IMG/VR virus record: IMGVR_UViG_3300031784_000006
DNA length: 64,000 bases
DNA from: a virus
Lineage: Duplodnaviria; Caudoviricetes
Reading direction: 5' to 3' (one strand)
Shown piece after piece: positions 1 through 64,000 of the stretch; positions within the stretch are counted from its first letter, which is position 1, and every line of letters starts with the position of its first letter. Under the pieces are notes generated by a model that searched no databases, was not told the origin of the DNA, and worked only from the letters and a program-made list of their open reading frames with translations. The translations under genes and the position numbers were made by a program.

Positions 1-136
1 ACTAACTCTAGATTTAACCGGTACTGCAGCAGCTCTTCCAACAGAAATAATGTTAGCACCAACGCAAACATTTTCAGCAACTGGTATTACTTCGTATAAT
101 ATCGTAGTAATACCAGAACTTGGTTAATTGGGGCAA

Positions 137-3100
137 TCAAATAGGAATACTAAATCCGCGAGTGGTATATGGATATAGTGAGAAACTATTGTCAAAATTG
201 ATTCTATTGTTTGCATCATCATAAGTAACGCTAATTCCTGTCTGAATTCCAGAATTAATTGCGGCACCAATAGCATCCTGAACTCTCTCTTCACTGAAAT
301 AAAGATTTGTTGACCCTTCATTTAAGAAGTCAGTACTTGTCAATACGCCACTAACAACAGAAGAGGCTGAAGACCAAATTAAAGTACCAGAACCATTTGT
401 CGATAAAATACTTCCAGCAGTACCAACTGTAGTTGGAAGGGTCCAAGTGTAGTTAGAATTTAAAGTTGGCGCATTTACTCCAATATAATTACTCCTATCA
501 GATTCATATATTCTAATTTCACCAGCAACAACTAAGTTTCCAGTAACATCTAAAGCTCCCAATGGAGTTGGGGTATTAATTCCAACATTACCATTAAAAT
601 CCACTACAAGAGGAGTTGTTGTATCATCCGGATTTCTGCTGTCAATTCTGACAATATTTCCAGAAGTACTTGTCGATCTAATGCGTACAGAACCACCCGA
701 TGTAGAAACAATATCCAATCTTGTTGAAGGTGATGAAGAATTGATTCCTAGAGCATTTCCTACAAAAAGATTTGTACCATTAAAAGATAATGCGGAAGAA
801 CCTCTAAAGAATCCACCATCATTATATTGAAGAGAATTCAAAGGAAGTCCGGGATATCCAGTTCCGCCACCTGTCGCATCAAATGTAATACTCGCTATTC
901 CAGAATTTTGAACTGCAGATATAGTAACACCATATCCAACAAAGTTAATTTCCGTAGCAACTCCAACAAAAGTTCTGTTGGAACCCAATCCAGTAGAAAC
1001 ACCAACACGAAGAGGATTTGAACTAAATGTTAAAGTTGTAATTCCACTAACAGTGTCATATGATGAAGTTATCGTGGCACCAAGACCCGATCTAAAGTTA
1101 ATTAGGGTGGAAAAACCAACATAAGAACCTGATGAAGATACCCCAACGCCAAAGTTTCCAATATATCCAAAATTTTCCCATCTATTATTCGAGGTGTATA
1201 CCCATCCAATATAATCATTTGTTGCCGGAATTGCATTATATGTAACATCTCCAGGATTTCCGGCAACTGTTGGCGTTGAAATACCTACAGTATACTTTCT
1301 AGATATATTTTGGTCTCCTTTCAATAGTAAAGAATTAGATTCAATACCTTTCTCTGAAGAAGAAACAATTTTGTTATTAAAAATGACAGGACCATCAAAT
1401 TTAGAAATAACTTTATTTTCTGGCCCACCATCGACTCGAATAGAATTCTTAACATTTACATCAATAGGTGATATTACATTAAACCCTACATTTGGACCGG
1501 AGGTAAAATCTTCTCCAACTGTCGTTTGTATTGGGGTTTCAACAAACTCTTCTTGTCCTGTGGTTGCATTTATTTTTTTATTTCCGGTATAGAAACTACC
1601 ATCGGCATTCATTCCGGAGAATACAACCATACCACCATTTTTCTTAACCGATTGTGATAAAACTTCTTCCTGTTCGGTTAAGATTCTTTGCTGCTTATCT
1701 GGCAATGATGTTGAATAATTGCCAGGGCCATATCCAACGTATTCAAAGGTATGTGCAGACGCTCTAATTAAAGAGTTTCTACGGAATTCTATAGGTCTTG
1801 GATTAATTCTTTTTACAACAGCACCATTTACATGTGTTGACTTACTACTTCCAAGTAATCCCCTAAAAACTGAAACAGGATTTCCAGTTACTGTGCTCCT
1901 AATTCTAACAATCTCTTCATCTATTTGAAGATAATCTCCAACATTTAAACTTAGATTAGTGACATTTGAAATACTTATTGTATTAGCATTTAAATCAGTA
2001 ATTGCAGCAGATAGTGTAGTAGTAATACCTGCATATGGAGATACTAGTCTTCCAAAAAGATTTTCATTTGACCTAGTAACATTTCCACCACCAGCAGAAA
2101 AACCGTTTATATAACCAAATATAGTGCCAGATGTTGATGGAGTTGTCGTGCTAATGCCAAAATTAACAATAAACGTAGAAAGACCAACAACATTATTAAC
2201 TACAAAATTTCCATTGTAGAAAGATTGTTGAGCGCCACCAAAAGTAATAGAACTATTTCTAAATAATCCATGAGGTTGTTGTGTAGTAACTGTAGCTAAT
2301 CCAGTAAATCTATTATAAGAAATTGATAATATATTCAAACTTTGTCCGGTTAAAACTAAACCACAACCCAAAGTAATTGTTACTCCAAGACCAGTTACAG
2401 AAGGATTTTGAATAGTTGAAGCAGATGAAACCTGTATTTTTTTATGTTCACCAGTAGATATTCCTACAATTCTGTAAAGATTATTGTATGATTCGTATTC
2501 ATCAACATTAATTCCAACAAAACTTAAAGTATCGCCAATATTAGAATTAATGTTACTCGATACAATTGATGCGGGGACAAAGGAAGTCGTTGTAGCAATG
2601 CCAACAACTGTCATGGTGTTGCCAATTCCATATGCACTACCACCATCCATAATTTTTATATCAAAAATAGTACCCGCAGCACTAACAGCAACTCTAGCAG
2701 TTGCATTTTTCCCAGATGTTGATTCTCCATAACCAACTAATCTGCAGTTATAAAAATACTCAACACTACCACTACCAGTACCATATCCATTTCCACCATT
2801 TACTATGGTTACTCCAGTTAATTGATTAAATCCATGATCTATCTTAGTATAGAAAGTATGAGAAGTTCCCACTGAATTAGAAATCACATCAGTAACTCCA
2901 ACACCAACATGCAAATCTAATAACTTTTTCTCTAAAGTTTCTTTAGTAATACTATTTTGTGGTTCATTAATAACAACTTGTCCTATAGGAGAAGACAGTG
3001 CAAATGATTTTGCTGATTTTGGATCAGATGCTGGATTATCTCTATTTGTTTGTGGATAGAGATTTTTAATTGGTTGTAAGTATTTTTCAGATGTAAAAGG

Positions 3101-5998
3101 AGAAGTTGTTGGGGAATTTGAGGCATTTACTACAGATAAGTAATAAATTCCATCCCTCTCACCTTGAACATATCTTTGAATTTCTTCACTTTGATATACT
3201 AAGTAAGTATTTGAAAATTCTTTTTTCTTAAAGTATGGTGAAGTCGTATCTCTCAGTGAAGTATTATTAGTAAAAGTACCTGGATTATTTTTAACGGGTA
3301 TATAAAATTCTCTTGCACTACTAATACCGGAAACAACAAAAGTGCCATTAAATGAAGTATTTGCAATTCCAGATTCATTATTAGTACTCTTTACATTTAA
3401 TATTTCAACTTTAGAACCTATTTCCAAACCATGAGGTAATTCTGTAACGACTTTAGCTACACCAGATTCCCATGTAGCACCCGCAATGAGTCTTTGATTT
3501 CTTAGTTGTGTAGAATTTGTTAAAGTAGTACCGGAAGGATTAAATTGGTATCCAACTTCCAATGAAGTTGGTTCTATAGAACTATTAGACTCTTGAATTA
3601 CATATCCATTAAGAGGTGGACTTGCTACAAATGGCGAATCTGCAGGAATTACATACCTAACTCTATAAATTGTATCTAATGGATTTCTATTATCAGGAAT
3701 TCTCTTGATGTATGTCTTTGGTGTTGCTTGGCCCAAAGAAGTTGTTCCCAGACCAACAATTCTCGAATACAATGTATTTTCGCTAGAAGCAGATGATACA
3801 TTTACATACCATTGATTATTTGAGGAATCCCATTGTATTGGATGTCCCAAATCTCCACTATTCTTGTCAGATACTCTACTAACAACTTTTAGTATTCCAC
3901 CACGATTGTTAATATCTATTTCATTTAGCCCAATTGCATCATTTAATGATTTAGCTATTTTAATGGTATTGGATGAAATTCCGGTAGTAATAGCATAATA
4001 TATTTGATTATGGTCTACTCCATCGGGAAGATGTCCATCATTCGATACGATTCTTATTGTTTCTCCATTTGCAAAGGTGTGAGGCGCAGTAAAAGTAATT
4101 ATATTTGAAGTTATACTATTAACTCCAACTGAATTCCTTCCAACATAAAAAATCTTTTCCAAAGAAGTAGATGTTGTGAGTGGCATTACCACTTTTGCAG
4201 AATATTCTGTAGAAACTCCACTTCTGGTTAAAGTGAGGTTTAAAGTTTCTCCAGATTTTGCACCTATACGATATCCTTCAATTACACTATCGGGAAGTAG
4301 TGCTTCATTATTTTGATTGTATAAGTATAACCTTCCAGAATTTGAAACACTTAAAGTTTTAGGTACATCAATAGAATAATAATCTACATTTATTTCTGAA
4401 GAATCTATTACTTTTGGTGGAATAATATGAGTTATGTACCCAATATCATCTTTTTTAAACGCATTTGATTTAAATCCAGAAGAAACAAGTCCTCTACTTC
4501 CAAAAGTGCAGTTCGAGTTGTTGACAGATTGATCACCACCACTCTCTGCAACAAATTGCTCACAATAACCAATAGAAAATACAGATACTAATTGGAGATA
4601 TGCATCATTTTTACACTTTACATGGTAGTTTGAATATTCTGGTTTATATCTTGCTAAAATATCTGATGTAATATTTTCATTACCAGATGCTGTGCTATCT
4701 TGATATAATCCCAATGTAGGATTGTATTTCACAAAAGCATTTCGATCTTTTTGCAGTCCAACAGCAGTAAATTGGGCTACAACCATACTCTTAAATCCAT
4801 CTGCTTTACTTCCATCAGCAAGCAGTCCACACATTCCATATACAGAACGCAATGAACAGTTAAAGATATATGGAGAAGCAGAAGTGACAGTATCTACAAC
4901 AATACTAAGGTTTGCAGAACCACTGCCGGGAAGGGGAACTGTTGGTGCATTCTGAACTCTATATTCTACTTGTGTAGAACTATTAACTTTACTTACTACA
5001 TATTGTCCATTAAATCCTAAAGCATCTACTCCAGAAATCTTAATTGGAGTATCAACCTCCAGACCACTAACTGGTTGCTGAAGATCGACAGTAATTGTTG
5101 TGCTAGTTACTGAGCCATTTCCAGAACGAATACTAGAAATACCAACTTCAACTCCACGAGAACCAACAATTCTATATTCATCTACTTTTGGTTGAATATC
5201 AAGAGATGTTGATGGGTAATCAGGTTGAATTTCTCTCCCAGATGATTGTCCATAAGCAAGACCAATCTTTTCATAATACATCTTAAGATCAGTTCTACCA
5301 GAATAATAAGTGGCAAAACTATCATCAATAACTACAGGATTTACACCATCAGCATACTCAAATGCAGTAAGTTTATGATGAGAGAAATTGGGAACAAAAG
5401 TACTTGATGAATAATCGGAATATGCAAAAGAATTTGGGTCAGAATCTAGAAACGTAAACTGCCAAAAATAACAAGAACCAGTTACTCTAAAAATTGCAGA
5501 AGATTCTACGTTTGGATTTTCTGGATTAGGTACATATAATGGTCGAATTTTTGTCTTTCTTAAATCAAGTCCAACGATTGAAGTTCCTCTAGGAACTATA
5601 ACACCACCATAAACAGAATTAAATTTGTAGAGTTGGTTTTCTGAAGAAGATAAGTCAAAATTTGAATTTAAGTCTAAGGGAGGAAAATCTGAAGAGGTTG
5701 TTCCATTTCTAAGAAGATATGTATTATTTCCGTATGGTATCCATCCAGGTCTGTTATCTACTAAATGGTCTCCTGGATACAAAACAATTGTAGTTTTTCC
5801 AAATCTATCATTATCAATTCCTGCTTGATAAGAAAATCTAGAAGCTTCTATTAATGCTCTCTGAATAGTTTTAAATGGTCTAGTTAAACTATTACCCTGA
5901 TTTTCAATGCTATCTGTAGAGTCAATACTATTTGGATCAACATATAAAATCGTTCCGCGTACTGATTTCAGAAAATTATCGAGACGTGAAAGACCCAT
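137..5998 (-). CDS. Large virion structural / tail-fibre-like protein (1953 aa)
   Basis: Gly/Ser/Thr-rich ORF with repeated beta modules (PHGL..GS.V.I....FNG.FVV) and a fibre-like C-terminus; late promoter upstream. Confidence 0.75.
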   Translation of the reverse strand: MGLSRLDNFLKSVRGTILYVDPNSIDSTDSIENQGNSLTRPFKTIQRALIEASRFSYQAGIDNDRFGKTTIVLYPGDHLVDNRPGWIPYGNNTYLLRNGTTSSDFPPLDLNSNFDLSSSENQLYKFNSVYGGVIVPRGTSIVGLDLRKTKIRPLYVPNPENPNVESSAIFRVTGSCYFWQFTFLDSDPNSFAYSDYSSSTFVPNFSHHKLTAFEYADGVNPVVIDDSFATYYSGRTDLKMYYEKIGLAYGQSSGREIQPDYPSTSLDIQPKVDEYRIVGSRGVEVGISSIRSGNGSVTSTTITVDLQQPVSGLEVDTPIKISGVDALGFNGQYVVSKVNSSTQVEYRVQNAPTVPLPGSGSANLSIVVDTVTSASPYIFNCSLRSVYGMCGLLADGSKADGFKSMVVAQFTAVGLQKDRNAFVKYNPTLGLYQDSTASGNENITSDILARYKPEYSNYHVKCKNDAYLQLVSVFSIGYCEQFVAESGGDQSVNNSNCTFGSRGLVSSGFKSNAFKKDDIGYITHIIPPKVIDSSEINVDYYSIDVPKTLSVSNSGRLYLYNQNNEALLPDSVIEGYRIGAKSGETLNLTLTRSGVSTEYSAKVVMPLTTSTSLEKIFYVGRNSVGVNSITSNIITFTAPHTFANGETIRIVSNDGHLPDGVDHNQIYYAITTGISSNTIKIAKSLNDAIGLNEIDINNRGGILKVVSRVSDKNSGDLGHPIQWDSSNNQWYVNVSSASSENTLYSRIVGLGTTSLGQATPKTYIKRIPDNRNPLDTIYRVRYVIPADSPFVASPPLNGYVIQESNSSIEPTSLEVGYQFNPSGTTLTNSTQLRNQRLIAGATWESGVAKVVTELPHGLEIGSKVEILNVKSTNNESGIANTSFNGTFVVSGISSAREFYIPVKNNPGTFTNNTSLRDTTSPYFKKKEFSNTYLVYQSEEIQRYVQGERDGIYYLSVVNASNSPTTSPFTSEKYLQPIKNLYPQTNRDNPASDPKSAKSFALSSPIGQVVINEPQNSITKETLEKKLLDLHVGVGVTDVISNSVGTSHTFYTKIDHGFNQLTGVTIVNGGNGYGTGSGSVEYFYNCRLVGYGESTSGKNATARVAVSAAGTIFDIKIMDGGSAYGIGNTMTVVGIATTTSFVPASIVSSNINSNIGDTLSFVGINVDEYESYNNLYRIVGISTGEHKKIQVSSASTIQNPSVTGLGVTITLGCGLVLTGQSLNILSISYNRFTGLATVTTQQPHGLFRNSSITFGGAQQSFYNGNFVVNNVVGLSTFIVNFGISTTTPSTSGTIFGYINGFSAGGGNVTRSNENLFGRLVSPYAGITTTLSAAITDLNANTISISNVTNLSLNVGDYLQIDEEIVRIRSTVTGNPVSVFRGLLGSSKSTHVNGAVVKRINPRPIEFRRNSLIRASAHTFEYVGYGPGNYSTSLPDKQQRILTEQEEVLSQSVKKNGGMVVFSGMNADGSFYTGNKKINATTGQEEFVETPIQTTVGEDFTSGPNVGFNVISPIDVNVKNSIRVDGGPENKVISKFDGPVIFNNKIVSSSEKGIESNSLLLKGDQNISRKYTVGISTPTVAGNPGDVTYNAIPATNDYIGWVYTSNNRWENFGYIGNFGVGVSSSGSYVGFSTLINFRSGLGATITSSYDTVSGITTLTFSSNPLRVGVSTGLGSNRTFVGVATEINFVGYGVTISAVQNSGIASITFDATGGGTGYPGLPLNSLQYNDGGFFRGSSALSFNGTNLFVGNALGINSSSPSTRLDIVSTSGGSVRIRSTSTSGNIVRIDSRNPDDTTTPLVVDFNGNVGINTPTPLGALDVTGNLVVAGEIRIYESDRSNYIGVNAPTLNSNYTWTLPTTVGTAGSILSTNGSGTLIWSSASSVVSGVLTSTDFLNEGSTNLYFSEERVQDAIGAAINSGIQTGISVTYDDANNRINFDNSFSLYPYTTRGFSIPI

Positions 5999-6028
5999 CT
6001 TATTAATACTTATAGTTCCGTTATGGAT

Positions 6029-6036
6029 TATTTATC
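6029..6036 (-). promoter_or_regulatory. T4-type late promoter (GATAAATA)
   Basis: ATAAATA core about 30 nt upstream of the structural gene start. Confidence 0.6.
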
Positions 6037-6043
6037 ATACAAC

Positions 6044-6066
6044 AAAACCTCCACAAGGGAGGTTTT
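6044..6066. terminator. Intrinsic terminator hairpin
   Basis: AAAACCTCC-loop-GGAGGTTTT inverted repeat after the Mom-like gene. Confidence 0.7.
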
Positions 6067-6084
6067 GAAGTCACACTTTTCGGG

Positions 6085-6726
6085 TCACTGTAACGATTCA
6101 GTATCGTCTTGATTATTATACCACGACTCTTCTTTCCACGTCAACTTTTCTTTGAGTTTCTTGTCAAAAACCATAAGATACCGATGTTTACGACTCCTAC
6201 TACGCCACTCACCATCAGCACCCTTGACGCTACCCCTAGAATGTTTTGTTCCATCAGTATAGTAAAAATCTTTTTTGGGTTCTGTTAGACCGTAGTATTG
6301 AAAATTACAAGCTCTGTATATAGTTCCAGCGTGGTGATTAGAGTCAGCATAACTAAGAATTGCAGAAACGCGGGCATCTTTCCTAAACCTCTTGATACAA
6401 CGACTTACAAACCAGGATGTGATATTATACTCTTCTTTTTGAACTTCTGGATGAATACAAAGTCTTGAGAGTTCAAATATTCCTTGTTGTTCATTACGAC
6501 TTAATCCAAATGCTCCTACGGCAATTTCTGGAACTGGGAGACCAGTAAAAATACAAACACCAACAGACCCGCCAATATTAAGGACATCTGTGAATGATTT
6601 GCGGTAAAGAGAGTAATTATATCCACTTTTGAAATCTTTTGATTCGTCTTTTAGATAATGATAGGTATAAAGAAGTTCTTTTATTTCTTCTTTGCCTACC
6701 CTATCTATATAAAAGTCAGATTTCAT
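6085..6726 (-). CDS. Mom-like GNAT-fold DNA (adenine) modification protein
   Basis: HYL near the N-terminus, ELSRL, and SYAD....GTIYRACNF.Y.G motifs typical of the Mu Mom family. Confidence 0.7.
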   Translation of the reverse strand: MKSDFYIDRVGKEEIKELLYTYHYLKDESKDFKSGYNYSLYRKSFTDVLNIGGSVGVCIFTGLPVPEIAVGAFGLSRNEQQGIFELSRLCIHPEVQKEEYNITSWFVSRCIKRFRKDARVSAILSYADSNHHAGTIYRACNFQYYGLTEPKKDFYYTDGTKHSRGSVKGADGEWRSRSRKHRYLMVFDKKLKEKLTWKEESWYNNQDDTESLQ

Positions 6727-6736
6727 TTAGGTATTT

Positions 6737-6910
6737 TTACTCACTTTGTTTGCATTCTAACATATATTCAACAGTGTTTGCAACATCATTCATTGCATCA
6801 CGCAGATGAGGTTGCTGGCCAGATTCTTGCTTAAGAATAGGTCGTGAATCATCAGTCAGCGTCCAACGCCACTGTTTCATTTCATTACAATACCAAAGAT
6901 TAACTTTCAT
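6737..6910 (-). CDS. Small hypothetical protein (MKVNLWYCNEMKQWRWTL...)
   Basis: Internal ATG of the listed ORF; its start overlaps the end of the upstream small gene. Confidence 0.6.
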   Translation of the reverse strand: MKVNLWYCNEMKQWRWTLTDDSRPILKQESGQQPHLRDAMNDVANTVEYMLECKQSE

Positions 6911-7058
6911 GTTTGAAGTGCTCCAGTTGGACCCAGTTAAGGAGTGTTTGGAATGCACTGATAGAGGCAGGAGTGCAGTTATCTTCCTTAAGTTTCTGAA
7001 CATAATATTCAAGTGCTTCAATGACCATCTCGCGGTCAGTTTGTGAAATAAGTGACAT
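6900..7058 (-). CDS. Small hypothetical protein, 52 aa (MSLISQTDREMVIEALEYY...)
   Basis: Translated by hand; GGAG RBS upstream; fills the gap after tRNA-Thr. Confidence 0.65.
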   Translation of the reverse strand: MSLISQTDREMVIEALEYYVQKLKEDNCTPASISAFQTLLNWVQLEHFKHES

Positions 7059-7079
7059 TTTTGGAGTTTTATGAACTCA

Positions 7080-7151
7080 AGCCCCCGACCGGATTTGAAC
7101 CAGCGACCAACGGTTTACAAAACCGTTGCTCTACCACTGAGCTACAAGGGC
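7080..7151 (-). tRNA. tRNA-Thr(UGU)
   Basis: Cloverleaf; anticodon arm ACGGT-TTTGTAA-ACCGT; T loop TTCAAAT. Confidence 0.95.
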
Positions 7152-7152
7152 A

Positions 7153-7422
7153 TTAATCAACAGGCAACATTTCTGGATTTTCCAGTTCCAACTCATATAA
7201 GAGAGGATGACATTCTTCAAGCATTAAGTAGTATGATGCCTGATAAAGGTCTTCTGGTTCAAATCTTCTTTCGTTATCTGCTAATTCGATTAATTCCAAA
7301 TCGAATATTGATTCGTCTGGCAAATCGTCAAAAGTAAAGGGAATTTGATTTATGAAATACAGCAGAACAATTTGTGTTCCGCGATTATACCAAACGTATC
7401 TGGCATCTATTCTGTATTTCAT
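7153..7422 (-). CDS. Hypothetical protein (89 aa, acidic)
   Basis: ORF between two tRNAs, co-oriented. Confidence 0.65.
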   Translation of the reverse strand: MKYRIDARYVWYNRGTQIVLLYFINQIPFTFDDLPDESIFDLELIELADNERRFEPEDLYQASYYLMLEECHPLLYELELENPEMLPVD

Positions 7423-7463
7423 AGAATAGTCCTTTCTTTTGTTTATTTAGAGGAAGAACCTCA

Positions 7464-7536
7464 TAGGCGTGGTCGGATTCGAACCGACCCTGGAGGCGTT
7501 TTAAGCGCCCTGTCTCTGCCGCTGGACTACACGCCC
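7464..7536 (-). tRNA. tRNA-Leu(UAA) with a short variable loop
   Basis: GGGCGTG/CACGCCT acceptor, A73, anticodon loop CTTAAAA, 5-nt variable region. Confidence 0.85.
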
Positions 7537-7545
7537 ATAAAAAAC

Positions 7546-7758
7546 TTACGCCTCGTAAGTAATAGGATTATACTTGATATACTCCCAGAATGTCAACTTC
7601 ATTTCTTTTTGTGACATTCCGCAGTGCTTTGCTGCTTTAGGGAGATTCCACTTTGCTGCAAAGAGTGCCTCATTTGCCTCTTTCACGTTTTCTGGAGTTG
7701 TCTTAACTGGTTCCTCTTTGAGGTCTTTGTATGAAATTTTATAAACCATACTTTTCAA
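7546..7758 (-). CDS. Hypothetical protein, possible HTH (70 aa)
   Basis: ORF; LPKAAKHCGMS resembles a helix-turn-helix. Confidence 0.6.
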   Translation of the reverse strand: MKSMVYKISYKDLKEEPVKTTPENVKEANEALFAAKWNLPKAAKHCGMSQKEMKLTFWEYIKYNPITYEA

Positions 7759-7812
7759 AAAAGTAATAAGGGCAATTTTTACCGGGAGATTTTTTTCGAC
7801 CTTTTTTGAAAC

Positions 7813-7995
7813 TTAAAGTGGATTTGCGTATGAGAGAGTCTCTTCATCCACTGTAGCACGAACGAAGTCTAGTACATTCATAAATTCTTCTACCGTATCA
7901 CAGGTCACTTGCTTTTCATCTCCTTCATTGGAGTAAAGGTACACGGTTCGTTTGATGGGGTCCACAACGCAGCGTGAGAGGTACTCGTCTTGCAT
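7813..7995 (-). CDS. Hypothetical protein (60 aa)
   Basis: Co-oriented ORF with protein-like composition. Confidence 0.6.
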   Translation of the reverse strand: MQDEYLSRCVVDPIKRTVYLYSNEGDEKQVTCDTVEEFMNVLDFVRATVDEETLSYANPL

Positions 7996-8010
7996 TCGTT
8001 CGTCCGTTGA

Positions 8011-8577
8011 TTACCCATGTATCATAGCACGGTCAGGGGTCCGTGTCAACCCACTGTACCAGAGGGAGAGGACAAATCTTTCACTGTCCTCAACTTTTGT
8101 AACGTGATGAAGATATTGTGAGTTGGAAAATATAACCAATTTTCCTAATTGTGGTTTCACTTGAAATTCCTCAAAGCAAGTATATCCACCTTTATAAGAG
8201 TCGTTTAGGTATACTAATACAGCAAAAACATCAGGATTATCTTGATAGGAATTGTCATAATGAGGTTTCATAAAAGTTCCTTCAGGCCATCTCACAATCG
8301 TTGCATAGTCTAATTTAATATTTTCATCAAAAGACTTACAAATTTTTGTAATTGAAGAAATTATTGGACTTTTTATACTTTCCAAGTTAGTACAATCTGG
8401 TATTCCCCCCTGATACAGATTGCCACCGTAATCCAAATTAGTAATAAAAGTATCTCCACCCCTACTTTCGCTACCATACGGAACTTCTTTATCTTTATTT
8501 TCGATAGCAAAATCCACAAAAGACTTACACTCTATTGAATCTAAAAAATTTTCTTCAATATAAATTAATTTTTTCAC
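8011..8577 (-). CDS. 2OG-Fe(II) oxygenase (prolyl-4-hydroxylase-like)
   Basis: HYD ... YLND...GG ... H.V...... R..L motifs. Confidence 0.85.
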   Translation of the reverse strand: MKKLIYIEENFLDSIECKSFVDFAIENKDKEVPYGSESRGGDTFITNLDYGGNLYQGGIPDCTNLESIKSPIISSITKICKSFDENIKLDYATIVRWPEGTFMKPHYDNSYQDNPDVFAVLVYLNDSYKGGYTCFEEFQVKPQLGKLVIFSNSQYLHHVTKVEDSERFVLSLWYSGLTRTPDRAMIHG

Positions 8578-9386
8578 AGAGTCTTTGTATTTACCTTATT
8601 TGCATATTGGGGATCATTATAATCTTTATCAGGATAATCACTCCACTCATTACCATCATATTCAACAACCAATGCATTGACATCCTTTCTCTCTGCATAA
8701 ACATGATAGAAAGAATCAATTGGTATTGCACTCTTTGATTGCAGATATATTTTTTCCGAATCCCATCTTTTCACAATAATATCTTGATGAGAACCTATTG
8801 GTTGAAGTTGAACAGATATGCTATTAACATGAACCAAGTCTTTCCAATACCAAGGAAGTTCAATTTCAGTTTGATTTGTTATTCTACCCCTAAAATATAC
8901 TCCAACTTCTGGACCCTCAATACATGCATATCTAAGACGATGACCATTTCCCAATGATGGATGAATCATATCAAATGGTTTTGGTCTAGCATCTGCTTGC
9001 GAAAATCTAGCTGCGAGTCTTCCTTTATTATCACAATCTACTTTTCCACTCACATATAAGTCACCATCAATATAGACCACATCAGTAGTAGTGCCAGTGA
9101 CGTAAAGGGCATTACTAGTTTGCCCATCACCTTCAATCTTAACATCACCTTTTACATGCACAGATCTTTTTGCATTTGATGGTGTATCTGGATTAGTTTC
9201 TCTACCAATCATTAAAGATGCTTCAACACTTCCAAAATCACTATCTTTTCCGATATGAACTGGCGCTTGAAAATATGCAGAACCATGAATGCTTTTTGGA
9301 CCTCTTCCTAAAGCTTCTGGTTTTGATTCTTCATTTGTCACATGGAGTTGTCCATGAATTAATTCAAAATCACTTGAACTTGACAT
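8574..9386 (-). CDS. Baseplate/spike-associated structural protein
   Basis: Beta-rich N-half; C-terminal KPFDMIHP...LRYACIEGPE..VY.RG chaperone-like module; in the gp5 cluster. Confidence 0.55.
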   Translation of the reverse strand: MSSSSDFELIHGQLHVTNEESKPEALGRGPKSIHGSAYFQAPVHIGKDSDFGSVEASLMIGRETNPDTPSNAKRSVHVKGDVKIEGDGQTSNALYVTGTTTDVVYIDGDLYVSGKVDCDNKGRLAARFSQADARPKPFDMIHPSLGNGHRLRYACIEGPEVGVYFRGRITNQTEIELPWYWKDLVHVNSISVQLQPIGSHQDIIVKRWDSEKIYLQSKSAIPIDSFYHVYAERKDVNALVVEYDGNEWSDYPDKDYNDPQYANKVNTKTL

Positions 9387-9388
9387 AG

Positions 9389-9964
9389 TTATGCTTGCGG
9401 TTTAGTTAATTGTACTATTTTATCTAATATTGGCAATGATGGTGTTTTCTCTGCACTCATAGAAGTTATTCTTTGAATGCTACCACCATAAATTCGCATA
9501 ATATTTATTGCGGTTTGTTGCATCTGACCATCAGTAAAAATACTGATGGATTCATTTGCGTTAGCAGTAAATTTTTTAGTTTCAATATTAACGCTTTCGT
9601 TTGAAATAATATTGACTATACCCTTTGTAGGGTCCGGACCTCTGGCAATTATATCAATATTTTCAGCTTCAAGTCTTAGTCTACCTTTTGTTTGGATTAA
9701 GATATCACTTCTATCGGCATTAAACCACATTCCAATTTCATCTTTTGGAATATCATCTCCACATTTAACTTGATATCTTCCCCTGCATCTAGAAGTAATC
9801 CACCTTTTTCTTGGGGCGGTTTGGTCTATCGTAATATATTCAAGAGACTCTTGACCTTGAAGCATGACAGAAGATTTCACTTGGTCAGGATGAATATTGC
9901 CAAAAGTTATCTGACCATCTTTTGTTCCCGTTGTTTTTGTTTCGTAATTTTTAGATTTTGCCAT
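9389..9964 (-). CDS. gp5 C-terminal spike-like protein
   Basis: Short beta-strand periodicity; downstream of the gp5 N-terminal ORFs. Confidence 0.5.
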   Translation of the reverse strand: MAKSKNYETKTTGTKDGQITFGNIHPDQVKSSVMLQGQESLEYITIDQTAPRKRWITSRCRGRYQVKCGDDIPKDEIGMWFNADRSDILIQTKGRLRLEAENIDIIARGPDPTKGIVNIISNESVNIETKKFTANANESISIFTDGQMQQTAINIMRIYGGSIQRITSMSAEKTPSLPILDKIVQLTKPQA

Positions 9965-9967
9965 GTT

Positions 9968-20273: not shown

Positions 20274-21188
20274 TTAGGCTACTGTTGGGTTCAAGTTTCC
20301 TGTTAAACCAGGAATTCCGGGTCCTAAAGGAAAAGAATTTCCATCCACATCTCCAAAAACAGGGGAATTTTGATTTATTGACCTAACATCTGATGGAGAA
20401 GGAACACCAGTTGCGGTAGATTGTTTTGGTTCAGATTCTGGAGTATATGCTCTTGACGCAAGAGTATATCTATTAAAAGTAAAGGACACAGTACATTTCA
20501 ATAACTGAGCGGAATCATAAGAAACTGGCATTGAGGCAACGCTTACTGGATAAGCCTTAACGAAGGTATAATTTAAATAATTTCCATTGAAATCCCTTTC
20601 AAACTTATTAATAAAAATTTCAGTTCTATATCCATTATCTCCATCAGGATATCCAACTCTATAATTATAATTTCCATCTGGTGCAGTAGAAGTTTCTCCC
20701 ATTGCATATCTCATCCACCCCTCAAAAAAATTAATCACATTATATCCACTATTCAATACTCCACCATCAACATAAAAAGTAAAATCTACAGTATTATCAT
20801 ATTGCCTACGATATCCTAGTCTTTCAGTGACTCCAGTATAATCATCATTAATTTCATTTGTAATGATAGATGACCCGGGAAGAGATGCTTCGGTACAAGA
20901 TATTGAAATAAAATCATCATTATAATTTGTCACCGCCCTAACAGATGCTGGTGGATTAAACCAACACTGAAAGTGAGATGTTAATGCAGGTCTCAGTAAA
21001 AAAGATTTTATTTCAAAAGCACCTTTATAATTTCTTGGTGGTGGAGCTCCACCAGGATTTGATGAAGTAGCACTACCAGTTCCAGGACTTTTTCCTGTAC
21101 CAGAAGTTTGAATGCTGGGAGTTGGAACTGCAGGAACTCCAGGAGCTGGTTGGGGATTAAATGGAATTACCTCTAATGGAGTTGCCAT
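20274..21188 (-). CDS. Tail tube-like / tube initiator protein (gp19/gp54 family)
   Basis: C..ASLPG ... FTFYVD ... FF..WM ... Y....AYP.SV ... TV.F.F. Confidence 0.7.
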   Translation of the reverse strand: MATPLEVIPFNPQPAPGVPAVPTPSIQTSGTGKSPGTGSATSSNPGGAPPPRNYKGAFEIKSFLLRPALTSHFQCWFNPPASVRAVTNYNDDFISISCTEASLPGSSIITNEINDDYTGVTERLGYRRQYDNTVDFTFYVDGGVLNSGYNVINFFEGWMRYAMGETSTAPDGNYNYRVGYPDGDNGYRTEIFINKFERDFNGNYLNYTFVKAYPVSVASMPVSYDSAQLLKCTVSFTFNRYTLASRAYTPESEPKQSTATGVPSPSDVRSINQNSPVFGDVDGNSFPLGPGIPGLTGNLNPTVA

Positions 21189-21189
21189 T

Positions 21190-21197
21190 TATAAATA
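21190..21197 (+). promoter_or_regulatory. T4 late promoter TATAAATA
   Basis: Exact consensus 30 nt upstream of gp4. Confidence 0.8.
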
Positions 21198-21227
21198 CTT
21201 TTACTGATATATTATGTATGATAGAAA

Positions 21228-21668
21228 ATGGCAGAGAGTATTAAAAGTATCTATAAACCATCCTATCCCGAAAAATATAAAGGAAATCCAAATAATATTA
21301 TATGCCGAAGTAGTTGGGAAAGAAAGTTTTGTTATTATTGCGACCACAATCCAAGTATAATTTCTTGGGCGTCTGAAGAGTTTTGTATTAGTTATGTTTC
21401 TCCCGTAGACGGTAAAGTGCATCGATACTTTCCAGATTACCTCATCAAAGTTCAAGAATCTTCTGGAAAGATTAAAACTTATGTAATAGAAGTTAAACCA
21501 AAGAAACAAACTGTTCCACCAAAACAAAGATCTAGAGTAACAAAATCATACCTGTATGAATGCAAAACATATGCAGTGAATCAGGCAAAGTGGAAAGCGG
21601 CAAAAGAATGGTGCGCTGATAGAATGTTAGAGTTTAAACTCATTACCGAAGAGGAGTTATTTAACTGA
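21228..21668 (+). CDS. gp4: Head completion nuclease gp4
   Basis: KYKGNP.NII.RSSWE; HRYFPDY; IEVKP; NQAKWKAA. Confidence 0.92.
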   Translation: MAESIKSIYKPSYPEKYKGNPNNIICRSSWERKFCYYCDHNPSIISWASEEFCISYVSPVDGKVHRYFPDYLIKVQESSGKIKTYVIEVKPKKQTVPPKQRSRVTKSYLYECKTYAVNQAKWKAAKEWCADRMLEFKLITEEELFN

Positions 21669-22054
21669 TGGCAAAAGGTTTCGGACAGTATGCTAATGTT
21701 CCTCCAAGAATGAGAGAACTTAAAAAGAAAATATCAGATGCTGGAACCAATGACCCCGAAGATTTGATGATAATTATTATGGACACATTGAAAGAAGAGG
21801 TATTATATCCGGAACCAGGAAAATTTTATACATTTCTTTACTCACCAAAAACCCCAGATATTGAATACGATCAACACCCTTTGATTGCCTGCACCTCTTT
21901 AGAAAGATGGGGATTTAAAGGAATAAATTTTCATTGGAGACAAAGTAGACAATATACTTGGGAAGAAGTTTTAGGAAAACTTCATGTCGTAAGGTACGAT
22001 GAACTTGACGAAATGATGTCCATACCTTATGCAAAATTCCGTCTAAATAAATAA
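21668..22054 (+). CDS. DNA end protector gp2-like protein
   Basis: PEPGKFYTFLY.PKT..YD.HPLI...GF.GINFHW; follows gp4. Confidence 0.65.
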   Translation: MAKGFGQYANVPPRMRELKKKISDAGTNDPEDLMIIIMDTLKEEVLYPEPGKFYTFLYSPKTPDIEYDQHPLIACTSLERWGFKGINFHWRQSRQYTWEEVLGKLHVVRYDELDEMMSIPYAKFRLNK

Positions 22055-22131
22055 AACCCTTCCTCATAAATGTCTCATACTCTACAAAAAATTGAGATGA
22101 TTTTTCCCATATTTAACTGGGAGGAAGTTTA

Positions 22132-23475
22132 ATGGCGAATCAAACATCTTTCAACTATGGTATGAACTTGGGTGGGAAAACACTGCCAGGAAAAATACTC
22201 ATAGATTATGATAATGGAAATGCAGAATGGTTTAGATTAGGCACATCATATCCAACTTTTAGTTCATCAAAAGATACAGGTGGTTCTGGAAAGTGGGGAT
22301 GGACGCCTTCGGCAAGCGATTCCATTTCAAATTTAAGAAGAGACTTGCCTGTAGGGTTAGACTACAACTCAGATGACGCTTTAATAAAAGATTTTTATAC
22401 TGGCGATTCAATACCAGGATTAAACAATCAAAGAGCATATGCATTCAATAAAAATGCTCCACAAACTGGAAGAAATTTGGGACTTCCGGGCGTAAGAGGA
22501 ACATCTTCAACTCCAGGAGTTCAACCTCAACAACCATCAGACCCAGTAACTCCAGGACAACAACCAGCAGCTACACCAACACCAGATGGGCCAAGTAGTT
22601 CTCCAACAACGGTAGGAGCAAAACCAAAAACAGATCAATCTGCAAACACCTCAGTTATTGCAACGTATCCCCTAGGAATGGATACTACGCAACAAGACAG
22701 AATTAAATTTACCGCATTGGAATATATTCCAAGTGGTAGTTTAAGTGGAGGAACTATTGCCATCCAAAACAGATCAAACCTCAGCGGTAAAAAACCATTA
22801 GGTCATGTATTTTTACCAATACAAGCTACGATTACAGATACAAACTCAGTAGATTGGCAAGGTTCTTCATTAAATGAAATAGACAGAAGTTTAGTAAATC
22901 TTTCTTCAAATGTGATGAATGCTAGTACCAAATCTGCTTTAGATACTGCTTTAGGTTCTGCAGGAACTAAAGCTATAGATAAAATAATCGGAAGCAGTAA
23001 CGAAATTAAAGTTGCCCTCGCCGGAGAAGCTGCTGGCGTTCAAAACTTATTGGGAAGATTTGGAACAATTTTAAACCCAAATTTAGAACTTCTATTTACT
23101 GGGCCCCAACTAAGACCTTTTGATTTTAGATTTCAATTGTCAGCAAGACAAAAAGATGAAGCAGACAATATCAAAAAAATAATAAACTTCTTTAAGAAGA
23201 ATATGGCAGCTCGAAAAGGTGACAATAGCATATTCTTACGTTCACCAAATACTTTTTTAATAGAATATAAGTATAAAGGTTCAGAGACAGAACATCCTGG
23301 AATAGGCAAAATCAAAGAATGCGCTCTTCTCAATTGTTCTGTGGATTATACACCACTAGGAACTTATATGACATATGATGATGGAACTATGGTTTCATAT
23401 GCTATAACATTATCATTTCAAGAATTGGAACCAATTTATGATGATGATTATACAGGTCACTCAATAGGTTACTAA
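22132..23475 (+). CDS. gp48: Baseplate tail-tube cap gp48
   Basis: LNPNLELLF.GP.LR.F.F.F.L; C.L....VDYTP.G. Confidence 0.85.
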   Translation: MANQTSFNYGMNLGGKTLPGKILIDYDNGNAEWFRLGTSYPTFSSSKDTGGSGKWGWTPSASDSISNLRRDLPVGLDYNSDDALIKDFYTGDSIPGLNNQRAYAFNKNAPQTGRNLGLPGVRGTSSTPGVQPQQPSDPVTPGQQPAATPTPDGPSSSPTTVGAKPKTDQSANTSVIATYPLGMDTTQQDRIKFTALEYIPSGSLSGGTIAIQNRSNLSGKKPLGHVFLPIQATITDTNSVDWQGSSLNEIDRSLVNLSSNVMNASTKSALDTALGSAGTKAIDKIIGSSNEIKVALAGEAAGVQNLLGRFGTILNPNLELLFTGPQLRPFDFRFQLSARQKDEADNIKKIINFFKKNMAARKGDNSIFLRSPNTFLIEYKYKGSETEHPGIGKIKECALLNCSVDYTPLGTYMTYDDGTMVSYAITLSFQELEPIYDDDYTGHSIGY

Positions 23476-23476
23476 T

Positions 23477-24490
23477 ATGGCAAATCACTATTTTAAAAAC
23501 GTACCAAACTTTGAATACGTAGATAGGACAAAAGATAGTAAAGAAATATCAAATTACATTACTGTAAAAAATTTATTCAGAAGAGCAAAACTTCGAGAAG
23601 ATATATTTTCTAATCTTTCTTTTTTTGAAAAGTATGAAATACAAGGAGATGAAAGACCTGATAATGTAGCATTTAAATTTTATGAAGATGAAACTTTGGA
23701 TTGGGTAATTCTTCTTTCAAATAATATTCTAAATTCTCAAACAGAGTGGCCACTTCCACAGAATGCATTCACCAAGATACTACTTGATAAATATGGTTCT
23801 TATGATAATCTTTATAATGGAGTTCATCACTATGAGACAATTGAAGTCAGAGACTCTTTAAATAATATCATTCTTCCTCAAGGACTGAGAATCAATAATA
23901 CGTGGAAGACAAATGGGAATTTTATAGAGATGAATAATTCAAAAATATCCCAAGTCTTTTCTGGAAATGGAGTAACTCCATCTACAACTGCAACAATAAC
24001 ATTGAAAACAGGACTTCAGGGATTGACTGTTGGTTCGGAAGTTTTAATCAATAATATTTCTGAGCAAGTATACAACGGAAGATATGAAGTTACTTCAGTA
24101 TCTTTAGATGCATCTTCTAACCTAACAATATCGTTTACATGTGAATTACCAACAACTCCAGTTGCAGCTTCACCAACACTAAGTACTAGCAGTCAAGAAG
24201 AAGTTTTATTTAAAGATAATATTGGAGGCAATTCTTATTACTATGAATACTTTGATTACAACTTGGGATATTATATCACATTATCATCTTCATCAATATT
24301 ATCAGAAATTACAAACTACAATTACGAATTAAGTGAAGAAAATAAAAAAAGAAGTATTTTTATTTTAAAACCAAGTTATTTGAATGTCTTCTTTAATGAT
24401 TTGGCAGATATTATGACATACAAAAATGGTAGCACTCAGTATGTGAATGCTACCTTGAAGAGAGGAAATAATTCTAGACTTTATGAATAA
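23477..24490 (+). CDS. gp53: Baseplate wedge gp53 with an internal insertion
   Basis: YFKNVPNFEY; ERPD.VA..FY....DWVILL.NNI; HHYET. Confidence 0.85.
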   Translation: MANHYFKNVPNFEYVDRTKDSKEISNYITVKNLFRRAKLREDIFSNLSFFEKYEIQGDERPDNVAFKFYEDETLDWVILLSNNILNSQTEWPLPQNAFTKILLDKYGSYDNLYNGVHHYETIEVRDSLNNIILPQGLRINNTWKTNGNFIEMNNSKISQVFSGNGVTPSTTATITLKTGLQGLTVGSEVLINNISEQVYNGRYEVTSVSLDASSNLTISFTCELPTTPVAASPTLSTSSQEEVLFKDNIGGNSYYYEYFDYNLGYYITLSSSSILSEITNYNYELSEENKKRSIFILKPSYLNVFFNDLADIMTYKNGSTQYVNATLKRGNNSRLYE

Positions 24491-25441
24491 TCAGTCTTCA
24501 GCAAGACGCTGGAAGTAGGAGAGAGCATCATCTTCATCATCATCCTGTGTAATCTTGGGAAGTGAGGGAGACTTTGAGCGAACATAAGACTGTTCTAGTT
24601 CTTCCATAACTTTATCCTCACGAGTAGGAGTGGAAGAATAAGATTCGAACTCATCCTCTTGCTCAACGACAGCACGAGATTGAACTGCTGTATTAGTCTG
24701 ACTCAAACCAAGAACATAGTTCATACGAGTCTCAAGTTCTTTATATGTCTTGAATTGGTCTGGTGCAGTGATTGCAGAAAGAGAATATTCCTTCTTCCAG
24801 ATTGCTTCAAGTGCATCATCATCGTCCAGAAGAGGTGCAACACGATCAAACTCAGACTTATCGTAGTTCCAATAACCATCCTTCTTGACAATCTTGAGTT
24901 TGAAGTTTGCTCCAGCCCAGAAGTCAAAGGGATTGATTGGTTCTTCATCTTCAAATTCTGGTTGCATTGCATTCAGAATTTTATCAAAGATTTTCTTACC
25001 ATATTTAAATAGAAATACTTTTCCCTCATTTTGAGGATTAGTAGGATCCTTGACTACGTAAATGTTGGAATAATAAGACAGTTTACGCTTTTGTTTACGA
25101 ACAGTATCCTTATCTTTTTCACTACCACTATTCCAAAGACCACGATTGAATTCGCTGACAGGATCTTTTTGGCCTAGAGTTGTCAATGAATTTTCGATAT
25201 ACCAACCACCAGGACCTTGGAATGCATGAGAATACATCTTAATCCAAGGAAGTTCTTCCCCATCGGGAGCGGGAAGAAAACGAATGATTGCCGAACCTAC
25301 TCCAGTTTTATCCATCTCGGGTTTCCAGAGACGCTCATCAGCTCCACTGGAAGTAGTGCTCATTTTTTCTACTTGCTTTACCAACTTTTCAGTCAGAGAA
25401 CCAAGAGAAGATTGCTTTTTAAGATTTGCAAAATTAGACAT
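24491..25441 (-). CDS. gp32: Single-stranded DNA-binding protein gp32
   Basis: IIRFLP; HAFQGPGGWYIENSLTT; GANFKLKI; acidic tail ending YFQRLAED. Confidence 0.95.
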   Translation of the reverse strand: MSNFANLKKQSSLGSLTEKLVKQVEKMSTTSSGADERLWKPEMDKTGVGSAIIRFLPAPDGEELPWIKMYSHAFQGPGGWYIENSLTTLGQKDPVSEFNRGLWNSGSEKDKDTVRKQKRKLSYYSNIYVVKDPTNPQNEGKVFLFKYGKKIFDKILNAMQPEFEDEEPINPFDFWAGANFKLKIVKKDGYWNYDKSEFDRVAPLLDDDDALEAIWKKEYSLSAITAPDQFKTYKELETRMNYVLGLSQTNTAVQSRAVVEQEDEFESYSSTPTREDKVMEELEQSYVRSKSPSLPKITQDDDEDDALSYFQRLAED

Positions 25442-25488
25442 TTGTACCTCGTATTATTTGAGATTTGGCCTTTGTGTACTTCGTTATT

Positions 25489-25833
25489 CTACAGGTCAGA
25501 ACCCGTCTTGTCAATCTGATGTTTCATCATCTCAAGCATCTTTGACATATTATTGAGAATGACATTCATATCTGTGCCAGGAGGCATACCCATCATAATA
25601 GCAGAACTGACAATACGTTCTTTCATTTCTTTTGCCTCAGGGTCATCAGATAAACTCATTCTTGTGTAAAGAACTTTTTGTTTATCCAAAAGAGTTTCAA
25701 GAACTTTAACATGTTCAAGTTTTTCACTTTTAGACATTGATGAAAACTTAAAAATATTACTATAAATTTGTTCTTGAAGTTCTGCAATTTCAGTCATCTC
25801 TGCACGGACAACTTCGGAACTAAAAAAACTCAT
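25489..25833 (-). CDS. DUF1825-like conserved cyanophage protein
   Basis: MSFF.SE.V ... YTR.SLSDDPEA. Confidence 0.6.
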   Translation of the reverse strand: MSFFSSEVVRAEMTEIAELQEQIYSNIFKFSSMSKSEKLEHVKVLETLLDKQKVLYTRMSLSDDPEAKEMKERIVSSAIMMGMPPGTDMNVILNNMSKMLEMMKHQIDKTGSDL

Positions 25834-26426
25834 TGATCCTCCAAGACAATTTCCTTTAAAATTCGCCTGAAACGAAATACGTCAATATTTAGGAATGGAT
25901 TATATTTTTTAATCCGACGACTGACGGTTTGCCACACCGGGTCTTGAAGTTTCTTATCGAACCTGTTCCCGAACAGGAATATTCTATCATAAATCACCAT
26001 AGTTTCCAGGCTAATTTTCCCGCTCAGGAACTTTTTTAGAAGAGGTGGATGTCCCTTAGAACACTTAAAGACATCCTCAAATTTATTTTCTTCAAATAAA
26101 GATTGACTTTCTTCTTTAAAGATATAAGACAGTGATTGAATTTTCTTCTGCCAGTTTTGATATCTTTCCTCTCCCTCCTTTATCATTTCACCAATCCAAA
26201 GTGTTTCTGGATCTGGACAAGATACAAAATTAGCAACAAAAAAATCTACAACCTCTTCATCGGTTTTTTGTCTTGAAATTTTTTCAAACCACATTCTATC
26301 TTTTCTTTTATAAAAAGATTGAATAGTTGCTCTTGATTTACCACAATATTTAAAGTAATCATAAGTGTCTTTTGTGAAGTGATTCTTCAAAGACAAATAG
26401 CATTTATATGAATCAAAAGGCATCAT
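25830..26426 (-). CDS. gp59: Helicase loader gp59
   Basis: Y..YLSLK.HFT...YDYFKY.GK ... KRKD...F. Confidence 0.9.
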   Translation of the reverse strand: MMPFDSYKCYLSLKNHFTKDTYDYFKYCGKSRATIQSFYKRKDRMWFEKISRQKTDEEVVDFFVANFVSCPDPETLWIGEMIKEGEERYQNWQKKIQSLSYIFKEESQSLFEENKFEDVFKCSKGHPPLLKKFLSGKISLETMVIYDRIFLFGNRFDKKLQDPVWQTVSRRIKKYNPFLNIDVFRFRRILKEIVLEDQ

Positions 26427-26682
26427 TAAAAAACTAATTTAGCACGAGATGTTTTCTTTAGAAAATTCAGTTCCATTGCTTCATACTTAATCTTTTCCTT
26501 CAAAGGTTTTGAAATAAGTTTAGGAACTGATTCTAAATCAATGTTGTTTTGTTCACAGAAATAGATAATCGCATCAATGTAATTCATCTCAACGTTTACC
26601 TGCACAAGACTTTCAATCTCCTGAGCGAAACGTGACGGACAAAAGAATTTACTTTCTAATGCTTTCTCTAATTCATTCTCCA
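26426..26682 (-). CDS. gp33: Late transcription coactivator gp33
   Basis: F..EIE.LV...NYIDAI..FCE.N.ID.ESVPKLISKPLKEKI..EA..LNFL. Confidence 0.88.
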
Positions 26683-27353
26683 TCTGACCCAATATTGTGA
26701 TGTACAAATTCTTTGATATAACGAACTAATAGTCTAATATAATCGTCTTTGTTTCTTTTGTCAAATACTTTAACTTCGCCACCAGGAGTAACCATTAGTG
26801 TAATAAGTTTTTTAACAACTTGACCAGTAAGTTCATAGTACGCAGCAGCATAAAATGTTTCTTGCACAAAGTAGTTTTCAATCCACTCTTCTGGTTTAAT
26901 TTTGTCTGAGGTCTTAAAGTCAATGACTGCTAACTCCCCTTCATATTCAGCAATACAGTCAACCCGCCCAGCGAGTCCAAGATATTCTGAATAGAGAGTT
27001 CTTTCAATCGCATGAATATTATTTATCTTATCAAGGTAGGGTTTAGCATGGTGAAACATATGTTTTGTCAGGACTTGATAATTATCCCAAACAAGTTCTT
27101 TATTTTCGAGATAGTCTTGACAGACTTGGTGAAAATCGGTCCCCCTTGCAGTAGCTCTTTTAGTAATACGATTTGCTTCTTCAAGACCTACACGTTGTCT
27201 CCACTTTGCAAAAATTTGACGATTATAAAAAGAAGTTACAGAGGTAATAGAAGGCACCCAGTTTCCATTAGGTAAATTATAGAGACGGATGCTTTCTGTT
27301 GTTTTACACTCTAATTCAATGTCACCCAAATAATTATGATGAATAAAACTCAT
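26673..27353 (-). CDS. PD-(D/E)XK exonuclease (Cas4-like phage exonuclease)
   Basis: PSITSV; RGTDFH; LAGRVDCIAEY...VIDFKTS. Confidence 0.85.
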   Translation of the reverse strand: MSFIHHNYLGDIELECKTTESIRLYNLPNGNWVPSITSVTSFYNRQIFAKWRQRVGLEEANRITKRATARGTDFHQVCQDYLENKELVWDNYQVLTKHMFHHAKPYLDKINNIHAIERTLYSEYLGLAGRVDCIAEYEGELAVIDFKTSDKIKPEEWIENYFVQETFYAAAYYELTGQVVKKLITLMVTPGGEVKVFDKRNKDDYIRLLVRYIKEFVHHNIGSDGE

Positions 27354-28102
27354 ACACCGACTTCCATTTTAGCAAGAATATATTCTTTTACAAATCCACT
27401 GCGAACAATGTCATCAACACCAAACTCAATAATATCAATTGAAGGCATGAGACGAAGAACCTTCATAAAATCAACAATACCATTCCTTTCGTTTGTTTTA
27501 ATCAAATCGGATTGAGTAGCATCTCCACAGAACATAATCTTAGAGTTCTCACCAACACGAGTAATGATACTATCGAGTTCATGATAGTTTAGATTTTGAA
27601 ATTCATCTACAATAATGATTGCATTGTCCAGAGTAGTTCCGCGAATAAAAGAAGTACTCCAAAAACTAATCGTTCCTTGAGTTTTGAGGTTTCCATAGAG
27701 CATTTCAAATGATGCATCATCTGGCATTTGGAACATATACTTTACCATATTCTTATACGGAATCTGATAAAGTGAAGACTTATCTTCATGGTCTCCTGGG
27801 AGAAAACCAATCTCACGAGTGGCAACAAGAGACCTTACAATATAAATTTTTTCGTAAGGACTTCTTTCATCAAGAACATCTTGAAGTGCATTATAAAGAG
27901 TGATGAAGGTCTTTCCTGTTCCAGCACATCCATAAGCAACTATATGTTGACCCTTTTCATATGCCCCAAATAAAAGCTTTTGATTATCTGTCAGAGGTTC
28001 AATGTCTCGCATCAAATCAAGACTGATTGGTTTTTTGCGCTTCATTTGTTTAGCCGTCATTCCAACACCAATTGGTTGGTCTTCTTTTCTTCTTCTTGCC
28101 AT
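27350..28102 (-). CDS. phoH: PhoH family ATPase
   Basis: GCAGTGKT; GFLPG; TSFIRGTTL; VDEFQN; GD..QSD. Confidence 0.95.
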   Translation of the reverse strand: MARRRKEDQPIGVGMTAKQMKRKKPISLDLMRDIEPLTDNQKLLFGAYEKGQHIVAYGCAGTGKTFITLYNALQDVLDERSPYEKIYIVRSLVATREIGFLPGDHEDKSSLYQIPYKNMVKYMFQMPDDASFEMLYGNLKTQGTISFWSTSFIRGTTLDNAIIIVDEFQNLNYHELDSIITRVGENSKIMFCGDATQSDLIKTNERNGIVDFMKVLRLMPSIDIIEFGVDDIVRSGFVKEYILAKMEVGV

Positions 28103-28109
28103 AAAAAAA

Positions 28110-28358
28110 TTAAATTGGTTTTACTGTTGAACCTGGGACTTTTGATGCTTTGTGGAGAACATCATTCCAACCTGGATGAGACTTCTTAAGTCTATCATAA
28201 ACTTCTCCGACTTCTCCGGAAGAGGGGCAAGTGGATGGGTCTGACCAATCCCTATCCCACTCAGGATTATCTTTTTTCCATTGATCCCAATCATGAACAC
28301 TGAGAACGACTTCTTTTTGTTCTCCAGTATTTTTATTAATAACAGGATATGTTGCCAA
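28110..28358 (-). CDS. Conserved hypothetical protein (MATYPVIN...)
   Basis: ORF between thyX and phoH, as is common in cyanomyoviruses. Confidence 0.65.
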   Translation of the reverse strand: MATYPVINKNTGEQKEVVLSVHDWDQWKKDNPEWDRDWSDPSTCPSSGEVGEVYDRLKKSHPGWNDVLHKASKVPGSTVKPI

Positions 28359-28387
28359 ATTTATTCCTCCATTGTATGTAAGGATAT

Positions 28388-29076
28388 TTATTCAATAGTA
28401 ATCGAAGGGGGATCAATACAATCCGAACATCCTTCGCGAGTCCAACCAAGTGCTTCAGATACTGCAGGAAACTGGCAGGTGAAGATGCAACGAACAAGTT
28501 CTGCAATCTCCATGTGTTCCTTCTGTGTTCCATGTGCAGAGCGAAGATCGATGTAGTGTATCCATGACCGCACAGAACCGGTCATATAGAGGCGTGTAGG
28601 GGTCGCTAGCGGCAGTACGAACCTTGCACACTCCTTTGCTACTCCTTTCTCCAGAAGGCGATTATAGAGGCGTAGAGACTGCTCAAAATGAACACGGATA
28701 TCTTCTGTAAGAGTCAAACGCAGATAGTCAGGAATATCATCAATACTATTCTGACGATTCTTGGTATCCTGACGACGGAGTTCAGGAAGAGGAATAGTCT
28801 TATTCAAAAGATTTGCGTCAGCATATCGTTGAGAAAATTCTTGATATGTAAAACTACGGTGACGCAAAATTTGAGCCGCAATACCACGAGTAGTATTAAT
28901 TTCTACAGTCATACTCGCTTGCTCAAAGATACTCCAGTGTTGATGTTGAATACAATACTTGAGCAGTCCAGAGAACTTCTCATTCTCTTGATTAGCAGGA
29001 TTACTCACTCTTGCACAATAAGCCATGTGCTTCTCTGCATCCGGAGTAACACTGATGAGTTTTACTTCTGGTTTCA
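28388..29076 (-). CDS. thyX: FAD-dependent thymidylate synthase
   Basis: RHRSFTYQEFSQRYA ThyX motif; start codon uncertain. Confidence 0.95.
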
Positions 29077-29099
29077 TGAACTCGAATTCAGTATAATTC

Positions 29100-29273
29100 T
29101 CAATAGTCATCTAAATCACTATCCTCAAAAATTTCGTCATAGTCGGCAAGATAAGGAACAACTTCCTCATAATTCAGTTTATAAGAATCTACATCAGAAT
29201 AAATCTCCGACTTTAAACATTCTACCAGAGATTCAAGATTTCTGACAATTAACTTAAGCTTCTCTCTATCCAT
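29100..29273 (-). CDS. Small acidic hypothetical protein, 57 aa (MDREKLKLIVRNLE...)
   Basis: Hand translation; lies downstream of a sigma70 promoter. Confidence 0.65.
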   Translation of the reverse strand: MDREKLKLIVRNLESLVECLKSEIYSDVDSYKLNYEEVVPYLADYDEIFEDSDLDDY

Positions 29274-29296
29274 TCATATGAACGCTGACAAAGCTA

Positions 29297-29335
29297 ATTA
29301 TATACAAAAAAAAGAGGGGAGTCAAGTCCCCTCTG
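29297..29335 (-). promoter_or_regulatory. sigma70 promoter overlapping an intrinsic terminator
   Basis: TTGACT-17-TATAAT inside hairpin AGAGGGGA/TCCCCTCT plus T-tract. Confidence 0.8.
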
Positions 29336-29357
29336 ATTTAAACATTTTTTTCAAACA

Positions 29358-29456
29358 TTATCTATTACCAACAAGTTGAGCAATAGATGCTTGATAACGA
29401 CGATTTTCTTTTAGCTTCTGCTCTTTAATGAGTTGAAGTACATTGAGTTTCTTCAT
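29358..29456 (-). CDS. 32-aa basic peptide (MKKLNVLQLIKEQKLKENRRYQASIAQLVGNR)
   Basis: ATGA overlap with the DUF4278 gene; GGAG RBS. Confidence 0.65.
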   Translation of the reverse strand: MKKLNVLQLIKEQKLKENRRYQASIAQLVGNR

Positions 29457-29590
29457 TTGTGACCCTCCTTAGTAAACTTAACACCACGATAGGTTTCGTT
29501 ATACTGTTGGGGTTGTTGCATCATTTGTTGTTGATACTCCAGACGCTTCTGGGTATCATACTCGATGCCACGATATACTACTTTAGCCAT
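29453..29590 (-). CDS. DUF4278-family small protein (45 aa)
   Basis: Two YRG motifs: MAKVVYRGIEY...TYRGVKF. Confidence 0.8.
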   Translation of the reverse strand: MAKVVYRGIEYDTQKRLEYQQQMMQQPQQYNETYRGVKFTKEGHK

Positions 29591-29619
29591 TAGGATTTCT
29601 TCCAGAATGAGATTGTTAG

Positions 29620-29720
29620 TCCCGTTCCTTCGGGCGGTTTGCGTTCGCTATATGCGAATAGCGAATGAACGTTCCGTTCCGCCGTCCTACTTGCGTCGGA
29701 TTTCTCCGATGAACGTAAGG
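29620..29720 (-). ncRNA. Tandem glutamine riboswitch (glnA / Downstream-peptide class)
   Basis: Two CGTTCA-stem-CGCAA...GGAACG units in the 5' UTR of the DUF4278 gene. Confidence 0.75.
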
Positions 29721-29722
29721 TC

Positions 29723-29751
29723 ATTATAGACCCGTTAATATAGTTATGCAA
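29723..29751 (-). promoter_or_regulatory. sigma70 promoter for the riboswitch transcript
   Basis: TTGCAT-17-TATAAT immediately upstream of the first aptamer. Confidence 0.75.
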
Positions 29752-29769
29752 GAACTTTTGTTACTTTTG

Positions 29770-30096
29770 TTACCGTTCTATATAACTCAATGTATGGTTC
29801 TGTGCATACAACTGCTCTATGATAATATCACATCCAATCTTGGGATTACAATCACCGCAAGTATATACATCCACAGCGGCTTTACCTTCTTCTGGCCATG
29901 TATGAATGCTGATATGACTTTCTGATAATAAACAGATTACAGTTACCCCTTGTGGTTCAAACTTTTTTGATATTGTTTGAACCACTGTGGCACCGCTGGC
30001 AATTGCGGCATTTTCTAATAAATCTATAAGACAACGCTCATCGTCCAAAAGAACAAATGAGCAACCATATAAGTTAAGTAGATAATGTTTTCCCAT
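29770..30096 (-). CDS. speD: Pyruvoyl-dependent S-adenosylmethionine decarboxylase family
   Basis: F.PQGVT...LLSESHISIHTWPE...DVYTCG. Confidence 0.9.
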   Translation of the reverse strand: MGKHYLLNLYGCSFVLLDDERCLIDLLENAAIASGATVVQTISKKFEPQGVTVICLLSESHISIHTWPEEGKAAVDVYTCGDCNPKIGCDIIIEQLYAQNHTLSYIER

Positions 30097-30748
30097 TTAA
30101 TTTTCTCCAGAAAACAGGATCAGAAAACATCATTTCTCTATTAACTAATCCTGGTATATTTTTACTTGTAATTGTAATGTCATAGGTTATAGAAATTCTA
30201 GGTGTTTCTCCATAATAGTCATCTACCCAATGACGCAAAGATGAAGGAAACATCAAACAGTTATTAGTAATAGCAGGAATAGAGATTGTACCTTCTTCGA
30301 ATGGAACAGTCCCATCCCACCAATCCAATCTACGTTTAAAATATAATTGACCGGTTTTATTGTCAGGCTCAGTCTGTAAGTAATAAACAAAACTAATGTG
30401 AGAATTTGGATGAGAATGGGGAAATAATCCAACATCTCCATTTTTTAAAATAACAGGCCAGCATTTTTGCACATAGAAGTTACATTTATCACTTTCTATA
30501 CCATATACGTCAATAAATTCTAAAAGCATTTTATTGACTTCATTATTTAACCAATCAAATTCTTTAAAAGTATGCAATTTGTCAAAGCAGACTTTATCAC
30601 CAACATAACTTGTATTTGAGTCAGATTCCAAATATTCATTCTCTTCATATTTAATTATTTCCTTCATCCCAAAAACAGTTTGTTCTGATGGAGATGATTT
30701 ATTTACTAAAACAGGACAGTAAAAAGTATCAAATATTTCCATTATCAA
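30074..30748 (-). CDS. 2OG-Fe(II) oxygenase (TIGR02466-like)
   Basis: HSHPNS.ISFVYYL ... FPS.L.H.V ... RISI.Y. Confidence 0.8.
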   Translation of the reverse strand: MIMEIFDTFYCPVLVNKSSPSEQTVFGMKEIIKYEENEYLESDSNTSYVGDKVCFDKLHTFKEFDWLNNEVNKMLLEFIDVYGIESDKCNFYVQKCWPVILKNGDVGLFPHSHPNSHISFVYYLQTEPDNKTGQLYFKRRLDWWDGTVPFEEGTISIPAITNNCLMFPSSLRHWVDDYYGETPRISITYDITITSKNIPGLVNREMMFSDPVFWRKLNGKTLST

Positions 30749-30944
30749 GTTCTTGCTCCAAATCGTCCAATAAAGAACTTATAATTGTCTCATTACCATC
30801 CATGGTTTTAATTTTATATAAAGAGGAATTTCTATATTTTTTAATTTTTTTATATCTTTTTAAAAGTTTAGTGACTTCATCATCATTAATAATTACTACT
30901 GCTTTACCATTCTTTGCTCTTTCAGCACCAAATCCTGCACTCAT
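30729..30944 (-). CDS. Hypothetical protein
   Basis: Co-oriented, overlapping ORF. Confidence 0.55.
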   Translation of the reverse strand: MSAGFGAERAKNGKAVVIINDDEVTKLLKRYKKIKKYRNSSLYKIKTMDGNETIISSLLDDLEQELDNGNI

Positions 30945-31279
30945 TTTCTTTTCTTTTTCTCTGGTTGTTTATATCCCCAAAGTTTTGGATTAGTTCTACC
31001 ATATCCAAAATCAATCTTTTTAACGGCACCGGGACCATACTTGTCATAATACATATCAAAAAGATTCACTCGTTTGGGGCAACGAGTTAGATCGATGTAT
31101 TCTTCACCATCTACAATATACCAAATTAAATATGCATCATTTGGAAGTGAAGAATCCTTTGCCTTTTCTACAGTAGTTTTTTCTAGAAGAATTTCGCATC
31201 CATATTCATGAGGCAGAACTTTATTGATTTTAGATTTATTTTCTGCCATTCTTTCTTTCCCCTCTATTACTACACTCAT
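30941..31279 (-). CDS. Conserved hypothetical cyanophage protein
   Basis: LPNDAYL..Y ... FD.YYD.YG ... GYG..NPKLWG; start uncertain. Confidence 0.6.
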   Translation of the reverse strand: MSVVIEGKERMAENKSKINKVLPHEYGCEILLEKTTVEKAKDSSLPNDAYLIWYIVDGEEYIDLTRCPKRVNLFDMYYDKYGPGAVKKIDFGYGRTNPKLWGYKQPEKKKRK

Positions 31280-31845
31280 GAACGACCACCCCATTGAATA
31301 TCGGGGTATGCTTCTTTAACATTTTCAAAAGATATCTTATATTTACTGGTAAGATTTTTATCTTTTGTAAGGATTAATACTTCTGCTTCTTTTGGATGAA
31401 GACCCTGAAGTAGGTTTATAAACATCATTTCTCTGCGAATTGTTGTCAAAGAATCATTTCCACCCTTTAGGTAATGGTAAAGATTTTGATACTCTCTGCG
31501 AAGAGATGTTTTTCCTCTACCATCAAGGTCTTGACCAGTTGCAGATTCTCCTCCCAAAGATTCTCTTTTTAGATTTTCGGAAAGAGTACCTGAATATACA
31601 GACTGTTCTTCAGCATTTGCATATGGCACTTCGCCTTCAGGAAGAAGAGAAATTACGGAATCATCAAAGTTCCAAATAAAAATGGATTTTAATGAGTCAT
31701 GTTCGTATGTTTTAAGAACTTCAACTTTCTTTGCATTAGATTTTTGCTTTGATGCGAGTTCTAATACTTCAAATATAAAAGGATTTGTTGGAAGAGTCTC
31801 GATATTATCTTGACTCCTCTTCGTCTTCGTCGTCGTAGTCATAAT
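31276..31845 (-). CDS. Conserved T4-like hypothetical protein
   Basis: WNFD......LPEGEVPY ... RRE.MFI.LL.GLHP.EAE. Confidence 0.65.
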   Translation of the reverse strand: MMTTTTKTKRSQDNIETLPTNPFIFEVLELASKQKSNAKKVEVLKTYEHDSLKSIFIWNFDDSVISLLPEGEVPYANAEEQSVYSGTLSENLKRESLGGESATGQDLDGRGKTSLRREYQNLYHYLKGGNDSLTTIRREMMFINLLQGLHPKEAEVLILTKDKNLTSKYKISFENVKEAYPDIQWGGRS

Positions 31846-32041
31846 CGTAATCGTTTTCAAATCGTACAGATACTATTTCGTCAGGTATTATTTGCCCATT
31901 TTCATCGAAGAACTCTGGATGCAAATATGGAGGTTTTGATTCTAACAAATATCTATAGGTTAACCAACCTATTATACCTCCTACCATAAAAAAGAGCAAT
32001 GTGAACATCGTGACAAATGTTATTACATATGCTGTTTCCAT
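31805..32041 (-). CDS. Small membrane protein with acidic tail
   Basis: N-terminal transmembrane helix; HPEFFDENG motif. Confidence 0.65.
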   Translation of the reverse strand: METAYVITFVTMFTLLFFMVGGIIGWLTYRYLLESKPPYLHPEFFDENGQIIPDEIVSVRFENDYDYDYDDEDEEESR

Positions 32042-32059
32042 TTTTCTTCTCCAGAGAGT

Positions 32060-32240
32060 TTATTTTTTCTTGATATCAAAATGAAATTCTATAAAAAAAT
32101 GAAACTCTCTGCGGAAGAGAGAAATCATTTTACCAAACTTCATTTTAAAAGTTTTTGGTTTTTCTGATTTCTTCCTCCTATTGCGTAGCAATAACTCAAC
32201 ACCCCTGTTAATTTGGGGTTCTGACTTATTTAGTTTTCTT
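32060..32240 (-). CDS. Hypothetical basic protein
   Basis: C-terminal part of the listed ORF (INRGVELLLR...F..EFHF); start uncertain. Confidence 0.5.
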
Positions 32241-32585
32241 CTTTCTCCTTCCTGGCCTTTTGTCATGACTATATCTCCAGGCATCCTCAAGAATACCATG
32301 TAGGTAATTTCTTATTTTTCTTGCTTGTGGTTTTGGAATATGACCATATCCCTCTCGAAGTTGTTTATGAATTTCATCCGATCCCCCCTCAAGATAATCA
32401 TCAAGATCCATTACAAGATTACTCAACTCATGTGCTGTGTTACTTTCAATAAACTCTTCAACTTCAACTCTTTTTGTCCCACGAACTTTCAAATAATCAT
32501 AAAATCCTAAAACAAATTGACCATTGAAAGCATAGTCAATTGCTTTTTCTACGTCATTGCAAACTTCATGCAGATTATTATCCAT
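32226..32585 (-). CDS. Conserved hypothetical cyanophage protein
   Basis: AIDYAF ... REGYGHIPKPQARKIRNYL. Confidence 0.6.
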   Translation of the reverse strand: MDNNLHEVCNDVEKAIDYAFNGQFVLGFYDYLKVRGTKRVEVEEFIESNTAHELSNLVMDLDDYLEGGSDEIHKQLREGYGHIPKPQARKIRNYLHGILEDAWRYSHDKRPGRRKKKTK

Positions 32586-32821
32586 TAAACTAGATTTTGC
32601 TCCTTTAAATATTGAACTGTATCTGTACACCCACCAATGTGTTGGTCATTTACAATCACTTGAGGAAAAGTAGAACCCTCCCCAAATTCTGCGTAGAATT
32701 CATTACGATTGAAATCTACTCCAAGTTTATAGACTACATACTGTAGTTCTGCCAACTCTAGCACCTGTTGGACTTTTGTGCAATATGGACAACCATCTTT
32801 TGAATAAACTGTAAACTTCAT
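32585..32821 (-). CDS. nrdC: Glutaredoxin
   Basis: CPYC; TFPQV; IGGC.D. Confidence 0.92.
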   Translation of the reverse strand: MKFTVYSKDGCPYCTKVQQVLELAELQYVVYKLGVDFNRNEFYAEFGEGSTFPQVIVNDQHIGGCTDTVQYLKEQNLV

Positions 32822-32842
32822 AATTCTTTATAAAACTGAAAG

Positions 32843-33136
32843 TTATTTAGCGTTAACTGGAATTCCTTGACCTTCGGGCAACCACACTTGTTGCTGAAGT
32901 TCTATATGAGGTAGTTCTTCTTTTGCTGCAGGTAGTCCTTGTTGTCCAGGAAGTTGTTTATCTGTTGTTGATTTTACTGTAATCACCTGGTCCATAATGA
33001 ACTTTTGTTTTCTATAAGTTCTTCTATCTGGTTGTAACTCAAAGAGCATTATTGCATCTCCTTCACTTCCACAATGAGCAATGACTTTACCAGTGATTTT
33101 ATCCGTCACCACCCAATAATCAATAATCATATACAT
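32843..33136 (-). CDS. Hypothetical protein
   Basis: Co-oriented ORF. Confidence 0.6.
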   Translation of the reverse strand: MYMIIDYWVVTDKITGKVIAHCGSEGDAIMLFELQPDRRTYRKQKFIMDQVITVKSTTDKQLPGQQGLPAAKEELPHIELQQQVWLPEGQGIPVNAK

Positions 33137-33247
33137 TCTTTTTTTGTTCTTTTGATTTATTATAATTCCTTACTGGCGGTCTGTAAAGGTTAGGCCAAGT
33201 GTCTCTGATGATTTCAGAAAGTTTATATGATGTTTCTGAAGTAATCA

Positions 33248-33409
33248 TTAAAATCTACCAGGAGTATAATTCATTCCTTCAAGGAGTTCATCTAACATTG
33301 TACCATACTCTTTAAATCTTTTGTCACCAGCAATGAAACATCTCTGACGCATCCAAAGAGCATCTGCCAAAAGTTTAATTTGGTCTTCTGAAAGTGTTAG
33401 GTTTTTCAT
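33248..33409 (-). CDS. Small hypothetical protein, 53 aa (MKNLTLSEDQIKLLADALWMRQR...)
   Basis: Hand translation; its stop overlaps the next small ORF (MITSETSYKL...). Confidence 0.55.
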   Translation of the reverse strand: MKNLTLSEDQIKLLADALWMRQRCFIAGDKRFKEYGTMLDELLEGMNYTPGRF

Positions 33410-33527
33410 GATTGTTAGGGTAGTGATAGTGGTCTGTCATTGACATTAGAAACATAAAGATTCCAAAGAGTTGGAATAGTATGAGAATAAGAAGCATAAA
33501 AAAAGGAGTTCAGAGAACTCCTTGTAT

Positions 33528-33974
33528 TTATTTTAACCTCTGTAGATTCTCCACTAAAGTTTTAAGTTCTGTTAGAGTTGCATCATTTTTAAGAGTATTG
33601 GCTCTGTTGCTGATTACCCACACATTACCTTTGATATATCCTTTGGAAGAATCAATACGATCTAATGATGGTGATTCCATAGGAGTGCCTAACAAAGGGC
33701 AGGTGTCTGGAATAACAATATCTTCTTTTGTGATATTAAAATCCAGACCCTTTTGCTTTGCTCTATATTTTGCTCGAGACCACATAGGTGATCTTGGATC
33801 TTGTCCTGTCTTACGAAGTGATTTGGCATAACATCCACAAGATACTGTTTGTCCAGGTTTCATAGATGATCTACGAACTGTTTTTATAGTTCCACAATCA
33901 CATTGAACTTTACAATATCTGTGAAGTTTATCAGACCATTCATCAAGAACAGTAAGCATTCCTATCTTTTCCAT
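33528..33974 (-). CDS. Free-standing HNH-type endonuclease downstream of psbD
   Basis: Zn knuckle CDCG/SCGC; SLDRIDSSKGYIKGNV.VIS.RAN.LK. Confidence 0.8.
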   Translation of the reverse strand: MEKIGMLTVLDEWSDKLHRYCKVQCDCGTIKTVRRSSMKPGQTVSCGCYAKSLRKTGQDPRSPMWSRAKYRAKQKGLDFNITKEDIVIPDTCPLLGTPMESPSLDRIDSSKGYIKGNVWVISNRANTLKNDATLTELKTLVENLQRLK

Positions 33975-34003
33975 AATTCTACCACACGATAGAATTATTT
34001 ATA

Positions 34004-35065
34004 TTATAATGCATTTCCGCGAGGTAAAACTTCTTCTGGAAATACAAATTGCTCGTGAGGTTGGTCTACTGGTGCCATCCAAGCACGAAGACCTTCATTA
34101 AGAAGTATATTTTTTGTGTAAAATGTCTCAAATTCCGGATCTTCTGCTGCTCTGATTTCCTGACTTACAAAGTCGTAAGCACGCAGATTAAGAGCAAGAC
34201 CGATGATACCGATACTGGAAGTCCAAAGACCCATAACAGGGACGAAAAGCATAAAGAAATGCAACCAACGCTTATTACTGAAAGCAATACCAAAAATCTG
34301 CGACCAGAATCGGTTTGCAGTAACCATTGAATAGGTTTCCTCTTCTTGAGTTGGTTCAAATCCTTTAAATGTGTTTGCTTGGTCTCCATCTTCATACAGC
34401 GTGTTTTCTACAGTTGCTCCATGAATCGCACAGAGCAGTGCTCCACCCAGTATACCAGCAACTCCCATCATATGGAAGGGGTTAAGGGTCCAGTTGTGGA
34501 AACCTTGTAGGAAGAGCAGGAACCTGAAGATGGCAGCAACCCCAAAGGAAGGGGCGAAGAACCAACTGGATTGACCCAGAGGATACATCAGGAACACAGA
34601 AACGAATACTGCAATAGGACCAGAGAATGCAATTGCGTTGTAAGGACGGATGCCTACAAGACGGGCAATCTCAAACTGGCGAAGCATGAATCCAATTAGG
34701 CTGAAAGCCCCGTGGAGCGCCACAAAAGTCCAGAGTCCCCCAAGTTGGCACCACCTGATGAAATCCCCTTGAGACTCAGGACCCCAAAGTAGAAGAAGAG
34801 AATGACCCATAGAATCTGCAGGCGTTGACACAGCAGCCGTAAGGAAATTAGCCCCCTCAAGGTAACTAGACGCCAACCCGTGGGTGTACCAACTCGTAAC
34901 AAACGTTGTGCCAGTAAGCCAGCCACCAAGGGCAAGATAAGCAGTGGGAAAAAGTAGTAATCCAGACCAACCCACAAATACAAAGCGATCTCGTTTAAGC
35001 CAGTCATCCAAGACATCGAACCATCCTCGTTGTTGAATTGGTTGTGAAAGTGTTGAAGAAGTCAT
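34004..35065 (-). CDS. psbD: Photosystem II D2 protein
   Basis: [23 protein letters not shown] ... [10 protein letters not shown]. Confidence 0.98.
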
Positions 35066-35090
35066 AACCTCCCATGTATTTCTCATATTT

Positions 35091-35119
35091 AGTTTACATT
35101 AGTTTACAAAAGAAGTCAA
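35091..35119 (-). promoter_or_regulatory. psbD promoter overlapped by an HLR1-like direct repeat
   Basis: TTGACT-17-TAAACT; + strand TTTACATT-AG-TTTACAAA. Confidence 0.7.
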
Positions 35120-35125
35120 TGAGTA

Positions 35126-35638
35126 TTAGTTCTTATAGCACCAATGATGCTTTCCATAATGCTCAACTGCTTTTCTAGTGTTTTGTCTTGGAGTAACATA
35201 TTCCAGATTATCCAATCTATTATTCGTAAAGTCGTGGTCTTTATGGTTTATATAGATACACTCTCTTACTATTTGTTTTATACTTTCAGGAGTTCTTTCC
35301 CATTCTTCAATTGGAACTGGCGGATTTTCATCAATGGGACAAAAAGTTTCCATTACCAATTGATGAACTCTTCTATCTCTTGTAATGCTATTTTTACTGG
35401 ATGCAGTTAATCTATATTCATAATCAAAAAAACCTTTCGGAAAAGTCAAAGATATACTCATTCCCCTATTTTGTTTTCTTGCTTTTTTAATCTTTCTAAA
35501 ATTGGGGTCAAAAATCCAACCAATATTTCCTCCACATTGTTTTTTATGAGTAACTATATTCCCATAATTTGATACAGAATATCCTTCATAAACTTTTCCA
35601 TCAACTACAATGTTTTTCCATTCTTCTTTCATAATCAA
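35126..35638 (-). mobile_element. NUMOD4-HNH homing endonuclease
   Basis: EEWK.I...Y.VSN.G; VHQLVM..F; INHKD....NNRLDNLEYVT..QN. Confidence 0.88.
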
Positions 35639-36222
35639 TTAGTTTTTAATTTCAGATTTGCGTAATCTATAACTTCTTGTATCGGTAGTTCTTTTACAAA
35701 ATGCTCTGAACCACCTATTATACCATCAATTTTATTTTGATGATGTTTGTATGTATCTAGGATATATCTTTCACAATCAAATACCTCCTTATGAGATGCT
35801 TTCCATTCACCAAGTTCTTTTACAGTTTCTGTGAACCTATATTTTATTCCGTGAAAAGACCTACCTATCTTATAAGTTCCATAGATTGTTTCTATAAAAT
35901 AAAGGTAATCTTCTCTGTCTGCCCATTCTTCCTTAAAACCAAAAAATCCATAACTCTTTGATACACCAACAGTTCCAGCATTCCAAGTTGGTTTTCCAAA
36001 TGCAGGATTATTTTTTCCAACTTTTGATTTCCTCTTACAACAGAATGCTTCTCCACCTTTTTCATAAGTAACAATAAAGTTTCTTATACTCATATTTCGT
36101 TGACCTGTGCAGGGACAACTTACAATCACATCAGCAGAACGACGAACAAGTTTTTCGGGAAGATGAATTAGTTCCAATCCTCTTCTATCACATTCAGATA
36201 TTACTAGTTGGTGCAAATCCAT
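35635..36222 (-). mobile_element. GIY-YIG/T5orf172-like endonuclease
   Basis: NUMOD-like GKNNPAFGK; YLYFI...YKIG.S.....RF ... E..I ... SEHF. Confidence 0.65.
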
Positions 36223-36269
36223 AAAGGTTGCTCATAACTTTCCATAACTATTTATACATTATACCATAA

Positions 36270-36298
36270 AAAAAGAGACCCGTAAAGGGTCTCTCGTT
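36270..36298 (-). terminator. psbA terminator
   Basis: GAGACCC-TTTAC-GGGTCTC followed by a T-tract. Confidence 0.85.
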
Positions 36299-36301
36299 TT
36301 A

Positions 36302-36373
36302 TCAACCGATTGCGGGAGCAGTTAGAGCAACAGGAGTTGCTTCTGCGGCAGCAAGGTCAAGTGGGAAGTTGTG
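36302..36373 (-). CDS. psbA: psbA exon 2 (HNFPLDLAAAEATPVALTAPAIG)
   Basis: D1 C-terminus resumes in frame after the intron-terminal G. Confidence 0.95.
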   Translation of the reverse strand, partial: HNFPLDLAAAEATPVALTAPAIG

Positions 36374-36631
36374 CAATTGTGTTATCGTAGTGGTTCTTTA
36401 TCCTCTACTTCTTACTGTCGCCAGTAAGTTCAGACTATCTCTTCATCCTTATGTTTATTAAGGAGTCGGGCATTCGTGGGTAGATTATTGTTGGGACTCA
36501 CTACCTAGTCGTTAGACCTTTCAGAAAACTTAAACCCTTTCTGACTTGGTACGGGATTGTCTCATAGAGAGTTTCCCCGTTTAACCCGATTTTACTAATG
36601 CCTATTACTAGGCAAGAACACCAACAAATCT
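36374..36631 (-). mobile_element. Group I self-splicing intron in psbA (258 nt, no internal ORF)
   Basis: Exon ends in U, intron ends in G; IGS GGTGTTCTT pairs with exon AGGAACGCT; core-like AAATCGGG, ACGACTAG, AAGAGATAGTCT. Confidence 0.92.
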
Positions 36632-37639
36632 AGCGTTCCTTTCGTGCATTACCTCCATGCCCAGACCAGCACGGTTAAGTACATCAGCCCAGGTATTAAC
36701 AACACGGCTCTGACTATCCAGAATACTCTGGTTAAAATTCAGACCGTTGAGATTAAAAGCCATCGTAGAAACACCAAGAGCGGTGAACCAGATGCCTACA
36801 ACAGGCCAGGCAGCAAGGAAGAAGTGCAGCGAACGTGAGTTATTAAAGGAAGCATATTGGAAAATAAGGCGTCCGAAATAACCGTGAGCAGCAACGATGT
36901 TGTATGTCTCTTCTTCTTGTCCGAACTTATAACCGTAGTTCTGTGACTCATTCTCGGTGGTTTCACGAACCAGTGAAGAAGTAACCAGAGAACCGTGCAT
37001 CGCAGAGAACAGTGAACCACCGAAGACACCAGCAACTCCAAGCATGTGGAAGGGGTGCATCAGAATGTTATGTTCTGCCTGGAACACAAGCATGTAGTTG
37101 AAAGTACCAGAGATACCCAGGGGCATCGCATCAGAGAAAGAACCTTGACCAAAAGGATACACCAGGAACACTGCAGAAGCAGCAGCAACAGGTGCGCTGT
37201 AAGCAACACAGATCCAAGGACGCATTCCAAGACGATAGGAAAGTTCCCACTCACGACCCATATAAGCATAGATACCGATCAGAAAGTGGAAGACGACCAG
37301 TTGGAAAGGTCCTCCATTATATAGCCACTCATCCAGAGAAGCAGCTTCCCAAATTGGGTAAAAGTGCAGTCCAATAGCATTGGACGAAGGGATAACAGCA
37401 CCAGAGATGATGTTGTTTCCATACATAAGTGAACCAGCAACGGGTTCACGGATACCATCAATGTCCACAGGAGGAGCACCGATGAAGGCGATGATGAAAC
37501 AAGTTGTAGCAGCAAGTAGGCAAGGAATCATAAGGACTCCGAACCAACCGACATACAGACGATTATCGGTTGAAGTAACCCAGTTGCAGAATTGTTCCCA
37601 AGTATTTGATTGTCGTTGACGTGAAATTGTAGCAGTCAT
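36632..37639 (-). CDS. psbA: Photosystem II D1 protein, exon 1
   Basis: [21 protein letters not shown] ... MHERNA; REWE gives Glu at D1-130 (high-light type). Confidence 0.98.
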
Positions 37640-37801
37640 TTGTTTAAAAGAGTAGTAAGACCATCAGGGAAATGGTGGAGTTACTATGCTCCCGCCACCC
37701 TCAGGCGGGATATGAGAGACGTACTTTATACTCCCCATAGGTCTCGGTTAATGGGAGTTGCAATGTAACGAATTATGAGGAATCCGTAACATTTGTTTAC
37801 C

Positions 37802-37835
37802 TATTTATCATACTACGGTCTGTTACGCCTGTCAA
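37802..37835 (-). promoter_or_regulatory. psbA sigma70 promoter with overlapping late promoter
   Basis: TTGACA-17-TATGAT fused to ATAAATA. Confidence 0.8.
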
Positions 37836-37881
37836 GCCCTTTCTGCTAAATACTTCCAGTGTTCATTCACAATAAAAGAAA

Positions 37882-38343
37882 ATGAAAAGACTTCTATTAG
37901 CCTTTTCGTTATTCTTCGCTATCCCAGTTAATGCTGCTGAAATCACATCAAAAATCACTGACTCCGTACAATTGAAAGTTGATGGTGCTGCAGTTCAATC
38001 AACCCGAATCGGTGCTTCATATTCCGCATCAGGAACCAATATCCAATCCACATCCTTTGGTGGTGTAGGTGGTGCTGGAACCTACGATATCAATACTCCA
38101 GGTCAAGCATTTACTTTCTCAGAAAGTATCAATGCTGCTGACACTCCCGTTACTACTCAAACAGTTACAAATGGTGTGATTGGAACACCAAATCTCTATG
38201 GAGATAGTGTAACTCAAGTTGGTGGTGAGAAAGGAACTCTTGCAGGTACTCTTTCCCCAACTGGTGTTCCTACTGTTACTGCTGGTGGTGCAGGAACAAG
38301 TGCTACTGCTCAAAGATCCATTGAGTTAAGTGTATTCAAATGA
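37882..38343 (+). CDS. Secreted/virion hypothetical protein
   Basis: Signal peptide ending VNA; Gly/Thr/Ser-rich. Confidence 0.7.
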   Translation: MKRLLLAFSLFFAIPVNAAEITSKITDSVQLKVDGAAVQSTRIGASYSASGTNIQSTSFGGVGGAGTYDINTPGQAFTFSESINAADTPVTTQTVTNGVIGTPNLYGDSVTQVGGEKGTLAGTLSPTGVPTVTAGGAGTSATAQRSIELSVFK

Positions 38344-38705
38344 GACATTTAACTCCCGCTTTGCTTTTAGCAACGGGAGTCATTTGTACTCCCGTTTATG
38401 CTGAGAGTGTTGTGCCTAATTTTACTAGAGGTACAATCAATGCAACCACAGAATCTACAACAAGAATTGTAGAAGCAATTCGTCAAGTTGAATATACTAC
38501 TGGCGAATCTTATACTGTAACTGGTACGAACATCAACATTCCTGGAAATCCTCAAAGGGGTGCTGGTTATTCGATTATGACGCAAGGTGCTCCATTCCAG
38601 TTCAGCGAAACCTATCTCGGACCTGGAGTGGCCAAAGAAACATGGATAGACAGAACTACAGAAACAGAATCAACCACTACATCAATCTCTGTCTTTACGC
38701 AGTAA
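38340..38705 (+). CDS. Secreted hypothetical protein
   Basis: Signal peptide; VPNFT.G motif; ATGA overlap. Confidence 0.7.
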   Translation: MRHLTPALLLATGVICTPVYAESVVPNFTRGTINATTESTTRIVEAIRQVEYTTGESYTVTGTNINIPGNPQRGAGYSIMTQGAPFQFSETYLGPGVAKETWIDRTTETESTTTSISVFTQ

Positions 38706-39226
38706 TTTCGACAGGGACTGCATTTGCTCAAAGTGCTCCTGCACCTAGCAATACGAACATTGCTGGACCAAGTGCAAGTGCTACAGGAAATGTAACGAAC
38801 CAAGCAGTTCAAGTTCTTCAAGGACCATATGCCCTCAACACTTATGGTGGTGGAGTAAGTTGCCAAGGTGCAACATTTTCATTCTCCCCATTTGCTATGA
38901 GTGGCAACAATTCAAGTGAGGACCCAGAATCTTTTGCATCCAGCAGTGGAAACTGGGGACTTTCTGCAGGATTTAATATCCCATTAGATAGAAATCTAAT
39001 GAACTTATGTAGAAGAAGAGCAGAGACTGAAATTGCTAGACAGCAAGCAGAGACCGATAAAGCAAGATTAGATTTTGAGCTTGTTAGATTAATTAAATGT
39101 GGTGAAGCATATAAGAATGGAGTGATGTTCCATCCAGATAGTCCTTACTACAAAGTTTGTGCCGATGTTGTTGTGAAATACCCAAGAGTTGAGGATGTGG
39201 TCAATGGAACCAATACAACTAATTGA
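38680..39226 (+). CDS. Secreted hypothetical protein with Cys pairs
   Basis: Signal-like AFA; C-terminal RL..CGE...GV.F.P.SPY..VC.DV; start uncertain. Confidence 0.65.
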
Positions 39227-40088
39227 TAATCCAAATCTAAGACCTATAATCGGAAATAATCCGATTAATGTCCCAAATGCAAACATCAATCGAATATCTG
39301 GTCCATCTGTAATTTCAACTATAGATAGACCAAATGTTCGTGGTGTTGAGCAACCTGTTGTTCGTGGATTGGAAGTTCCTGTTGTTGATGTTCCAAATAC
39401 TGCAATCAAGTATCCAGTTATTAATGTTCCAACTCAAGCAGAGTTTGATGCTGCAGTAAATGCAGAGCGTCAAAAACAAGCAGCAGAAGAGCAACAAAAA
39501 ACCAGAGGTCTTCCAGATACTACCCCCCCTCCTCAACTGCCTCAAGTCGTTCAAACCCCCCCTACTCAAACTCCTGTTCCTACTCCAATATCAGAAGTTC
39601 CAGCAGATAAACCACAACCTACTTTTACTGCTTATGGAGTCGATATTAATTTACCTGATCCTTCTCTTGTTGCTACGGCTGGTGCTGTCGCAGTAGTCAC
39701 AACTGCTGCGACAATGGCATCATCAGCGGTTCTCAATATATTAAAGAACGCTGCAGAACCATTTATAAAAGAAGCAACAAAGAATAAGTTCAAAATTAAA
39801 ATCAAACAGGTCAAACCTGTTCTACATTATGTAATGGCAGAAGCAGGTCACATTGATATCTTCGAATACTCTGCGGAGGGAACAAGACTAGTTGCACAAA
39901 CAGATAATGTGGAACAGTATATTCGTGATGAAATTGAAAAGAATACTTTATATGAAATAGAAAATAAAGTTATTATCGACGAACCAGTAAAAGATAAATT
40001 CACAAAAGAGGGGCAAGAAAGATTTAAATCTCTCTATGCCGCTCCTAAGAAAATTGCTAAAAAATTATCTGCTCGCTTGTCTTTTTGA
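39204..40088 (+). CDS. Pro-rich membrane-anchored hypothetical protein
   Basis: Pro/Val-rich N-half and a central hydrophobic helix. Confidence 0.65.
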   Translation: MEPIQLIDNPNLRPIIGNNPINVPNANINRISGPSVISTIDRPNVRGVEQPVVRGLEVPVVDVPNTAIKYPVINVPTQAEFDAAVNAERQKQAAEEQQKTRGLPDTTPPPQLPQVVQTPPTQTPVPTPISEVPADKPQPTFTAYGVDINLPDPSLVATAGAVAVVTTAATMASSAVLNILKNAAEPFIKEATKNKFKIKIKQVKPVLHYVMAEAGHIDIFEYSAEGTRLVAQTDNVEQYIRDEIEKNTLYEIENKVIIDEPVKDKFTKEGQERFKSLYAAPKKIAKKLSARLSF

Positions 40089-40505
40089 TTCCAGTAAAGC
40101 AAAATCTTTTTTCTTTGTGCCACCAGAATATTCCCAAGCAAATCCCTCATCAATCATCATTTGATTGACTGATTTCTTTTTATTGACTGCGGATACTTCC
40201 TTATCACCAATAAACAAATGTCCCAGAATTCTTCCGTACTTTTCGGTAGAATCTGGGAGTTCTGTTTTAACAATAATATCTTCCTGACCTTCTAACTTTT
40301 TCTTGAGCCATTCTTTAACTTCAAGACCAAGTGTTTTCTCTTTGAGATCAGTTGTTCTGCTCTCTGGGGTATCGACACCAGCAAGACGAATTCGCTTAGT
40401 AAGGGAGATATCAAAACCAAGATCAATAGCAGCGTCAATAGTATCACCATCTACGACTTTAAGAACTGACTTGATTCTATAAATGTACGGATCTTTGTCT
40501 GCCAT
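40065..40505 (-). CDS. Thermonuclease (SNase-like)
   Basis: VVDGDT; RIRLAGVDTPES; KYGRILG. Confidence 0.9.
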   Translation of the reverse strand: MADKDPYIYRIKSVLKVVDGDTIDAAIDLGFDISLTKRIRLAGVDTPESRTTDLKEKTLGLEVKEWLKKKLEGQEDIIVKTELPDSTEKYGRILGHLFIGDKEVSAVNKKKSVNQMMIDEGFAWEYSGGTKKKDFALLESKRQASR

Positions 40506-40717
40506 TAGAAAGGAAACTTAATACTCCCTGTATTTAGTTTAGGAATAGGTAGTTTCTCAAATGCTTTATTGACTTGATTTTCAACAACCTTACCAACAAA
40601 CTGTTCTGGATTGTTGAGGATTGCTTCTGCTTTCTTATAAGTCACATAAGCACCATAACAAAGTGCTCCACTAATGAGAAGACTTGTCGTTGATAGAATG
40701 ATTGCTAAATTTTTCAT
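40505..40717 (-). CDS. Small membrane protein
   Basis: N-terminal hydrophobic helix. Confidence 0.6.
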   Translation of the reverse strand: MKNLAIILSTTSLLISGALCYGAYVTYKKAEAILNNPEQFVGKVVENQVNKAFEKLPIPKLNTGSIKFPF

Positions 40718-40819
40718 CTTTCATTTCCTCGTGTGCTAATCGTAATATGTAGTAAATCACATATAAAGTAAAAATAAGACCACAACCTAATATTGTAATC
40801 ACTCCCCAAGGCAATTCCA

Positions 40820-41566
40820 TCAATATTTACCTTCAGTGCAATACTCCACTTTCTTGTTTGGGTAATAAGGATATTTACCTTCTTGTGGTTTCATCCATCC
40901 ACACCCAATCAACCAATCCATAGTCATTGGTGTTGGACGAATTTGATCCCACAGAGGACCTTTGGAACACATCTCTAACTTTTCAGCAGTTACATTTGAT
41001 TGTTCTTCTGCCCAGTTAGCATCTGCTTCCCAAGGGACTGCACGACTTTGCATCATAGACTCATAAGTTAGTCTTGTAGTCTTCATAATCCAAGCAGGAA
41101 TTTCACTATCCTGATGCACTTGTGCCATAAATGAAGTTTGCAATCCACCACCCATACAATCTTGAACTACGTGCCATCCCTCATGTCTCATTGTTCCAAG
41201 AAACTCTCTTGGATCTTTGAGAAGAGTTTCATTCACAAAGAAACGATTGTAGTTTGGTTTATATAATCCTACTGTTCTTGGAGTAAAGTATCTTTCTGGT
41301 GCAACATACACAGGAACATTTACACCATCAAGAGCAGTAATAATTTTTTTTAGTTCTTCTCTAAATGGATCAAAGTCTGGATCTTTTAATAACTCAGAAT
41401 CTACTGTGAGTTTTTCTACACCCTCAGTACATTCTAGAAGTATCATACAACCCATTGCAGCAGCACTGTATGGTTTTACTGTTGGTTGTGTTGGTGCTAA
41501 AGAACTAGCAATAGCCGGAAATGTTAAGGTTAACGATAAACCAATTGTTGTTAGGATTTTCTTCAT
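40820..41566 (-). CDS. Secreted zinc metallopeptidase-like protein
   Basis: Signal peptide; HEGWH (HExxH) and downstream E..A. Confidence 0.65.
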   Translation of the reverse strand: MKKILTTIGLSLTLTFPAIASSLAPTQPTVKPYSAAAMGCMILLECTEGVEKLTVDSELLKDPDFDPFREELKKIITALDGVNVPVYVAPERYFTPRTVGLYKPNYNRFFVNETLLKDPREFLGTMRHEGWHVVQDCMGGGLQTSFMAQVHQDSEIPAWIMKTTRLTYESMMQSRAVPWEADANWAEEQSNVTAEKLEMCSKGPLWDQIRPTPMTMDWLIGCGWMKPQEGKYPYYPNKKVEYCTEGKY

Positions 41567-41763
41567 TCATCCCACCATCCTTCTTGTTTATGTATCCAGA
41601 CTTTCAAATCTTTTACATACTTTCTCAAAATCTGGGCTTGTTCTTCATGCCAAAAATCACCCGTCTCCATAAAAAGACGGGTGTGATTATCTATAGCTTT
41701 GAGTATTTGGTGGATGGGAGCATTCCAACACTCTCGTTTAGGAGTGTTCCATTCTCTTGGCAT
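41563..41763 (-). CDS. Hypothetical protein (66 aa)
   Basis: Co-oriented ORF. Confidence 0.6.
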   Translation of the reverse strand: MPREWNTPKRECWNAPIHQILKAIDNHTRLFMETGDFWHEEQAQILRKYVKDLKVWIHKQEGWWDE

Positions 41764-41866
41764 TGGTATGTAAATGTGTAAATTTGTTTATTATCTAAAA
41801 AATCAGTTTGGCATAAATCAGGACCAACTATCATATGTCCCACAACAGTCAAAGTCACAAATTCAA

Positions 41867-41983
41867 TCATTTTTTCTTGCCACCATTTTTTGCCTTTTTA
41901 GCATTGGCATTCCCAGAGTTCTGCTTTTTATTATTAGCAGAACCTGCGCTACCTTTTTTACCTTTGTTTGCTGACTTTGACAT
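41867..41983 (-). CDS. 38-aa Lys/Asn/Gly-rich basic protein
   Basis: Hand translation: MSKSANKGKKGSAGSANNKKQNSGNANAKKAKNGGKKK; GGAG RBS. Confidence 0.6.
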   Translation of the reverse strand: MSKSANKGKKGSAGSANNKKQNSGNANAKKAKNGGKKK

Positions 41984-42330
41984 TATGCTCCTGTGCGAGG
42001 TGTGACTTGACCCTCTTCAAGTGCCTCAACTCTCTCTTCAAGGGTTGGTTCTGGTGCAGCAACTTCGGGTGCTGGTGGTTCTGGTGGTGCTTCTGCAACC
42101 ACTTCTCTACGTGGTTCTTCTTTTTTTTCATCTTCATCATCACCCTTATTCTTCAATGTATTAATACCAAAGGTAGCAGCAGATGCGGTGAAAACAGTAG
42201 CAATAAAAGTGGGGTCCATCTTAGCGAGGGCCCCAGCATAACTAGCAGTAAGAAGAGCGGCAGACCAACCCAAAATCGCAATACGAATAACAGTACTCAT
42301 ACATTTTTCCTTTTTGTTTGGTGTTTCCAT
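41983..42330 (-). CDS. Two-TM membrane protein, candidate holin
   Basis: Two hydrophobic helices plus charged tail; directly after the lysozyme. Confidence 0.45.
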   Translation of the reverse strand: METPNKKEKCMSTVIRIAILGWSAALLTASYAGALAKMDPTFIATVFTASAATFGINTLKNKGDDEDEKKEEPRREVVAEAPPEPPAPEVAAPEPTLEERVEALEEGQVTPRTGA

Positions 42331-42347
42331 TTGTTCCTAGTGTGAGG

Positions 42348-43019
42348 TTAACCTTTTTTCCAAGCTTCACCTTCTGCTTTTCTTCTACGTGCTAGTCCTG
42401 CTTCTACGTTAGAACCAGGGTTGCGGTAGAGATAAAGCGCATCGGGAACTAAATCCCATTCTTTATTCTTCAGGCGTTTAGTAATAGTATTAAAGTTATC
42501 GCCACCGTAAAAACCGGCACCAAGATTATAAGCAAAGCTGAGCAGAGCGCCTCTTTTTCCATCTGACATTTCATTCCAATGTGGGATTTTACGAAGTGCA
42601 GGAAGGAACTCATTTTTACACTGCTCAATGAGAAGTGCATCTGCTTCCTGTTGAGTTAGAGTATCTCCAAGTTTAAAGTGTGAACCATCCTTCTTGCGAG
42701 TTGATCCCCAACCAATTGTGATTGGGAGTCCACCTGTGAGAGGATCGGGGTATGCTTTGAGATGACATCCCTCAAACTCTTTGATGAGTTTTAATCCCAT
42801 CATTGGCACATCATCACCACCTGTTACAGGAGCTGCAGCAGCGGGAGCGGATGCCGGTGCAGCACTATTCTTTTTTCCCCTATAGATCTCCGCCCAATCA
42901 ATATTATCTTCTAGATATTTGACTGGGAGGTTATCTTCTAACCACTGAACTGCTTTAACGTGGTTTGGATTCTTCTCATCATAGAATTTGAAGAAGTTAT
43001 GTAGATCTATTCTTGCCAT
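42348..43019 (-). CDS. GH24 lysozyme (endolysin)
   Basis: LIKEFEG..L.AY.D......TIGWG; ALLSFAYNLG; GLARRRKAE. Confidence 0.92.
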   Translation of the reverse strand: MARIDLHNFFKFYDEKNPNHVKAVQWLEDNLPVKYLEDNIDWAEIYRGKKNSAAPASAPAAAAPVTGGDDVPMMGLKLIKEFEGCHLKAYPDPLTGGLPITIGWGSTRKKDGSHFKLGDTLTQQEADALLIEQCKNEFLPALRKIPHWNEMSDGKRGALLSFAYNLGAGFYGGDNFNTITKRLKNKEWDLVPDALYLYRNPGSNVEAGLARRRKAEGEAWKKG

Positions 43020-43117
43020 TGTTGTCTCCGAAATAACGTTGATAAAGTTCGTTTGCTTCTATATGCTTACCATGATTTGTAAGTTCTCTAATCACTTTAA
43101 GCATTTTTGCTTTAAAT

Positions 43118-43789
43118 CTAGTCGAAGATTCTTCCCCACCCATCGTTTCCTCCTGGACACCAGCGGTGCTTAAGAACTGCTTTGGTATAGATCGTTTTCT
43201 TACCGTTAGTCACAGGACCAGTATAGTTATCGTTCAGAGAACCATATGGATCGTTGACATAGTATCCTTTACCATCTGGAGTCTTACCAATCACAACACA
43301 CATGTGTCCACCAGTGGGCGAAGTTAAAGAACCTCTGTGGAGAATGCCAATAACAACTGGTTTACCTCTATCAAGGCTTTTATCAATATCACTAAAACTA
43401 AGATTATAACTAAAGTGAGATTTAATACCATAACCAGACAGAACTTTTGTCTGTACCGCATGGTCGGTTGTATCACCGATGGCAAATACTTTCTTAACAT
43501 ATTCATCATCACCTTTAATGCTACCTGGCTTGAGGAAAGCAAGACACATAGCACATGATGAACTGTTACAAGTTCTTTGTGCGTCTCTATAGTTGTCTAC
43601 TTGATTGAAATATGGAACATCAAGTACTGCAGGAGTTGGTGGTTTGGTTCTGAACATACCAATCCAATCTGTTTCTGCATCATCTAAAAATTGAGCGGGA
43701 AGATTATCTTCTAACCACTGAACCGCAGATACATGGTTCGTATTACTATCATCATAAAATTTAAAAAAGTTATGAAGATCTAGGGTCAT
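43118..43789 (-). CDS. Peptidase C39-like cell-wall hydrolase
   Basis: VPYFNQ.D....CNSSSCAM ... GGH..V ... VNDPYG. Confidence 0.85.
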   Translation of the reverse strand: MTLDLHNFFKFYDDSNTNHVSAVQWLEDNLPAQFLDDAETDWIGMFRTKPPTPAVLDVPYFNQVDNYRDAQRTCNSSSCAMCLAFLKPGSIKGDDEYVKKVFAIGDTTDHAVQTKVLSGYGIKSHFSYNLSFSDIDKSLDRGKPVVIGILHRGSLTSPTGGHMCVVIGKTPDGKGYYVNDPYGSLNDNYTGPVTNGKKTIYTKAVLKHRWCPGGNDGWGRIFD

Positions 43790-43813
43790 GGATTATCTCT
43801 ATAAACACTAACG

Positions 43814-43846
43814 TATTTATAAAAAAAGCGCCCTTTTGGGCGCTTT
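43814..43846 (-). terminator. Terminator followed by late promoter TATAAATA
   Basis: AAAGCGCCC/GGGCGCTTT hairpin plus T-tract, then TATAAATA upstream of the hydrolase genes. Confidence 0.8.
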
Positions 43847-43854
43847 GATTATTT

Positions 43855-44382
43855 TCAAGCAGTAACAGTTTCTCGCACTGTAGATTTTACATAATCGAGA
43901 ACCATTTCTGGAGTAGTCGCTTCATAAGGGTCGGTGTCTGCGTTGTCCCGTTGCCCCACCTCAACGAATAGTTTTTCGATGATTCCGTTATCCACGACCG
44001 CAGCATAACGCCAAGAGCGATCACCGAAACCAAGGTTAGACTTGCTGACGAGCATACCCATAGAACGTGTGAAATATGCATTTCCGTCTGGAATGAGTTT
44101 TACATTCTTGATGTTCTGATCCTGGGCCCAGGCATTCATCACAAACCCATCATTAACAGAGATGCAGTAAATAGCGTCGATGCCACTACCAATAAAGTCA
44201 TCGTATTTCTCTTCGAATCCAGGAAGCTGATAGGCACTGCAAGTAGGAGTGAAAGCACCAGGCAGACTAAACAAGACCACACGCTTTCCATTGAATAGTT
44301 CTGAAGTGGTACGAGTTACAAATTCCCCATTCTCACGAAATACAAATTGTACTTGTGGGACTTCGTATTGTTCTTTACGCAT
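43855..44382 (-). CDS. Type II peroxiredoxin (Prx5-like)
   Basis: PGAFTPTCS; SVND.FVM.AW; RSWRYA; true start probably MRKEQ. Confidence 0.92.
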   Translation of the reverse strand: MRKEQYEVPQVQFVFRENGEFVTRTTSELFNGKRVVLFSLPGAFTPTCSAYQLPGFEEKYDDFIGSGIDAIYCISVNDGFVMNAWAQDQNIKNVKLIPDGNAYFTRSMGMLVSKSNLGFGDRSWRYAAVVDNGIIEKLFVEVGQRDNADTDPYEATTPEMVLDYVKSTVRETVTA

Positions 44383-44393
44383 TTTAACCTCCA

Positions 44394-44501
44394 TCACCAA
44401 ATACCAGGAATAATTTGACCAGTAAGGGCATAAGAACCCATTGCGGCAACAATACCAATCATTGCTGCCCAACCATTAATACGTTCTGCGCGTTCGTTCA
44501 T
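44394..44501 (-). CDS. hli: High-light-inducible protein (35 aa)
   Basis: AERINGWAAMIG chlorophyll-binding motif. Confidence 0.9.
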   Translation of the reverse strand: MNERAERINGWAAMIGIVAAMGSYALTGQIIPGIW

Positions 44502-44513
44502 TGTTTTTCTCCT

Positions 44514-44696
44514 TTATTTTACTTTAGAATAGATAGATGTTTCACCATAGTCACGGTGAATTTTGTAACCAACAACTGCACCCTTAGTATTCATCAGGGC
44601 AGGCATAAAAACAATTGTAAAGAATACTGCTGGTGCTCCAATAAAGAGAGCAGCAACAATTACATAATAAGTCAGCAGTTCAATCAAGTCAGGCAT
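44514..44696 (-). CDS. Small membrane protein
   Basis: Hydrophobic helix (LLTYYVIVAALFIGAP...). Confidence 0.55.
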   Translation of the reverse strand: MPDLIELLTYYVIVAALFIGAPAVFFTIVFMPALMNTKGAVVGYKIHRDYGETSIYSKVK

Positions 44697-44958
44697 TGTA
44701 AGGATGTTGTTGTTTAAGTTCAGGATTTGGTTGTGAAGGAACAACTGGGTTCCTTGACTTGTTTTTGATTACGATGAAAGCATCGTTTTGGTAGGATACT
44801 GTTCCGAATGGTTTTGCCCATTTGGGATTTGCATCTGGGTGGGTTGCAGTTCCTGTTACTGCCACACCACCAATCTCTACAGAGAGTTCATCATTAGCAT
44901 CCCACCCAAGTTCTTGAAGGGCAAGAGAAAATTGCCCAAGCATTCCAGGAGTGCTCAC
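44689..44958 (-). CDS. Hypothetical protein
   Basis: Co-oriented ORF overlapping petF. Confidence 0.6.
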
Positions 44959-45248
44959 AGGTTTTCTTCCTGCTCAGTAAGAATTACACAATCACTGGTT
45001 GGATATGCTACACAAGTAAGAACCCAACCATCAGCAATCTGGTCATCATCAAGAAACGATTGTTCTTCATTGTCTACAGTTCCCGAAATAAGTTTACCTG
45101 CACAGGCACTACAAGCACCTGCTTTACAAGATGAGGGAAGATCTACCCCTGCTTCTTCTGCTGCTTCAAGAATGTATTGGTCATCTTGACATTCAATTGT
45201 AGTTTCAGTGCCATCAGGGGATTGGAGAGTGACATTAAAAACGGTCAT
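44955..45248 (-). CDS. petF: 2Fe-2S plant-type ferredoxin
   Basis: [13 protein letters not shown] ... VLTCVAYP. Confidence 0.95.
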
Positions 45249-45343
45249 TAGTAAGTCTCACAAAGTTTTTCTACGGATGCTGCCAACAGAACGAAGAAGG
45301 CAACTGAAGTCATTGTAAAGATAATTGAAGTCATTGTCAACCC

Positions 45344-45553
45344 TCAGAGGATCCCGAAGAAAAGTTTTCCTGTCAATGCATATGAAATAATTGCCGACAA
45401 AAATCCAATCATCGCAGTGCGTCCATTTAAACGCTCAGCTTTCTCAGCATAAGGTTCGATACCATAACGCTCAAGGTCTTCCTTGGTCATATACATTGCA
45501 GGTTCTTTAGCAAACATATTCATTTGCCCGAACTCATTTTTGGTTACAGTCAT
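45344..45553 (-). CDS. hli: High-light-inducible protein (69 aa)
   Basis: AERLNGRTAMIG motif. Confidence 0.9.
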   Translation of the reverse strand: MTVTKNEFGQMNMFAKEPAMYMTKEDLERYGIEPYAEKAERLNGRTAMIGFLSAIISYALTGKLFFGIL

Positions 45554-45563
45554 TTTTCGTTTT

Positions 45564-45610
45564 ATTACGAATTATTACACAATTATATAGGAAATCTTAA
45601 GAGGTGTCAA
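45564..45610 (-). promoter_or_regulatory. hli/petF operon promoter with a downstream HLR1-like repeat
   Basis: TTGACA-17-TATAAT; + strand ATTACGAA-TT-ATTACACA. Confidence 0.7.
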
Positions 45611-45629
45611 GTCACTGTGTCAGGAAGTC

Positions 45630-45655
45630 AAAAAAAGACCACCCTAAGGTGGTCT
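45630..45655 (-). terminator. Terminator after the porin gene
   Basis: AGACCACC/GGTGGTCT plus T-tract. Confidence 0.85.
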
Positions 45656-45677
45656 GATTTAATTTATGAGTGAATTA

Positions 45678-47144
45678 TCAGAACTTGAAGGTAGTCTGGA
45701 CTACACCACCCCAGTTAGAGGAGTTATCAGCAAGGCGCTGATTATCGCTAGCATAGAAGATAGCAGGGGTGACGCTGATGTTATCAGACACTTGATACTT
45801 ATAGAAAATCTCAAGCATCGTGGACTTCTCAAGGTTTTCGCCAGTAGGTGCCTGACCGACAGCAACGCCAGCGGTGTTACCCTTAGCAAATACATCTGCC
45901 CACTGGAGACCAGCGAACCAGGACTGACTATCAGTAGCATCGCTAGCAGTTCCACTCACGGTGTTCCAACCATAACCAGCAGAGATAGCAGGGATAATAC
46001 CAGACTTCTCAGGCTCCCAATATGCGTTCAGAGCATAACCGTTGGAGGTTTGACCAGGGACCAGAGTACCCGAAGCACCATCAATACCGTTGTAGGTGCG
46101 AACACGAGTGCCTTCAGTACCATAACGATAACCGAATGCAACACCGTAGTTCTTACCACGATAACCGATTTGTGTAAGAGTATTCAGAGCACCAGTCTCA
46201 TCAAATACACCAGTCTCACTATCGCTACCATTTTGAGCAACGTAGTTTACACCAGCAACAAGACCTTTCTTACCATACTGAACACCGAAACCAGCACCAG
46301 TTGCCTTGTTATAGACACCAGGAGTACCAGCAACAGCAAAGAAATCAAGAATACCAGACTTATAAGCAGAAGGAACCCAGGCAATCTCAGTGTTACGAAC
46401 TGCAGCACCAGCAGTCAGAGTTGCTTTGTTATTGAAAGCAGGGAACTGATAGAACAGACGGTCGATAACTACATTGTTACCAACTTCACTGGTGGTGTTA
46501 TCTGCCTTATCCAGTTTGAACAGGGAAGAGCTGGAACCAAAAGGATTGCTACTAAAGTTAGAAGAACGCAGACGAGTGCGAAGTAGATCTTGACCAGTAA
46601 ACGAAGTATCTAGGTTCAGGCGCAGATCATAATTAAATGCTGCGTGGGTTACAGTACCGTCTTTGGCTTGATAACCATCGACATTACCGAGTACAAAGTT
46701 TGTTTCACCACGCAGTTTAGTAGTGGTGGAGAATTGAGTTGCTCCAAGAGAACCAACAACGCTCTCCAGTCCATCTACACGACCTTGAAGAGTAGTGAGC
46801 TCATTGCGGAATTCATCAGCAAGACGCTTGAGTTCATCAGTATTTTCAGTTACACGGTCAAGACAAGCATTCAGAAGTGCTGCTGCCTCATAACGGGTCA
46901 TTGCACGACTACCACCAAAGGTGCCGTTTGCATAACCAGCAACGCAACCATAACGCTCTACAAGGTTGCTGAGTGCCTGATATGCCCAATCAGTGGGTTG
47001 CACATCAGAAAGTTGATTGACGCTTGTAACTTGCTCAGAGGAATATTGGTTGACTGCTGCCATGTTAAGGTCTGCCGCATTCGCAGCAACAGGAGCAACC
47101 ATTCCCAGAGCAACAGGTGCAAGCATCAGTTGTTTGAGTTTCAT
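45678..47144 (-). CDS. som: Cyanobacterial Som-type outer-membrane porin (SLH + OprB-like barrel)
   Basis: Signal peptide; SDVQPTDWAYQAL..LVERYGC SLH domain; FSTTTKL; terminal TTFKF. Confidence 0.92.
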   Translation of the reverse strand: MKLKQLMLAPVALGMVAPVAANAADLNMAAVNQYSSEQVTSVNQLSDVQPTDWAYQALSNLVERYGCVAGYANGTFGGSRAMTRYEAAALLNACLDRVTENTDELKRLADEFRNELTTLQGRVDGLESVVGSLGATQFSTTTKLRGETNFVLGNVDGYQAKDGTVTHAAFNYDLRLNLDTSFTGQDLLRTRLRSSNFSSNPFGSSSSLFKLDKADNTTSEVGNNVVIDRLFYQFPAFNNKATLTAGAAVRNTEIAWVPSAYKSGILDFFAVAGTPGVYNKATGAGFGVQYGKKGLVAGVNYVAQNGSDSETGVFDETGALNTLTQIGYRGKNYGVAFGYRYGTEGTRVRTYNGIDGASGTLVPGQTSNGYALNAYWEPEKSGIIPAISAGYGWNTVSGTASDATDSQSWFAGLQWADVFAKGNTAGVAVGQAPTGENLEKSTMLEIFYKYQVSDNISVTPAIFYASDNQRLADNSSNWGGVVQTTFKF

Positions 47145-47203
47145 AAAAATTGTTTATGTACTATAGGACGAATGTTAAGAATTACAACTGAATTCTTAAG
47201 TAC

Positions 47204-47238
47204 TTATTTAGTGTACTGATTTTTTTTAGATTTGTCAA
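47204..47238 (-). promoter_or_regulatory. Porin promoter (sigma70 plus late core)
   Basis: TTGACA-17-TACACT followed by TAAATA. Confidence 0.65.
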
Positions 47239-48032
47239 GTATTTTGTTGAGATGAAGAATTTTCAACTACTCGACCTAAGTAAGGATTATAATCCATAAG
47301 TTCATCGATTGTTATATCAGAACCTTTTTGGCTCCAATGATTATATTGGCCTTCATAATTCCCCCTATGGAAAGCATCAATATGATCTGGATGAATAGAA
47401 GATCCCAGTTCAATTCTATAAAGAAGAAGTGGTAGAGAATACGTATTACCCGAATTATAAATCAAATCATCGGCAACAGGGCGAGGTTTAACTCCATTAT
47501 CAAGTTTATACTTGTTATCTCTTACATGGAACTTAAGTAGTTTTTCTGCATGATGACGAGTTATAAGATAACAAGCTGTAGAAAATTCATTTACAAATCT
47601 TTTATGTACTTTTATGTGAACGTCACCCGTACATATAATAGCTATTTGCATCACATCCCAATCATATGGAATTCTGCAGTAAAAATCATTCCAAGTAAAA
47701 TTCCAAAACTTGACAAGATCTAAATTACAATCATCTTCCATAATGACTGCATATGGACTATTTGATGTTTCATACCAATGTTTAATGGCTTTTAGATGAG
47801 AAGTTACGCACCCAATTTCACCAGAAGACATCATCTCAGGGTATCTTCCTTTAATAATGCCACTCAAATCATCTTCTCTACCATCATAGGCAGAAATGCG
47901 AGTATAGTTTTCGATTTCCCAATATTTAAATTGGTCTTCCATATACTGACGCCTTTCTGGTTGACCATCGAGATTCAAGTAATAAATCGGACCAATTCCA
48001 TTTAATTTATATGCTGATTTGTTTTTATCCAT
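47235..48032 (-). CDS. Glycosyltransferase family 25
   Basis: YYLNLD...ERR; GEIGC..SH; IMEDD. Confidence 0.85.
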   Translation of the reverse strand: MDKNKSAYKLNGIGPIYYLNLDGQPERRQYMEDQFKYWEIENYTRISAYDGREDDLSGIIKGRYPEMMSSGEIGCVTSHLKAIKHWYETSNSPYAVIMEDDCNLDLVKFWNFTWNDFYCRIPYDWDVMQIAIICTGDVHIKVHKRFVNEFSTACYLITRHHAEKLLKFHVRDNKYKLDNGVKPRPVADDLIYNSGNTYSLPLLLYRIELGSSIHPDHIDAFHRGNYEGQYNHWSQKGSDITIDELMDYNPYLGRVVENSSSQQNT

Positions 48033-48820
48033 TATACCGTATAAACTGCGCCATGTTGATATGTAAAACCTTTCACAGGAATAATATGTTTCTGTTCCAT
48101 AAGAAGATTTATACCAAGATATTTAATTGGAGCGTCACCCCATCTCTTAGTATAGAAACCACCAGTTTTATCCAATTCATTATAAAATCTCATATATTCA
48201 CTTGTCAAGAACCACGATACTTTTCCAAGTTCAAAGTTGGTATAAAACATCATACCGTCTTCAATAAAGTTTTCGGGGATTAATTCATTTACCTTTTCCC
48301 ATAAACCTTCAATCACTTTTGGATTATCTTTCTGGATGGCTGGGGCAATAAATCCATAATAACATTCATTATCTTCCGCCCACTTAAAGATATCGTAATT
48401 AAGTGGAGTATGAATAAAGGAATCAGTATCAAGTCTCAAGTAATAATCATACTCTTTTATAACATCATTGTTATAAAGTTCTCCTGAGAAAAATCTACAC
48501 ATATGACGATATCCTATTGAAAATCCAGGATCACCCCATGCTATTGGACCATTTCCATGAGTTGGGTGAGGAAAAAACTCAGGAATTTTATCTAATATTT
48601 CTTGAGGGTAATTGGGAATATTAAATTCAATAGTTTCATATCTAAGGTTCAAGTTTGTTTGAACCTTAGATTTATATTCATCAAACGATTTTTCACAAAA
48701 TACCAAGACATCAGTATTGAAAGTATATGGTATGAGATTTTCTTCTATCAATTTTAATGACTTATTAAAATCATCTACATCTTGATCGGAAGATCTAACT
48801 AGATAAAGAATACAATTCAT
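48032..48820 (-). CDS. Glycosyltransferase family 15-like (alpha-mannosyltransferase)
   Basis: GYRHMCRF; YYLRLDTDS; YTNFE; RWGDAPI. Confidence 0.8.
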   Translation of the reverse strand: MNCILYLVRSSDQDVDDFNKSLKLIEENLIPYTFNTDVLVFCEKSFDEYKSKVQTNLNLRYETIEFNIPNYPQEILDKIPEFFPHPTHGNGPIAWGDPGFSIGYRHMCRFFSGELYNNDVIKEYDYYLRLDTDSFIHTPLNYDIFKWAEDNECYYGFIAPAIQKDNPKVIEGLWEKVNELIPENFIEDGMMFYTNFELGKVSWFLTSEYMRFYNELDKTGGFYTKRWGDAPIKYLGINLLMEQKHIIPVKGFTYQHGAVYTV

Positions 48821-48864
48821 AAAATTTTCCCCTACAAATTTATAGTATTACTATATTTTTTCAT

Positions 48865-49497
48865 TTATAAAACCCACACTATTTGATATCCCTCATAAAC
48901 AAGAGTTGCTCCAATATCATCCATGAAGTCTTTTACATAATTTCCTTTACCAATTTTAAATTCAGTAAAGAAAGCATCATGATCGTCAACGGCAACTATA
49001 GAACCACTCTTGAGTTTATCTATAGAGGCGCATAATTCTTTCACATGATGAAGTTGCGATGGATGAGGATTGTCTTTTTCAATATCGTAAGAATCCAGAT
49101 ATAAGAAATCAATTTTTCTATCTTTAGGGAGATTCCACAAAAACTTCACGGAATCAGAGCAGAAAACTTTTGTTTTTTCGGAAACAAGGTTGCGACAATA
49201 AGAGACATTATTGATATTAATATCAACAGAATTAACTTCCCCATCATAATGATTAATGAACTGATCGAAAATGTATGTCGATGCGCCATCATCACCAAAT
49301 GCAAGATGTCCGTGGTCTGATCTTGTTGTACCAGTTTCTACAAGATAAAAAGTCTTATCATCTTTTTGTTCTAACAATTCAAATATTTTTAGAAAACTAT
49401 CTGCTCGGTTACGTACAGGATTATTGCCTGCGGGAGATAGCATTTTTTGGTAGAATTCGTTTTTAAAAATTTCAGAGAACTTCATATTATTATCCAT
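48865..49497 (-). CDS. Class I SAM-dependent methyltransferase-like protein
   Basis: VETGT; SVDI; DSVKFL; IDFLYLDS; VDD. Confidence 0.7.
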   Translation of the reverse strand: MDNNMKFSEIFKNEFYQKMLSPAGNNPVRNRADSFLKIFELLEQKDDKTFYLVETGTTRSDHGHLAFGDDGASTYIFDQFINHYDGEVNSVDININNVSYCRNLVSEKTKVFCSDSVKFLWNLPKDRKIDFLYLDSYDIEKDNPHPSQLHHVKELCASIDKLKSGSIVAVDDHDAFFTEFKIGKGNYVKDFMDDIGATLVYEGYQIVWVL

Positions 49498-50291
49498 TTG
49501 TCTGGGTATAAATCTTTTGTATTTTTGTCGGCATTATTTGGACCAAACCACTTAGAAGGAGCAATAACTTGTTCACTATTAGATAACCAAGCGCCCCACC
49601 AACTGAAGGTGCTATTTGCAATTATATGATATTTACAAAGAGACATCAAGCACATATCAATATAACTACTATTCTTTTCAGAAATCAAAAAACGTTCGCC
49701 AACAAATAGTTCTTGAGAACTACACCATTCTGGGTCATCCGAAAATACAATAACATCCAGATTACTATCAAAATGATCTAGGGCTTTCTTATAATAATCC
49801 ATGCCAAGATTATAGTGATTCCCAGAATTTATAAGAAAATCACCTCTCCGAATATGAAGGGATATGGGAGTTTTCATATTTTCCATAATTTCTTTACATG
49901 GTTTGAGAATATTTTGTTTGAATGTAAAATCCTCTCTTATCTGCTCTCCTATTGCAGAAAACCACTTCTCGGACTGAAAAAATCCATACAAAGAAACCTC
50001 ATTAGAACAATGATTATATAAATCGGCATCAAAATGAAATTGCTTTTCGATTACTAAAGGTGCGTGTCCTTGGTCTAATATAAAAATATTTTTTGCATTC
50101 AAACCACAAAGTTCAAAGCAATCAAACAATTCAATTCTTAATTTATTTCCCAAAGAATCCACAACTACTTCATTATGGTTTGGTATGCACCACTCATAAT
50201 TTTTATTTGCTGCTATACCACGCAAAGCTGCATATTGAAACATTTGATTTCCAAGTTGCCCCAATTTACCCAAATGATTAAATGCTAACAT
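49482..50291 (-). CDS. Glycosyltransferase family 11 (alpha-1,2-fucosyltransferase-like)
   Basis: GQLGNQMFQYA; HIRRGD; FSDDPEW; NSTFSWWGAWL. Confidence 0.9.
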   Translation of the reverse strand: MLAFNHLGKLGQLGNQMFQYAALRGIAANKNYEWCIPNHNEVVVDSLGNKLRIELFDCFELCGLNAKNIFILDQGHAPLVIEKQFHFDADLYNHCSNEVSLYGFFQSEKWFSAIGEQIREDFTFKQNILKPCKEIMENMKTPISLHIRRGDFLINSGNHYNLGMDYYKKALDHFDSNLDVIVFSDDPEWCSSQELFVGERFLISEKNSSYIDMCLMSLCKYHIIANSTFSWWGAWLSNSEQVIAPSKWFGPNNADKNTKDLYPDKWIII

Positions 50292-50292
50292 T

Positions 50293-51087
50293 TTACATTC
50301 TTTCCCTCAAATAATTTTGACTTAAATAATAATTTTTCAAAGTATCTTTATCCTGTCTTCGAATCCACTGCCAAAGATCGTGATTATCATGATACTTTGG
50401 ATTGTGATAATGGGAATTGTGAGTTCTTTCATGTTCAAAGTGATAGATATAATCTAAAACTCTCTGTATTCTATACCCAAATAAACTAAAACGAAAATAA
50501 AATTCAGAATCTTCTTCGCCCCAAGATAAAAAATTTTCATTCCATAATCCACCGGATATTACTGCTTTTTTAGAATAAAACTGAGTCCACCCAATGCTAG
50601 ATGCTTGCAATTTGCGATTGTTAGTCAATTTAGAAATATCAAAAGATTTAGTAAAATCTTCATATAATTCTTGAGAATAATCAACCTGATATTGAAAAGC
50701 ACCGCAACCATATGGATATACAATATCTGCTTCATCATTACTAATTAAGTCATATGCAGCTTGATGACTCTCTTTAGAATAAACAACATCAATATCATGA
50801 CTACAAATTACATCAGTATCTGCATTAATAATTGAATCATTTAAAATTTTTGTTTTATGGAAAATTGGATCATCATTCTTTTCAAAAATATGAGTAAGAT
50901 TATTGATAGAAACAAGTTCCCTAATCTTGGGCAATGCTTGTTGAGAAAAGACAGACTCAGAATCTACTTCATTTACCAAGACAGTTGCATCTGGAAAATT
51001 GTGAAGTAAATACGAGACTGATGTAATTATATTTTTAAGCCTATCATTAGACTCAATTCTGGTAGGTAAAATATATGTTAGATTCAT
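50293..51087 (-). CDS. GT-A glycosyltransferase (GT2/GT7-like)
   Basis: HDID; GLWNENF.SWG.EDSE; HFEH. Confidence 0.8.
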   Translation of the reverse strand: MNLTYILPTRIESNDRLKNIITSVSYLLHNFPDATVLVNEVDSESVFSQQALPKIRELVSINNLTHIFEKNDDPIFHKTKILNDSIINADTDVICSHDIDVVYSKESHQAAYDLISNDEADIVYPYGCGAFQYQVDYSQELYEDFTKSFDISKLTNNRKLQASSIGWTQFYSKKAVISGGLWNENFLSWGEEDSEFYFRFSLFGYRIQRVLDYIYHFEHERTHNSHYHNPKYHDNHDLWQWIRRQDKDTLKNYYLSQNYLRERM

Positions 51088-51911
51088 TTTAATACTCTAT
51101 TTTGGTTATGATTTTCTCCAAGAAGAATATCTTGATGCCTTTCAAAAACGATTCTAGTATTCTTATGATGTGCTTTCAATAACCAAGATGCGGGATTTCT
51201 TCCATCTGGGCGAGTGCTTCCCCATGTATTATCAGACTCATAATCAATCCAATAAGCACCTACAACTTTACCAAGTTGTTTAAACGCTCTATAACATAAG
51301 TCTGCATCATCTTGGTCTTGAGGAGCAAACACTTCATCAAAATAATTTAATTTTATTAAATCTGCATGGTCCAACATTAAAGGACCACGACAGACATTAT
51401 TTCTTACAGCAAAAATATTTCTACTTAAACCTTCATCTCTGTTTGTATGAGATTCATATCCAAATATATCACTCCAACAATTATCAATTTGCAAATCATC
51501 TTCTTTATTCATTCTAATATGAATACTATTTTGGTTTATCCTATAATTAAATGCAGAACGAGAAGTGACACCAAAAACATCAATAAATTCTTCAAATGGT
51601 TTTTCAAGTCTCTTGTTCCATCCAGATTCTTTAACAATCATATCATCTTGAACGATGATTACTTTATCACCTTCACATTCTTTTAGTCCTGCATTATTAG
51701 CCTTGGTTTCAAAAACATCAGGAGTGCATACTGTTTTTGTTTTTATATTAGGATTTGAATCAACAAAATTTTGCCATATAGATTCAGACTCATCCGAGCA
51801 TCCATCAAGAACTACAACCAGTTCATAATTTTCTACAGTATTTTCTTTTATACCATTAAGAACATTTGGTAACAACCACCCTTTATTATGAACTGTCAAT
51901 ACTATACTATG
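51084..51911 (-). CDS. Glycosyltransferase family 2
   Basis: SIVL.VHN; VVLDGCSD; QDDM; DDAD. Confidence 0.8.
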   Translation of the reverse strand, partial: HSIVLTVHNKGWLLPNVLNGIKENTVENYELVVVLDGCSDESESIWQNFVDSNPNIKTKTVCTPDVFETKANNAGLKECEGDKVIIVQDDMIVKESGWNKRLEKPFEEFIDVFGVTSRSAFNYRINQNSIHIRMNKEDDLQIDNCWSDIFGYESHTNRDEGLSRNIFAVRNNVCRGPLMLDHADLIKLNYFDEVFAPQDQDDADLCYRAFKQLGKVVGAYWIDYESDNTWGSTRPDGRNPASWLLKAHHKNTRIVFERHQDILLGENHNQNRVLK

Positions 51912-53470
51912 CATCCACTTTCTCCCCAATTGTAAACGCCATTAGAATACTCTACGCCATCTTTATGCTCTAAAACATTCCATTGAATGTAGTGTCTAAC
52001 ACCAGTATGACCCATAACACATGGAAGATTATATTTGAGTTGCAAATTTGTCACAATACTTTGGTCGTGTCTGTGGTCTACAAACCCATCGAAATTTTCC
52101 AATCCACACTGATTTGGAATATCAGTAACAACTCTTTCATCACGACAATACTCTAACCATTCATTTAGAAAATCAATATTTTTTTGCGTTTTTCTAAATG
52201 CTAAAAACCCATCCTCAAGTTGAATAGAATTCCAATACTTTTCTTCATCACAACCCATATAGTAAAAGCAGTCTCTTTTAGTAAACCACTTATTGACTCC
52301 AGTGTGATTTTGAGAGACAAAATATTGGTCATAGTCTTTCATATATTCGATTATACATTCTTTGATTCCTTTTAGAGGAATATCTCCACAATCCATGTAA
52401 GCGACAATATCACCATATTCAACATCATCTAAAGCCTTTAGAAGGATAAAAGGTTTCCAAAGAGCGTATCCAGATAATCTATCTTTATTCAATATAGATT
52501 TATTTTGAGTATAGAAGTCAGTAGTTTCCAACCACTCTCTAGTAAAGGTTCGAGTAAAATCAAAGATTTCGTTATCAGTGACGTGCTTAATCAAAAACTC
52601 CCTATGCTCTTGATAATTGGCATCAGAGTAATTAATATAGGTAATTTTTGATTGAGAATTCATTCTTTTAATATAGTAAGTCTGATTTTTATAATACTCA
52701 ACTATATCATCTCTTGACATAGTTTTAATTTTTTCCCATTCTGCATTATTGTTTTGCATATAGGGATTGGTAAAGTAAGAGTTTGAAGTTCTCTTATGCT
52801 CCAAATGATATACTTTATCATTTATCCTGGAAACTTTATAACCTAGGGTATTAAACCGATAAAACCTTTCTACATCTTCTGGAGCATATGAAACAAAGTT
52901 TTCATTTTCCAATCCACCTTCAATATATACTTTTCTATTGAAAAATTGACAAAAACCATACTTAGCATCATAGTTCCTAGATTTTGATTCTAGGATACTA
53001 AATTTAAAATCGTCATTCAAGAAATCAGAAACTAATTCATCGTCAGCAAATACTTGCTTCTGATACATTCCATCACCATAAGGATAAACTACATCAGAAC
53101 TTCCATCAAGAATCAAATTATAAGCACTCGCATAAGATTGAATTGGAAGAAGAATATCGCAATCATAGTTAACTACAATTTCTGTAGTTGATTCCATTAT
53201 CATGTCATTTAAAATTCTTTGACGATGAAATTCTGGAGACTGTGATTGTTCGAAGATGTGTTTTAAATCAGAGATATCTTCACAAAACTCTTCAATTTGG
53301 GGAAGAACTTGATCTAAAAATACCGAAGAAGAATCAACTTCCTTTACTACAATGTTCGTTTTAAAATTTGACAACAAAAAACAGAGTGAGGTGATTGCGT
53401 TCCTCACTCTATCATCAGTTTCAAGTCTGATTGGAATTATGAATGTAGATTTGGATAAATCAATTTTCAT
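51902..53470 (-). CDS. Two-domain glycosyltransferase (GT2/GT7-like plus second GT-like domain)
   Basis: N-half paralogous to 50293..51087 (YDCD, NENFVSYAPED); C-half WKP.I ... YMDCG ... HRHDQS. Confidence 0.75.
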   Translation of the reverse strand: MKIDLSKSTFIIPIRLETDDRVRNAITSLCFLLSNFKTNIVVKEVDSSSVFLDQVLPQIEEFCEDISDLKHIFEQSQSPEFHRQRILNDMIMESTTEIVVNYDCDILLPIQSYASAYNLILDGSSDVVYPYGDGMYQKQVFADDELVSDFLNDDFKFSILESKSRNYDAKYGFCQFFNRKVYIEGGLENENFVSYAPEDVERFYRFNTLGYKVSRINDKVYHLEHKRTSNSYFTNPYMQNNNAEWEKIKTMSRDDIVEYYKNQTYYIKRMNSQSKITYINYSDANYQEHREFLIKHVTDNEIFDFTRTFTREWLETTDFYTQNKSILNKDRLSGYALWKPFILLKALDDVEYGDIVAYMDCGDIPLKGIKECIIEYMKDYDQYFVSQNHTGVNKWFTKRDCFYYMGCDEEKYWNSIQLEDGFLAFRKTQKNIDFLNEWLEYCRDERVVTDIPNQCGLENFDGFVDHRHDQSIVTNLQLKYNLPCVMGHTGVRHYIQWNVLEHKDGVEYSNGVYNWGESGCIV

Positions 53471-54371
53471 CTATGCGAACCCATTTTTCAGGAATAATAT
53501 CTGAAGTATCATTGAAAGATAACTTAGGACCAAACCAATTAGTCGGTGCTACAACTGTTTTATCTTTGGACTTTTGAAGCCAAGCGCCCCACCAACCAAG
53601 ACTACTTGGAGATAGAATTGCGCCGTTACAGAGTGACATTAAACATAGGTCCGTGTATGGAACTAAAGAATTTCTATACTGTCCATCACCCTCCTGACAT
53701 TTATGAGAATATTTTTCTACACCATCGTTCATCAAGAATCTATCATCAGAGAAAAATTCTTGTTGACGACACCACTCAATGTCATCAGAGCAAACAAGAA
53801 CATTAACATTCGAATCAAAGTTCTCTAGTGCTCTATTATAATAATCAAAACTCAAAATAGGGTGATAGTCTTCTCTACCAACATTATCACCTCTTCGTAC
53901 ATGTAGAAAAATAACATCCCCTACAGATGAAATAAATTCTTGGCATGGATTTAAAATGTCATCAATAAATTCAAAATCTTCTCTAATTTCATCTTCAATA
54001 TGAAGAAAATACTTTTCAGTTTGTAGGAATCCATCAACGTTTGTATTGTCTGCAATGTTATTGAAAAGGTCTTCATCAAATGCAAAAGTGCTTTCTGTTA
54101 CATTTTTAGTATCAGGATTATTTTTACACAGACTCTCGAAACTATAACAATCATTGACTGTTACTCTTTCATTAATAAATCCAATATTATTTTCTCTCAA
54201 ATTTTTGAGTTTAAATGGATGATGGATTCCATAATTAGCAAGAGTCTGCTGTTCGTCTGGAGGAATACACCAATCAAATCCACGGTTAGCAGCTATTCCC
54301 CTAAGAGATGCATACTGAAAAAGTTGATTTCCAAATCGACCATTTGTTCCTAGTCTATCGTATCCAATCAT
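53460..54371 (-). CDS. Glycosyltransferase family 11, second copy
   Basis: GRFGNQLFQYA; HVRRGD; SSLGWWGAWL. Confidence 0.88.
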   Translation of the reverse strand: MIGYDRLGTNGRFGNQLFQYASLRGIAANRGFDWCIPPDEQQTLANYGIHHPFKLKNLRENNIGFINERVTVNDCYSFESLCKNNPDTKNVTESTFAFDEDLFNNIADNTNVDGFLQTEKYFLHIEDEIREDFEFIDDILNPCQEFISSVGDVIFLHVRRGDNVGREDYHPILSFDYYNRALENFDSNVNVLVCSDDIEWCRQQEFFSDDRFLMNDGVEKYSHKCQEGDGQYRNSLVPYTDLCLMSLCNGAILSPSSLGWWGAWLQKSKDKTVVAPTNWFGPKLSFNDTSDIIPEKWVRIDEN

Positions 54372-55531
54372 AAATTTACAATAAAAATTGGTTCTGTAAT
54401 GTTATCGCTATTATCTACAAACTTAACTCTATCATCATATTTTTCATTTAAGTAATCATATACTTCATTAAAAATACGAGTATCATTGTGAATATAAACT
54501 CTATGTCCTCTATCTAGTAAATCAATACAAAGTCTATATTGTTGACTTTCTGTTAGAATATCTGTTCCTTTTTTATACGTAATATAATCAAAGTAAAATG
54601 GGTTTTTATTCTTGTTTATTTTGTCATAAAAATCACAGACAAATTTAGCATGTTGGTTATTAATCTCATCCGTGACTGTTCCCAAATTATACTCTAATCC
54701 AACATTTTTTGCAAACGTAGCAAATGCTCTGTTGTCCCTAGGAAGACAAGGACCACCATACCCTAAACCATAATTTAAGTATTTTCTACCAATTCGCGAG
54801 TCAGTTCCAACTGCAGAAAGAACTCCAATTACTTCATCACCACATCCTGACAGGTGAAGAACATCACCTAGCATGTTTGCATAACTGATTTTTGTAGTCA
54901 AATAACAATTAATTGCTATCTTTGTTATTTCTGCTGCTGTTGTAGACATGGTGCAAATGATTGCTCTTGAAGTTTGAATCTTTTGATACAAACTTCTAAT
55001 ATCTGAGATGATTTTTTCATCAGTATTATCCCAAGAATCAACTCCCAAAAGAACCATATCAGCATTGCGAAGGTCATTTACAATGGACCCCTGTGCTATG
55101 AATTCTGGATTGTAAAAAACTTTAATGTTATTTGGAAGTTGTTTTCTAAAATTATCACAATCACCAGGATTTACAGTACATCCAACTACAAAATATTTTC
55201 GACTGGTTATACTTTCTTCTTTGAAGTTTTCTACGATATTCCAAACAGATGAAATATCATAAGAACCATCCTCAAGAGAGGGTGTTGCAACTAAAGTATA
55301 AATTAGATCACACTCACGGATGACTTCTTTATTATCCGTGGTTGCTCTAAAATTTTTAGAAGACTTTAAAAGACTTTGAACCTCAGGTTCATTTGTTACT
55401 ATTTCTCTATTGTTAAGATTCTGAACATAATCTTCTCTAATGTCAGAGACAATAACATCGTATCCAGCTTGTTCGCAAAGAAGAGCAAAGCAAATTCCAA
55501 GTCTTCCCGCACCGATTACTCCAATTTTCAT
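54368..55531 (-). CDS. ugd: UDP-glucose/GDP-mannose 6-dehydrogenase family
   Basis: GAGRLG; YNPEF; KIAINCYL..KISYAN; GYGGPCLPRD. Confidence 0.9.
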   Translation of the reverse strand: MKIGVIGAGRLGICFALLCEQAGYDVIVSDIREDYVQNLNNREIVTNEPEVQSLLKSSKNFRATTDNKEVIRECDLIYTLVATPSLEDGSYDISSVWNIVENFKEESITSRKYFVVGCTVNPGDCDNFRKQLPNNIKVFYNPEFIAQGSIVNDLRNADMVLLGVDSWDNTDEKIISDIRSLYQKIQTSRAIICTMSTTAAEITKIAINCYLTTKISYANMLGDVLHLSGCGDEVIGVLSAVGTDSRIGRKYLNYGLGYGGPCLPRDNRAFATFAKNVGLEYNLGTVTDEINNQHAKFVCDFYDKINKNKNPFYFDYITYKKGTDILTESQQYRLCIDLLDRGHRVYIHNDTRIFNEVYDYLNEKYDDRVKFVDNSDNITEPIFIVNL

Positions 55532-56283
55532 AGTTTAAATGTAGGTATTGGTTCCATTTTATGTTTATTTTGGGCGTTGAATTTCTTAAGAATTTCTAGA
55601 GCAGGTCCAGTACCATACTCCATAGCTTCTTCTAGTTCTGCATAAGAAGCGCCAATTTGGTCTTCATCAGATCTACTATCCTCCCAAAGCCCGTCGGTTG
55701 GAGGAGCATCAATAATACGTTGGTCTACGCCAAGATATTTTCCCAGTTCCCATACTTCAGTCTTATAAAGATCTGCAATAGGGGCGATATCAACTCCACC
55801 GTCACCATATTTAGTATAAAATCCTACACCATAATCTTCAACTTTGTTTCCAGTACCAACAACAATACCACTTACAGAACCCGCAACTTGATATAGTGTA
55901 ACCATGCGAATACGAGACTTTGTATTCGCATTTGCCAATTGATTTGAAACAAACTGAGAATTAATTGATTCGAAAGAATTTACGAGTTGGTCATATGTAC
56001 TCGTTAAATCAATTCTAATCTTAGTAACATTATCATACTTATCTTCCAGTAAAGAACTATACTCATCAGACAAAGTATCATTCTTAGCACTAGAATGGAG
56101 TGGCATAGAAAGAACATAAGTTGGAAGACCGGTTTCTGCACAAAGAGTTGCTACAACAGCAGAATCAATTCCACCAGAAACTCCAACAACAAAAGACTTA
56201 ATAGTTGGATATTCTATGGCATAATCACCCAACCACTTAACAATATCAGTCTTTACCTTATTATAATCAGTAATTCTATTCAT
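55528..56283 (-). CDS. nadE: NH3-dependent NAD+ synthetase
   Basis: GVSGGIDS; N..SRIRM; GTGNKVE..GFYTKYGDG; PTDGLW...DE. Confidence 0.93.
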   Translation of the reverse strand: MNRITDYNKVKTDIVKWLGDYAIEYPTIKSFVVGVSGGIDSAVVATLCAETGLPTYVLSMPLHSSAKNDTLSDEYSSLLEDKYDNVTKIRIDLTSTYDQLVNSFESINSQFVSNQLANANTKSRIRMVTLYQVAGSVSGIVVGTGNKVEDYGVGFYTKYGDGGVDIAPIADLYKTEVWELGKYLGVDQRIIDAPPTDGLWEDSRSDEDQIGASYAELEEAMEYGTGPALEILKKFNAQNKHKMEPIPTFKL

Positions 56284-57206
56284 GACTCATTGTAAATTTT
56301 ATTGATCGTTTTTAAGAAGTTTTCAATAACACTATAATATGTTCCTTTAGATTTTGCAAACAACTTTCCTTGTTTTTGTTTTTCTAAACGTGCTTCTTCA
56401 TTGTTTAGATAATACTCCACTTTTTTTTCCAAGTCAGTATAATCCGAAACATAAACTGCAACACCATCAGTTGCATCTACAGCCATTTCACAATCAGTTA
56501 AAACTACACAACCGTAAGCAATGCCCTCAAATACTCTTTCTGTAGGTAGACCATTTTTAATATTATCGTCGGAGTTAAACCCTAGACAAATTTTAGAACC
56601 TAGAAAAGCGTTTCGGATACGTTCAGATTCATCAAGAAATGGAGGCCAATAATGAATAAAGCAATTATATTTTTGTTCTAACTTACGAGACCATTCCTCC
56701 TTATAGTTGCATCCCGAAAATCCACAATCATACTCATCAGTTCTTTGGGATAGAATATAATCAATATCATTTGGATTAATACTGGCAGCAAAAGGAAGAG
56801 AAACATAATTTGGATGATTTACATATTCCCTGAAGTGCTCTCCAAAATATGAAAAATCAGGATCTCTATAATACTCTCCAGTAAAAATATACTTTTTGAA
56901 TGGAAAGTCTTTTTCTTTATAGTGATTATTCAATACATTATGGAAAGTCCAAAAAATCCAAGTAGTTTTTTGAAACTTATTTGCCAAATAATCAAAGTAG
57001 TCCATCCAATTAGAACTTCTTTGATCATAAAAGTTATCACACATCAAGAATATTTGATCTTCAGAATCTTCGATTTCTTCAAAGTTTTTTAAATCATATG
57101 CTTCAAGACCATATAAAGAAAAACCATTCACAAATTTCATACTCATCAAATAGTGAGTACCCTTTGTCGGATACTCACTTGTATTAACAAGGTATATTTT
57201 TTTCAT
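56280..57206 (-). CDS. GT-B glycosyltransferase (CgeB-like C-terminus)
   Basis: KICLGFN ... TERVFEG.A.G..VLTD ... YYL.NEE.R. Confidence 0.7.
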   Translation of the reverse strand: MKKIYLVNTSEYPTKGTHYLMSMKFVNGFSLYGLEAYDLKNFEEIEDSEDQIFLMCDNFYDQRSSNWMDYFDYLANKFQKTTWIFWTFHNVLNNHYKEKDFPFKKYIFTGEYYRDPDFSYFGEHFREYVNHPNYVSLPFAASINPNDIDYILSQRTDEYDCGFSGCNYKEEWSRKLEQKYNCFIHYWPPFLDESERIRNAFLGSKICLGFNSDDNIKNGLPTERVFEGIAYGCVVLTDCEMAVDATDGVAVYVSDYTDLEKKVEYYLNNEEARLEKQKQGKLFAKSKGTYYSVIENFLKTINKIYNES

Positions 57207-57208
57207 TA

Positions 57209-58276
57209 TCAAGAAGAAGTTTTGGAGTCTTTTTTCAGAATTTGATTTTTAATCCAAGAATAAGTTTTAGCAATTCCATCTTCAAGTGCCTGAGAATAAT
57301 CCCATCCCAGTTTTTCACGAATCAAATCATTATTTGAATTACGTCCACGAACTCCAAGAGGGGCATCTAAAATATGTTCTTTACCTACCACTTTATCAGC
57401 AACTTTGGCAGCAGTATCAACAAGTTGATTGATAGTTACCATTTCTTCAGAACCAATATTAACTGGTCCCATAAAATCACTATCCATCAATCTGCGGGTT
57501 GCTTCAATGCATTCATCAATATACAAGAAGGAACGAGTTTGTAGGCCATCTCCCCACACTTCGATGGTTCCACCTTCCTCAGGAAGATAGGCAACTTTAC
57601 GGCAGATTGCTGCTGGCGCTTTTTCTCTACCTCCTTCCCAAGTTCCCTCTGGTCCAAAGATATTATGATACCTAGCAACCCGAACAGGGATCCTATAATT
57701 ACGATTATAAGCGAAAAACAACCGCTCTGAGAACAACTTCTCCCAACCATATTCAGAATCTGGATTTGCGGGGTATGCTGAATCTTCACGGCAATCTGGA
57801 TTATCTGGGTCTAATTGATTGTGTTCTGGATACATACAAGCAGAACTAGAGTAAAAAATCTTAGTTTTGTTTACTCCCTTAAAGTCATTCAACTGTCTCT
57901 GAGACTCAAGGACATTCAAATTAATACTTGCAGAATTATGCATAATGTCAGCATCATTCTCACCAGAAAAAACAAATCCTGCACCACCCATATCAGCAGC
58001 AAACTGATAGATTTCATCAAAAGTATCAATATATTGAGATGCTACAAAGTGATAGAAATTGCCGAGATATCCTTTAAACTGAAGCACTCTTTCCACAAAA
58101 TTAGCGTCTCTCAAATCCCCCTGAACAAACTCATTTGCCTCAGAAATTGAAAATTCAGGATATTTAAGATCTACACCACGGACCCAATACCCTTCTGCCC
58201 GCAGTCTTTTTACCATGTGGCTTCCAATAAAACCACCAGCACCAAGAACAAGTGCTGTTTTCTTATAGTCACTCAT
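57209..58276 (-). CDS. GDP-mannose 3,5-epimerase-like NAD-dependent epimerase
   Basis: GAGGFIG; AADMGG.GF; SSACMYP; YGWEK; REKAPAAICRK. Confidence 0.88.
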   Translation of the reverse strand: MSDYKKTALVLGAGGFIGSHMVKRLRAEGYWVRGVDLKYPEFSISEANEFVQGDLRDANFVERVLQFKGYLGNFYHFVASQYIDTFDEIYQFAADMGGAGFVFSGENDADIMHNSASINLNVLESQRQLNDFKGVNKTKIFYSSSACMYPEHNQLDPDNPDCREDSAYPANPDSEYGWEKLFSERLFFAYNRNYRIPVRVARYHNIFGPEGTWEGGREKAPAAICRKVAYLPEEGGTIEVWGDGLQTRSFLYIDECIEATRRLMDSDFMGPVNIGSEEMVTINQLVDTAAKVADKVVGKEHILDAPLGVRGRNSNNDLIREKLGWDYSQALEDGIAKTYSWIKNQILKKDSKTSS

Positions 58277-58302
58277 AGATGAATAAATTACTCTTAGTAT
58301 AT

Positions 58303-58339
58303 ATTATATAAAAAAAGGTGGGTTTATGCAACCCACCTT
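58303..58339 (-). terminator. Terminator overlapping the epimerase-operon sigma70 promoter
   Basis: AAGGTGGGT/ACCCACCTT plus T7; TTGCAT-17-TATAAT. Confidence 0.8.
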
Positions 58340-58340
58340 C

Positions 58341-58470
58341 GCAATTCAGGCTCGCCACCAATTCTTTGACTGGAAATTGGAAACCAGGCGGGAGAGAGTC
58401 CCATCCGCACCACTTGCTCTTGAGAGAAGCAAGAAACTCATAGGGGTCATTTTGACTCCACCACTTAGTT
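58341..58470 (-). ncRNA. Cyanophage wcaG/manA-class structured RNA
   Basis: Repeated GTTTC-stem-loop-stem-GTGGYG units upstream of a sugar epimerase. Confidence 0.65.
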
Positions 58471-58698
58471 TTGTGAAACTAAGAAAATTTGGGTTAACTT
58501 TGATATCTCGGTAATACCAAAGAATGCACATAAGAATAGTACATCCCAAAGTTTAAGTTTAATAGCAAAGGGTACTGTGAGTAATCCTCCAACAACCTTT
58601 ATCATTAAACCATATTTAAATTCTCCCCATAACATAGTTTGATAACCAATGATGAGGAGAATATTCCCAATCCACCGAAGCAAATCAGATTTAGACAT
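58465..58698 (-). CDS. Small membrane protein (77 aa)
   Basis: Several hydrophobic segments; GGAG-like context not checked. Confidence 0.6.
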   Translation of the reverse strand: MSKSDLLRWIGNILLIIGYQTMLWGEFKYGLMIKVVGGLLTVPFAIKLKLWDVLFLCAFFGITEISKLTQIFLVSQN

Positions 58699-58746
58699 AA
58701 GGGGTTTTGCTCCCGACCAGTGCTGTTAAAGTCCATCCGTGACTAT

Positions 58747-58995
58747 TTACTCATCATCGTCTCTCACATAACAAGGGACCCTATCAGGGTCTAACCATTT
58801 CGCATATTCAATGTCTTCCATAGCAGTAGAACATTGTAGAACATTATCAAAAAGATAAATGTCATTCCAGCGTTTGGTGTATTCGTTTTGCTTTTGCATA
58901 CGATAATCAGGTTTACCGTTGATTTCAAGAATACCAACTTCTACAAATCGATATCCTTCACGTTCTAAAAGGACTTTAGGAAGTCGTGTTGTCAT
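58747..58995 (-). CDS. Conserved hypothetical protein
   Basis: Co-oriented ORF. Confidence 0.6.
   Translation of the reverse strand: MTTRLPKVLLEREGYRFVEVGILEINGKPDYRMQKQNEYTKRWNDIYLFDNVLQCSTAMEDIEYAKWLDPDRVPCYVRDDDE

Positions 58996-64000: not shown

Follow-up and report, generated by a model that had tools for sequence, protein, structure and literature searches.

A probable nested pair of glutamine-riboswitch-type units precedes two small coding ORFs in a freshwater T4-like cyanophage

The feature described here lies on the minus strand of a 64,000-nt stretch of viral DNA, hereafter the window, which is DNA of a T4-like cyanomyovirus. The exact window DNA is present in lake-water and freshwater metagenomes, which identifies the source as a freshwater phage, and the best identity to isolates in phage collections is only ~76–86%, over short parts. 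The feature is flanked by two minus-strand genes, speD (29770-30096) and thyX (28388-29110); the window also holds a tRNA cluster and further Rfam matches to PhotoRC-II, wcaG RNA and a group I intron. Along the minus strand, the order is a promoter-like site, two aptamer units (29715-29623), a 32-nt leader, ORF1, ORF2 and an intrinsic terminator (29305-29334), in which an 8-bp G+C-rich stem (29334-29313) is followed by a U run. A first-pass annotation of the sequence had listed a promoter, two units, an ORF with YRG repeats, a basic ORF coupled to it through ATGA, and a terminator, and all of these were located on the minus strand where it had placed them. Metatranscriptome contigs from four studies cover 29392-29703 and hardly any of the flanks; these contigs are RNA of relatives recruited by the conserved part, carry neither transcript ends nor an expression level, and at most hint weakly at the occurrence of the family in RNA libraries.

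The two aptamer units match the Rfam family RF01739 (glnA RNA, Glutamine-I) at 29717-29619, with a score of 37.6 bits against a gathering cut-off of 35 (E = 0.00015 for the whole window, 1.2e-06 for a 501-nt search). From unit 1 the match takes the 5′ half and from unit 2 the 3′ half, with the 52 nt in between placed in P3 as an insert. The first-pass annotation had named this covariance model together with that of the Downstream-peptide RNA (RF01704, Glutamine-II); the former passes its cut-off, whereas unit 2 alone reaches only 21.1 bits on the latter, for which the cut-off is 33. Unit 1 (29715-29675) comprises CGUUCA (29715-29710), a hairpin (29709-29696), CGCAAGUA (29695-29688) and GGAACG (29680-29675). 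Unit 2 (29671-29623) comprises CGUUCA (29671-29666), a hairpin (29665-29644), CGCAA (29643-29639) and AAGGAACG (29630-29623).

In the Rfam alignment and the RNAalifold consensus, the 5′ strand of an outer P1, CGUUC(1) (29711-29715; unit numbers are given in brackets), is partnered with GAACG(2) (29627-29623). It is followed by hairpin A, the equivalent of the type-I P2, with 5 bp and a GAAA loop (29696-29709), and by the linking strand CGC(1) with AAGUA, the 5′ side of the E-loop (29688-29695), where C29693 is the capping partner of G29622. GGACGG (29682-29687) is the 5′ strand of a shared helix, H, which occurs in several covarying classes. GGAACG(1) and a 3-nt linker, GAA, occupy 29672-29680; GAACG(1) pairs with CGUUC(2) in an inner helix that is predicted de novo, and the first linker G, directly after GAACG(1), pairs with the C of CGC(2). 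The remainder of the inner unit consists of its P1 strand CGUUCA(2) (29666-29671), assigned from the layout of the relatives and from RNAalifold, hairpin B (29644-29665), with 8 bp and covariation in 4/5 pairs, and the linking strand CGC(2) followed by AA (29639-29643). The 3′ strand of helix H, CCGCCC (29632-29637), is assigned by covariation, and the element ends with GAAG, the 3′ side of the E-loop, GAACG(2), the 3′ strand of the outer P1, and the capping G29622 (29622-29631). Each unit has a full pocket set of CGUUC, CGC linking strand and GGAACG plus capping base, and the same pocket nucleotides have been described in solved type-I and type-II structures (PMC6698751).

An exact-pattern scan for the inter-unit junction found at least 119 viral contigs, from which 85 distinct elements were parsed; the covariation alignment contains 83 distinct relatives. 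The same element is found in S-PM2, S-CREM1, S-CAM7, S-H34, MA10, S-B68 and others. The S-PM2 copy sits between speD and p190/p191, and the S-CREM1 copy is annotated as a glnA riboswitch, a 99-nt feature that corresponds to the nested double unit. The family layout is CGUUC(1)-A-hairpin A-CG[C/G]AAGUA-H5′-C-GGAACG(1)-linker of 3-5 nt in the 5′ part, continuing as CGUUC(2)-A-hairpin B-CGCAAA-H3′-[G/A]AAG-GAACG(2)-N in the 3′ part. A search of 401 genomes from the picocyanobacterial family of a host-like genome found no copy of the junction pattern, in line with a published observation that type II is the only one of these aptamers in marine picocyanobacteria (PMC6212724).

At least 120 further viral contigs and two isolates, S-SRM01 and DSL-LC02, carry a variant of the element in which an insert (137, 140 or 143 nt) takes the place of hairpin B. 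This insert codes for a conserved peptide of ~50 aa, with the AUG directly after CGUUCA-UCU and the stop inside the E-loop of the outer aptamer. The median dN/dS of this ORF is 0.17 and third codon positions vary most. Both aptamers must be partly unfolded for it to be translated.

Both hairpins and helix H show covariation across the 83 relatives. The share of paired cells is 94.9%, compared with 83.0% in shuffled alignments, and the covariation score is 0.300 compared with 0.090, a level that 0/500 shuffles reach; when the partner is slid by 1-3 columns, the paired share drops to 29-54%. In hairpin A, 4/4 aligned pairs have changed on both sides, and 99.7% of cells are paired. Helix H occurs in the compensated classes AGUCG/CGACU, AGUCA/UGACU, GG(A)CGG/CCG(C)CC (the window) and GGCUAACG/CGUUgAGCU, with two positions kept as A·C or C·A mismatches. 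A pairing between the units had been proposed earlier as GGCGG with CCGCC; the contact itself is borne out by covariation, and its register is corrected to GG(A)CGG (29687-29682) with CCG(C)CC (29637-29632).

The four P1 strands are invariant across the relatives, so the partner of each CGUUC or GAACG cannot be read from these strands and was assigned through the capping pair. In solved structures, this is a long-range pair that joins the third base of the CGC linking strand to the base after GAACG (PMC6698751). The outer capping pair, CGN(1) with the base after GAACG(2) (columns 39-123), is formed in 83/83 relatives, as C:G in 64 and as G:C in 19. The inner one, the C of CGC(2) with the first linker base, is formed in 83/85 parsed elements and 81/83 aligned ones. 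When run unguided, RNAalifold predicts the outer P1, hairpin A, the inner P1 and hairpin B, which is the nested fold. With CGUUC/GAACG as P1 and the covarying hairpin A and helix H as P2 and P3, the outer unit has the form of a type-I three-way junction. As the P1 strands do not vary, a single covarying pair decides between a nested and a side-by-side arrangement. Most of the 19 G:C cases have the same downstream leader and may represent few independent events, and the inner capping G, in a loop of 3-5 nt, looks sterically tight. As judged from the sequences, the RNA is better described as an outer type-I aptamer that encloses a permuted second unit, with helix H common to both. The earlier description of two interacting units of the glutamine-riboswitch type is thus retained, while that of a simple tandem gives way to the nested fold, which fits better (capping pairs in 83/83, compared with 78% and 77% only under the side-by-side assignment).

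The sigma-70-type promoter-like site (29723-29751, minus strand) comprises TTGCAT (29751-29746), a 17-nt spacer and TATAAT (29728-29723), the last of which ends 7 nt before the first CGUUCA in the window and 7-8 nt before it in many relatives. The −35 hexamer TTGCAT agrees with TTGACA at 3/6 positions only, so the promoter was not listed by a consensus scan; most of the 83 relatives have boxes resembling TTGACT/TTGCAT/TTGCCT-17-TATAAT at the same position. The predicted transcript probably starts near 29716, right at the aptamer. Further upstream is an NtcA-box-like site, GTA-N8-AAC (29760-29773, minus strand), with one mismatch to GTA-N8-TAC and its centre ~50 nt upstream of the predicted start. 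In classical NtcA-activated promoters the box is centred at −41.5, compared with near −50 here. Counted from CGUUCA, 64/83 relatives have the start of a canonical GTA-N8-TAC between −62 and −56, the place taken by GTA-N8-AAC in the window; within the upstream 70 nt as a whole, 74/83 relatives contain one, where shuffles give 1.7. NtcA boxes are frequent in T4-like cyanophages (PMC3037559).

ORF1 (29453-29590, minus strand) encodes a DUF4278-like peptide of 45 aa with two YRG motifs, and is the first gene 3′ of the element in nearly all relatives. It matches phrog_5049 with E = 1.5e-11 (PHROG HMM) and scores 19.9 bits (E = 0.001) on DUF4278 PF14105, for which the gathering cut-off is 25.3; a 62-aa relative with three YRG motifs and a similar N-terminus scores 51 bits on PF14105. 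The PHROG match and the score of this relative speak for the assignment of ORF1 to the DUF4278 type, a class that stands under glutamine riboswitches in cyanobacteria (PMC6212724). ORF1 is under strong purifying selection, with dN/dS of ~0.02-0.1 in most pairs.

ORF2 (29358-29456, minus strand) encodes a basic peptide of 32 aa, overlaps ORF1 through ATGA and has a strong Shine-Dalgarno sequence (SD), AAGGAGG, at 29470-29464. With dN/dS of ~0.15-0.5 in most pairs, it too is under purifying selection. Chance is excluded as the origin of the locus by this selection on both ORFs together with the covariation of the RNA (0/500 shuffles). ORF2 gave no match in Pfam, NCBIfam or the PDB, and taken alone the ORF2 of the window gave none in PHROG. 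Its module, with the consensus N.L.LIK.Q..KE.R.H.AQL, aligns across split, N-fused, C-fused and stand-alone forms. It is a separate gene with the ATGA overlap in the window and ~30 distinct relatives; it forms the C-terminus of a YRG peptide in S-CREM1 gp206 and L053, and the N-terminus of a two-YRG peptide in L017 and others (phrog_545, E = 1.3e-28); it stands alone directly behind the riboswitch in L124 and L042, and it is absent from some relatives. The two small ORFs had been proposed to belong together, and their fusion in either order among relatives confirms this. For the N-fused family, AlphaFold2 gives a mean pLDDT of 72, with a helix over residues 3-23 at pLDDT ~85 and low-confidence strands around the YRG motifs.

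Among 1.84 billion cluster representatives, a profile search with ORF2 returned 130 clusters, all of small ORF2-family proteins and some of them picocyanobacterial (Vulcanococcus, Cyanobium, Synechococcus). Loci in hosts were then retrieved with a narrower, host-like ORF2 alignment. At 19/20 of them, the picocyanobacterial homologue of 33 aa lies 16 nt behind a Glutamine-II riboswitch (RF01704) that scores 35.6-46.9 bits against the cut-off of 33. One phage-like contig also has an ORF2 homologue behind a Glutamine-II riboswitch, at 52.2 bits. No DUF4278 neighbour was found within 1.5 kb of the host ORF2-type genes. Judged by these sequence relationships, ORF2 is thus a real peptide of a glutamine-riboswitch-controlled family that has no family assignment.

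Taken together, we consider it likely that the nested double glutamine aptamer and the two micro-proteins constitute a self-contained phage unit that follows the glutamine level of the cell, and that the phage in this way probably reads the nitrogen state of its host cell. The locus would be an early-type transcription unit of a freshwater T4-like cyanophage, in which the sigma-70-like promoter, with a slightly degenerate NtcA box upstream, would give rise to an mRNA that starts almost exactly at the double aptamer. The first CGUUC and the last GAACG would close a canonical type-I (glnA) three-way junction, and its third arm, helix H, would lead into the circularly permuted second unit. There, GAACG(1)/CGUUC(2) would form a P1 that is closed as a hairpin by the short linker, and the unit would have its own hairpin and CGC linking strand. 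As each unit has complete pocket nucleotides, the RNA probably binds two glutamines, and we infer two-site cooperativity, with a response steeper than that of a single aptamer. The leader would control translation of ORF1, the DUF4278-type YRG peptide, and of ORF2, a basic α-helical peptide; the two would act together, since relatives fuse them in either order. Because ORF2-type (picocyanobacterial) and DUF4278 peptides are riboswitch-controlled in hosts, the phage would be expressing effectors of the host's own glutamine-riboswitch-controlled kind in accordance with the glutamine level.

An action of ORF1 and ORF2 on glutamine synthetase is suggested by analogy only, and in the same sense this enzyme is the leading target candidate. 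The first-pass annotation had gone further, taking the pair of ORFs as a split IF-like system through which the phage tunes the glutamine synthetase of its host. For comparison, an IF7 family profile was built from a probe sequence that gave 557 matches (one named IF7 by UniRef), of which 24 were aligned; against solved structures this profile matched nothing relevant. ORF2 shows no similarity to the IF7 family in the profile comparison, including to its three essential arginines: the hhalign probability is 0.27%, over 5 columns. There was likewise no IF7 or IF17 relative among the 130 clusters from the profile search, and by sequence an IF7-like, glutamine-synthetase-binding module in ORF2 is not supported. 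A complex prediction with two copies of a Synechococcus glutamine synthetase and the ORF2 alignment gave a score of 0.00, which is uninformative either way.

These comparisons bear on two other readings of the peptides. They may act on another nitrogen component (PII, PipX, NtcA, GOGAT or a transporter) or on translation, so that the riboswitch only times their synthesis, a reading that we hold to be possible while leaning against it. The dissimilarity of ORF2 to IF7 speaks for it, as does the host ORF2-type gene that stands by itself with no DUF4278 gene in the neighbourhood. Picocyanobacteria have peptides of unknown function behind glutamine riboswitches (PMC6316151), and the conserved NtcA box links the unit to the 2-oxoglutarate/NtcA circuit (PMC3037559). 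Against it, no finding points to any particular alternative target, and IF17, the only characterised member of the DUF4278 class, acts on glutamine synthetase.

Rather unlikely, in our view, is a split factor of the IF17 type, in which ORF1 and ORF2 would bind and inhibit the host's glutamine synthetase at high glutamine, with the basic helix, missing from the short IF17-like proteins of picocyanobacteria, coming from ORF2. It is in keeping with this analogy that cyanobacterial glutamine riboswitches mainly control DUF4278 proteins, IF17 among them, and that in Prochlorococcus the IF17-like proteins have no C-terminal part for contacting glutamine synthetase (PMC6212724). The basic helix of ORF2 has conserved K11, K16 and R19, and the fusions of ORF2 with YRG peptides resemble the two-part build of IF17. 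Yet the modules are fused in either order, unlike in IF17 with its one fixed order, and the low hhalign probability and the lack of IF7/IF17 relatives in the profile search also tell against this reading. Moreover, IF17 is reported to inhibit glutamine synthetase without needing its DUF4278 part, and doubt has been cast on whether marine picocyanobacteria regulate this enzyme through inactivating factors (PMC6316151).

The direction of control was approached through the expression platform (29591-29621, minus strand), which has a weak SD, GGAAG (29603-29599; GGAGG in close relatives), and in which UCUCAUUCU (29612-29604) could pair with GGAACGGGA. In a sister class that combines CGG(1) with C as its capping base, P1 is followed by CUCUUU, an anti-SD that pairs with the SD AAGGAG; in the folding model, this SD has an unpaired probability of 0.05, increasing to 0.37 once the aptamer holds the capping base, and the same ON mechanism has been proposed for gifB (PMC6212724). 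For the capping-G class, to which the window belongs, the model gives SD accessibilities of 0.27 bound and 0.33 free in the window, with class means of 0.38 bound and 0.46 free. This is no clear switch, so that for the window the ON direction is one that we infer. It is doubtful, but conceivable, that the capping-G class is instead turned OFF by glutamine, the opposite of gifB: UCUCAUUCU would pair with GGAACGGGA while P1 is open, be released when P1 forms, and then pair with the SD. The two segments can form 8/9 pairs, the UCUC within UCUCAUUCU can pair with the GAGG of the SD in close relatives, and modelled accessibility is slightly lower in the bound state. Against this, the difference of 0.27 vs 0.33 is small, the mimic UCUCAUUCU is missing from other capping-G leaders, and the sister class, with the same genes, is clearly ON in the folding model. 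Folding around the SD of ORF2 gave no significant structure (z = −0.33), and as ORF2 has a strong SD of its own, riboswitch control of ORF2 would need translational coupling.

An arrangement of two independent side-by-side aptamers with local P1 helices, in which helix H would be a kissing contact or the two topologies would alternate during switching, is quite improbable: the invariant CGUUC and GAACG strands permit both pairings equally by sequence, 77-78% of the capping pairs are still compatible with it and local helices form first during transcription, but in the 19 sequences where CGN(1) is G it places G opposite G or C opposite C where nesting gives G:C and C:G, both the Rfam model and RNAalifold pick the nested pairing, and the type-I E-loop halves AAGUA and GAAG meet only in the nested fold.

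On the preferred reading, a nested aptamer ahead of two cooperating peptides, the locus points to a second family of glutamine-riboswitch-controlled peptides besides DUF4278. The fused and split forms would indicate that the two families work together, and the locus itself that phages have adopted the system. A bolder idea, speculative and on the whole unlikely, is that the ORF2-type helix is the missing nitrogen effector of picocyanobacteria, binding and shutting off glutamine synthetase, or a different central enzyme or regulator of nitrogen, at high glutamine, and that phages have coupled it to a cooperative nested aptamer and an NtcA box. If so, the helix would act alone in hosts and in combination with a DUF4278 module in phages, glutamine and 2-oxoglutarate signals would be integrated, and the phage would take over nitrogen assimilation of the host during infection. 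Picocyanobacteria dominate primary production in oceans and lakes, and it is not settled how they control nitrogen assimilation and their glutamine synthetase (PMC6316151). The parts are compact enough for test constructs (an RNA of 99 nt; peptides of 32, 45 and 55 aa), and the nested aptamer would be a natural two-site amino-acid sensor sharing one helix, useful beside the tandem glycine riboswitch.

In the literature accessible to us, we found no account of a nested topology in which a shared helix joins an outer to a permuted inner unit, of the ORF2 family of peptides and how it is shuffled with DUF4278, of the NtcA box that the relatives conserve, or of how widespread the element is among cyanophages. 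Ames & Breaker 2011 (RNA Biol 8:82) may describe glnA RNAs in tandem, and may already have drawn the nested topology. Already published are glutamine aptamers in cyanophage genomes (PMC5473149, PMC9964418, PMC9602691), tandem glnA RNAs (PMC2864571) and the link between glutamine riboswitches and DUF4278 (PMC6212724). The glnA RNA reported from S-CREM1 (PMC9964418) and from two cyanophage genomes (PMC5473149) is the same element as the one described here. In their accessible parts, these two papers treat it as one glnA motif with nitrogen genes in general as its targets, and the nested topology, the downstream peptides and the NtcA box were not found there.

Compared with the Glutamine-II RNAs (RF01704) of marine and freshwater picocyanobacteria (PMC2864571, PMC6212724), behind which the host counterparts of both peptide types are found, the phage element has the same binding core (PMC6698751) but is of the type-I kind, and its unit 2 alone scores low on that model (21.1 bits vs 33). 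With the gifB riboswitch of PCC 6803 (PMC6212724) it has in common the Rfam aptamer class, the pocket nucleotides and a DUF4278 gene downstream, and in the sister phage leaders the base after P1 starts an anti-SD, as proposed for gifB. The two differ in that gifB has one three-way junction, whereas the phage RNA has two nested units joined by a shared helix; in addition, the phage product has 45 aa and no IF7-like C-terminal domain, and the unit, which is carried by a phage, contains a second, unrelated peptide gene putatively coupled to the first. The inactivating factors IF7 and IF17 (gifA, gifB) are small basic proteins that cells produce under nitrogen sufficiency, and the N-terminus of IF17 is DUF4278; in contrast, ORF2 is not IF7-like and ORF1 is without the C-terminal domain that binds glutamine synthetase. 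Finally, the cooperative tandem glycine riboswitch likewise places two aptamers for the same amino acid in one leader, with a structural contact between them. In the phage RNA, where cooperativity is predicted, an arm of the outer unit contains the inner one, and this second unit is circularly permuted.

A conserved ORF of about 50 amino acids sits within the inner aptamer of relatives of the riboswitch unit, and is absent from the window itself. It was found at 953-1120 of the S-SRM01 locus (L007), at 1017-1169 of the DSL-LC02 locus (L003), and in the viral contigs L167-L286, being present in at least 120 viral contigs. In these relatives, an insert of 137, 140 or 143 nt takes the place of hairpin B, the hairpin directly 3' of the second CGUUCA. 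The AUG of the embedded ORF lies immediately 3' of CGUUCA-UCU; of 68 distinct elements, 65 place its stop codon UGA within GAC-UGA-AGGAACG. The embedded ORF matches phrog_504 weakly and has a median dN/dS of 0.17. Here a gene is located inside a riboswitch aptamer, which must come unfolded as the gene is translated.

A fused protein comprising the helix and two YRG motifs is encoded at 2918-3168 of L130, a phage-like metagenome contig. The glutamine aptamer upstream is of type II (52.2 bits) rather than the nested type-I element, and therefore both aptamer classes serve the ORF1/ORF2 peptide family in phages.

At the 3' end of the window's riboswitch unit, a strong promoter-like site (TTGACT-17-TATAAT, 11/12 matches; 29297-29325, minus strand) begins within the terminator loop. 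Downstream lies an acidic ORF of 57 amino acids (29100-29273, minus strand), which is conserved, adjoining the riboswitch unit also in S-PM2 (p192) and S-SRM01. The window's further Rfam RNAs are typical cyanomyovirus cis-regulatory RNAs. On the minus strand, wcaG RNA scores 104.9 bits (58344-58441) and PhotoRC-II RNA 77.3 bits (37676-37768); a group I intron scores 63.9 bits (36411-36641). Rfam also identifies eleven tRNA genes, near 7080-7536 and 59284-62767.

In picocyanobacterial genomes (L131-L164), a 33-aa ORF2-like gene with a Glutamine-II riboswitch occupies position 1430-1599 of each locus, often directly preceded by a tRNA gene and an ORF resembling ornithine carbamoyltransferase. 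No DUF4278 gene was found within 1.5 kb of this ORF2-like gene. A two-gene unit of the ORF1/ORF2 kind may exist in the host too: Synechococcus WH7803 carries a DUF4278 gene and an adjacent hypothetical gene (RS10040 and RS10045), which are induced together early in podovirus infection, with tabulated log2 values of 2.63 and 2.55 (PMC7885011).
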